A stretch of DNA of 63,512 nt, counting the filler, from Choristocarpus tenellus KU-1152 (taxonomy: Eukaryota > Protista > Phaeophyceae), in the NCBI GenBank assembly GCA_964200185.2. It is 13 parts of 13 records of this genome, joined end to end, with 100 filler letters (N's around TTAATTAATTAA, not from the genome) between each part and the next. Parts side by side here need not be neighbours in the genome. Positions count along the whole stretch, not along the records: positions 19,254 to 22,966 come from CAXNAD020018351.1; 12 more parts are not named here. The stretch is one strand, 5' to 3'. The notes under the pieces are model-generated. The model had not been told where the DNA came from. It saw only the letters and a program-made list of their open reading frames with translations, and made no database searches. Shown in pieces: positions 1-63,512 of this stretch. The position numbers and the translations under genes are program-made. The stretch's first letter is position 1. Each line of letters starts with the position of its first letter.

Positions 1-528
1 GACAAAGCATATAGATGTACGGCATCATTTCCTGAGGGAGTTGGTAGCAAATTGACAAATAAGGATTGTTCATGTTAGCTCAGATGAGCAACATGCAGAT
101 ATCTTGACCACGCCTATATTTAGCAGAAATATCTTTTTGGAGGCATGCAGGGGATTTGCTAAATTTAGGCTATGTTTAGTGGTTTGCTTCTTGCTGAATT
201 TGAGTGTGTTTGGATTTATTTCTTTTCAGTGAGTTCAGCAGCTGGTTGTTTCCTTGTCCTACAGGAATGACCTGAGGAGTCTCCTAGGATCCATAACTGT
301 TTTCTTGTAAGTTCTCAAGAGTTGTTTGAGCTAGGGAGAGTGTTCGATTAGACTCTTCCAACTCTATCGGACAGTTACGGTAAAACATGTATGGAGTAAG
401 GAACAATCAATTAGTCGTTGAGTTATCAGAACCTTTTATAGTGATTAATTATATGAGAAAAAAATTAATATAAAAAGGAAATATTTCTGATTTTATGGGG
501 TGCTGCATGCCCCACCTAACTTTAATCA
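1..528 (+). mobile_element. Ty1/copia LTR retrotransposon 3' end (degenerate RNase H tail, PPT, 3' LTR)
   Basis: Frame from nt 2 reads TKHIDVRHHFLRELVAN*QIRIVHVSSDEQHADILT, the copia RNase H KHID...ADILT motif with an in-frame stop. PPT AGGGAGAG (333-340) is followed by TGTTCG at 341. The LTR end (CA at ~528) is inferred. Confidence 0.85.
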
Positions 529-1171
529 ATCACTCTACGGACACCAAGCAATCTCGCTGGGTTTATCACCTTTATCCTCTTTGATGATTTGGGAGATACT
601 TTAACATGGGCACCGTGTACATGAATGCGATTGTTGCTCCTGAAGTCGCATGTTGTTGTTTTGTGTGATTTACACTGGGGAACGACAGGAATTGGCTTTG
701 GATCAATGCCATGGATATGCAGTTGCTACAGTATACTTCGAAGTACCTATCTGCAAATATTCTTGCTATGGTCATCTTTTGGTGTGACGTAATAATAGAT
801 TTGAGTTGTGAGACGCAACGACAACGGTTTTAAGAACTGCCATTGTGTGACTATCTGCGAATGTTTTTGCTGTAGTCACCTATTGTTGTCGAAATGGAAA
901 GGAAACGGTTTTGGATCCTTGACGCAGTATTGTAACGCTCGGTCTATGTTGCCATCTGTCCATGCTGATGATCGAGTCGTGGATGAGTTGGCGACTTCTT
1001 GGATCAACTCTTCGAGGCTGATCATCAGTCTATGCTATCGAGCATTAAGCCAACTGCATCATCCCAACTAAGTGTGTGAACTGAGCGCATGAGTCACACA
1101 TTGCACAGCGACAAAAGGGGTCATCAAACTGAAAGAAGAGGTAAAATCGACCCCCCTCTTAAGTAGTTTCT

Positions 1172-1429
1172 GAGCCAAAGTATCTTAGAGGGTAGAGCCG
1201 CATCCATTTGGGTGTCAAAATCCAATGTTCCGATTTTGATGTAATTTTGACTATCGTGTTTTTTGGAGGCGTCAATATCCTTGTTCCGCACTCACCTTTT
1301 CATAGCGTATAAATTTTACCTACTCCGAAACATATCGGAGTAGAAAAAGTGTCATAAAACACCTGTGGGAAGCCAAGCCCCAAATGGACAAACAGGGCAA
1401 AAATCGTACCCTCCAAGATACTTTCACTC
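1172..1429. mobile_element. MITE family B, full-length copy
   Basis: TIRs GAGCCAAAGTATCTTAGAGGGTA...TACCCTCCAAGATACTTTCACTC, 4-bp TSD TTCT on both sides, many other copies in the window. Confidence 0.9.
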
Positions 1430-2099
1430 TTCTCTCATACGTTTTTGGTCAAAAGTAGAATCCTGTTTTGTCATAACATCCTCCTTGTTGTAGGTAGTTG
1501 TGTGCTCCATTTGTTGTGCCTGTGGGCTCTATGTTGGCGTTGTGGATGGCCTTTTGTACTTATAGAATAAGGTATTGGTTATGGTCTATTCCTTATTGTG
1601 ACTGTGTTGGCCTTAGGAGGTTATCACGTATAGCCCATCTATGTGCTCGACTAATATAACATTTTAAGGCGCACAGAGGTGCCAAACATTGATACCTCCA
1701 TGTGAGTCACCTATTCGGTTGAAACAAGATTTGATTTTTGAATTGCGTCCTTGTGGAGTAGGTTTCTGTATTTTTTGGGCTGCACTTGGGACCTCTGTGT
1801 TGGCGTAAGGGTTGAAACTTTCAAACTTGTTAGTTAAGTGTAGTGTTTCAGGGCTCATTCTTTTCTCTCAGGTACTATTCTAGGATGCCACCGTGTGTGA
1901 CCCCTGTTGTGCATTTTGGACTGACATAATGTTTTAGATGGTACACACACACACAAGGTGACAAAAAAACACAACCACCACAAAAAAAATGTAATCGAAA
2001 TACTATCGACTTGTGGTGGATATGGAAAATCTCAATCTAGGCATGGTAAATCCCGTGGTGGATTAAGTTCCAATAAACCGATTAGGTCACAAAGAAGTG

Positions 2100-3016
2100 T
2101 AGAGCACAGCATTGTACGTGAACGAGGGATTTATTTGAGGGACGGAGCTATGGCTGACCTTGATCCGTAGAGGGATCTGCTCAACGATCCACTAGATGAA
2201 GGTTGACGGAATAAGCAAAGTTCTAAAGGTCTGCTGTTACACTGTCAGATCCTAATATACTCATATGCTGATGTCATCTCCACCTTTGGCAAAGAAGAAA
2301 CTGTCCACTCTGAAGCAGGTACATTCACGGCAGTGTGCAGAGAATGACATGATCAGCCGATCGAGAGAAGTCCTCAGGATGTGTGCAAGGGTCTCCCTAA
2401 AACGTTGCCCTGGCCAACAAGGTCACCATGTGCATGCCGGAGAGACAGGAGGTGAACAGTGGAGAGTTTACAGCCTTCCCAAGTACTCAAAGGAGAAAGT
2501 CAACCAAACGACTGTTGAGGCAGGTAAGCCATTGGCGGGTGGTCGATTGCCATAGTTAACATGTTTGCCAGACTGTCCAACAACATCGAAGGCGCAAGTT
2601 GTCAGGCAGAGAAAAAATTCCAGAGCCTCGCCTTGACACTGAGCTATTTGACTCAAAGTGTCTGGGAGGGGGTGGCGGCTGTCCATTTGGGGTCAATCTT
2701 TTCATGCCGCGATTTTTGGGTGATTTGGTTGCAACGTTTGATACTGTAAATTCACTTTTCCTGATTTTGGTCCAAGTGGACACCCTGGTGTAGACCTCCC
2801 CCCCCTTCCAGATACTTTGGGTCTTTGCATTATGATATTTGTGCCGAGGAGGTGGAGTGCCTGACATATTTGGCTCCTGGCAAGCACCTCTTCAAGGAGG
2901 TATCCAAGCACAACACGAGACAGGACGAACTGAAATGCATAGAGGAGGAAGCCCTAGCAGCCATGTCTATCTTTCAGAAAATAGTGTGGCTGGGCACTCA
3001 CTTGTTTTGTGGTTGA
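2100..3016 (+). pseudogene. Degenerate hAT-type transposase C-terminal region, interrupted by a MITE
   Basis: MADLDP* resembles the hAT LDPR motif. MFARLSNNIEGASCQAEKKFQSLALTLSYL|HYDICAEEVECLTYL resembles the hAT dimerisation domain (S..SER.FS...VE.L.FL), and the frame is restored by removing the MITE plus one TSD. Confidence 0.6.
2650..2823. mobile_element. MITE family A, full-length copy
   Basis: TIRs GACTCAAAGTGTCTGGG...CCAGATACTTTGGGTC with G/C runs, TTT duplicated on both flanks. Confidence 0.9.
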
Positions 3017-4025
3017 TGTATTATAGGTCACCTGCTGTGGTCATCTCGTACAAAAGAGTCTTGAATACAACACAGTATACAGAAAAGCTCATATGATATT
3101 TTGCAAAATTGTGTCGAGGAGAACGTAAGGACAGAGCACACATACATTGTTCCATTGTTATCAATCATCCAGCAACAAGTATCAAGAGACAGAATATATA
3201 CTCAGGAATATACAACATGCTTTTCGCTTCTTACACATGCCCGTTCGCTGGTTTTGTGCTCAATACATCTCGTGTCGAAATATCTACTGAAATTAAAGGT
3301 TGACATTCATATAAGAATTGGCAATTTGCGTACACACTGACCAACCTCTGAACCAACCCGGCTTAAGCTGAGATCTGACCCGGTCCTTACGAAATACATC
3401 TTGCTCAAGCCAACCCGAGGCAAGGCCTGTTAGGGGTACTAAAGACCCAGGGCCGAACCTTTCAAATTCTCAAAGGCCGAGATCGGGTCCTCTTAAATAG
3501 CTTTATTCCTGACCCAGCTTCCAGTCTGATCCAACTGGTCAAGTGAAAATCTCTTGTAATATTATATCACACAATTGTAAGGACTTTGTACATGTTTGTC
3601 TTCCTTTGTAGATAGGCCCTTCACACACTAGCACAATGAACAAGAATAAGGGCCCCTATGGCTGAATACTGGTTGTCTTGCAGTATATGTCTTCAAGCAC
3701 TTCAAACGGTAATTTTGGAAAAAAATGTTATCACAGCTAATCTTCTTTAATCCTGACACCCTCTGAAATGGGGTTAACTGCCGTTCAGGCACGGTCGTGG
3801 TGAATGTTGCACAGGGTTCAAAAAGAGTATAAGAATAAAAATGGACAAATCCGACCCCCCTCTTAGATAGATTTACCCAAACACGCCCAAAATTGCGAGC
3901 AGGAGCAATAGTAGTTCATGACCTTATTCCATCAATGCCATTGATTTCATTACCATGAAGTAAGTCGTTGTGGCGATGGTGATGCTCAATTTCGTTTTTG
4001 AAGGGTCAAAATATCTTGGGGGGGG

Positions 4026-4125
4026 NNNNNNNNNNNNNNNNNNNNNNNNNNNNNNNNNNNNNNNNNNNNTTAATTAATTAANNNNNNNNNNNNNNNNNNN
4101 NNNNNNNNNNNNNNNNNNNNNNNNN
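4026..4125. other. Artificial contig linker (N-run, TTAATTAATTAA, N-run)
   Basis: The same ~100-nt six-frame-stop linker recurs at approximately 10105, 14306, 19154, 22967, 27296, 33107, 36537, 44694, 50735, 55298 and 58389. Confidence 0.98.
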
Positions 4126-4163
4126 GTAACTGTCCGATAGATTTGGAAGAGTCTAATCGAACA
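4126..4163 (-). mobile_element. LTR 5' edge (same family as the LTR starting at 341), truncated by contig edge and abutting a MITE-A TIR (4164-4186)
   Basis: Reverse complement TGTTCGATTAGACTCTTCCAAATCTATCGGACAGTTAC matches 341-378 with one mismatch. Confidence 0.85.
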
Positions 4164-4598
4164 CCCCCCCCCAGATACTTTGAGTCAAATATAGACCATT
4201 TTATTATGCGTGTTTAACTGTGAGTCCTGTATATATATTTGACCATCAACGTTATGAGGATAGAATTCCAAGGAAATCGAAGCATCATAGACCAGAGTCC
4301 TCAAAACACCATAACATCAAACGAACTACCCTCTGGGTGAACCATCCTCTCCATAATATTTCTCGAAATGGTAGGGCTCCAGATAGAAGGGAAGTGGGGG
4401 TGTCTGGCTATACCAGTTGTTTATCAGTAGAACATTGGTGTATCTATATTTGATGCAATCTTGGCAACTCTGCATATTTTCGAAAGTATAACGACAGTAG
4501 AGTCAAACTTTTAAGCCCATCAATTTGTTTCCCTTAGACTGTCTCTAACAAAGAATAAAAAAATACATATTGTCCATCCCCTCAGTCACTCTACGTAC

Positions 4599-4853
4599 TT
4601 GAAACCAAAACTGGTTGGGGTTTTGGCCAATCAACACTGCACAACTCAACACTCGACGACCCAAGTTGACATCACAAGAGGTGCTGACAGAAAGTCTAGA
4701 GGGGCTGCCAGGCGTGTACGCTGAGATTATCAAAGAGCAAGCCTGCCAACTCTTGGTTTGAAATCCAGTGCTTGTGAAACTGTTTGAGACTTTTCCCATA
4801 TTGTTCATAGTTGATGGGTCGACCCCATACGTTACACTAGGGTTGTGTTGCTC
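4599..4853 (-). CDS. Candidate internal exon of an unknown protein gene
   Basis: CAG acceptor, 85 open codons (EQHNPSVTYGVDPSTM...NPNQFWFQ), GTACGT donor. Another candidate exon lies at 6599-6702 (-). No recognisable domain. Confidence 0.45.
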
Positions 4854-7431
4854 CTGGTCACATTGATGAGTGAGGTAAGAGGTGCAGGGAGGGATGGGGG
4901 TGTGTGCAATATAGGCTGTGAATTAACACGGGTGCTAAACGGTTCCTAAAGGTTGAATACATTTCCCCCTTTTTCGCTAGTGTTGGTGACAGTCAACGGC
5001 AGACTGCTAGTTGAACAGTTGTTCCCCTGTCCAACTGATTGCCCATTTTGTATTATGTGTACATTCATGTCGTCAGTGAACACTACTAATAATTGTAACA
5101 ATATCAGTGCTATAGTACACCACATGATAAGTAAGTAATGTCTGTGACGAGAGAGGTGAGGACTTCTAGTACTGAGCCAAAGTAAACGAGAGGTACTCAG
5201 ATCTTGGCCGTTTTGCATTTGAAGTAGGTTTTCTAATTTTCCCCATTCATTCATATTTCTATCGATGAAGTTCAAACCTTGACTTGAGAACGTTTCTCTG
5301 TTCAAAAAATTTCGGACAGATCTTGGAAATTATTCTACACGCATCAATCAGTAAAAAAGAGCCGAATTTTGCACTTCTTTGTCAGCATCTTTAAAATGTC
5401 ACTCTCGTTTACTTTGACTCTCTACACAAATGGATGGACACATATTACTCCAATATGTGTAAGTGACTAACCTCTTACGAGTTTAGAGGAGAAACAATGT
5501 GTCGTAATATGTACATTTGGCACCACTATAATTTCAATGCACAGGACACCACTGTTCAAGACATCAACAACGGACAGTGTTCATGGGAGAAGCATTATTA
5601 CTATAGAACTGCTCCAACCAGGTACTTGGTAACCAGTCATGTTGCCAGACTCTTCTGGCTGTAATGATGATTACCACATGTATTTTTCTACCTTCAATGA
5701 AGGGTGAATGTTCCAATAACCAGACAAGAAATCGCAACTTCCAGAACAAGGTTATCTTGGTTTTTGTATTATCTCCAAATATGGATGGCGAAGAGTGCTC
5801 ACAGTGGAATTGGCACAGATAATTACGCAAACCTTGATCATGGTATACACCTGCCATACCAATGCCAAGCAGCACACTGTCTCTCAGCAAGAAAAAAGAC
5901 AACACATCCTATACCAACAATTTTTTGTCATTGAAGGTTACACTTCTCTCAAAGACACCTTCATTTGCTCTTCAAAATCAACAGGCAAGCCCATGGCAGG
6001 TAATTATCAGGGTTGATAGGATAACAGAGCAATGACCCCCCTTTCATAAGTGCACTTGCGTCTCTTGTAGGGGTTTGGAGCTAGAGTCAGAAAGAATACA
6101 GACAAAAATGTTTCGGATGCAATAATCTGTCCTATTCATTCAAAAGCTGCAGGCCGAGCGTGTAAGCCCTACAGTGACAACATAACCCGTCTGGGTAGAA
6201 GATAAAAAATAGACATACCCAAGAAAACAACGGGCGGAACCGAGGCTATTTCATTCCCAGATTGATTTGTACGATTGGTACTGGAGACGACCATTGTCAG
6301 CAACACTCACATCCATTTGTACTTCATCAGAGCATATATACCGTCCACGAGCCAGGCAACTATCAACACTAATCAAGACCACCTCGACAGATATTGAAAT
6401 TGGTAACACAGTGGCTCTTTGTATTTAGTTGGTCCCAACCAACCGAAAATGGGTAGGAATGAAATACCAAATTCATAGGGCGATGTATCCTCAATCATCC
6501 TTCCTCCTGACCTACCCAGGCCATACTCTCTCCTGCATTTCTTGCTTCAACCACTAGTTCTATGACTCGACAGAAAAGGCTCAGAGCAGCTTACATACCC
6601 AGGAAGACTGGTGTTCTCTTCATATCAATTCCCCTTGAGTAAATCCAAGGAGGTACCTCAATGTAGCAAAGTGGGATGATACGCATCAAGGATGCATCAT
6701 TGCTACGAAAAGAAAGAAACACAAATTTGGCACTCCACCCTCTTCCATCTGTTATTCCACTCTCATCACTCAGCATCCTTCACACTCCTGGGCTATCTAC
6801 CTTGTGCTGTGGACCCCCTCATTGTGCTTCTTATCACCCTATTTACTCACCCCACTCCTGTCCCTCCTACCAAACACTTTATCAGCCTTTTATCTCTTAC
6901 CATGAAGAGCTCCAAACAACACAGCACAGCTACCAGTTCCACACTAACTCCTTGCACTCACAAACAGAGCATGCTCCAACGCATGCTGCCACTGCACATG
7001 AATCAAATGCAAACAGCAACACTTCCAGATGCAGCACACATCGATCCCCATCTCAAATGTGTGTGCTCATACTTTCCTTCCTCCCCACCCATCTCCAGCA
7101 CTAGTCCTTTCACCTCATCACTATAAATAGCGTGTCATCTCCCTCGACATACCAGTCAGACTTCCCCCAATTGACCACTTACACCCATCTAAGGTTTTCC
7201 TGCACCCCTGTGTTTGATCATACCCTGGAGCTCACTCATACCCTCTTACCAGAAGGGATTCCTTGTAATATAGTTAACTCAGTTCCCAGTTGCTGGCAAA
7301 ATAGGCATAGCAAAACCAGAGGTATACAACTTGTTAGCCAGTGTTGCAACAATAACCAACTTGTAGCTAAAACCAACTGAAAGCAAAGACACCATCGTTT
7401 CATCTGCTTTAAGTAGGACACTAGTGTCTGC

Positions 7432-7539
7432 TCAGCTGTAGATAAGACGAAGGACATCATTATGGACATAGTATGATCCCTGTGCAGTACTGACAAGCTG
7501 GAAGACCTGGAGGTAGTGAAGCGGGTTGTCATTATCAAT
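7432..7539 (-). CDS. NTF2: Nuclear transport factor 2, last exon
   Basis: CAG acceptor then IDNDNPLHYLQVFQLVSTAQGSYYVHNDVLRLIYS*, matching the NTF2 C-terminus (Q.F.L...YYV.ND.FRL). Not in the ORF track. Confidence 0.85.
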   Translation of the reverse strand: MDNDNPLHYLQVFQLVSTAQGSYYVHNDVLRLIYS

Positions 7540-8936
7540 CTGCTCCCAACAGAATTCCGGAACATGGGGATGCACAAAGAAGGGGGAGGGGGGAGGTCAG
7601 TCACTTGAGACAATCGCAGCAGTCAATGCTTATCTCTGTATGATAGGAGCTTTGAATCACCACTTTTGCTCCTATTCTCAATGATTTGCGTGTTTACTGA
7701 ACACAAACAGTTACCCAGAGGTATACGTGATGAGGCTTTCAAAACGTTATTGACCTGATTTCAAGTTAGTGTTGAAAACAATAGGAAAGCATTTCCCAAC
7801 ACATGCTATGGCGCATGTAATCAAGTAATCCTTGTTTTTGCAGCTGGAGAAAAATTGGCAGCAGTTAGGCCACAACAATAATGACTACCTACCTCACTTC
7901 AAAATCACATCAAGGAAATGGAATAAAAACCCGAGTGTGGACTCCATCACATCAATAGCAAAGCAACACGGTTAGCTCAAAAGCGTATGTACTGAATACC
8001 GAATTGTTTGCAAGCCCACAAAAACATGATGACCTCATCATACACAGGTATATCGCAGATAGTATATTTTCCGAAAGTACAGGTATCAGCCAAGGCACCC
8101 ACAGTTCTTCACCTTGCAGTCTTGAATTTGGACTTGAACCAAAAACTGGAGTTAAATCCAAGCCTAAAAACAATTGTTGGATGAGAGTCCCCCAAACCAG
8201 ACCCAGATTCAGATCTCAGACTCAGCGCTGTGCACTATGCCAGAGGTAAGAACCATAACTTTAAGCTTGTTGCTATGGTGCTTAATGGTAGGGACAAGTT
8301 CACCACACAACAACCCATCCACCCTCATTGCAGGAGGTGGACCTTGACCTGCATACCTTCAGGCACTATGAACAGAATAAAAAAACAAGAATCATCACTC
8401 TCCTTTAGCATGTCCTAGTAAGGGTTGACTCAGGGGAAAACAAATTCACCATGGAACAATCAAACTGTGAATTCATACTAGGCAACAGACCCAGACCCTG
8501 AATAATTCTACTCTGATATAAGGCATGCAAATTGATCACATATCCTTGTGACCTCTAACTTGGAGCTAGATAAAGCAAATGTCACTGAACAGGCTCCCAT
8601 CAAACTCCAGATGAGAAACATGCCACAACACAACTTCCAACAGCACATGGAAAATAACGCCTGCAGCATCCAGTCAACGCCTGCTAAAATGAACAAGACA
8701 ATCAATCATGGAGGTGCCGATGTCACTCTGGTGATTGAAGAACAAAATAGACTCATGCCTTGCTGAAGTAGAAAAACAAAAACAAAAAAATGTTTGTGTT
8801 CCGTGACAGCACAATATCCATTCCACATCACTGTGCCCACTCCCAGGCGCAAGACAAGACTGCATCCGCTCGAGCTCGAGTCAATCAATATGTACCTCTC
8901 AACAAGAACGAGCTACAGCACCATCACAAACTGTAC

Positions 8937-9035
8937 CTTAATCTGTCCCGTGACAACAGCAATCATAGCCGTGGTGGTAGTTGAGGGCTGCACATCCAGC
9001 GTTGACGGACTGAACTGAAGATTGGTTCCTAGTGA
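8937..9035 (-). CDS. NTF2: Nuclear transport factor 2, penultimate exon
   Basis: AG...GT bounded 33 codons SLGTNLQFSPSTLDVQPSTTTTAMIAVVTGQIK (NTF2 TLD.QP...VTGQ motif), phase 0, joins the last exon. 5' exons were not found in this contig. Confidence 0.85.
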
Positions 9036-9931
9036 CTGAGCAGCAGCAAAGACGAAAAAATAAAATAAAATAAAATAAAAATACACAAACACAAACACAC
9101 CAGAAGGAAATTTAGATGGGAAATATGAACAAGATGTATAAACACCACATCAACAACTGACCGCCTACACACAAGAGAGAGTAACACCACTTGTACTTCT
9201 TCTTGCACACACACACACACACAGGCTTGCAAGAATATTCGTAGAACTTTCATTTCCCACAGCACAACAGGTCATTTAGGGCCATAAAAACTACCTCTTT
9301 GCCAGGCACTCCATACCCATCAAGAGCAACCAGCAATCCTACACAAAATCTTTACTGAGCCTCAGCCCTCTCTCCAATAGGGAAAAAAACATGAGATAGT
9401 GAAACTGTCCACCCCTGCTTGGTAACCCAACACATCTATGCACAAAATGTGTTCTTTAAATTAGAGATAGGGTCCACACTATCAATATCAAGCAAAAATG
9501 GGGAGCATGACTTGAGACGAAAAATTAACTCGTACAAACTCACACAGAGCAAGGAGTACAAAACGGTATGGGAGGGGAACAAGTGTAATGCTATTAGTAT
9601 CAAAGGGGGAAGGACAGTATAACAAATAAGTTATGTCCACCACTTCAATCACTACACAGCAGCAAACCTAAGTAAAGGAACAGACACAGGCATTACAAGC
9701 ACGACTGCATACTCAAAGGGTCACGATCTAGCTTTTATTTACAGGCTCTCTTAAGTACTTGCCACTGTAAAAAAAATTCCTCGCTGAAGAAAGCTATGTC
9801 GTATTTCAATGTATCCCATTCAAGAAGAAACATGAAAAAGATTTGACCCAAAGCATAATCCAAACACCTGTGTTACAATTTCAGCAACACTCTAGGGAAA
9901 ATAGCAACCCACCTACCACAGACAAGTTAGT

Positions 9932-10100
9932 GGCCCAAAGTATCTGGGGGGGGGGGTCTACACCAGAGTGTCCATTTGATCCATAACCAGGAAAAACGCA
10001 TTTACATTATCCATCCGATGTATGCAACCAAATCACCCAAAAATCACGACATGAAAAAATTAGCCCCAAATGGACAACTGCCATTCCCCCCCCCCCCCCC
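9932..10100. mobile_element. MITE family A copy, truncated at contig end
   Basis: GGCCCAAAGTATCTGGGG start plus the family-A body, ending in a C-run at the linker. Confidence 0.85.
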
Positions 10101-10340
10101 AAACNNNNNNNNNNNNNNNNNNNNNNNNNNNNNNNNNNNNNNNNNNNNTTAATTAATTAANNNNNNNNNNNNNNNNNNNNNNNNNNNNNNNNNNNNNNNN
10201 NNNNCCCCCCAGATACTTTGACCCTTCGATTCATACGTTGCACAGGAATCAAACCAAAAAACACCAACAGCTACCCTTGTCTCCCCCTCACCTTCCACCC
10301 CCTGCACTAAAAAATAAAAGGAAGGCGTCATTAACAATAC

Positions 10341-10477
10341 CTTGAACTCGGCATTGTCAGTGCTGCTAAGGTCTGGGATAGTGCCACTATCTTTGTAGAG
10401 CTTCTCGGCCTTGACACCCTCATGGATGAGAAGGGTCATATCGCCTCCATCATCTACAATGATGTCGGGTCCAACTC
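10341..10477 (-). CDS. SAHH: S-adenosyl-L-homocysteine hydrolase (adenosylhomocysteinase) exon
   Basis: CAG...GT bounded 137 nt: (G)VGPDIIVDDGGDMTLLIHEGVKAEKLYKDSGTIPDLSSTDNAEFK, with the DDGGD motif and the plant/protist-type insertion. Confidence 0.95.
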
Positions 10478-11502
10478 CTGATAGGTGATGGTGCATTGTT
10501 CCAGTGAGAAAGAGACAAAATTGAAGGGCACTGGCAATACTTTGTAGAGGTAGACAATATTGAGATGAAGTTTACGATCACACTGCACTACATATCATTC
10601 TCTCTCCCTTTGATACTAAAGACATACATACAAGGCAATCAACTCCTCCTATCCACATTCATATTGTGGATGATGGAAAACCCTACCAGTCTTTTGTATC
10701 ACCTAATGCAATGTATTGTTGCAACATGATCACCCGCACACAATTGATAAAAATATCAATCAGTAGGGGCTATGGATGCCTCATCTGGAACAGCATTGAA
10801 ACTGGTCAATCAGCATGTTTTGTGGGAAAGTGGAACAGATTGTAAAGAAACAAAAAACAATGAGAGTTGTGACAGAATTGATGAAGCATATTTTTAGCCG
10901 TTACCAGTAAAATACCATGTTTCCCTCCACATATATACTGTAGAATAACATTTATCTACTCCACTCAAATTTAGTCAAGGCCTCCATCCATTTTGGGAGT
11001 AATAGCATGAGGCGCATATTGCCTTTCCACACTTCAGACTTGATTAATACTCCTGTGCTCACAAATCTTAACTCCAACCACAGCCTAGGAGTCAAACGGA
11101 CCAAACAAGAACTTTTCAGATCGGGCCAAACTATATTTCGTGCATCATTCGTTCATCCATGCAATTCCCAAAGACTGTGTCCTCCAACGGCACTCTTGAA
11201 TTCAACAATCTTAGCTTTTAACACATATTTTACGCTTGGCATGTTACCTCTGATCAATCACACATCTAGGCTATTGATCCCAATTGAGACCTTTGTACTA
11301 TTTGTGGTCTGATCGGCCCATAGTCCATGACCAGTTCTGATTATTCTTTATTATTGTTCACCAAAACCTGCAGCCCGTGCAATTTTGTATTGTATTACAA
11401 CCCCGCCAACAATCCTAAAGAGAATTTGTATGTAACGCAAAGTGCAACATTTCTTACTCTCAAACCCATGACAGAAGTCTATGTCCCCCCGAAATCTCTC
11501 AC

Positions 11503-11629
11503 CCTTCCCATCATCAGTGGGCCACTTCAGGGCAGACAGTATGCACTCCCAGTACTCCTCAAGGCTCTCCCCCTTCCATGCGTACACTGCTGCTGATCCT
11601 GCTGCTGCAATAGCCGCTGCCGCATGGTC
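11503..11629 (-). CDS. SAHH: S-adenosyl-L-homocysteine hydrolase exon
   Basis: TAG...GTGAG bounded 127 nt: [42 protein letters not shown](G). Phase 1 joins the 10341-10477 exon. Confidence 0.95.
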
Positions 11630-12790
11630 CTAACACAGTTCCACCACAAAATCAGAACATGTTTATGTTAGCAGGTGTGTTTGTTTTGTGTGCAGGGCAT
11701 GGGAAAAGGGCCAAAGCACAAGGAGATAGGTAAGTGAATGGATATGTTCCCACGTGCCTTCAAGCGTATGCCTCTGTGTATACACTAGTGCTGTGAACTG
11801 TAACACTCTAATCGACTTCAATATTGAAAAAAATCGAGATCGTAGCTGAAAAAACCCGATATTCTGTTATTTTTTTTGTATCGGAACACACTTTCGACTA
11901 CTGATAGGTCCTTTTATGTAGCATTCAATGAAGAAACACCTCTCCTTTAGTGGTCTCAAGAATGCTATGATGACCACATACTCTAAGTAGTACAACTATA
12001 AAGGAAGGGCAACGAAAATACTATTAATTCAACATCACTCTTCACAGTCAACCCCTAACCTACATATTCTTCATTCGTTCTTAAAAGCACAACATGAATG
12101 ACAAACATCATGTTCTGTTCCAGACACTGTAGGACACTATGCCTCTGGAGATGAAAGAGTGCACAAGAGATTGAGGAAGGCCAAATTTCACACTTCCAAA
12201 ATAGGGAGTGTCCTATTCTATGTGGGGAATATTTTGCCCCTTGAGACCATGAGCCACTCAGCGAACCGTGTGCGTTTCGCACATTTGGTATCATGCGGCA
12301 ACCAGGTCGTTCGAGTTTAAATCAACATCTTTGTCAACAAAATGTTTTATCTCACACACTTGTTTCAATGGAAGTGTTTTTTTTCCATGCTTATTTCGCG
12401 GTTGCCGTTACAGAGGGTATCGACACTTGGTATATACCACAACCCTTCTGTCAGAAATCTATAAACGGACTTCGAGCAACCGTGGAGACATTGGAAAATC
12501 GCGCATAACAGTCAGAATTCTCCAACCGTACTGTGCCGACTGTGGGTGTTATTCACCCCACTGTGCCCTACCGTCCAGACAGTATTCTAGTAGTACAACG
12601 ATCATACTGTCCAGCTCTTCAAAAGTCTTGACCGTATCAGAACTATACTGTGGTGGCGTACACATACCGTAACCGTATCGTCCAGTGCAACACTGACCGT
12701 AAAATACAGAAATGCAAAGTAGGACAATTATTTTTAGAAGTAGGTGTACTACTAGTGAATCTTCGATCTTCAGTATTCATCTTCTCACTC

Positions 12791-12910
12791 TAATACTATT
12801 ATACTATTATACCCTCTGACATTTTGCAGATGTGTCAGGGGGAAAACCAATGAAAACTATTCATATGTCGTTATTAGCCCCAAAGAAATAAAATATCCTA
12901 AACGTGAGAA
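12791..12910 (-). repeat. Dispersed repeat family E (probable retroposon 3' end with stem-loop and TA-rich tail)
   Basis: CCCTCTGACATTTTGCAGATGTGTCAGGGGGAAAACCA at 12812 recurs at 55700, and both copies are preceded by (TAT)-type simple repeats. Confidence 0.55.
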
Positions 12911-13179
12911 CACTATAAAACATTATGTGGAAACCACTAATCTATCAGTTACTTCACGACTATCAAATATTGTACTATTGTCTTCCTGTGCTTCCCATCT
13001 ACCTACTCCTGTGCCCCAGGGGGGGGGAGCTAGGTAGGCATCCCAAGAATCCAAAAGACTCCTCCGTGCCCATAATACTATTGTAATATAAACGATAAAT
13101 AAAACACTCTACATGCGAATATACAGAGGTAAACCGAAAATAGCAACAAAATATATACTTTATCACCAACTCCTTTGCC

Positions 13180-13800
13180 ATTCATAACAACTTTGAAGCT
13201 CCTGTCTGCAGAAGTGATGAGCGATGGAGTACAAGTAGAAGGGACAGGTTCATCGTTGGTGGAAGATCCTTTCAGGGTGATTTGTCTTAGAGGAGCCAAG
13301 CAATTCATCAACATGCAACTCTGATGCCCGTCCCGTTGCATAGAGCTCTGAAATGGGAACTGCCTCAAGAGGTTAGCATTCAGAGCAGAACAGATTCGCT
13401 GGGTCCAGAGCGGAGTGATGCTAGAGTGCCGAATGCTCCCGACAGAAGTCATGCGAAGAGATTTGCCTGCAGGTTGCCAATATTTCGTGGCTCAAAGTAT
13501 CTGGGGGAGGGGGGGGAGGGGGGGGTCTACACCAGGTTGTCCATTCGGGCCCTTACCAGGAAAAGTGTACCTACATTATCCATCCAATGTATGCAACCAA
13601 ATCACCCAAAAATCGCGACATGGAAAAATGGGCACCGAATCGACAGCCGCCACACACCCCAGATACTTTGAGCCTTAACGAGTTTGTCTTGAAATACAAA
13701 GCTGCATTCATCTCTTCTTCTGCAACTGGGGCCTCAAGTTCTAGTTCATTCTGCAAATACACTACTTTATCCAGGTCTATGACAGCCCTGAGAGAACTTG
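13180..13800 (-). pseudogene. Possible decayed LINE (L1/Tx1-like) ORF2 fragment, interrupted by a MITE
   Basis: ELEAPVAEEEMNAALYFKTNS...TKYWQPAG loosely resembles the LINE pre-RT region (LE.PI..EE...A...KFW). The PGPDG motif is missing. Confidence 0.3.
13489..13674. mobile_element. MITE family A, full-length copy
   Basis: Perfect TIR GGCTCAAAGTATCTGGGG...CCCCAGATACTTTGAGCC. No TSD visible. Confidence 0.9.
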
Positions 13801-14232
13801 ATCAGTACCAATGACAGGATGAAGAACTGCACTTGGAGACCTTCAGCCTGACTGGGTTTTAGCAGGAGAAGCAGCATGACGCGCCGATCCCTGCACTACT
13901 TGCACGACTCTTTCGTGATATTGATGCAACCAGTTGTCAGTCAAAGCACAATTTCCCATCCTTTTCTACCCTTACATTACCTTCCCATACAGCCCTTTCA
14001 GGTCTCAAGGTTGAGCACATCATGTTTTAAAGGTCATCAGGGGTTGCATTCCTGAGACGAGGTCTTTGAGCAAGGCCAAAGCGAAGATTGAAGAGGATGC
14101 TCGCGCTGCAACCGAGTTTCGACTGGTGGTACAGGTGGAACCAGCTGGGGAGGAGCTTGACTTGGTTTCTTAGCATATTATATGCTGCCCTTTCTTGGAT
14201 TTCCACATCTTTTTCTTGTTTGTGCTCAACCT

Positions 14233-14305
14233 TGTTCGTAGATAGTGCTGCTGATACACTATAGACACCACTGGAGGATTATGTGATAAGGTAGAGAGCC
14301 AGTGA
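14233..14305 (+). mobile_element. LTR family D 5' edge, truncated by contig end
   Basis: TGTTCGTAGATAGTGCTGCTGATACACTATAGACACCAC..., the reverse complement of the LTR edges at 21042, 22314, 23545 and 44850. Confidence 0.85.
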
Positions 14306-14405
14306 NNNNNNNNNNNNNNNNNNNNNNNNNNNNNNNNNNNNNNNNNNNNTTAATTAATTAANNNNNNNNNNNNNNNNNNNNNNNNNNNNNNNNNNNNNNN
14401 NNNNN

Positions 14406-14567
14406 GGGGTGATGGCTGTCCATTAGAGGCCCATTTTTCCATTTTCCAATTTTTGGGTGATTTGGTTGCATGCGTCAGATGGATAATGAAGGTGCAGTTC
14501 TCTTGACCAGGGCCCGAATGGACACCCTGGTGTAGACCCCTCCCCCCATCCCCAGATACTTTGGACC
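14406..14567. mobile_element. MITE family A copy, truncated at contig start
   Basis: Family-A body ending CCCAGATACTTTGGACC. Confidence 0.85.
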
Positions 14568-15722
14568 ATTTTTTGATATTGAGATACCCTGGGCAAAGAT
14601 GATTTCTTGCAGGGAGAGCTGAACAGGTCAGATGTTGTATTTTTCCAAATCCTATGTACATTACCTCCAACATTTGCAATCGCCCAGTGACTCCCAAGAC
14701 ATTCTTTCCTAGGGTTAAGGCTAGGGCTGAGAATTGTGGTTAGGCTAGGTGCACTGAAATTAGGCACACATGGGACTGAGTGGGAAATTAATGATGCTTC
14801 TGCACAGTTACAGAAGCTGATCAATTACTTATATAGCAAGAATTATTAACGACCATCGGAGCATCATGATGCATTTGGCTTGCAACATCCCCCACTACCT
14901 CATAATGCTACACTTTACAACAGTAAGTTGGCATCGTTCGCATAAAAAAACACTACTAGGCCGATTTCTTACCCTGGCCCTAAGGTGGAAAGGAGTCAAG
15001 AGGGAGAAGGAAGGAGAAAGACAACCAAGATGAAGACTTTGAGTCCCAAGAAAATAGTGGGTGGAGGAGTGCCAGGCAAGAATGGGGCTTTGGCCTTGGC
15101 CAGAGTAGAGACAATATGCGCATGCAGTATATATTATACATTCTGATTTCATTAGTCAGGGGGGAGGGGAGAGATGAGGTGGAAGATCGACTGTGCCCTG
15201 TGGACAAATATATATCTGTAGGCTAGTAATTCGATGGGTGAAGATCTTACATTTCATAGTCATGTCTGCCCTTGCCCACGTTTGTAATTACTTACACACC
15301 AGTCTGTTAAGTTAATGAAGAGGAAACGATGATGTATCTCTACATTTGCAATTTCATATATGTACACCAGCATATCTTTAGGGTTATCCTTTCTTTATTC
15401 CTGATATCCATGGATATTTCTTGATCTGCTTCCACATAGGGGGAACAATGTTTTATGGCTCTGAACTAAATTTCTCAGCAGTATATTATTGCGTACGCTT
15501 ACATTATGTAAAAAAGTATGCTGATATAAGAAAATTAAATTTGAATTAATGAGGCATTATCGGCAATGCCTTACCATAGTCTCTATCGATGGGGTGAACA
15601 AATTGGTCGTGGAGGGCAACAAAATGAACACTTGATGTCTACTCTACACAAGCTGTCTATCTCTAGTCCTCCATTTTGGCCCTATCCTTTAGTTCAGGTT
15701 GTGCTTTTTAAAAATAGCTGCT

Positions 15723-15811
15723 GACCTAAGTATCTGGGGGGGTGGGGGGGGTCTACATGAGGGTGTCNNNNNNNNNNTGTTTTTTTTGGTGGTTTTTTTT
15801 TTGTGAGGGGT

Positions 15812-15845
<34 letters not shown>

Positions 15846-15999
15846 GGTCTACATGAGGGTGTCCATTTTGGACCAAAATCGGGAAAAGTGCAGTTGCATT
15901 ATCCATCCGACGTATGGCAGCCAAATCGCCCCAAAATCGTGATATGAAAAAATTGACTCCAACTGGACAGCCGCCACCCCCTCCCAGATACTTTGAGCC
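15723..15999. mobile_element. MITE family A copy (misassembled around an N gap and G-run)
   Basis: Both TIRs present, TGCT duplicated on both flanks. Confidence 0.8.
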
Positions 16000-16558
16000 T
16001 GCTATCAGAATCTAGGAGCACGGATTGTAAATTGAGTACCACTAAGGTGGATTTGTAATTTACATCCTAAACGCAGAATGTGTGGGAGTTTGTAAGATAC
16101 TTCATTGCAGAAGAAAGATAAAATCAGAATTGTGAACGAGAATGGAATGAGTTATAGATGAAAAATACCCCGGAAGTCTTGTATGTGCTTGCGAGAACAT
16201 CCTCAGCTTCAAAAACACACTAGATCTCAAAAGTCTGCAAAAAAATTACACATCAAGAAAACATTCCATTTGAGAAAAGTCTCCGTTTATGGTGAGCTAG
16301 TTTGTTAGTAACAAATGTTCAATAGAGAGGGATATGTGACAATTGAACTCAAGGTGAAGTGAATGCGGTTAAAATTCCTCCGGTAAGGTGCAAAGTAGAT
16401 ATCTAAAAAATTCATACCTACATTCTATTGGAAGGTTAAATAAGTATACCCAAAACTTTGTTGAGACAAGGGGATGGCCCAGGTATGCGATTGGGGACTA
16501 CCATGGACTGAAGATCTTGATCCATATTATGAGATAGACTCAGGCTTGTTTGTGTGAA

Positions 16559-16742
16559 GACTCAAAGTATCTGGGGGGGATGGCAGCTGTCCATTCGGGG
16601 CCCATTTTTCCATGTCCTGAATTCTGGGTAATTTAGTCACATGCGACAGATGGCTAATGAAAGTGCACTTCTCCTGGGCGGGGCCCAAATGGACACCCTG
16701 GTGTAGATCCCCCCCCCTTCCCCCCCTCAGAATCTTTGAGCC
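16559..16742. mobile_element. MITE family A, full-length copy
   Basis: GACTCAAAGTATCTGG...CTTTGAGCC, TGAA duplicated on both flanks. Confidence 0.9.
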
Positions 16743-17167
16743 TGAAAATAGAGAGATGCAATTGGGCAAGCGTCCACTTGTTGTTGTGTTCGGGTCCTGT
16801 TGTGGCTGTTGCTTGTGTGGGACCATTCACATGATGAGACTATTGGATTTTTCTCAACCTAGATTCAAGCATATTTGTTCAAACTGTTTATTTGTTGTTG
16901 TTTTTGGTGATTACATGACTTGTGTGCTAATAGTTCACACCTAGCTAGGTATTAATTTCCTTATTCTTACTTCATTTTTCTACTATCTCCCATCAATAGG
17001 CGCATAAGCCATCGCTGTATAGTGCTGAGAGGTTGCCTCATCATGTGATAGTACTCTAAATTGCAGTATACATAACAGTAATCAGCATTACAGAATACAC
17101 GTGTAGAAAGTACTACTGCATTTTAAAAATCATATTTTCTCATCTACATTAAACCCTATAATGCAAG

Positions 17168-17347
17168 AAGAGGCCATGCTGATGACACAAGTGATGAAGG
17201 TCAAAGTCGAACTGGCAAATTGAGTACAACTCGAAAAGGTCATTATTGCCACCAAAGCTCCACCTCCTCAATTTCTAGCCGGAAAAGAGTCAATGACAGG
17301 AGGGAGGAGGACAGTCCAGCAAACAGTCGGGATGACCGGGAGCATAG
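17168..17347 (+). CDS. Candidate exon, low-complexity charged protein
   Basis: AG...GTAAGA bounded open frame RGHADDTSDEGQSRTGK...NSRDDREH. No domain recognised. Confidence 0.35.
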
Positions 17348-17394
17348 GTAAGACTTGAAGATTTAGAACAAGAATATATATTAGGTCCTGTAAT

Positions 17395-17577
17395 GGTTCA
17401 AAGTATCGGTAGGGGGGGGGTGGCGGCTATCCATTCGGGGCCCATTTTCCATCTCACGATTTTTTGTGTGAATTTGGTTACATGCGTCAGATGGAAAATG
17501 TAAGTGCATATCTCTTGGTCAGGGCCCAAATGGACACTTCCATGTAGACACCCCCCCCCCCCCCCCTACTCTGAGTC
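17395..17577. mobile_element. MITE family A, full-length copy
   Basis: GGTTCAAAGTATC...CTCTGAGTC, AAT duplicated on both flanks. Confidence 0.85.
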
Positions 17578-18182
17578 AATTGTGGTCAGAATAACAAGGT
17601 TAGTGTTCCAAAACTTCGTTGCGGATTCAAGGAGCGCTTTCAGGAGATATATTCTCAAAGATTGAGCTTTAGCTTAGAATACTTTGTAAATTGAAGAGAA
17701 TTGGCGGGTTACATGTGCTTGATATTGCACTTTTTATTGGAAAGGATGTATCATATTTGGGATTTCAAAGTTGGGGTTGAAGGCATTGTGTTTGCACCTG
17801 TGAAAGGTTGCTCATACCGCATTGTATGGATGGAGTATAGCATGTTGGAAGGCTAAAGTACCGGGTAGACTAAATGTGGAATACAGACTTACTATTGGCA
17901 CAGTTGGTTTTCTTTGTACAGAGCTATAGCAACCTAGAAGGAGGTCAACTTAGTCCCTTTTGAATATAGCGGGCTGAAATAATGTGACCTGAAACCAACA
18001 TTCCTATGCCTGAAATATAGGTAACGGTAGTAGGGAGGCTGTGGCTGTAGTAGAGGAAACGAACGTTTGTCTGTGCAAGCACGAAATCGCCTTCCGGAGA
18101 GCTAGAAGCATACTAACAGAATACAGCAATAGAGGTCCATTGTACTCAACAGCACCCCCCTCTAGGATACTATGACTGTCAA

Positions 18183-18443
18183 GGGTGAAAGTATCTTAGA
18201 GGGTACGAGTTTTTCCCTGCGTGTCCTTTTGGGGCTTGGCTTCCCACGGGTTTTCTATGACATTTTACCTACTCCGAAACATTTCGGAGTAGGTAAAATG
18301 TATACATAATGAAAAGGTGTGTCCGAAAAAAAGATATGGACTTCTACTAACAAACACAATATAGGCAAAATTACATCAAAATTGCAACATCGGATTTTGT
18401 CCCCCAAATGGACATGATTCTACCCTCTAAGATACTTTGACTC
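18183..18443. mobile_element. MITE family B, full-length copy
   Basis: GGGTGAAAGTATCTTAGAGGGTA...TACCCTCTAAGATACTTTGACTC, 4-bp TSD TCAA. Confidence 0.9.
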
Positions 18444-18486
18444 TCAATGTCCCTTACGTCATCAATGACAGCATGACATCACCTAC

Positions 18487-18625
18487 AGTTAGGGATAGGG
18501 GTGTAAGGGATGTGGAGCTAAGGACAGAGTGGATTTAATGATGAACATAGTTAGGGTTAAGGGTGTAAGGGATGTGGAACTAAGGACACAGTAGATTTAA
18601 TGATGAACAGAGTCAAGGGTTAAGG
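18487..18625. repeat. ~62-bp tandem repeat (about 2.3 units) containing TTAGGG
   Basis: AGTTAGGG..GGGTGTAAGGGATGTGGA.CTAAGGACA..GT.GATTTAATGATGAACA is repeated. Confidence 0.8.
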
Positions 18626-19253
18626 TTGATTACGATCTGGATGGCGATGAATGCCCTTCAGTGTTTTAAACTATAATTTTTCAGTTCTAGTGTTCAACAT
18701 GCTTTCAGCATTTTGGTTGGAGGGATAATCAAGGACGCCTTGGCAATATATATTGCACATGTGCTTTGATAGAAAGAACACAATGTCCTGTTTTACAAAT
18801 TGTGATTCATTTTTATGGTAGTGACCGCTGAACTGGCAATCGTTTCTGGTGGTCAACAGCCAAAACGAAACATTTCTACGCACTTCCTCCATTAGAAGTA
18901 ATATATAACATAAGTTTTGTAAGATCCGTTCTCACCTGGGAACGACCCATGAGATAAACCCTCTGCAAGAGGTTTACTTAGTTCTCGCATAGATTGGGAG
19001 GCGTGCAAAGTCTGTGATGGTGGACTGTCATGGCTTTGGAGGATCACCAGTGCAAAGTCGACCAAGTCGAATTTGACGGGGTTCAAAAGACCTTCGTGAA
19101 ATGCGGGCAACTATTGGGATGCCTAGGATGAAGGCCTCCCATCATTCCAGCAGNNNNNNNNNNNNNNNNNNNNNNNNNNNNNNNNNNNNNNNNNNNNTTA
19201 ATTAATTAANNNNNNNNNNNNNNNNNNNNNNNNNNNNNNNNNNNNNNNNNNNN

Positions 19254-19362
19254 TACTCCTACACATTTTGGAGTAGGAAAATGTCATTAAAAAAAACTTG
19301 GGAACCCAAGCCTCAAATGGACAAACAGGGCGAAACTCGTACCTTCTAAGATACTTTCACTC
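19254..19362. mobile_element. MITE family B partial copy at contig start
   Basis: Ends CCTTCTAAGATACTTTCACTC. Confidence 0.85.
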
Positions 19363-20776
19363 TTGGCTGTGGGTGGACTTGGTTGGGACACTGTGACCAT
19401 CAATCAGGGCAATATTCGACACTCCCCCAAAAAATGGCACCCAGCTTGAGCTGCAGCTCTCCCAACGGACACAGGGTTGTATATCTTGAGCTGGATATTG
19501 TACTGTACCCCCACGGCGGCCAATAAAATAATAAATGAATAATGGGCCAGTTCTTTTCTGTAGCTTTTGAGGTGTTACTCCAATGGGATGAGGTCTTGAG
19601 CGTTGCTTCCTCTATCTGTTCTGAAATTTACAAACAAAAACAAAAAAAATACCAAAAAATTACTCGAAAGAAGATGTTTGGACCTTCCACGTTCGAATCT
19701 TACATTTTCGAACAAACTTGTGAAAAAAAAATTCGTGAACATTAGGAAATGCATTGATTCCTATCACTCCATCGTTTGGCACTAGAACTCGAAAAATTCG
19801 AGCTGAGAGTTTTCCGTTGACTCTGGTCAATGTTCCTTCTCAGTCGGAAGAGCATTTGTTTAGTGGATAATGCTCAGTGTAGGGCTGCTGTGACTAAGAG
19901 TTTTAGTCAATAATTACCCCATTTGTGATCACTTTTGGAGCGCGAAATTGTACTAGTAATTTATTCCCCCAAAAAATCTAGATAGAAAGGACTATCGGGA
20001 AAACATTACACGTACATACACATGTGCACTTTGAAGACAGTTTAATGGAGAGATCAAGAAGAAACATGTATTCATACATGCATAATACATAATACATAAT
20101 ACATACATACATAAACATATACATGTATGTATGTATGTAAGTATGACTTGCCCGTAAAGTGCTAAGCACCTCTTGCACGTACGTAGCTTGCTCATCATTT
20201 GTCACTCTGAGCTGATTTTTCTACTTTGGTCCGACTTGAGTTACTCTCGACCATGTCTGCTCCAATCTTTCCCTTCCTTTTCGTTTTGGAGAGTACTAAC
20301 CCTAACTCTAACCCGAACTAACTTCTTCAGGCAGTTTCAAAATCAACATTTCAGTAGTAATGCGCAACGATAGCCTTAACCCAAATCCCCTATTTCCTCC
20401 TGAAGTCAAAGTTTCTACCTTAGACTCAGGCAGTAACAGCTGTTCATGCCCACTGTCACTGTCATTTCAAACTATCGCTGCACAGCCAAATTGTATCATG
20501 TTTTGGTATTGAGAGCTGGAAAATACTATCAAGCGCTAACCCTAACCCTTGCTTCATGCTGCACATTGTTGGCGAGGGTTCTAAAGGGTATAAAAGGATA
20601 AAAATATGTATAATATGACCCTGCAAGGCAAATTCTCCCTGGAGTGAGTGCACCAATGTTCCACTCATCCTTACTGCTTCCGTGTTTTTTTTCTGGTTCT
20701 CGAAAAAAAAAAAATTGAATCCTACCAACATAAACTAATAAACTCAAAACACACAACTCCCTTTCGCGCCATGCAG

Positions 20777-20862
20777 ATGAAGGTAGACCTCAAGACAGAG
20801 ATGCAACAATATCAGGAGGCACAGTCGGAGTTCGACAACCTTGATGAGGGTCACCATAGCAG
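20777..20862 (+). CDS. Exon of an unknown, probably coiled-coil protein (host of the intronic LTR element)
   Basis: CAG...GTCAGT bounded MKVDLKTEMQQYQEAQSEFDNLDEGHHS. The phase 2 end is compatible with exon 22561-22672. Confidence 0.6.
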
Positions 20863-20964
20863 GTCAGTGGTCCCGAGCAGAAGGGGAGACTGATGTAAAC
20901 TGTCCTTTGTTCCTAACCCCATTTGATCCATGCAGTCATAATTCATCTCTCCCTCTGCAATGGG

Positions 20965-22314
20965 ATATCGCTGGCTCTTCACATCCTATTATATAATCCA
21001 CCGGTGGTGTCTATAGTGTATCAGTAGCACTATCTACGAACACTCTCCCTTGCTGTGCAGACACTATGCACCCTAAAAATCTACTTCTCCGAAATTAGAG
21101 AAAAACAAACTTCTGCTATTTCTCTGAAAAACAATGCAACAAATATACCCTAACATCAATGTTGGCGTTGGGTCTGTGTAGGTACAAAAAAAAACAGTCA
21201 TCAATCTAATCATCTGCCCTACTGCACCCTTACGCGAAAACATCTTCAGGTACTTTCTCCTGCTGGTCCTTAGCAATGCAATGTTGCATCTCCCACAATC
21301 CATGAAATGACAGGGTCCTTACAAATACATATAGAACATTCCCCCTTGTGACTTGGTCCCCTCCAGACATCATCTGCGGAGGACCTATGTTGGCAATGGA
21401 CGTTGAATCGTCAAGTTCTCCAAGCGATGAAGGGGACCAAGTCACAAGGGGCAATGTTCTCTGTCACCGAAGTAAGAGTTTCTGATGAACCCTTCCAACC
21501 TGTCCAGTCTCGAACTGATGTCTTCCATCTCTCGATTCGGTTGGGGGAGAAGGAGTTGTGGTCGAGACTGGACAGGTTGGAAGGGTTCACCAGAAACTCT
21601 TACTTCGGTGACAGAGAACATTACCCCTTGTGACTTGGTCCCCTTCATCGCTCGGAGAACTTGACGATTCAACGTCCACTGCCCATATTTATATATGTAT
21701 ATATGGGTCCTCTGCAGATGATGTCTGAACCATGCAGAGCGGTTTCGCAGTCGTGAACACCCAGGGTATCCTGGGCGCTTACCGCAAAGGCGTCAAAGTC
21801 TTCGCCCAGTTTCCCAGCAAATATCGGCAGAGTTGTTATCTTGGTCGTGTTGCTGGAAGACATCTTGAATACTATTACCGCTCACAAACAGCCCCGTCGA
21901 TCAGCACAACATCTCGGGAATAATCGGTCCGCTACGTAGCGTGTTGAAATATTCCACACTGGACCCGCAGCTTTGGTGCTTTAATTGAGGACGGTGAATA
22001 GCTTGGTGTAGATGTGCAATGTTTGTATTACAAAGGGGCTTGTGGTCTCGATTATGTTGGCTGAATAGGTGGGTGAGACAAGCCTAAACAATCATTACTA
22101 TTCCTATAGTGTGGGGTTTGCAATCGCCGACACTATTTTACTATGAATCACTTATTTATTTGTCTTAAGTATGGTAAGTGTATCTTGAACATAGCACTCA
22201 AATCAATGGACTCTATGATGAGTCAGGACATATGATATATGTCACTGGCTCTCTATCCTATTACATAATCCACCAGTGGTGTCTATAGTGTATCAGCAGC
22301 ACCATTTACGAACA
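20965..22314 (-). mobile_element. Non-autonomous copia-type LTR element (family D): 5' LTR 22314-21942, gag remnant, fold-back hairpin, PPT, truncated 3' LTR
   Basis: 373-bp TG...CA LTR. Gag-like start MSSSNTTKITTLPIFAGKLGEDFDAFAVSAQDTLGVHDC from 21863. PPT AGGGAGAG at 21050-21043, then a second LTR start at 21042 traceable for ~75 bp. No pol. Confidence 0.85.
21364..21727. repeat. Long inverted repeat / candidate hairpin RNA
   Basis: 122-nt arms 21392-21513 and 21562-21683 (4 mismatches), 48-nt loop, outer 25-nt stem 21364-21388/21703-21727. Confidence 0.95.
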
Positions 22315-22560
22315 CGATTCACTTACCATGCTCAACAGCAATGTCCTTCCTCCACATTCATCCACCAATGAACCCCGTATACCTCTGTAGTAGTCCTCCC
22401 CATAGCCCCATCATCTTCAACCTTGTGTAATTCCTGTAGAGCCACTGATCTAATGCAGCATGTACCGGATGACAAGGAACAGTCCCTCCGAGGTACCGCT
22501 CTCTTGTCAAAATGACCCGCGCTAGACGCCCCTTTTGGTGTTGCAATACCAACAAACTAG

Positions 22561-22672
22561 GGATGGAGCAGAAGCCCGTATGAGTGCACTACTCGATGTC
22601 ATAGAGGGTAGAAGGACGACACTTCTTATGGCCAGAGAGGACGTGGAGAAAACCCGCAAGGATATCAAAAAG
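22561..22672 (+). CDS. Next exon of the unknown coiled-coil protein
   Basis: TAG...GTGAAA bounded (R)DGAEARMSALLDVIEGRRTTLLMAREDVEKTRKDIKK. Confidence 0.6.
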
Positions 22673-22865
22673 GTGAAACACCCAATTCCTATGGAATATC
22701 AGATACTCATTGCAGTAAATGAACGGGGTTCACGTTTTTCAACTCACAAAGTCACTTTTTCAATTCCTGTTGATGCCACCAACACACACACAAAGTCACT
22801 GCCTCTTCTCAACGACTTCTTCACCTGTTTTCAGTCACTGCCCTGCAGAGGCAGTATTTGGATCA

Positions 22866-22905
22866 GGCTCAAAGTATCTGGGGGGGGGGGGGGGGGGGGG
22901 GGGCC
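22866..22905. mobile_element. MITE family A terminus near contig end
   Basis: GGCTCAAAGTATCT followed by a long G-run. Similar terminal fragments lie at 4003-4025, 10204-10224, 27259-27295, 27396-27417 and 36711-36743. Confidence 0.75.
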
Positions 22906-23152
22906 CAAGAGAGGGGGGGACCCCCCGTCGAACCCCCACCCCCACAAACCTTGGTTTTGTGGTTTTNNNNNNNNNNNNNNNNNNNNNNNNNNNNNNNNNN
23001 NNNNNNNNNNTTAATTAATTAANNNNNNNNNNNNNNNNNNNNNNNNNNNNNNNNNNNNNNNNNNNNGCCTCTTCATTCTTAAATTGTTTCTTCTACAGAA
23101 TCTTCTTTTACACATGAATAAAAGCATATTCTTAACAACGTCCAAAGAATAT

Positions 23153-23545
23153 TCGGTCCGCTACGTAGCGCATGTTAAAGTATCCCACACTGGACCTGCG
23201 GCTTTGGTGCTTTAATGAAGGACAAAGAATAGCTTGATGTAGATGAGCAAAGTTAATATTACAAAGGGCCTTATGGTCTCAATTCCTCTGACTGAGTACG
23301 TGGGTGAAACTATACCCTAGACTACCATTATTATTTCTATAGTGTGGAGTTTGTAGTCGTTCACACTAACTTACTATGAACCACTTATTTACTTGTCTTA
23401 AGTATAGAAAGTGTATCTTGAACATGATATAAAAACCAATCAACACTATGAGTCAGTACATACTATATATCAGTCACTGGCTCTCAGTCCTAATATATTA
23501 TCCACCGGTGGTGTCTATGTGTATCAGCAGCACTATCTACAAACA
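23153..23545 (-). mobile_element. Family D 5' LTR (23545-23173, 373 bp) with palindromic leader at the PBS position
   Basis: Aligns end to end with 21942-22314 and carries the same adjacent TCGGTCCGCTACGTAGCG. Confidence 0.9.
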
Positions 23546-23943
23546 AGACACCGTCGGTGGAGTAGATTAGGAAAGGTAGACACCACTGGCGGAGTAATGG
23601 AGGAAAGGTAGAGCCAGATACATGTTTCCGTACATATTTCAGTTGAGCTCTACACAACGTTCATGTGTGGTAGTTCATGTATCGTAGGGACCTGATATTG
23701 GATCATCCGTTGATATATCATATATGTCACATATGGTAGGTAGATATATTATCATTTTCTGGTTATCCATGCGGACATTGCAAATCCCACATGGTAGTCT
23801 GCACTTGTCTCACCCACCAATTCAGTCAGCAGAATCGAGACCATAAGCTCCTTGTAATGTTAACTTTGCATATCTACATCAAGCTATTCATTGTCTTTCA
23901 TCAAAGCACCAAAGCCGCAGGTCCAGTGTGGAATATTTCAACA
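23546..23943 (+). mobile_element. Family D-related LTR (probable solo LTR, 5'-truncated) inserted in copia pol
   Basis: Ends ...GCAGGTCCAGTGTGGAATATTTCAACA, the family-D U5 end, directly followed by RT-coding sequence. Has a 32-bp tandem duplication near its start. Confidence 0.8.
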
Positions 23944-25368
23944 TCTACCACCAGGGAGGAGACTTGTCTATACTAGGTTCATATTCAAGATCAAACGGAC
24001 AACCAATGGAGACATTGAAAGGTGCAAGGCCAGGCTGGTGGCACGGGGTTTCATAGCAAAAAGGGGTGGACTACTTCAGCACATTCAATCCAGTGGTGGG
24101 ATTTGACGTGATTCGGGTATCCCTAGCTACAGCAGCCTGCAAAAACTGGGTTATCAACTCCCTAGACTTTACTCAAGCCTACCTGAACGCACCACTCCCT
24201 GAGGATGTATAGCTAAAACTGCCCAATGGATCCATTGCAAAAGCTGCCAGGGCCATCTATAGCCTTAAGCAAATCAGTAATGGAGTGGTACAGGGAGCTA
24301 AACGGAACAGTCTTCGCTGAGGGGTGGGGTGTTAGCTACTTCGACGCCTGCCTATATGTGAAGAGGTATGAAGATGGTAGGATCACTGTCCTCTTTCACT
24401 ATGTGGATGATATCTCATTGACTGGAAACTACCACGAAGAAATAGAACGGATGAAGAACAATCTGCTTACCAAGTACGAAGGACGGGACCTCGGGACCCC
24501 AGACAAGTTAGTTGGAGTGACAATCAACCGGGATGAGGCTGGCATCACACTGGACCAACATTTCTACGCAGAGAGCATTGTTCGTGAGGGAATGGGATCC
24601 ACAGAAGTACACAGAGTACCTAATAATCACTTTCAAACCCAGGAATGGACCTGATCCCAAGGAGAACTGACGAGGAGGAGCTGCACCAGAGGTACAAACC
24701 TTACCGCACCATTCTGGGGAAACTTATGTTCCTAGCTGGGATGACACGACCAGACCTATCCAACAGTGTACGGGAGCTGGGAAGAGATGCGCAGCATCTC
24801 CATGCAGTCGACACTGGAAAGGGCTGTAACATGTTCTACGATATACCTAGCGGGCACTATGAAAGTAGGGAAACACTATCCTGCTGGCGGTAAAATGGAC
24901 ACTAGGGGCCTGGTCGGGTATGGAGACTCAGACTGGGGCAATGACACTGTTTCAAGACGAAGCGTGACGGGATACCTAACCCTATTGAATGAGGCACCAA
25001 TTGCATGTAAATCCAAGATGCAAGGAGCTGCAACCACATCTTCATCAGAAGCAGAATGGACAGCGATGGTGCATGGAATGAGGCATGCAATAGTCCTCAG
25101 AGGCATCCTGGGGGAGAAGGGCATACTCAAAGGGGTCACAACTTGGTATGGGGATAATTGAGGTGCGATCCAAGCAGCGATAACTGAAGGTTTCAACGGA
25201 AGGACAAGGCATGTCGACATCAAGATGAAATACACCAGGGAATATGTTAACCAAGGATGTTTCACAGTAAAGTTTATACCCACGGCACTACAGCTTGCAG
25301 ACATCTTAACCAAAAGATTACGCAAGAAGAAGGTAGAAGACTTTGTAGACACTGTGTTGACAAGATGA
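23944..25368 (+). mobile_element. Ty1/copia pol remnant (reverse transcriptase + RNase H), frameshifted
   Basis: LPPGRRLVYTRFIFKIK...KARLVARGF, HYVDDI, TRPDL, GYGDSDWG..SRRSVTGY, SSSEAEW, RHVDIK, LADILTK, with several stops and frameshifts. Confidence 0.95.
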
Positions 25369-25429
25369 TTGTCGCGTATGTGTGACAGTTGAAGCAAGCT
25401 GTGTTCTTTTACTTCCACTCTCATGGGAG

Positions 25430-25609
25430 TGTGCAAAATAGGACAATAGTGAGGTGTGTACCTTATATTGTGCATGTGAGATTATTGCGTTGAATTGAGT
25501 CCAAATGATGTTACTAAGAGATAGTACATCTGAACTATATATGGAGTTCAATATTGCGGTTAAATTGTTCTGACGAAAATAATAATAAAGAAACAAACAA
25601 TAGAAGACA
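25430..25609 (+). mobile_element. Putative 3' LTR of the copia remnant
   Basis: GGGAG purine tract, then TG...AATAAA...CA. The boundaries are inferred and there is no second copy to confirm them. Confidence 0.4.
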
Positions 25610-26302
25610 TCCCACAAAGGTCACTCTTCTAATTTCATCCATCCTTTCTTTTCACGTTCAGCAAAGGGGATCGTGTGAGGCTCCACATGTTTTTGTGTCC
25701 ACTACTGATAAATAGCAATACTTTCCAATGTAAATTGCACACCTTCGACAACAAAGGTAAAATTTGGCAAGACTCTAACTTCAGTCAATAGGAGGAATAA
25801 GAGGTCAGCAACAGCTGTTGGACGGGTCATACCAGTTGAGAAGCCTCGTGGAAAGGATGGGCATGAAGGACCATCAACCTTTTTTACGAACATCTCCGCT
25901 TCTGCCAGTACGAGCAGAGAGAGGTAAACAGCTAAAGAATAGATCAGAGGGACGCACCGGTGCCACAAAAGGTTTAGGTGACGTGGTCCAGGATGAAGAC
26001 GGGGACCGTTCCGCAAGTGGTGATGACCCCTAAGCCAGACCAATTGGTCCACTCCGGCAGTCCAACCATGGTGGGAAAAACGGAAGATTTCATGGAGGCG
26101 TGTGTGACGGAACTCCTCCGATAAGCCACAAAACCAAGATCTTCGCAGTACCATGTCCAGATACAGATCCTGGGACAGGTCATATACGACCATGGGTTCA
26201 GACATTGAGCCAGATGACTTCATTGTCTCTATCTGACTGATGATGACCTGCGCCGAAGATGTACATTGTTTGTCGTACCGACTATACAATGCCATACACC
26301 AT

Positions 26303-26560
26303 GAGTGAAAATATCTTAGAGGGTACGAGTTTTGCCCTGTTTGTTCATTTGGGACTTGGCTTCCCATGAGTTCTTTTATGATATTTTCCTACTCCAAAGC
26401 ATTTTGGAGTAGATAACGTGTGTATGTTATGAAAGGGTGTGTGCGGAACATGGATATTGACACCTCGTAACAAACATGATAGCCAAAATTGCATCAAAAT
26501 CTCAACATTGGATATTAGCCCCCAAATGGACACGGCCCTACCCTCTAAGATACTTTGGAT
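26303..26560. mobile_element. MITE family B copy
   Basis: GAGTGAAAATATCTTAGAGGGTA...TACCCTCTAAGATACTTTGG. Confidence 0.85.
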
Positions 26561-29500
26561 ATGGATGTAACTGTCACTTGTTGTTGTATGGTTGTACCAG
26601 CACTCATATGAGCACGGCATACTGCAGCATTGTTAGGGAGGGATTGGTGGCCAGGAAGGGAGAATATTATTGTATGGGGGGGATATGCACAGACCAGGGA
26701 CGGATGAGATTAGTTTGGCGTGAAGCTCTAATTCAAGAGAACTGGCGACATGGAGACAGGTCCATTCACAGATTTAAACCTCAACCTCGTTTTGACAGTA
26801 GTTGTTCTGCCTTGGTAGTCCTACACAAAGAGGTTGTGCTACTGCACCAGGTACACAGTTGATGGCACCCAAAATTGCAGATGGAAGGCTACCCATATGC
26901 CTCTCTTGAGAAAGACTGTATATGAAGACAGGGCAGGGAACGTGTACCTTCGGAGTCACCTGTTGAGAAGGAAGAGGCAAAGCTTTTGTTGTGCGAACAG
27001 AGCCATCCAACTACGATGGGTTGGAGTTCCTATCTTTCATTGTTCACCAGAAGGAGACTATAGAATGGAATAGCAGGAGCCATGCCAGCTACGGGGGTCA
27101 GATTTCAGTACTAGCAATGGGGTGGGGTTCGTTAAGGAGGACTTGAAGGTGATCGACATCGTCTGGGTTGAGGAAGTGTCAACTGTTCTCAACTGTCACA
27201 TTGTGACTCATAAAGGTCTTCGAATTTGACAAGAATAGGGTGGAATGGAAGAATCTTAGACTCAACGTATCTGGGGGTGGCAGCTGTCCATTCGGNNNNN
27301 NNNNNNNNNNNNNNNNNNNNNNNNNNNNNNNNNNNNNNNTTAATTAATTAANNNNNNNNNNNNNNNNNNNNNNNNNNNNNNNNNNNNNNNNNNNNCCCCC
27401 CCGAGATACTTTGACCCAAATCGTCGCAGTGCAAGACATCGTAGCTGCAGATAGTTCACAGTGCTGTGCGTAATGGCTGTGGGCAAGGATTGGGATAATC
27501 CTCAGACTAAAGAAGTGATTTTAACAGTAAACATGAGTAGTGTAGTGTATAGGGCATTTGATAATGGGTTGGGATAGTCCCCAGACCAAATACTGGAAAC
27601 AGTATTACTAAAAAATGATATAAATACGTACAAGTGTTTGCTCAAGTTGTTAGCCACCTTTCACTAGGTGTTGATTCGTGAGTTGTGAATGTGAAAGACT
27701 GATGAGAGAAAAATATAAGATCTATGAGAAATCGGAAGGAAAAAAATGATTGGTGAAGCCGACGTACGAACACAATGAATGCAAGGACCTATTGTTTGTT
27801 CCAAAAACCGTGGACATCAGCTTCAGGAATGACAGGCACCCATTCCCATCTTATTGGTTTGTCTTTTCCTTACGATTTCTTACCCTTCCTTCCTCACGTC
27901 CACAAATCAAAAACACAAAGCAAAGAAGTTAAGTTTTAAGATATGGCGTTAGCTTTCAAAGTGTAGTGCATTGTGGAGGGTGCAGTATCTCCGACAACAG
28001 TTCAGGATAGCCCGCACAATATATTGAAGAAATATATTATTCCTGTTACTATTACAAATATTACTATTATTATTACTATTACTAATTATTATTTTTATTA
28101 AATATATTATTATTGTTGTAACTACTATCGTCATGCACTCCCCTTTTCCTCCTAGCCCCAATCCCCTAACCTCTAACTCTGTCGTCCAACAAGTTTGTCA
28201 CATATACCCCACAGACACATCTGCATTTAGCTTGATCGTCGAATTTTGCACAACAGGCAGGTACAGGCCCCTCCTAGCACATACCACCCCTTCCACCCAC
28301 TGGTCAGGTACAGCTCATCCCTGCTAGTTAGGCACAGTCTCTCCTTTTGCCTTTCCTACTGGTGCAGTGAGAGCAGGTCCATAGTACCTTGTGAGGGGAC
28401 CATGCATCCATTCGGGGCCTTGGTGACCCTGTAGTGATTTTTATGTTGTCTGTTAAATGCGAGGGCAATTTCCTTCATCTGGATACACTTTCCATTCCGT
28501 TTTCTGCCTGGACCAAATTCGGAAGGAAAATCATCCGCAAAATAGGCATCGAACTGGGGTGTTTTACGATTCCCCATCAACCCCGAATTGAAGTCCTGGG
28601 CTAAACCCCCACCCTCTAGGATACTATGGGCCAGGCATCATGTCTATTGGGTGATGGCACCTCTTTTCTTTCTCTCCAGGCATATACCGCACACACACCC
28701 CTTGGGCCTATCTTTGTGGTGCTGCTCGAGCACCATCCCCACCTCTCTAACTACCGTGGAGCCTTCCACTGTTACCCAACTCATAGCATTACACCTTGCC
28801 ATACCTTATCCTCATAACCATAGGAAGTCGCCAGTAGCCCAAAATGGGTATTGCAAGTGAGACACAGAGTAAAAAATAGGATTATCGCTAAACAGCATTG
28901 TTGCAACAGGCTTGTCTGGGTTTGTGTAATTCTCGAGTTGGGTTTAATTCTGTTGAAAGATAGTAAGGAACCAACCATTTGAGAGGATGTTGTTGCAGGG
29001 GACACCCAGGGGAGAAAGGAATAGCATCCTAGTCAGAGGCACAGAAGGATACGAACACAGCAACACAAATCGAGTGTAGGTCACTCACTGCCACCTTGAT
29101 CCCTTGGATCCCGCACCTCCAACCATCAACGTTTTCCCAGGTATTGAAAGGATAGATGAAATGAAGTCCTTGCCTCCACGGGCCAACATTCATCTAGAGC
29201 AACATCCGCACATTGTCCAGCTTGAATAGCAAGGAGAAGATGCAAAAGTATTTTTCGTAGGGGCGATTGCTTACGCACCACTGTTCGGCATGTCATGAGG
29301 AACCTCATCGCACCGGCAACAGTGAGTGGGTCAAACCAATTGAGGGGTAAACAGGTTTGAAAGCCACCTTTCTTGCCCTGTGCAATACACTCTTTCTCAG
29401 TACTTTATGTGTGCAATGTTGTACCCCAAATCGATATTCTTCCCTTCCACACATATTTTGAGACCAAAATTTACCAAAGGCTCTCTTTGTAATTGTACAA

Positions 29501-32500
29501 AATGATATCTTCTAGCCCCTTCTCAGGATCCTTAAAATGCAACCCTACCTAATTATCAGTTGGTTTGACTCAGAGTGATGAGAGGGGCAAACAGTGATAG
29601 CCTGCACAAGAACAACGGTTGCCGAGGGTATGGGGTGCAGAGCTAGTCTATTTTCTCTGAATAGGGATACTCATCTACCCTCTGTGTGACATTGGGTAAG
29701 CAAATGCGACTACCCCCAGAAGATACTATTACGATTATTAGTAAGTACTCCCAGTATAAAGTCAATTTCAAAAATGACAAGTTTTCACCTCACCTTTCTC
29801 TGGACGAGCACCTCTCCACCTTTGTGAGGCTGACTCCTGCAAAGGCGAAAGCGGTTACCACTACAACGTCCAGCCTTCCCTTTTCTGCCCTCATCTCAGC
29901 ACACGAGTACGATTGCTCTTTGCCATTGCCAACCAGGGCCCTGTCCACATATGAGTTGGTGAGGGTCCTCCGAAAGATAAGGAATCACTCGAGTTTTTCT
30001 GAGTGAGTATTTGCCCCTTCCTTGCTTTCACCCAGCAAGATCCGTTGGTTTGTTTCTAAGTTGTTAGAAGACGCAACGGTATCATATACGTAAGTATATG
30101 CCATAAAACAGGTATGGAAAAAACTCACACACTCATGTACTATCTTCCAAGGTGTGGAAACTTCCTTTTTTTCTTCGGTCTTTTGAAATAGAAATATTAT
30201 CATTATATATGGTTTATGCTGCAAGTCAAAGGCAGGATCCAGAGGAAAGAGAAATGAGAGAAGAGGGAGGAGTATCACGAAGTCACAGTCTGAAGTAGTG
30301 TAAAGGTAGATTGCACATTCTCCTACTTCTTTGCACTCTAAGGAAGTCGCGGTGGTTTTATTCTCGCAGGAGCCTTGGAGGCTTGCCAGGGCAGGATTCA
30401 GGGGGTGGCCAAATCCTTCCATCACAAGGGGAATTGTCCACCAATCAGGGAGTCCCAACACTGCAGCACGACTGGGAAGAAGACAGAAAACAATAATGTG
30501 GATGTGGATCGGATGTTTGAAAGTGTCGTTGTGAACGGGAAAACATAGTTACGGGTATAAACTATGTAGACTTAAAAAATTCAATGTACTTGATCATAAT
30601 TGAAACAGCCTCTTTCACCACTGAGTCACGAGGACGCTCATTACCTCCTGTGAACTAAGTGCTTCACTACAACTAAATGTGCTGGTCGTTGTGGGCCTTG
30701 AATTTTTCTTGTGCGCTGGGTTCAGCCATGCCACTTCTTGTCATTCCGCCTGCTCCCTCGAATCTCGTGCAGTGCATTACTTGCATGTCCGCGATGAAGA
30801 CTTGTCACCACAATTCAGGTTTTCCGTACCATTTTTGTGGTTTAGCGATAGGCAAGAGGGTACAGGTAAGTGTACATTTCCGTCGTGCTCGCCATGTGGT
30901 TAATTGAAATCGGGTTCCCCTGAAAAGAAAAAGAAAGTCTGACCTCGACCAGGTGTGGAAACAACTGCGTATTCCAACAAAGGAAAGGGGGTATAGATCG
31001 TGTGATGGAGGGTTTGGTGTCACATGTAGATGTTCAAATAGATAATATGGGGACTCTACTGGTTGATCCACTACCACCTGTGGAATTATATTTGCTATTC
31101 CTTTTTTTTTGTTGGTGTTACCTATGTACGAAGAGGTACTAGTAAAAGTATTCAAATATATCGAAGTAGTAGTTAGGTGCATGCATGATAATTATTAGCT
31201 ACATTCAAATTTTGACTTCTTTTAATCTAAGACATCAATAAACGAACTTAGTTTGAATGAATTTTTAACACAGACAAGGTGCAAATGATACGGCGATGTT
31301 AAAACATCATTCTGAACAATCGTGTAAAATACGGCACATTTTCATGGTTGAAAGATATAGATCAATGAAGTTCAAGTGTGAACTAGTGCACGCTTCATTT
31401 ATTTGATGAACTTCAACGAGAGACGAATCAACCAGTGTGTGAGGTGGTGATTTCCGTGTTTCTTGTGTAAATGGGGCAGGTAGGTTATCTTAAAGACCAC
31501 AAACCGTCGAGCACAATTTCATAGTGACGTAAAACAAAATGGCATTGCTTCACAAAGGCAAGTCCCTGGCGATGGAAGGACTACCACCCAGCACAAAAAT
31601 ATTTATCGTCAATTGCATATACTACTTCAGTACTTTACTTATCACAACACTTACCTAATTCTTGTTCTCTGAGCCCACTGCTTGTTGTGATGCAGTCGGG
31701 GCAAATAACACCTTGCAAACAAGCGATATTTTGGTCCTCTTTACCAACAGTGTCACACTTGATGATTCTGCCAGCTTAGATTTCGTTCAATTATAGACAT
31801 TGTCCTCACAGATGAACGATAGTGCCAAAACGATACATCATTTTATGACGATAAAAGAGGTGTAAATAGTAAGGTCAAGTACCACGATAATAGCAGCAGG
31901 CACTCTCAGTGTAGTTAAATTCTCTGGAGCAATACAGTGTTACATAGTGAAGGAGTAGGAACAATAAAGAAAATATTTTTTTCAGAAATATAATGCCGAT
32001 ATTGCCCTCTCTCTGCCTCTGCCGCAGCGTTAAACCATCCTCATACACCATTTGGAAGTTTGGGAGTAGAAGCTGTTCGTATACATGTGAAGGGCAAGGG
32101 CTAAGCCCCTCAACCCCAATTGCTCCCTTTCTTTGAAAATTAGTTGGAGGAATATTAAAATTTGTGTATAGTAGAATATATGTATGGGCATGGTATGGGA
32201 TACGGTGAGCACAAGACGCCACAAACAATGCTATGATTATCTTGCTAAAATTCGAATATTGTCCACATCACAGGATGTTGCATGACTGTATGGAGTCATC
32301 TTCTCAAAGGAGAGGTATTTTCCCAACCAAATCATTTATGACCATTACACTGTCACCTCGTATGCTGGGTTGTACAGGAGATTTATCGGCTCATACCATC
32401 TACGCACTTACAAAAATACTTTCGTAGGCAAGTATCCACGCCATACTCTGGCACCTGCATCATATTGGATGGAGCCAGTCCAAGTCGTGTATCATTAGGA

Positions 32501-33206
32501 GGATTAGGAGCACTCAATAGGTTACTGTCCAGAAACGAGAAGTCACTCAATTTGAAAGCCATTGCAATTGAGAGCAAGAAAATGGAGAGTATGATACACA
32601 CAGTATGTCGCCACAGAACAGGCATTGAAAACGACATATATATATATATATAATATATATATAGCCTCATCAAAAGCTCTTCCTCTCCACGTCTCCTGTT
32701 ATTCTCTTCGTGCAATGTGGTGTTCTAACTCAAACTATCTCAGCAGTTATCTGTCTGCAACAGTAGTAGTAGTGATTAGTTGTCTTGGATGCTATTCAGC
32801 AACAAATCGATTGACCCTTCTTAATCCCACGAAAGTTACCAAAGGTGCCAAGGTACGATTTTCCCGTACACAACAGTCCCTTCAATAACCTCTACTCATC
32901 GCCAACTTTGGAATAAATCGCTTTTTCTGTGCAACAAACCCCATACCCTGCCCGTATACACATACACCTCCTCCATCCGTGACAAAAACAACTACCATAG
33001 GGTCCGGCCTAGGACCAGGCGCTCGCTATCCCTGACAACTGATGCACACGTCCCCATATATCTCTCGCTCTTGAGAACCCCCCAGCACGTTCCCTGTGTC
33101 CACCGCNNNNNNNNNNNNNNNNNNNNNNNNNNNNNNNNNNNNNNNNNNNNTTAATTAATTAANNNNNNNNNNNNNNNNNNNNNNNNNNNNNNNNNNNNNN
33201 NNNNNN

Positions 33207-33328
33207 GTATAAATTTTACCTACTCAGAAATATTTTGGAGTAGGTGAAAGTTGTATAAACTCCAAGGGAAGTCAAGCCCCAAATGGACAAACAGGGCAAA
33301 ACTCGTACCCTCTAAGATACTTTCACTC
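33207..33328. mobile_element. MITE family B partial copy at contig start
   Basis: Ends TACCCTCTAAGATACTTTCACTC. Confidence 0.85.
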
Positions 33329-33494
33329 AGTGATGTTTGATTGGTTTTACTTCACACGAGGCGCATTTCGTATGTTGCTCACAAAACTTGGGGATTTGCT
33401 CACCCCAACTTATGGCCTGCGTGTATGTACGTTTCAGTAATGCACAGAAACATCGCTATTTTCTAGCCGATTTAGAGCACTTCTAATGAGTACT

Positions 33495-33752
33495 GATTGA
33501 AAGTATCGTAGAGGGCACAAGTTTTACCCTGTTTGTCTGTTTGGGTCTTGGCTTCCCATGGGATCTTTTATGGCATTTTCCTACTCCAAAATGTTTAGGA
33601 GTAGGTAAAATGTATACGTTATAAAAGGTGCGTCTGGAACATGGATATTGACACTTCCTAACAAACACGATAGTCAAAATTACATCAAAATCGCAACATT
33701 GAATTTTGACCCCCAAATGGATGCAGCTCTACCCTCTAACATACTTTGGCTC
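33495..33752. mobile_element. MITE family B copy
   Basis: GATTGAAAGTATCGTAGAGGG...CCCTCTAACATACTTTGGCTC. Confidence 0.85.
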
Positions 33753-34041
33753 TGCATTCGATTCACAACAGAAGCGATATTGATAGGGTGTTTGGCTGAG
33801 ATCAAGCCTATCGTCTTGATATGGGGTGCCCCTTAGCAGCTACAGTATTTTCCCAGTCAGTACAGGATAGTAGAACAGTATTCTCATCACGCATTCTGAA
33901 GTTTGCACAGACAAGCCCCTAATCCTCACATCACCCTGCCTTTTTGATCCTAAACCTAGCCCCAATCTTAGCCTTGACCAAATTCTTACAAAATCCATCC
34001 TCAAATAGGATAACTATTCTATCGGCTTTGAGTGATGGGGT

Positions 34042-34223
34042 GGCTAAAAGTATCTGAGGGGGGGAGGGGGGGTTCTACACCAGGTTTTTCATTCGGGCCC
34101 TGACCAGGAAAAGTGCACTTACATTATCGATCCGACGCATGCAGCCAAATCATACAAAAATTGTGACATGGTGAAATGGGCCCTGCATGGACAGCCGCCA
34201 TCCCTCCCCAGATACTTTGAGTC
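34042..34223. mobile_element. MITE family A, full-length copy
   Basis: GGCTAAAAGTATCTG...CAGATACTTTGAGTC, GGT duplicated on both flanks. Confidence 0.9.
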
Positions 34224-34718
34224 GGTGCCAAGACCATCAAGTAACTTGAAGTTAGATTACAGTAACTTGAAGTTAGATTACAGTGAAGATATTTTTGCGT
34301 GAGTGCTATTGAGAGGGTAGGGGGTATTGCACAACAAATACACTATATCGATTGGGTTAATTCACATATAAGCCATCCTTTGGTGCACATTTAACTTCTA
34401 GTTGGATTCCACTCACTACGTCAATCTTACACTCTTTTCTCAACCAAAATATCCTCGCTCTTGACTCTTGATAGTCAACCTCTGATTTGATCGAGTGCTG
34501 AAATGCCACTGTTCCACAAGGACAGTAAATCGCATGACTGACTGATAAGGTGGTGCAGTAGAACCTCAATATTTGATGTCTCCAGTTCGAGGCTGCTTTG
34601 AAATGACTTCCACAATTCTCTCACAGCACATGCCAAGTCACATCATTCATTCCCCCTTACTCTAGTTCAGTCATATCCTCTACCAAGCCTGAAAGGTTTA
34701 TCGTCAGTTGAACACCCT

Positions 34719-34986
34719 GGCTCAAAGTATCTGGGGCGGGGTTGGCGGCTGTCCATTCAGGACCCATTTCTCCATGTCACGATTTTTGTGTGTTTTGATT
34801 GCATGCGTCGGATGGATAATGTAAGGTTTCCTGGTCAGGGCCCGAATGGAAAACCTGGTGTAGAACCGCCCCCCCCCCCCCCCCCCACCCCTCTACCATT
34901 CTCCTCCCTACGTACACANNNNNNNNNNGACCTATATGAAATCCTGTTGTCCCACCGCCCCCCCCCCCCCTGAGATACTTTTAGTC
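34719..34986. mobile_element. MITE family A copy (contains an N gap)
   Basis: Both TIRs present, CCT duplicated on both flanks. Confidence 0.8.
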
Positions 34987-35241
34987 CCTCTTACTTCAAG
35001 AACCCCCCCTCATCATTTCTTAACACCAAAATCAACAAGCCTCTCCTGTGGTCTTCATCGATACCAATGTAATGCATTTATAATTACAACTCCCCACCCC
35101 TTTTTTTTTCTACCTGCACTAAACCACAACAACCCATCACAACTTCGATGCATCCCCTTGTTCATGGGATAGCAACTGATATTTGCTCCGTGCGTTCACA
35201 TATGCTAGGACGTAAACGTGATGGAGATGTGTGTTCTCAAG

Positions 35242-35472
35242 GTGGCCCAGGCCCTTGAGAGCAAGTTTTCAGCTCTGCTTTCACTCAAGAAGGAGTGGGC
35301 AAGGACCAAAGGTACCGGTGGCCGCAGGAAAAGTCTGCATGGCGGAAGCAACGGTGTGAATGAGAGAAGAGGGTCACGTGCTGGTGAGCAGGCGCTCTAC
35401 GAGGACCCAGCAACTGAACTGAACGAGAGTACCAAGCTCCAAGCCGAACAGGTGCAGCATGGGAAAGCTTGA
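35242..35472 (+). CDS. Candidate terminal exon, unknown protein
   Basis: AG acceptor, open frame VAQALESKFSALLSLKKEWAR...QVQHGKA*, coding-like composition. Confidence 0.4.
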   Translation: MAQALESKFSALLSLKKEWARTKGTGGRRKSLHGGSNGVNERRGSRAGEQALYEDPATELNESTKLQAEQVQHGKA

Positions 35473-37446
35473 CACAGTAACTTGAAGGCTTGGGATCAGG
35501 TGGTTGAGAGCAGGGTCTGTGTTGTTGTGGACGATGCCTTGAATGCAATGTAGGTAGGACTGTTGTCAGCTAGAATGGCTATGGGGGATGGGGACAGGTA
35601 CCTTTAATGTTTGGGACGTGCTGGACACGCGGGTTGTGCAACCTTGTCTCGATACTATGTCCTGGTTACTCATTCACAAACAAGTCATCAGCTCCTGCGG
35701 GTTACTCATTCACAAACAAGCCATCAGCTCTGCTTCCTCCTGCAATCTTCTTGCTCCTGGGAATTGACCTCCCTATATCTGTGAAACCCCGATAGCTGAT
35801 GATGATGCGGCCCTCCCTCTCTCTGCGTTGAACTGTGGTGAGATTGAGAGGTTAGGAGATGTTGAGGGGCAATGCGTCTTATTGGCTCAATATTGTTCTG
35901 TTGTTGGTGAGAGTGTTTGTGTTGGTGTGATGTTTCCTACCTCAAATCATATTAGTATATATGATATTTTTACTAGCAGTTTTCGTCTCATGGAAATGCC
36001 TCCCACGCCTCTTCAAGGATGCACCTTCTTCTTCTACCCCTTTGTTCTCACTCTTGAAAGTCCCTTCGGGGACACATTATCCCGTCCACTGAGAGTGCCC
36101 TGTTGGTTATTTTCCCCATCCTGTCCAATCACACCCCCGCTACCGTGAGATCAAAAGTCGAAGGAGGGAGGAGTTAAGAAGAACGCGTATCTCACAAATA
36201 GGTGTTTGCTTTTCTGATTCACAGCAAAAAAAATGAAATAAATTTTGTGCGAACACTTCAACAACAACAAGAAGAATTGAAACTTCGGTTTCAATTTTAT
36301 AGAAAAAAAAAACAATTCTTCCCTCCCTTGTCCAATGCAGTGAATACATACAGTTAGTTATCTGAAGAGTACCGGGAATATTAACTCTTTTCAAACCAAC
36401 GTCCCTCTCCATTACAGCACATACTTCAGCTTGCCTGCCCTCCATCTCATCGTCTTTTGGTCGTGTTCTGCTCTCCACGGCACACTCACAGTACCCCCAT
36501 GGCTGCTAAGTCCTCCCTCCTCATAAGATCTCCCCCNNNNNNNNNNNNNNNNNNNNNNNNNNNNNNNNNNNNNNNNNNNNTTAATTAATTAANNNNNNNN
36601 NNNNNNNNNNNNNNNNNNNNNNNNNNNNNNNNNNNNTGGTTTCTTCCATTGGGCAACCTATGAAGATGGCCCTCTTCTTGTTTCCGTCGAAATGGCCTCC
36701 CTCTTGCGGGCCCCCCCCCCCCCCCCCCCAGATACTTTGGGTCTGAACTACCACACACAGAGGGAGAAGGGCAAGAACACATCAGAGGGCTTAATCATCA
36801 GGCATTGCTGGACGGATATACAAATATCAGGTGTTCTCAATGCAGCAAACATTTATGCTCAATGGTAAACCACTCAGGAATATTTGCAACATTGGGTCGC
36901 CAAAGGTTATAGGGGTAGTGGAGTAACAGTGAATGTAGCGAAGTCAATGTCGTGGCAAGGTGTTACAGAAAAAGTCAACATCATTACATAGATGTCAAGG
37001 TCTCTTGGCTGATGTAATGTGACACAGTGTTTTAACATAGGTCAGAGAAACCTCATCAGGACAAGTGAAGCAAGACACTGTTTCCCATCTCCCAGGGTAG
37101 ATGCCATCCAATGAGTGCCATACCATAGGGACCTGTATCAAGAAAAGTGGAGCAAGGCATTGTTTCCTATTCCCCAGGATATCTAATTAGTAGTTGCCGT
37201 TGAAAACAATTATCAAAGGGTAGGATTGATGTCAACATTCCAAGGAGACCCAGTAGTGGCAGTGATACTCCACCGGGCTCACTACCCTGCTGTAACGGTA
37301 TAACATGATGGTGAGGTACGACTTTATTTCTTCTGCTTAGTCGCACTAGGGGGAATTCCTCCACAGTAAGCAACATAGGCTTTCTCTTTCACGTGCCCCC
37401 TCTTGGCGATAGGTTTTTGACAGCAGCAGCGACAATAGTGTTCTTC

Positions 37447-37719
37447 AAGCCAAAGCATGTAAGAGGGTATGTCTGCGTCCGTTCGCGGTCATAAATCCAA
37501 TATTGCTATTTTGATGGATTTTGGCTATTACGTTTGATAGCAAGTGTCAATATCCTTGCTCTGGGCACACCTTTCATAGTCCTATATATTTTACCAAAAA
37601 ACTACGAAATCCGAAATGTTCACACACAAAACCAAAAAAGGGCATAAAAAAAACGTGGGAAACCAAGCCCCGAACAGACAAATAGGGCAAAACTCCTACC
37701 CTCTTAAGTGCTTTGGTTC
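37447..37719. mobile_element. MITE family B, diverged copy
   Basis: AAGCCAAAGCATGTAAGAGGGTA...TACCCTCTTAAGTGCTTTGGTTC, 4-bp TSD CTTC. Confidence 0.8.
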
Positions 37720-38898
37720 CTTCACAAAATTGATGTATCATACACAGTATTCTGCAGGAAACACAGCATATCCTGGAGGAAATGATATGAGGAAATGATG
37801 AAATGGGTAGATATGCACAATGACATCATGCTTTTAATTGATAAAGATAGATTGCTGAAAAAAAAGCAATCTCTCTACATTTTGGTGTTTCATGATGCTT
37901 CTGGTCTACAGAGAGGTCAAAAACAACAATTTCACAACAAACTGAGAAAATCGGGGTTAATAATCTCATGAATCTGCTCTATGACATGTGAGGGTGTGCA
38001 ACAATGGGATAAGCTGTGGAGAGTGTGTAGCAGAACACAATTGGTTGGAAGTACATTTTCAGCAGTAGATACGCCAATTGGGTGCACAGTCTTGGTATGG
38101 TGCAGAACGGCATGGTATGTTGCAGTACGGCATGGTATGTTGCAGTACAGTTCAGGCAGTAAGGTATATGAAAACCTCAAGTACCGTGGATGTTTTTCGA
38201 GCAGGATGATTGGTTAGTACTTGTCATAACAAGTTGATAATAAGAAACTGCACCATTTGTAATCCCTACAGGTAGTTAGATAGTAGCAGGAGTCGAGATC
38301 GGAGTCACACTTTTATTATTTTGAACATTTTGTCGTTCAATTCCAACTGTAAGTACCTTAGTATACTGTGCCCATCCCTGGATATGTAGATTGTTTGGGT
38401 CGGAGACTCCTCTCACTATCTAGAGGCCAAGGGGCAATCGGAAAAAAACTCCTCAAACCCACCTGTGTCTTTGTGATGAGATGCTTTGCGTGTTGCTTGG
38501 CTTGCATCTCCATTGACAGGGTCACCAGGGAATCCATTTTTCTTATTTTCTTTTCCAAAAGATGGATTTGAATAAAAATGCAATTGAGGGGGTCAAACAT
38601 ACACATTGTAGGGAAAGTAAGTGCCGACAGGGATTTCACTGGGGAGGAGAAGCACCTTTTTCAGTACCATTTTAGTGCGTTCCTGATAGGCTTCTAGAAG
38701 ACAAGGTCTTGTATTTTTTACATGGAGAGAACTATGGTATTTTACAAAAAACCTGAGATTCCTACCATGAAAATGATTACAAGAATGTCACCATACCCAG
38801 GAAGTAGTTTTGTCTGGAGGGTGGGACAGACTATGGACCCCATAATGTCAAGCTGTATACTCACACTAGTACCCCATAATGTCAATTTGTTTACTCAC

Positions 38899-41800
38899 AC
38901 TAGTGCCGTCGTTGACCATGCTCATGATAAAGCTGCGGTGTCCCTCCAGAGCCCTTACGTGCCACAATGCTCTCCGCCGGTGGAACTCCCTGCACATCTC
39001 ATCTCGAATCTCCTGAGACGCATTGACTGTCGGATCCAGCATTATCTTTACCCGGATCCGTGCACGCTCCGCCCTGACCTGAACATATATTTTTGAGGAC
39101 AAGTGCTTCTTCTGAGGCTAATGTGGGCATGTTTGGTTGATCTGGGGAGCACGAGGGTGTCCTGGCCTGTTGAAGTTGGTGTAGTGCGATGTGCTCAGGT
39201 TCTGCAGCCAAATAAGAGAAGAAAAAAATCAAATAAGCAGTGAGAAGGGTCAACGTTATCGTTGTTTCCCTTGACACATCCTATGGGACAACCGCAAACT
39301 ATTACTGCAACCCACTTGGTCTTCCTTGAGGCAACGGTTGGGCTTGTTACACCCATTTGAGCGTGCACCCCCTTCCTTTGGAACACGTGTTAAATTAGTC
39401 GAATTGCATGGATCGCCTCCTCCCCCTCCTGCAGTGACACCAGCTCCATCACCCTCTGGCCCTGCCTCACCCACCCCGCTACCTCCGTACTGAGAAAGCC
39501 ATGCTTCCAATACCTTTAATAATGCAAGAGAGCAAACTCGTTGATTCTCATGCATCTGGTATGCTAGAGTGGGTTTGCGCACAACAGTAGATATGCTACT
39601 TATAGGTCGAAAAAAGAGAGAGCTGTGTCTTTCGAAGAGGTGTGTTGGTGCTAAGAGACAGAGGCAGGGAGCGGCATAGAGACAAAGTGCAATTAAATGC
39701 CGGAAATGTGCTGAGACATCCGCAGTGGAATATATGTACACACATAGTACATTTGAGTTGAGACATAATAGGTAATTATTTCTTTTTCACTCTCCAATAT
39801 ACTGGAGTTTCTATCTTGTAACTGTTACGGGGTTCCAGATCACCCCTCCCACCAGTTGCTTGACTTTGGTTTGCTTGATCTGAGTCTTCACTCTTTTGAT
39901 TTGGCATGGTCCCGAAAAAACATTCAGCAATATGATACAAAAAAAATGTGATGCTCTATTCTCATATTGGTTTCTGGTAAGGAGAGTACCTGTTCCACCA
40001 GGTCATATCCAAGATTAATTTGATCTACCAAGACATTATTAGCATGTATATTTTCCCACATGTCACCCCCAAAAATTCTGCCAGTGATAATGTAACTTAG
40101 GACCCTAGCTTTATCCCAAATGCCCGGATTAAAAACCTTGGCCTCCACCCTTCGTTGCATCTCTATCTCCCATTGTCTTGCAAGTACCAGCCTCATGGCA
40201 TCCAAAATACGCATATTTCGCCGCCACCACCGTTGAATCACTGTCAGTAAAACCATTGCACGTCCTAGCCTGTACGAGATCCTTTTCACTGAGATATGAA
40301 CACCAGATCTGAAGGGAAAATTAAGAATATGCCACACAGTTGATGAGAGATATTAGAGGATGAGGGGGTCGTTATTGAAAGGACAAGGTTGAGACAGAAA
40401 ATTGGATGACAAAAGGTTGTAGCAAAAATAAATATAGTCGGTACATATGGAAACTGTTGGTTCCACAATTTTTGAGAGGATGTTGCGCCAAAACCTCCAG
40501 GGTTATGGTGCGATCATGTTTTTGCCAAAATGTTTAGAAAAAGAAGAGGATTGGGGGACATTGAGAGCCTTGCACGAAAACGAATGTTCACAACAAAAAG
40601 ACGGCCTATACACCACACTGAGCCACTAGAATGCAAAGCCCCTGCAGTTCCTTCTATCTCCTTGATCTCTCCATTCCTGAGGAGGAAGGATTGGTACGTT
40701 TTTCGTGCAGCAAAGAGCCAAAGTATCTTAGAGGGTAGACCCGCGTCCATTTGGGGACCAAAATCCAATGTTGCGATTTTGATGTAATTTTAACCGTCAT
40801 GTTTATTAGGAAGTGTCAATATCCTTGTTCTGGACACTCCTTTTCTTAATGTGTACTTTTTACCAACTCAAAAATCTTTTGGAGTAGGTAAAATATCATA
40901 CACACCTCGAGGGAAGCCAAGCCCCAAATGGACAAACAGGGCAAAACTCGTAACCTCTGAGATACTTTATCTCAAAGCTATGCTGCTTTGAAAGCGCCAC
41001 ATTGATGCCACCCAACACATCTCAGCACTCAAGAGCAAGACTTAAAAGCCCAGGGGGTGCAAGAGGGTCATCTCACATCTTGGCATCCTGCAGAAAGCGA
41101 AGGACGATTTTGCTTGCCTTTTTGTCCCTCTCAGAATGCCACCTTCATTTGATGTGTTCATCGGTTGTTTTGTTGGTATTAGAAATAGAACACTAGCAAC
41201 AAGGCAGGCGGGTAGTGGGCTGGGGTTCAAGGTTGGGCGTGGGGATGCATAAAGCTCATATCCCAAACCCATGTCAATGTGTGTGAGGGTTGGCTTCCTT
41301 TGTAGCTGAGAGATTGAATGGTGGGCCCCAATATATGTGTATATAAATGCACATCTTTCCATTGTATAGTTGACAAAGAAGCACTTTGTCTTCAAATAGA
41401 AAACTAAATACTTCAAAAGCACAGAATTTCGATCTTCTTCAAGTATCACGATTTTTTTGAATTCAAGGACCGTGTCTTTTGAAGTCCTAATCAAGGGCAC
41501 AATGAAAGAGGATGTGGCCTGTTCTCACCTTCGGATCTTGTTTGAAAACCGATTTCCAATGAGCTTTGTGGCACAATCAATCTTTTTTGTGAATCTGTAG
41601 ATGCGGGCAAATGAAATCACACACACACATACATACATGAATACATGAATACATACATACATACATACATACATACATACATACATACATACATACATAC
41701 ATACATACATACACACAGGCACAGGCGCAGGCGCAGGCACACAGGATAGTACAAAACAATGCAAATAATTCGGAAATAGATTGAGTAAGTTCAATACAGT

Positions 41801-43499
41801 GGAAAAACACAAGAAAAGGAGGAAAGGTGTGTAGCCATTGAAGGCTATGACTATTGGAGAAGAAACAGATTTTCAGCTGGAGGCATGAACTCGGTGAGCC
41901 CATTGAAATGGAACTTCTACATCTACCCTATTCAACAAAGATATATTACAAGGCTCTTTCCCTACCCTTCTGATGTTCTGCTTGTTTGCACCAGGGCCCA
42001 TAAATGACAGAGGTGAAGTATATCCCTTGGAGGAGGATAAGAACACAAACGAGGTGATGATGATTGAACTGTATAGATACGACACAAGCAGGAAATATCC
42101 ATGGTGTGGGTCTCCAGAACTTGGCCCCAAGGTCACACCTTTTGTGAGAGAGGAGAATTAGTTGCCTGGCGATTATCTCAGTTGCAGTCGCCTTTTCATG
42201 CTCCCGCTGGATATGATGGCACATTCAAGTGCAGGGGCTTCAGTCTAGCACAATACTCCACCCACACAAAGGTGAGGAGAGTTGGTGGACGGTACACTAT
42301 TCGAATCTAGGGGAGGTACAGGTCAGAAGATGGACATGCGTATATTGGGATACACTCTGTTGCTACTAACTGGAGGGGACATTTCCTTGGGGTCACGTGG
42401 AGCAACATGGTGCGAAGGATAAGAGGAGGGAATGAATAAACTCTGAGGTGTGAAGGTAGTGTCAAATGTACTGGGTATTTTCTAATCATGTTGTTTTGCA
42501 TCCGCTTCCTAATTGTAGAAGACCCTTGCAATGGCTCAAAACACCCTTCTGGAGCATGGAATGTTCAATTACAAGTAGCCCAGGCTGTTCATTCTTCCAT
42601 TGCTGTGATATTTCGAGCTAATACTTTCATGAAGGGTATTTCTATATTTCCGTTCTACACGTACACACCAGCAACATCTGTCTCCCCTCCTCTCCCCATT
42701 TCACTCCCCAACCTGACCGTTTTCCACCCCCATCTCCTACAGACAGAGGACATGTCTACATTACTTCGACAACAGAGGGCGAACCATGACTACTGCACTA
42801 GACATCCCCTCCATACCCAGATATTTTCAGCCTCCTCATAAAGCCATCTTGCTCCAAGGGAAAAATAAACTGCCTTGAGCCAGATCCTTCCTTGCTCTGC
42901 CCTTTCCCTCTTTTTCATCAATCCCATCTTCCTGAAATCCTGCAAAACTTGTTCACTTTTTTCAGCATTCCTGCGTTCTTCGAGTGATCAGAAGAAAAAA
43001 AATACAACTTTTCGAGGAGAATGTCAGGGCTAGCGAGTGGAGCATCATTTCAACAATTGAATGGCCGCTTTACATGATTGCTTCCATGGACTGTTCAAAT
43101 GTGAAGCGGCCACTAGCACAGAGATAGATCAATCTCAAGAAAGTAGGACACCAATTCTACTGTGATCATTGAAAAGAAGAAAGAAAAGACAGAAACCCCA
43201 GGCAGGCAATGCTCAGCCTCCTATAATGCAGTAGTATTAGCAAGTGAACAGAAACAAACAAGTTACAAGATGGAGATGAAAACAAAATAATTATTTCCCA
43301 CAAGCATCTTACTTGTGGCATGTAGTTAAAAATTGTATTGCACAGCTATCCCAGGTGATTAAAATGCCATCACAGTACTTGGTTCACCTGTCTCCCTCTG
43401 AAAAGCTATGGCTGATTCTTGATATTGTCGCATACGTTCCTTACTTCTCCTCAAATTTCTGGCAAACAACAGAGCCTTGGTTGAAGGATCTAGCAGCGC
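38899..43499 (-). CDS. Multi-exon gene for an unknown basic helical protein with an IQ-like motif (partial)
   Basis: Splice-bounded exons 43499-43388 (ALLDPSTKALLFARNLRR...), 42977-42874, 41594-41529, 40308-40137 (VIQRWWRR) and 39078-38899. Most junctions are phase-compatible, and at least one exon was not located. Confidence 0.6.
40715..40973. mobile_element. MITE family B copy
   Basis: GAGCCAAAGTATCTTAGAGGGTAG...CCTCTGAGATACTTTATCTC. Confidence 0.9.
41618..41745. repeat. Compound microsatellite (AC)n(ACAT)n(CAGGCR)n
   Basis: Read directly from the sequence. Confidence 0.9.
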
Positions 43500-44599
43500 C
43501 TGGATGGCTCTTCAGTTGTTGCCATGCCATCCATAAGGGTGCATGCATAAGGTGGTAGAGGATGGAAATCAGTAGTTGTCAATGGATCATTTCAAGGAGG
43601 ATAGAATCACTTCTGTGTACTGATTATGATACATTGGTTGGTGGTCTCTTCCATCACATATATGTGCAGCAACATATCTTGTAGAGCTCCACTGGGGGAT
43701 TGAGTCCCGAAGCAGTAAGTTTTCAGTGGGTGGCAATAACAACAACAGAAGTGACATCCATGGTGATGAGCAACACTTGTCTTCTTCTTGATGCCAATGT
43801 GGTTGTGATCAGGCGAGCTGTTATGACATAGGTAGCATTCCTTAGACACAGGACGAAGCGTATTGTCGCCACTCATTCCACATTTTCTTTTAAAATGTAC
43901 CTTCATTCCGAACAGAGAGAGCTCTGAGTCTTTGATTTCACCTCGTGCTGCTCCAAATGTGTATGAGTTACAGTGAGACTTTTGACAGGTATTCTAACCG
44001 GAATACTGATAAGAATCATTACAATAGTGGACTGTAAGAATGATGCATTCTGTCAGTGCATTTCTGTCTTTGACACAAAGGTGCTTGTCATCAAGTTACC
44101 TGTTACCCTCCATGCCAGTTCCATTCAGGACCTCAACGAGCTTGGCCTTCTTCTCCTGGAGAGGGTGTTCCACCATGAGTGGTAGGCGTCAAGTAGAGAC
44201 GAAGGATATAAATTGCCTAGGACCACTATATACAGTCTCAAGGCAAAATGCAGAGTTGGGTACACCAATTGATGATGAACACTGAAGATCATAAGAATAA
44301 TTGTCAATAGCTACTGTCTTCAGCGATATTTTGTGTGTTGGAGAAAGTCTGCTGGTGAGGACACACCTGATTCCCTTTTGTGGTCAGGGGTCTTAAGACC
44401 CCTGCTTGCTGATCAAATGCACAAACACAGAAATCTTCAAATGGTTCTGATTGTAATAATAATACACTTAGAGTACAGTATGAATTTGGAAATGACAGTA
44501 ACCAAATAGCAGCAATGCGTGATGCAGTCCCTGATGAGGACAAAATGACAAATAATTCAATCAATGAAATAGCTCGTTGCATATAGAGGCATGGGTAAG

Positions 44600-44693
44600 G
44601 AGCCAAAATATCTTGGAGGGTAGCGTCCATTTGGGGGTCAAAATACAATGTTGTGATTTTGATGTAATTTTGGCTATTGTGTTTGTTAGGAAG
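44600..44693. mobile_element. MITE family B partial copy at contig end
   Basis: GAGCCAAAATATCTTGGAGGGTAG start plus the family-B body. Confidence 0.85.
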
Positions 44694-44793
44694 NNNNNNN
44701 NNNNNNNNNNNNNNNNNNNNNNNNNNNNNNNNNNNNNTTAATTAATTAANNNNNNNNNNNNNNNNNNNNNNNNNNNNNNNNNNNNNNNNNNNN

Positions 44794-44850
44794 CTATCAC
44801 ATAATCCACCAGTGGTGTCTATAGTGTATCAGCAGCACTATCTACGAACA
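44794..44850 (-). mobile_element. LTR family D 5' edge at contig start
   Basis: ...CCACCAGTGGTGTCTATAGTGTATCAGCAGCACTATCTACGAACA. Confidence 0.85.
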
Positions 44851-47800
44851 GACTACACTCGCACCGAACCAGGACGACTGGTAGACTTCGGTCAAGACCG
44901 TCTATCTCTTGGAAGCAAGGTAGGACATTGTCCCACCCTTCGCCTCCATCTGGACGTTTGCGATAACGCATTTTCAAGGGTAGGTCTCACCTCGGGAACC
45001 TCTCTGTCTCCTATGTCTCGTCGCATCCAAAGTGTCTACTAGGGAACTCCAACCCCAACAACAAAACAGATCTGGATAAATGGCTTTTTGTTGAAGCAAA
45101 AATATATCATTTTTTTGTGTTCTAAAGCGGACAGTATGTGACCTTCATCTAGATGTGATTTTGGTCAAAGTTTGTTTGTAGTCCAAATTTTTTTGCATAC
45201 CTGACTACGAATCTCTCGCACCATTGTTACTTTTCATTTGTGTAAAGGAATGGGGCAGGCGCCAGCTACAGGAACTTAAACATGGACGCTTGGCAATGCT
45301 TGGCATATCAGGTGTGAATCACTACACTTTGCTCTTGCCTGTCATGCTTGAAGAGCCTCCTTCATTCGTGGAGTGAAGTGATAGAGATAACTCACCTATG
45401 TGTGCTAATGTCTTGATATCTTATGCATCAAACACAGTTTTGAGTCCATTTCGTTTTGGGGCAGAGTCAAGCAAGGTTGACCCTCGTGGTCACATCCGTG
45501 TTAGGAAAATTGAAGGGTTAGGGTTAGGGTCAACCTCAGTCCACATCTCTTCAACTGCGATACTCACTTCAGACCACTGTTGATGCACAGGAAGGTTCTC
45601 GGTGACATCACTGTATATTTCAGACTACTGTATGATACTGCAGGATACCTAAGTGTCGTCTGTACCAGGGAGTGCACCAAGGTTTATTTGTGCTACGGTA
45701 GGAAGAGATGTACTCATACACGTACTCGTACTCGTACCTGTACTTGTACTTGTACTTGTTGGTCTTTTACATGTCACTTACTTGAATGTACCTGTACCCA
45801 ACATCTCACCGAAAGGGGACTAGTACTGTTACAACCCCTGGACTGCAGTGAGAAGTATGCAGATTGGCAGATACATACATGCAGTTAGCCGTGTTGTAAA
45901 TCATTAACACTGTCAAGTCCAATGTCTGTTGTCAGGTGTCTATGATCCACCTTTGCTATGCTGTAAGAATGTTTTACATCCTGATGAACTTTTCGCCACG
46001 TACATGATACAGGTATGCTAGCACAGGAGTTGGTCACACACGAAGGCCCACTGGAGCAGATCGTCAATGGGCACTTCAATCCATTTATGAACTTCTAGTC
46101 TTCATGGAAACACAAGTGCTTTGGGCGGGAGATTGCAGAAGGGTGTAGGGATTGGGGAGGCGTTTTTGGACAGGATAGCAAATGATAGTCGCCAGAGACG
46201 AGTGGTAAGAGGGTGCTGCCCCTGTAAATTATATAGCCTGTGGCGATGGGAATGTGATGCTTCTGTTTGTGACGTTTTTTTCATGAGCTGTAAAGAGGTA
46301 GTGATCATTTTTTCTTGGAGGAATTTTGCTAGTAACCTGTGGAATGGAGGGAGACTCAGAAGGAAGGAAGTTGGGATATGTTGTATATATATATATATAT
46401 TTTGGGGGGGGGTTTCAGTGCATTTGTTACTATTTACCTTTGGGTAAAGGAGATTTTCCAATGCTCAATTCAGAGGTCATTGCACATAGCGCGGCCATGT
46501 ATTTAGCAGATTGAGAGGTGACCATTGTATATGCACTTTTGAAGTAGGTAGTAGTACATTGAACCTTGTTTTGGTGTCTGGTGCTGATACCTTGCCCTCT
46601 TCAGAGATACGTAGATCCTTTGTTAAATTTTTATAAAATTATCAACTATTTGTAAGCAAGGCTTTAGTGTTTTCTTCTTTGGAAGTAGATGTGTTGCATG
46701 GAGGGGCTTTTTCTTGATGCCTCCTTAGTTGAGTGTACAACATTGTCACAGATAGGTTCTTGGGGAAGAGGGGAAATGACAACGGGCTCATTGGGGTTTC
46801 CCAGGCGATGAAGGCATATGTGATTGCTACACTTTGGCACTTGATTATTAGGTGGTTTCATGGTAGCAATGTTCTGTAGTGTGTTTTTTCCCTTTGCTGT
46901 TGACTCTGAGATATGAGGGATAGAAGAAAGGGATGTTGCTTACTGCACTGCAAGGACATGCACAGACTGCCAATTTGTGTGCAATAAACAAGAATGAGAA
47001 CATTCTTTGTATGTGGTAGGGGTACAGGACAGCCTGAAGGAAGGACTTCAATTCTTCAGCAGAGCAATAAAAGAGCGTTCAAAGGGATGCTACTTCCTGT
47101 GTAAGAGTTGGTGTGCAACTTGAAACTAATATTAGATATTAGAACTGCGCTTGGGTTGGGCTCCCACGATGGTTTGTCCATGGTCAGTGTCACTCCCTTG
47201 ATCAAAAGAGCAGGACTGGACTGCACAGTGTTTTTAGTCTGGAGCAAGTTTGACTAGTTGCTTTACTCAGCATGTGGGGGTGGGGGTGGGGGGGTGGACA
47301 ATGGAGTTTTTTTTTTTCAGAATGGTCCTCCAACAGAATGGTCCTCCAACAGAATGGTCCTCCCATTGTTTTGACGCATCTTATTCTTCATTTTCAAAGT
47401 GAATTGATCTCACTAGAGTTTCAAACCCAGTACCCCCAGAGTTCTACTGTCTCCTGCACTTCTTTTCTATACCCATCCAGTTATTGCTAGCAATGTGAAC
47501 CAAAATATTCCACAAATGAAATCTAACCCCGATTAGTTGAAGTGCTGGCGCTGGAGGCAACGACTACAAGACCTCCACGGGTCTCAGCAGACAGACCCTA
47601 AGCCATGAACTGTGAAATGTGTAGTGAGTTTAGTTGTGGGTATTGGCGTGACACATTGTGACAATATGCAGATCTTCTCTGATATTGTACGTGTTCATTA
47701 GTCAAAACTTAAGGTGGTACTGTGACTTGGTCCCCTCCTTGATGCTGATGATGCTGGGGCTACAACTTTTCTGTGTGCTAGTGACTGGACATTTCATTGG

Positions 47801-50800
47801 ACTAAGTCTCACTTTTATATTAGTAGTTTCATCTACTGCACCTTTTTGTCTACTGGAAAATGTATGATCTTTTCATCTTGGGCTGCCTCTTTCCACAACA
47901 GGCAGATGTCGGATACAACACTCAAACTACAGCAATAACATAAACACAGTTAAATAATGAATAAAAAATATGTTTTAACAAAAACAATAGCGGTACTAAT
48001 ATAAGTAGTTGCAAAAATTACACCAAAAATAATAAAGTCATAATAATTGTAACACACTTACTCTAAATATCTAAGTGGACCATTCTGCTTCTGGGTGATA
48101 AGATCTTTTGCACAAAATGTATCCAGCAATACTAACTCACACATGAAGGACAATGAAGATTTTTGTATAGCTGCTTGTCCTACTTCTCCCAACACCTCTA
48201 CAATATTTTTCGATAAACAAGGTATCCACCATTTCTCAGTCAATGGATATATTTGAATGTGTATTATTAATACTATTAGTACTATTATCACCTCTATAAA
48301 CAGGTCTAGTTGAATCCATGACACCATCATCACCTTGGGGGTAGGCTCACCCTAAACAGGCTAGCCATAGTCACACCCAAAGCAGATTCAATCTATGAAG
48401 CAAATAGTACACATTGATGATGACACACACACAATCATCATCATCAAGCTTACCGCACTTCTCTATAAATGATCAATCAACCCAATCAATGCTTGTTCTG
48501 CTTCTACAACAGGCCATGCACATGACACCTGATGCCAAGATCTGCCTTCACCACCCCATCAGAAATGTTGTCGCTATGTGTAGTGTATTCATCAAACACT
48601 GTATAGTGACACGCCCTCTGATAGGCGCAAAAACCCAACATCACCCACTCTTCCATCACCTCGTTTATTCCTACTCTGTATCACCACATAAACCACAATT
48701 GTGCACACAAAAGTTCAAAAACATCAATAATCCCTCCCCCCCAGGTCAGCAAGAGACAATACACCACTAAACAATACCATGTAAAAGTGGTTCTCTAACA
48801 AACTTTATAGACAAAAATTTCAAAAGGTAATCAAAACCCACCCAGCCCAGCAAGAGACAACACACTGTTCTAAACAATACCATGTTAAAATCAGTTTAAG
48901 AAAAAATTAACACAATAACACAAAAATTATACAAGTACAATCCAGATCGGTCAGATGCCCTACCCACACACTACTAAACAGTACCACGTTAAAGGTCTTA
49001 TCTCCAATAAACAAGAACGTACAATATCAGGTGTGTTGATTTCCCAGACACCAAAAGCCACAATATGGTTCATCTAATCCCTCATCTCCAGCACAATTTT
49101 CACATCAACAATGAGCCTCAGACCTTGGCTAATGGTCATGGGCACCTCCTTTTTGAAATCTCAATACAACCACCAGTCCACTTTCCCTGGCCACCTCATT
49201 ACTGCCTTATCAGCGAGGCCACTTGCTACCAACCCATTTTGTCCCCTATCAAGTGCCCCACCACCAAGGAAAAGATCCTTCAACATCTCAATCACTGGTT
49301 TACCATATTTTTCACCACATTCACATCTCAATGCAACCACCCTTGATCAGCAGTGGCCACCCAAAAATATCTACGACTTACACGGGTCAGTCCATCACAT
49401 TACATCAATTTACAAAACAGAAGCAATGACAATCACTCATACAATCGACTGCTCATCACTGAGGGGGAGGTGCCCCAAGAAATGGATCAACCAGGAGAAG
49501 CAATAGCTGGAGCAGACCCAGGGGTGAACCAAAACCTCTCACACTCAACAGCAGCTGCAGGGGGCAGGCCATTGGAAGATGAAGCCAACTACCAAAAGTG
49601 ATGTCACCAAAACCAAAGCCCTTCAATGGCTTATGTGCCAATATTGAATGCTCCTCCACTCGCACCACTCATGGGCATAGCAGCACCAAAGCTGAACCCA
49701 CCTTGGGAGATGGAGGTCGGCACAGATGAGGGAGCACCACCATTACCATCAGTAGTCCCAGCAGCATCACCTGGCTCAGTTGTTTCATACATCAAGCACT
49801 TTGTGTTCACCAGTCCACTCTTGATATAGCATGCATCACGCCTCCATTCCCCAGGTGTGTGAAACTTTGACATGCCAAAGCCCATAGCCCTCTCAAACTC
49901 ACCAGCAGAGGATTCAGGGTACCAACTGGGCATTGCAATAGGAGGAGAGGGTTCAGCAACTGCTTTGCCTTCAGGATCAACCTTTCCACCAACCCCAGTG
50001 GTAGTATGGGAGAGATGATTACCAGCAGTCTTCATGCTTTTAGGCACATTGATGTCATCCCCACCATCGGAGCCACAAAATGCAGTCTTTCTCTTTAGCC
50101 CCCTTGCCACACTTGCACCCTCCAGAGGTGAAGTGGTAAGAGGGGAAAATGGGGACTATGCCCAGAGGAGGGGAAGAGGGGAGGAGGGGGGAGGGATTAG
50201 GAATTTGTAGTGGAACAGAATAGCACACAAAGCACATATTCCACAACATAGATTGGTTACAACAACTTCATTTAAAATATAACACTGGAGGCACAAAACA
50301 CAAAGATCACAGTATACAAGCAAGACAAATACACAACAATTATGTTTAAAAGAATATACTGTCAATAAAACTTCAATACCCCCTTACCTTTCTCAACAAT
50401 AGGATTAAGAGCAATAGTAGTGCAACAGATTGCACCTTCATCATCAGCAGAGCAAGATAGACCAATATCAAGCACGTCACCAACGAATTTTCCAAAATAC
50501 ATTCAAACCCGGCAGGACAAGCTTCTCATCTCATCCACCCTCCCACATCATCAACCCCCTAAAAATTGGAACTCACTCTTACCGTGGGATCCCCAAGAGC
50601 AACGATTCCACCAGCACGGAAGTATGGCTGCTGCGCCATTTGTCCTGTTGGTTGCCCCTCAGCATGTACTGATGGACAAGTCTGCCATGTGCCCCCATGG
50701 GTGCCCCAGTTGACCCAATTGTACACCTGTGGCCNNNNNNNNNNNNNNNNNNNNNNNNNNNNNNNNNNNNNNNNNNNNTTAATTAATTAANNNNNNNNNN

Positions 50801-50834
50801 NNNNNNNNNNNNNNNNNNNNNNNNNNNNNNNNNN

Positions 50835-50866
<32 letters not shown>

Positions 50867-52228
50867 AGGGGGGAGAAATCGCATTCTTATGTTATTTCTT
50901 CTTGATGTGCCATACTGAGAAGAGCCTTCAAGACCGCAAGGAACCGAGGTTTTAACATCGATTATCATGCTGTCACAGGCAACCCCCCCAAAGACGCTCC
51001 ACAACAAGGAGAAAACACCAACAAAGTATCACATGCACAATGCCTCAGCTGAAGAGTCAGTCAAGCGTAGGACTTTCACAAAACCCCCCCAAAAAAAAGA
51101 ACAGCAAAAGAACAAAAAAAAAAATCACTAGTTTAAACAGTAAAAAAAAAATTATGCAGGTCTGGTGCTTGCATCAAAAAAAATATCTTATTTCTCAGTT
51201 GAACTCCAAGATTGGACATGCACTCCGGAGGGACAGCATGGACCAAAAAAATTCTAAGCTTTTGAGCAACTAGAATACGGGAGCAGCACTAAGCACTGTG
51301 GCATTTTACTCTGCCCGGTACCCTTCTCTCTGTTTGCGGCGGGTTTAGGGTCAGCAGGGTTTTGTAGGATGGAGGAAGGGAAGGCATGGAAATGTCTCAC
51401 CACCTGTGATGAGGATGTCTCCGAACGACGCCTGGAACCAGGGGAAAGCAATAGCCACAGCGGTGTCCATCCCCCAAGGAGAGACACAAGGGACATCCAG
51501 TAGAGGAGGGGAGGAGTCACCACCGACACGGGGGGCAGAATGGATTGTTCGTGCACGGTCGCAAAAGAGACACACCATCAGTGTTTTGTTTGGGCTTGTT
51601 ACTACATGCCAATCAAAAGAGAATGAATATATATATATATATATATATATCACGTGTTTTCTTGAGCGCATAAAACTTCCAAGCACAAGTCGAGGAGTGG
51701 GTTCAACGTGGAGACATTGCAAAGCGCATTTGTGACCGCACTCTAGAAGCCTACGAAAGTTTGTATGGATGGCGCTGGTCTTCACAAGCAAGCAAGCAAG
51801 TGGTAAACAAGGTGAGCTGGATTGTGCCTGCTGATTGAAAACGGTCTATGTGACCACTTCAAAACTATTCGTGAAAATTATATCAGCATCCCCTAGCTGG
51901 GAGCACTGCTGATCTTAGGCTCTCAAAAATAGCCCTCAAACATAGTCGGGTTGCAGTAACTACACTCTGTGCATCACACTAACACAGAACAGGGTAGGGT
52001 ATGGTATGAGAACACTAGCATTGATGCGTACGTCGTTCTGTCCTGTGGAGTAATGGACATCATTACTTAATCGTTAGTTTCCAACAGTACTCCCTTGTAC
52101 CTCACAACATAAGTCAGCGGTCGTACCACAGATCAAAAATAGCGACGCACACATTGGCAGTTACACAATCATGCAGTCAACAGGGAAAACGCTGCTCAGA
52201 TCTTCCATAAAGGAGAACCAAGGCTTAC

Positions 52229-52880
52229 CTGCGGGGACCAAACATGGTGGAACCGGTCTTGGTCATAGATGCCTTGGTGCTGCTGAGTGATAGGTCCACT
52301 CCATTATCAGGGCCATCGTTGGCAAAAGAGTCCCCGTCACGACTCCCCTTGTCTTTTACCTTGTCCCTGATCCAGTCAGTAAACGTTGAAGGTAAGGAGA
52401 GGAAAGGTGTGGAGACTTCGGACAATATCTAGAAATCATTACCCTCTGCATCTCAGAACTTTCTCGAGTGCACTTACAAAGACACTTCGAGTCAGCATAT
52501 CTGTCCAGTCAGAGCGAAGCTCCTAGCCTCCTATCGGAATTTAGTTTCATCCACATACCTTGAGCTGCTTGGATACAACACTATTAACCTCAATCCAGAT
52601 AATCGGTCATTTCTTCAACACATCAAAGACCACAACGACAGGCAAACGAGGAAAACCCAAAGCCTAATACGGCAATGAAGCAGTACCCGTACAGCATATT
52701 GAGCACATTCAAAGATAAAAATATGTCTTCTTCAATTGCTGGCTTCATCCACCTGTCTTGGTATTTGCCAAGGAACTGTCCCCAGGCCACTTTGTCAATG
52801 CGTTTGGACCTGCGCTTCACCAATATGGTTTGCGCTCGAACTTTCCGGGGAAATTGAGCGATGAAGAGGTTGGCAGGCAT
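52229..52880 (-). CDS. First two candidate exons of an unknown gene
   Basis: 52880-52753 (MPANLFIAQFPRKVRAQ...WGQFLGKYQD, phase 2) joins 52366-52229 (RDKVKDKGSR...MFGPR, CTGAC branch site, GTAAGC donor). Confidence 0.5.
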
Positions 52881-53399
52881 GACTCCTCCCCCCCCTCCTC
52901 CTTCAATCCCTCCTCTACCTCCTCCAAGCTCACCAAGTGAGAGAGGAGATCAGCCCCTAATTGGCAGGCGCAGTGTACATGGTCTTCCAACAGAGGTATG
53001 CAAAAAGAAAGGACCTACTAATAACCTTGCGACCGTCGCGCGACCTCGCGCAGTAAAGTTGCACTCTTTTTCATTTTCGAAAAATTGATGAGGAAGTTCC
53101 TTCTTTTTTTTCTCCAAAGACTCTATCTTATAACTCAAGTTTTTGATAAAATCTGCACTAAAATTCACCCACCAGGTATATTCCATGACATTCTCTCAAT
53201 TCAGAAAATTCTCAACTTACCAACTGAAATATGGATAGTCTGATCCTTAGAAAAATATCAAGGCTAACCTGCGCATTGTATGGTACATATAGTCGTTAAA
53301 AAACCATCTTCAATACATTACTTTTTACCAACTGAATTTCATTTCGTGGTCGATAACATTCTACCTGCTACTGGAACGACCCCAGAGGACCAATAGACA

Positions 53400-54330
53400 T
53401 AAGGAGACCCAAAGTGATCATATCAGATCCCGTCAGGAACGGTCTCGAGTACCTTGGCAACAACAGAGGTGTCTACAAGGGGGCGACAATTCTCCACGCA
53501 TAGCAAGAGGTCAGGGGATGGACCAGACTTCAGGGTACTGGTTCCAAAGCAACCCAATCAGAACCCGTATGAGCTAAGGTGAGGTGTTTTGGACGCTAAG
53601 GAGAGAGTAGCAATGAACATAGGTTCTGAGGAACAACATTACTTTAATGCGAGCAAACGGATATTCTGCATGTCCTGGTAGGATGCGCCCCAACGATATC
53701 CGATAGGCCATTACGAAAGATTTCGGACTTGAGGAGGTGGTAGAGCGCTTTGCCAAGCCATGGGAGCTTGCCTACACCTCCACAGACTCATTACCTCCTA
53801 AGTTTTGGAAATTCCACACAACCTCCAGACTGTCTGGAATTGGAGAGAAGTGCCGCCCAGTCGCCTGTGACTCTTTCTTCTGGAGGGATTATGCTTCAGC
53901 CTTCTGTACAATCTGGCGCCCATATCTTGAGGAACGTTTTGGAGGTATGGGGCAGTTTGGAGTAGAGATCCCAAATGGGGTTGAGCGTGCCCTAAGGAAC
54001 ACTTGTTCAAGGAGGGAACGCGGCGAATTGGGTCATACCCTAGATGACAAAAACACTTTCAACAGCTTGCGCCCCTTGACTTTCTTCTAGACCCTCCTCG
54101 AGGTCCTAGAGGATTTTCGCCGAGGTATACTATCTATAGATGTCAACGTCTCTTGAACAGTGTAACTCGACACTACTGATATTACTCAATGGGTGTGTAA
54201 TTCGCATTTCCTATAAAACGTCTTCCTGTATGATATCCAGGCCCTCTTCATGGTCGCATGTTGAAACAGCTTCGCGCAGGAAAGGATCATCCCCACGAAC
54301 TACTGATGGGTTACATGATTAACATACACC
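53400..54330 (+). mobile_element. Degenerate CRE/SLACS-like (RLE-group) non-LTR reverse transcriptase
   Basis: SRLSGIGEKCRPVACDSFFWR...GQFGVEIPNGVE...LDDKNTFNSL matches the early RT motifs of CRE-type elements (RP.A.G..LRR, QFGVG..GG.E, D..NAFNS). Contains stops and frameshifts. Confidence 0.8.
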
Positions 54331-55680
54331 TTTTCTTAATTACACAAAGTGCTTCTGTCTTAGCCATCCACTTCCTGACGTACGCCCAAAGACTGACTCA
54401 TCATCATAACGTTATGTACATTACTAATATGCATTGTACCAAAGAGAGATAAACGTACATGAAACTGTCATACTCATTACATATGGATAGGAGTGATAAT
54501 TAAAGGGATAATGCCAAATGCTGTATTATAGGAGTGATTAGCTCAAACAGAGGGGCATACAACCATAAAGCACCATGGTCAACAGAGCCAATTCCTATCC
54601 ATCCATCCCCACATAAAAAAACAAATATGGGTTTACCAACTAATAACTCGTGTATACTACTGGTTATCTCCCATCCAGTTAGGAGAGTCTATTTGAACAA
54701 TTATATACATGTAACACCACACACAACGTAAACATAACACTAGTAATGCGACATCACATGCAATACCGAACCCGTCAAAACGTCCGTACCCGTCAGCAGT
54801 AAGCTTTCTCGGACTAGGGATGAACCAAGCCTTGGCAAGGCTCACGGTACAAGGTTAAATCTTCTCTGTGGCATTTTGATGGTCGGAATCATCTAAACTC
54901 TCAAATAGATACCACGATGTGAGGAGGAAGTGACCCTGCTTGCGCATAGGGACAGTACCTCCCCAAACGGGCAATAGAGGCAGGAAAGGAGGGAGCTGCT
55001 CGGAAAGAGGGGTGAGGTCCGGTAGGGGGAGAAGGACTGCAATTCGAGCTGGGGAGTCCGAGGATATTGCCATAGCAGTACATGAGAGTAGCTGCAACAC
55101 ACAAGAGAAGCTAGTCTGGACAAAGAAGAAAAGGAGGTGCCAGAGTAGAAGGGAAAGGCACATTAAAGAGGGAGCTGACTAAATACTAAGAGCAGAATCA
55201 AGATTCGAAGTATCTTAGAGGGTAGTGTTACAGGCGAATAGAGCGAGTATTTCTTCTTATATTTCAACGAAGTGCAAACGTTTGTTACACGCGAATANNN
55301 NNNNNNNNNNNNNNNNNNNNNNNNNNNNNNNNNNNNNNNNNTTAATTAATTAANNNNNNNNNNNNNNNNNNNNNNNNNNNNNNNNNNNNNNNNNNNNCGA
55401 TTGTGCAGTGGAGAGGTGATGTGCCCCTCTCCCCCCCACCTCCGTTCTCTCCATTGGCTTCCCTCCCACCCCCTTCATGCATCTCCCTTCTTGATCCTGT
55501 GTGTTTTTTGAATTCCACCTTGTGGTCTGTCCCAGTAGTCAGTCACCTCACATGCAATCAAATAATCAAATCAATAATCAAATCAAGAGGAAGGTTCAAC
55601 ACCTTAATAAGGTGTAAAAAGGATTGCAGTTAGTTGGTGGTGCGATATGATGGTATATCAGTATATCAATGATGATATAT

Positions 55681-55840
55681 TATTATTATTATTGTTGTGC
55701 CCTCTGACATTTTGCAGATGTGTCAAGGGGAAAAACCACTGATAACCATTCAAATGTCAGAACAACCCCTAAAAGATTAACAATTGTCGTGGATGTGAAA
55801 GATATTTTTCTATCATCTATTTACTATTTCACTATACTTT
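55681..55840 (-). repeat. Dispersed repeat family E, second copy
   Basis: Matches 12812 onward and is flanked by ~30-bp imperfect direct repeats GATGGTATATCRGTATATCAATGRTGRTATAT. Confidence 0.55.
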
Positions 55841-56117
55841 TGATGGTATATCGGTATATCAATGGTGGTATATCAGTATAACAATAATGATCATTTGGAT
55901 GTACCTCATACTGTCCTACTGACCCTCTGAGCCCCCCCATGTTTAGTTGGCTGCAATCTCTGATTTCTAGGGCTAGGAAAATCAGCAATCTGCTGAATTT
56001 TGGAGCCCTCTTTGCATCCATGGTTTCCTTGTAGCTCTCCTCTCTACCCTCTGACCTGGTGTCCCTTCCCCCCAATCTCCCCTCCCCCACTCCCTTCAAC
56101 CCCCCTAAAATCTGTAG

Positions 56118-56378
56118 GATGTTAGTCGTCAGTTGACAGTACACGCTTGCTTCTTTTGCCTTGATGAGTTCCGCATGGCCAATGGGGGGCGCTTCCCCAC
56201 CCCAGGGAGCAAGGGCGATGCGGCTATGTTTGTGGAACTGGTCAAGAGGTCGCCATTCTTCTCTTTGTGGAGAGATGGGGGTGGGGGTGGGGGAGGGGGA
56301 GGGGGAGGTGGTGAAACGCCTGGTGATGCTGCTGTGGCATTAGAGAGCCAAATCTCAGAAGGAAGCGATGAAGTTGAG
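56118..56378 (+). CDS. UBA1: Ubiquitin-activating enzyme E1 exon
   Basis: TAG...GT bounded 87 codons DVSRQLTVHACFFCLDEFRMANGGRFPTPGSKGDAAMFVELVK... resembling the E1 four-helix-bundle region, followed by a poly-Gly linker. Confidence 0.7.
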
Positions 56379-56945
56379 GTGTGCTGTGGGGGGAGGGGGA
56401 TGAAGGTTGTGGTAAGGGGTGATCTGGTTTGGAGGGAGTTTGGGGGGGGTTGGGGGCGGGGTGGTGTAGGGAGGTAGGGGGGAGATGCAGTTTATGCCTA
56501 GGCTTTAGGTGTGGTTGTGATGTTAGGGTTAGGGTTGGACCGTTGTGCTGATAGTGCTTGTGTTCTGCGAATGCTGGTATGAAGGAGTGGGGGTGGAGAG
56601 GTTTGTGAGGTCACATTTCTTGTCTACTTTCTCTTTCATGGTTTGTGTGACTATCACATTACCCAATCATTGCTAGTTTTTATGATGATGTCATCATGTG
56701 GATGTACCAGGTTGGGGAACATTGGTTGTATTGCTGTGGGCTCCACTTAAGACCATTTCTTGAGAAGCTGCTCTGGAGGGAACATTTTCTGTAGGGACCA
56801 GTATGGTCAGGTTTTGTCTCTGTTACCTGTACCCCCCCCCCCCCTTCACTCGCCCTCCTTTTCCTGTGGATGTTGAATGAGGGTACATACTCTTTCCTGT
56901 CACTGACCCAATTGATACCTATGCTCATGTTGGTAACCTTTACAG

Positions 56946-57082
56946 GTTCAGGAGGCGAAGGGGAAGGAGGGGCCCCAGGTGGACTTGGATGTGGCGAAGG
57001 CGTTTGCGAGGACCTGTGCAGGTAGTCTGAGCCCCATCGCGTCTTTTTATGGAGGCATTGTTGCGCAGGAGGTCCTTAAGGG
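56946..57082 (+). CDS. UBA1: Ubiquitin-activating enzyme E1 exon
   Basis: CAG...GTGAGT bounded VQEAKGKEGPQVDLDVAKAFARTCAGSLSPIASFYGGIVAQEVLK, the E1 P.AA..GG..AQEV.K motif. Exact paralog identity is uncertain. Confidence 0.85.
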
Positions 57083-57172
57083 GTGAGTTAGTTAGTTAGT
57101 GAGTGGGTGGGTGAGTGGGTGAGTGGGTGAGTGAGTGAGTGAGTGAGTGAGTTAGTGGGTTAGTGAGTTAGT
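57083..57172. repeat. (GAGT/GGGT/TAGT)n microsatellite starting at the splice donor
   Basis: Read directly from the sequence. Confidence 0.9.
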
Positions 57173-57805
57173 ACATAGGGTTGGTGGTTTATGGTGCAAC
57201 CAACTGCTGTTGTCCTACTGTACTTGCACTATGATGGAGGTATTCATGTACATGCAGACGGAATTGCTTATTGCAATTATGGCTATATTGTGGAGTGTGG
57301 ACTCTTCCTAGTGCATATTGATGTCCTTGTCCTTGTCCTTGTTTGTATGCTCTTGGAGGTTGATGGGTGTGTACCTCTCTGCTTTTTTGTTTTTGGTGGG
57401 CTCCTCTTGTTTTATTTTTTGTATATGTTGGAGGCGTTTTTGTTTGACTTCCTTTTGGATAGTACAAGGTGTGTCTGTGCTGTGTCATCCCCTTTCTATC
57501 TTTTCTCTAGTTAGTGCTTGGTATTTTAGGTCACGCTTGGCTTCACTGTCTTTGTTTTGTTTATAGTTTAGAAAAATGTTCTTCTCTATTGATACTGTAA
57601 GTCCTGTACATCCCCCCCTTTTTTTTTATCTTGTCTTGTCCATAATCTTCCCCCCCACCTACCCCCCCAAGTTGAATGCATTCTCTTGAAGTGTCAAATA
57701 TAGTCGTTGTTTGACACTTCCTGTATGTATGCTGTATGCTGTATGCTGCACTGAACCAAGCTGAATGCATTCTCTTGTCGAGGTTGTTTGCTTCATTACT
57801 ACGAC

Positions 57806-57847
<42 letters not shown>

Positions 57848-57852
57848 CATCA
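57806..57852. repeat. (TTA)n microsatellite
   Basis: Read directly from the sequence. Confidence 0.9.
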
Positions 57853-58716
57853 TATAGTCTGAGGGATCCCATATCCGTGGTGGAAAAATTGTTCCAAAGA
57901 AGGCAATACATACCACACTACTGCTCACAAAGAAAGGAGTAAAGGACCATTAAAATAAAAGTATGGAATTAAAATGAAAAGAAAAGAAAAGAAAAGAAAT
58001 ACAACCAGTGACTTGTAGTGTGCCCCACTGCATCCCACCAAGAAGTTAAAGAGGGTACATGACCATGGAGTGTTTTTTTGGCCCCCACCCATCTGACCCA
58101 CCCCTGTGACTGTTGATCAGGTGCTCGCATATGTTTGTGCCTGCTAGTCAATTCATGTACTACGATTGTGTGGAGGCGTTGCCACATCCCTTGCCATCCA
58201 GGTGGGTAGGTTGTTAGTTCTGCATCCTCTATGCATCTCCTTTGTTTCCCTCCTCTTTGTTTTTTTCGGAGGTGTACAGTCAAGCCCTGCATTTGTAACC
58301 TATCTAGCTTAGTCACATCTTAGTCACATCTTAGTCACATCTCCCCCCCCCCCGGCCCCCGGCCCCCCTTTTTGCCGAGAGGTGGAGGNNNNNNNNNNNN
58401 NNNNNNNNNNNNNNNNNNNNNNNNNNNNNNNNTTAATTAATTAANNNNNNNNNNNNNNNNNNNNNNNNNNNNNNNNNNNNNNNNNNNNTTCCCCACAACA
58501 CCCTCCTCCGCTCTTCCCCTAATTATAACCCTCTATCTTACATATATGCCCCCCCCCCCCACGACGAACTCTATCACAACCTAAATCCTCTTTCCCAATT
58601 TTTTTTTAATCTTTTATCACAAAGTTATTACACACCAGTATCACCATGTTACTCCCCCCACTTACACTGATCCTCTCCCCCACCAAATTGTTTGGTCTTG
58701 CTTGTATTGTCAATAG

Positions 58717-61700
58717 GCCCAGAGACTGGTTTCTACAAAGGGCGAGATTGGAGGAGGCCCTAGAGAGGATTGGCTGGCTGCTATCAAGGAGATAAGTCAG
58801 GTTTGTTAGTGCTTCTTTGTAGGCAGACTGCTACTACTGAGTAGACTAAAAATAATTTCTCTAACAGGGTGACAAGAGGTGACGGTTTCATGGTGGTTTC
58901 AGGCAGTGATGGTGTTTATGGAGGTGATGGTGAATCTTGGCCAGGTGCAAACACTCCACTGAATATACAAGCAAGATATGTATTTTAGGACCACAGGTCA
59001 TTTTTCAGATTGTGAGTGAACTGTAACCTGTAGGACAACTCTCTTGTGCTCTTGGAACGAAATAGGCCCACAAGATGTCCAGAGGAAGAAAAGCCATAAT
59101 CCAACCAAGGAAGGCACCAGCACCGGGTTACCGGCAGAGGAAACAGACTGCATCTGATGACAGTGCATACTTGCCCAGTGCATACTTGCCCAGTGCATAC
59201 TTGCCCCGTGCACAGACTTTGACACCCTCCTCCACTGGGGATCGTTCTCAGGAACAAAGTTGGTCAGAGCGCCCTCCCCTATTAACCCCTAGATCAGGAG
59301 GAGGGACTGAAGGCAGCAAGTCCCTCCAAGGAGACATGGATGCCAAGAACGACAATGACAGCAAAGGAGAAGACATTACTTCATTGGCGCGCCCTATTGG
59401 TCGACTGCAGCATGTGCTTCGGCATCGACGGTGGAAGCGAGTTGTGAGTGGTATTGGTGTGCACGGGGGGCAGGGGAAAGGGGAGAAGCAGGCCAAGGGG
59501 TTTGGGCAGGGGAAGGAAGCTGTGCATAGCAGAGGGGATTATTCTGGTGACGGAGTTCTCAACAAACCAGGTTCAAGAATGTGGGAGGGGGGCACAGAGG
59601 AGAGCTGGTGGGATGGGGAAGCTGAGGAAATCCGTGCGTCAAACAGAAGTGTGGGCTTTGGCAAGGGTTGGGGTTTAAACTGGGATTGGCGAGGGAGGGG
59701 GGAAGTTTTGGGGCGCTTTGCTGGGAAGGTTCAAGCTTTGGTGAGAGAGGGCTCTGAGAGTGGACTCAAAACATACAAAGTGGACAGGGACCGGCTGCAA
59801 CTGTGGGTAAGGGTGGTTGTATGCAGCATTGACCCCTTTCCATGTCCCTGCCCTTACCCTGTCCTTTAGCCTCAGGCTAGTATTTTTTCCTGTTGAATGA
59901 AGTCCCATCATCCATCCCCATCCTTTGGATGCATGGAGAGATGATGTTATATACCTGTTTGAATACAGGCAAATTATTTAGTATTTCTAGTAGTATCTCT
60001 GTACCTTATTTCTCCTATGGCATACTATTTGTGCTATTTTTAGGGAATTTTTTCCTGTCAAAGGCGGAATAAATGGGGGTTATGAGCATTTGACGTGTTA
60101 TTACTAGGGTGTCTATATAGCACAGTTATATCTCTGCAATTAGTCTACTGCTAAGTAAAACATTTTGCCAACCATGGGCTTGAGCTGGAAATCAAGGCTG
60201 GGGCACTATTGCACAATGCCAGCACATCGGAATATCCTACAACACTTATTTTTCTGCAAGTGCTTCAAAGTGTTTTTTATAACTTTGCCACTTTGGGAGT
60301 GTTGACAGACTGGCAATGTGAGTGATCCCATCCTTGGGAGGCCCAAACCCAATTTGGAAGGGTGTCAAATATTCAGATGCCACTGTCTGAACCACAACTC
60401 CAAACCTGGTGGAACTGTGGTATCACAATATTTGACATTGGGTTGAACTTTTTCACACTTCAGGAAAGGGGCCTGGTGCAATAGAAACATTTCAAGGACA
60501 TTGTGCATATTGTCTGTACCCCTTCTGAGCAGGGAGGAAAGTTATGCAGGTGTGGTTTCTGTACTCACAAGCAATGGGATATTCTATTTGTTGATTTGGG
60601 AGGGGGTGGAGGACAGGCCGATCTTATCCCATGTGCTACAAGCACAATTACAGTCCTTTAAATCACCACTTAAGCCCACAATCCGATCTCCTTTTTATCC
60701 GTGACTCTCCCTCTTTTTTTGCATTTTCCACAACTACCTCTCCCTTGTTATCATCTCTCCTCATGCCCCTACCCCCAACTTTCTGTGTATTTTACTACCC
60801 AAATAGTATGTCATATAGTATTTTTTACACACTCCTGCTCCACCCATCATCACTACCATCTGCGATCATCCCTGTCCTCTGGTTGCTGGTGCCTCATCCC
60901 ACTTTTGAACTTACCAACCCCCATATGGTGGTCGTGGTCTTTCCCCATCTTCTCGGTCCATGGTCTGGTCCAAACTCTTGACTCTGGACTTGTGTCTGGA
61001 TTTTCAATATCTTATGCAGGCTGCAGTCAATGTCCTTCGTTGCCGGGCCCTTTCTAGGGCAACGGGCTCACAGGTCAATTCCCTTCTAGTCCTGTCCAAC
61101 CCGCAGCTTCCACAACAATCGAATATCCTGCATAACTTCTTGAGTGTCTCAGGAGGTGAAGGGGGTTGGATTTGGTGGCCGAAAAGGGTAGGTGCTGGGA
61201 AGGTGACCAAGGACTGGGGTACTTGTGAGCAAGGGGGGTGGGGAGGTAGGTTCGGATGGGGTGGAGGACGGAGTTGGACAGCAGGTGGGGGTATATGGAG
61301 GGAGAGAGTTAAAGGTTCAGAAAGGGGTGGGGATTTGTGCACAGCTACTGCTCTTGGAACAGGAAGGCGTCTGCAAGGCATGTCTGACAGAACATGGCTG
61401 GTATCACTGGTGTTGTTCATGGCTCATACTGAAGAGTATCAGGTGTGATATCAGGCTTTGATGTAGGGATCATCATGTGCACAGAGACAAATGCAGGCAG
61501 TTTTTTGCTGGCTGTCTCGTATGCTCTTGATTGCTGTAGACAAAGGTCACCCAAGTCCTGCTGTAGTTCAGTTGGGTTTGGTATGTTAGCTTAGATTGAA
61601 CAAATAACTTTCAACTTGGGATTGCTTCTTCAAAGGGATCAATATAGTAGTGTGTAGCTGTGACTGATATGCCTTTAACCAGATCATTTAGTGGGTTCAA

Positions 61701-61996
61701 GTGCCATCTGCCACAGTTTAGTGTGTGTGTGTTCAAATGCTGCCCAGTTGACCTTCCCAATACCTGGTATATGCACATACATGTCACATATTGTCCTGTC
61801 CTATTCCCTCACTTCCCCTCATCACACCTCAACCATATCTTCCTTTCATTAATCCTACCCCCCCTCTTCCTCAATATTTCAGGAGAGATGCCAAGCTGTG
61901 TTGGAGGCCTTCCAACCAAATCGATTCCGCAGTGAGTGGGATCTATTTTGGGAACTTGTTGATGAGATGACTGTTTCGTTGGAGACATCCATCATG
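58717..61996 (+). CDS. Multi-exon gene of unknown function (partial)
   Basis: Phase-0 splice-bounded exons 58717-58800, 59066-59806 (247 codons, GTAAGG donor), 61020-61073 and 61883-61996 (ERCQAVLEAFQPNRFRSEWDLFWELVDEM...). Confidence 0.6.
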
Positions 61997-63400
61997 GTGA
62001 GACACCACACCAAACCCACGAAGAGAGAAGTATGTGCAGAAAGTCTTGAGAGTGGAGTTCTGATGTATTTGGTTTGGTTTCTATAGTGGGGGAACTTTGT
62101 TGAGTATAGTAAATGGTAGGTTGGGACCACTTACTACTTGGCGACGTTGAAGGTTGCATCATTGTCCTCACAGTTTATTTGTGAGTAGACATGTTGAGAC
62201 ATCATACCCATTGACATTCTTTCACATATTGTACAAATCAATCTCTGATAAAGCAGTTACTGTTCCTGTCATGAATTTGAATTGCGCCTGTTGGGGCACA
62301 TCCTCACAAGTCAAACATTATGGAGTTAACTCCTTCATTCGCGGATCCCAATCGCTTGTACCCATTTATGTATCTGAGAGTGGTGTAGAACAAATCTTCC
62401 AAAAACCTTGTGAGATATTGACGAATCAAACACTGTCATTGGTACGACTTGTGCTCACAAGCACCAATCATTTGCGAGGGGTTCCACTCATTGCATTGGT
62501 GCTAGCATTTGTTTGAACATGTTTTGTAGATGGGGGAGTGGTATGACATTTATTTATTTGTGCATGTTTCAGAGAGGATGAGTCACCCTGACAAGTATTT
62601 GTATATGTTTTGCTCGGGGAGTTGTACTGACAAATCGTTATGGACACACTGTATGTAGTAGCCTCTTGAATCCTCTTCCCTCCTCCCCTGGAGTAGTAAG
62701 TGTGCAAAAGAATGGCAGACCTCAGGCATGGTTTGATCCACATTAGATTGTTTGCTGATTCTCTTGAGTTGTGAAGATTATTGTGTTGTTTCACTAAGAA
62801 CAAATGCCTACTACTGTAGGATATACTTTGCTGAGGTCGGGAATAAATGTTGAGCTGTGATGAGAGCTATGTGTGGTATGGGCTTTTACAAGTTGCAGAT
62901 TGATGCAAATGCACCAATCAGCTGCATCAATTTCAAGGGGGGGATTTGTGTAAAGGTCCCCACAGTGTATTCCTCACTAGAGTGTTTGGAGACAGGGGGT
63001 GCAGACAGGCAGCCTCTGATCTAAGGGTCTGTTCTTGGCACAATCAGGGATAGTGGTCATAGAAAACCCCATCATATCCTGTTGTGCCCACAGAATTCTA
63101 CGCGTTGCTCCCTTGTGACTGCCCAATCATAACTCATTCTCCAGAAGGCTCAATGTGGCCACCTGCCATGAACTACTTGTTCATCCATGGTGATACCACA
63201 CCTTGACTTAATCCAATTTCACTACACCTTTTCAAACGTGCTCTCAACACTTGCACTGCTAAGGCTTTCTATACCTTGCATGGGCAACGGATTCTAATGG
63301 CAACCTGTGAAACCCCCCCCCTACCCATTCCATCGTGATGGAGTTCATCCTTCAAGTATCATATCCTTACGGGAGAATTCCTGATCCTGTCTAGAATCAA

Positions 63401-63512
63401 GGCTCAAAGTATCTGGGAGGGGGTGGTGACTGTCCATTTGGGGTCAATTTGGTTGCATACGTCAGATGGATAATATACATGCACTTTTCCTGATTTTGAC
63501 CCAAATGGACAC
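63401..63512. mobile_element. MITE family A copy (internal deletion), running off the window end
   Basis: GGCTCAAAGTATCTGGGAGGGGGTGG...AATGGACAC. Confidence 0.85.

Follow-up and report, generated by a model that had tools for sequence, protein, structure and literature searches.

Fold-back rearrangements of the DUP-INV-DUP type arise by replicative template switching, strand-transfer products of reverse transcriptase are a related class, and hairpin structures of the kind considered here are common in eukaryotic genomes. Inverted duplication is also said to lie at the origin of miRNA genes, in a model that reportedly goes back to Allen in 2004. The locus that we describe is a near-perfect hairpin, 364 nt in span, inside a broken LTR retrotransposon that is itself located within a probable intron in the window (the whole 63,512-nt stretch of Choristocarpus tenellus KU-1152 DNA that was analysed). 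Like these rearrangements, it has an inverted copy set off by a short spacer, a short direct duplication along its border and breakpoints that fall on a common short motif; it differs from them in its scale of hundreds of base pairs and in the joining of at least three sequence sources. Since such structures are common in eukaryotic genomes, the locus should be given modest weight until its expression is demonstrated.

In maize, Mu killer is an inverted duplication of part of the transposon MuDR; its ~4-kb hairpin comprises the transposase gene and TIR of this DNA transposon and matches the active element, and it has been demonstrated to give a read-through transcript and siRNAs and to silence heritably (PMC3440606). 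The present locus resembles Mu killer in being a partial inverted duplication of a transposon whose hairpin could be transcribed from a neighbouring promoter. It differs in that the stem is only ~150 bp long and belongs to an LTR remnant, in that about half of this stem matches nothing else in the genome, and in that the locus is known from DNA alone. Rearranged endogenous pararetroviruses in tomato are likewise remnants of reverse-transcribing elements with inverted repeats on a micro-scale, often intronic and otherwise intergenic, for which hairpin transcripts and siRNAs have been both proposed and shown (PMC9868043). In that system 22-nt siRNAs and transcripts were mapped and the arms are recognisably viral, whereas the arms of the present hairpin have no recognised coding origin.

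In Ectocarpus, 75% of miRNAs lie in genes, mostly in introns, the mean foldback length is 170 nt and no miRNA has been traced to a transposon (PMC4513859); the sequence-only reading of the present locus was thus accurate, for this alga, in stating that brown-algal miRNAs come from long, often intronic hairpins. Proto-miRNA or TE-MIR loci (PMC3086885) are similar to the present one in that a long perfect hairpin formed from duplicated or transposon sequence is postulated to be the first step in the birth of a miRNA; the present stem is much longer than those of annotated miRNA precursors, the long brown-algal ones included (PMC4513859). Finally, the LTR palindromes of maize Sireviruses (copia) are hairpin-forming sequences of LTR retroelements that, like the present one, could attract or produce siRNAs, but they are short, lie in a cis-region of the LTR and are conserved in the family (PMC4728375), whereas the present hairpin is internal, long and apparently confined to one copy of the element.

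The retroelement remnant and its putative intron

Contigs from two sequencing runs of the same organism (library type unrecorded) were aligned to positions 20700-22700; a third run, from another organism, yielded no reads for the region. The features recognised around the hairpin are the following.

20771..20862, plus strand: putative host exon with an open frame and a GT donor at 20863 (from the ORF and the sequence)
20863..22560, plus strand: putative intron of 1698 nt, GT...AG, containing the retroelement remnant (from the sequence)
20965..21042, minus strand: stump of the 3' LTR, ~78 nt, corresponding to the LTR start in the element sense and forming the element end (aligns to 22239-22315)
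21043..21051, minus strand: polypurine tract AAGGGAGAG, adjoining the TG start of the 3' LTR
21044..21363, minus strand: 3' internal segment common to a high-copy family, ending in a copy of a 30-nt motif (from contig depth and joints)
21728..21941, minus strand: locus-specific segment from the hairpin to the complete LTR, of single-copy depth, with 52% GC vs ~40% in the LTR and with most of a 64-codon ORF
21942..22314, minus strand: complete LTR of 373 bp with TG...CA ends, the 5' LTR in the element sense (from loose contig ends, depth and termini)
22561..22671, plus strand: putative host exon 2 with an open frame and a GT donor at 22672 (from the ORF and the sequence)

The borders of the LTR were read from the behaviour of the contigs. 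Forty-eight of them turn to unrelated sequence just past 21042, and diverse loose contig ends are found exactly outside 21942 and 21042. Since the contigs diverge at these two positions, which carry TG and CA (TG at 21942-21943, CA at 22313-22314 and 21041-21042), the LTR is 373 bp long. The second LTR is truncated: the left copy equals the last 78 nt of the LTR on the plus strand, lies in the same (direct) orientation as the complete one and aligns (as 20965-21043) to 22239-22315 over 79 nt with small indels (87%), or over 61 nt without gaps (92%). The LTR is thus longer than the ~60 nt compared in the sequence-only reading.

On the minus strand, AAGGGAGAG is located directly before the LTR start, the canonical position of a polypurine tract; the orientation of the element is therefore minus, and it lies antisense to the putative host gene. 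In contigs that come from other copies, a full LTR is joined directly to the 21044-21363 segment (joints 22253>20982 and 22251>21032), from which it follows that this segment is the usual 3' internal end of the family. The remnant thus has two LTRs in direct orientation, TG...CA ends with unrelated, diverse flanks in other copies and a polypurine tract at the second LTR, as befits an LTR retrotransposon, and the earlier description of a pol-less LTR element placed antisense in a putative intron is borne out. No pol was found, and a Pfam search of eight ORFs revealed no domain in any of them; the assignment of the element to the copia superfamily is therefore without support.

Inside 21941, beside the complete LTR, no TGG-initiated tRNA primer-binding site was found; a 12-nt palindrome, CGCTACGTAGCG, occupies the place where such a site is expected, and a tRNA scan of the piece returned no tRNA gene with which a primer site could be compared. 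Because no primer-binding site was found, the reading of the remnant as a single element is not secure. The 5-bp flanks of the complete LTR taken alone (TAGCG vs CGATT) do not match, and the 3' LTR has lost its outer end.

The length of the intron, 1698 nt, equals 3 x 566, and the frames of both flanking exons therefore coincide. This agrees with the phase-compatible host exons proposed earlier, which have compatible frames across a GT...AG interval whose splicing is putative. When the exons were searched alone against PDB, there was no meaningful match for 20771-20862, and 22561-22671 returned 0 matches.

Structure and sequence sources of the hairpin

The hairpin and the motif at its edge are made up of the following parts, which are given without strand.

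21364..21727: whole hairpin, i.e. outer stem, inner arms and loop (from the repeat finder, folding and arm alignment)
21333..21362: 30-nt motif, direct copy 1, equal to 21615-21644 and inverted relative to 21431-21460
21387..21513: left inner arm, 127 nt, 95% complementary to the right arm (repeat finder)
21514..21561: spacer or loop, 48 nt, which also belongs to a mid-copy repeat
21562..21688: right inner arm, partner of the left arm, 127 nt, 95% (repeat finder)
21689..21702: AT-rich, microsatellite-like insertion in the right arm only, which shifts the minus-strand frame

The inverted repeat of 122 bp with 4 mismatches, its 48-nt loop and the 25-bp outer stem are all present as first described. 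The 4 mismatches were found in the alignment of the arms over 21392-21513 (122 bp), and the outer stem (21364-21388 and 21703-21727, 25 nt) was recovered at 92% by the repeat finder. According to the arm alignment, an 18-nt AT-rich insertion is carried by the right arm alone, and the left arm has 2 extra nucleotides. The 30-nt direct repeat at the edge of the hairpin was also recovered by the repeat finder (21333-21365 and 21615-21647, 94%, with an exact core of 21 nt), and the amino-acid strings quoted in the sequence-only reading are correct translations.

Both strands were folded, and each forms a single long stem of about -305 kcal/mol with a z score of about -30. The minimum free energy is -303.0 kcal/mol on the plus strand and -306.3 kcal/mol on the minus strand, a difference of just 3 kcal/mol, and the corresponding z scores are -34 and -29; shuffled sequences average ~-126 kcal/mol, and 0 of 100 shuffles folded equally well.

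All four mismatched pairs of the inner stem (21396/21679, 21422/21653, 21452/21623 and 21485/21590) are A.C on the plus strand and G.U on the minus strand. The outer stem contributes 1-2 further transition mismatches, which are G.U on the plus strand. The claim that mismatches become G:U pairs on the minus strand thus holds for the inner stem (4/4) but is reduced to 4 of 5-6 sites once the outer stem is counted, for which the two-sided p is at least 0.37 (0.375 for 4/5). The arms have 5 differences in 147 positions, compared with 5 in 61 for the LTRs; the difference is not significant (Fisher p = 0.16), and the stem can no longer be called younger than the LTRs on this ground. We see no evidence of selection on the stem in either comparison (p at least 0.37 for the G.U bias and p = 0.16 for the arms vs the LTRs).

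Two further observations concern these comparisons. The LTR pieces are perhaps not a matched pair. Inner mismatches that are exclusively G.U on the minus strand, together with an ORF that runs uninterrupted through the left arm, could reflect constraint.

The depth of the aligned contigs is given below as multiples of single-copy sequence (the single-copy flanks have a depth of ~12-26, and summed contig depth is not equal to true copy number).

20968-21101: ~1000-3000x single copy
21102-21369: ~100-200x single copy
21370-21436: 1x single copy
21437-21637: ~20-60x single copy
21638-21905: 1x single copy
21942-22314: ~70-2000x single copy, both ends being the most abundant

For the segment 21044-21363, the depth is about 100-800x single copy through bin 21303-21369. 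In raw values, it is ~4800-5000 across 21236-21369, ~26 at 21370-21436, 478-1230 across 21437-21637 and ~12 at 21638-21704. The left arm accordingly has a single-copy outer part (to ~21436) and an inner part of ~75 bp (~21440-21513) that is found in a repeat with tens of copies. Repetition elsewhere is restricted to the ~75 bp nearest the loop in each arm and the loop itself, both present in tens of copies, and to the 30-nt motif, which occurs in hundreds; at an identity of at least 90%, the outermost ~70-95 bp of either arm is single-copy.

When depth is considered by hairpin part, it amounts to 890 in the left inner arm, 478 in the right one and 1230 in the loop, so that both arms combined (890 + 478) have about the depth of the spacer and not double that depth. 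Contigs with family variants span 21479-21528, i.e. the left arm and the spacer together, and in the mid-copy repeat the loop is contiguous with the left-arm orientation; no such variants are listed at the mirrored positions of the right arm. Past 21635, the other copies depart from the right arm into a common, different continuation, which is seen in six contigs with loose ends. Since the summed depth of the arms is close to that of the loop, the other copies probably contain one arm and the spacer, without the fold-back. Tentatively, the fold-back itself would thus appear to be confined to the present locus.

Both the high-copy 3' segment and, for 21 nt of its length, the mid-copy repeat contain the 30-nt motif, which is present at every junction. 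On the plus strand, the order from the left is the family segment, the 30-nt motif, the left arm (outer unique part, inverted motif, inner part) and the spacer; these are followed by the right arm, which begins with its inner part, continues with the 30-nt motif and ends in a unique outer part that contains the AT insertion, and then by the unique segment and the LTR.

Much of the stem had been read as gag-derived. The 64-codon ORF in question is located at 21669-21863 on the minus strand; it begins 78 nt inside the LTR and is correctly oriented. Its position and orientation relative to the LTR constitute the sole positive argument for gag. Shuffling of its 282-nt context yields an ORF as long as this in 11% of cases. 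There was no Pfam match to copia-type gag (Retrotran_gag_2/3, UBN2) at E<=1, and an exhaustive HMMER search with the 64-aa ORF against 1.84 billion (1.84e9) representatives matched one protein. This match, P0001, a bacterial cadherin-repeat protein of 2517 aa, is spurious, its score being built up from weak matches to eleven identical repeats. In the ESM Atlas, all neighbours score below 0.9; the cluster at rank 15 (score 0.85), in which 20% of members have Retrotran_gag_3, is a lead, not evidence. Given the outcome of the Pfam search, the lack of a true homologue and the frequency of such ORFs among shuffles, the "gag" label is not supported.

Among the organism's own contigs, neither the ORF region nor the outer portion of either arm exceeds single-copy depth at an identity of at least 90%. 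They are therefore not gag of an abundant young family, and a more diverged, low-copy autonomous relative is a possible source. Likewise, the expectation that the arms would match gag of the family finds no support, since repetition at this identity concerns no more than the loop, the 30-nt motif and the inner parts of the arms. Other copies of the family were also sought in collections that do not include this genome, where protein searches with the hairpin-spanning ORF and with the ORF of the high-copy segment were blank, an exact look-up of ten ORFs returned no match, and metagenome scans with the LTR core and with the arm/spacer junction were blank.

Origin of the fold-back

On balance, we hold that the hairpin is probably a template-switch fold-back scar in the decayed remnant of a non-autonomous LTR retrotransposon, neutral and with an incidental potential for hairpin siRNAs. 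The remnant would consist of one complete 373-bp LTR, ~900 bp of internal sequence without pol, the polypurine tract and the 78-nt stump of a second LTR. In a fairly young local duplication, ~150 bp of it would have been copied in inverted orientation across the 48-nt spacer, and the 30-nt motif would remain as a direct repeat at the edge of the inverted duplication.

We infer the donor sequences and the order of events from the depth, the joints and the loose ends of short contigs. The mosaic has three sources: the outer halves of the arms consist of sequence confined to this locus, the inner halves, like the spacer, belong to the repeat present in tens of copies, and the 30-nt motif is common to the high-copy 3' internal segment of the family. 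The most economical origin would be serial template switching at this common motif, with one switch onto the complementary strand, possibly during reverse transcription of co-packaged RNAs or else during replication or repair. One copy cannot distinguish reverse transcriptase from replication or repair, nor the original arm from its duplicate. The earlier proposal of a DUP-INV-DUP scar can be kept as far as the local inverted duplication with its 30-nt direct repeat is concerned, but not for the origin of the stem from gag. As it stands, the locus would illustrate how template switching builds long hairpins from pieces of retroelements.

A MITE or foldback DNA transposon was also considered and rejected. 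No target-site duplication flanks the hairpin at 21364-21727, and it is therefore not an inserted foldback transposon; its outer arms, moreover, are single-copy.

Competing readings of the locus

When a near-perfect intramolecular duplex of ~150 bp lies in an intron that is transcribed, or follows an LTR promoter, its RNA is a substrate for Dicer and siRNAs result. At the present locus, read-through of host pre-mRNA (plus strand) or transcription from the LTR (minus strand) would give a duplex RNA of ~150 bp, which as a Dicer substrate would be expected to yield siRNAs instead of a single miRNA. Targets elsewhere in the genome would be available only to siRNAs derived from the 30-nt motif or the inner stem.

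The sequence-only reading had gone further and seen in the locus a Mu-killer-like trans-silencer or a nascent miRNA gene, the stem being maintained for silencing of the family, which we consider unlikely. The stem is indeed long and near-perfect on either strand, two promoters are plausible (that of the gene with the putative host intron and the complete LTR upstream), sequence matching the inner stem and the 30-nt motif is found in tens to hundreds of other genomic copies, and each of the four mismatches in the inner stem is a G.U pair on the minus strand. Precedents are provided by Mu killer (PMC3440606) and by the intronic pararetroviral inverted repeats of tomato (PMC9868043), and Ectocarpus miRNAs are mainly intronic with long foldbacks (PMC4513859). 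On the other hand, about half of the stem lacks a target in trans, given that both the presumed gag and the outermost ~70-95 bp of either arm are single-copy at an identity of at least 90%; neither Pfam nor HMMER revealed homology to any gag, and the G.U bias disappears once the outer stem is counted. A foldback of 364 nt with a perfect stem of ~150 bp is also far, in length and in completeness of pairing, from a miRNA precursor, the mean for Ectocarpus being 170 nt and none of the miRNAs there being transposon-derived (PMC4513859).

The plant MIR families retrieved from Rfam, MIR1027 (55.2 bits vs a gathering score of 150) and MIR7725 (53.6 vs 77), are sub-threshold, generic long-hairpin matches, which counts against the miRNA reading, and membership in a described miRNA precursor family was rejected since all matches are below the gathering score. 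A near-perfect stem of ~150 bp would suit hairpin siRNA loci better than a miRNA gene. Taken together, a role as a functioning trans-silencer or as a miRNA gene in the making is doubtful to improbable for this locus. We give little credence to the fullest form of this reading, according to which the fold-back in one copy of an abundant LTR family would now be an intron-hosted hairpin-RNA gene whose siRNAs, derived mainly from the 30-nt common motif and the inner stem, restrain the family in trans, or else the first step towards a transposon-derived miRNA. If small RNAs do arise, this would be a natural case in which one rearranged copy of a retroelement starts the silencing of its relatives, and a trans-silencer would be to retrotransposons what Mu killer is to MuDR, in a lineage that has been little studied. 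It would be notable there, as TE-derived hairpin loci are not known to have been described in that lineage; in Ectocarpus, none of the miRNAs was traced to a transposon (PMC4513859).

It is equally unlikely, in our judgement, that two unrelated fragments of the same family flank ordinary intron DNA with a local palindrome. The fragments would be the LTR at 21942-22314 and the 3' internal piece with the LTR stump at 20965-21363, both in the same orientation. Such an arrangement would account for the 575 bp between them (21364-21941), which are locus-specific save for the inner hairpin and have 52% GC vs 40-42%, for the 12-nt palindrome that replaces a primer-binding site after the complete LTR, and for the 8% difference between the LTR pieces over 61 ungapped nucleotides. 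But the two pieces have a common orientation and are spaced as one would expect for a small element with an internal deletion, the complete LTR lacks a 5-bp target-site duplication of its own (TAGCG vs CGATT) and so is no clean solo LTR, and the 30-nt motif of the family segment recurs within the hairpin, linking the hairpin to the element.

A hairpin that is a conserved, intrinsic structure of the family, such as a cis-acting palindrome or packaging signal, is a reading that we regard as very improbable. Inner arms and spacer do recur in tens of copies, and the palindromes of copia-type Sireviruses attract siRNAs (PMC4728375). Were the structure common to the family, the depth of the spacer would not be matched by that of the arms summed but would be half of it; furthermore, contigs that carry variants span the left arm and the spacer only, the other copies diverge from the right arm at 21635 and the outer arms are unique to the locus.

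The same contigs bear on the correctness of the assembly. In two runs, an exact contig of 341 nt covers 21606-21946 and joins the right arm to the unique flank, and a separate contig spans the left outer arm without differences. At 21479, 21490 and 21528, every aligned contig carries another letter; none of them thus shows the inner left arm and loop in the form present at the locus, and the exact continuity from arm through loop to arm rests on the assembly. The earlier argument that the arm mismatches speak against a fold-back artefact was strengthened by the finding of arm-specific sequence in short-read contigs as well. Thus, although palindromes with short spacers are a known class of artefact and the window's own version of the inner arm and loop is missing from the short-read contigs, a chimeric fold-back long read is extremely improbable, given that 4-6 substitutions, together with an 18-nt insertion and an indel of 2 nt, set the arms apart, that sequence specific to each arm is present in short-read contigs, with the right arm joined exactly to unique flank, and that the spacer is a genomic repeat and no adapter. 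One contig crosses the putative exon-intron boundary unbroken and with flat depth, and looks like one derived from DNA.

Abundance of the LTR family

The minus-strand LTR-retrotransposon remnant of this locus comprises the following parts:
21942-22314 (−), complete LTR of 373 bp
21044-21363, high-copy 3′ internal segment
20965-21042 (−), LTR stump of 78 nt

As judged by contig depth, the LTR family (20968-21042, 21942-22314) is highly abundant in organism A, the source of two contig runs covering 20700-22700. Its termini reach ~2000-3000 times single-copy contig depth there, and subfamily variants are numerous among the contigs. For organism B, the different organism from which the third run was derived, sampling 2% (1.9 Gb) of one DNA run from the same study yielded zero reads of the family.

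The segment adjoining the complete LTR

The G+C content of the locus-specific segment 21728-21941 is 52%, versus 40-42% in the LTR and the 3′ internal segment, and overlapping ORFs of 63-64 codons are present on both of its strands. This segment may derive from a host fragment that was captured, or from an element lineage that has diverged. Directly inside the complete LTR, at the position expected for a primer-binding site, 21930-21941 form a perfect 12-nt palindrome, CGCTACGTAGCG.

A palindrome competing with the hairpin

Repeat finding revealed a second palindrome, at 21333-21460, that competes with the main hairpin (21364-21727). The copy of the 30-nt motif at 21333-21365 pairs with the inverted left-arm copy at 21428-21460 (arms of 33 nt, 94%, spacer of 62 nt), and with this pairing a transcript crossing the region could adopt an alternative local fold.

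Simple repeats and the piece end

Two short interstitial telomere-like CTAACC(C) repeats, at 20296-20319 and 20536-20549 (240 nt apart), are located upstream of the putative exon 20771-20862 (+). The paired (CATA)n and (ATGT)n microsatellites at 20073-20145 make up a separate small palindrome, whose weak, sub-threshold Rfam matches to AT-rich animal mir families look like composition artefacts. Positions 22880-22903 are 24 consecutive G, and from there to the piece end at 22966 the sequence is G/C-rich and of low complexity; the G run may not be genomic but a poly-G artefact of reads at a contig end.
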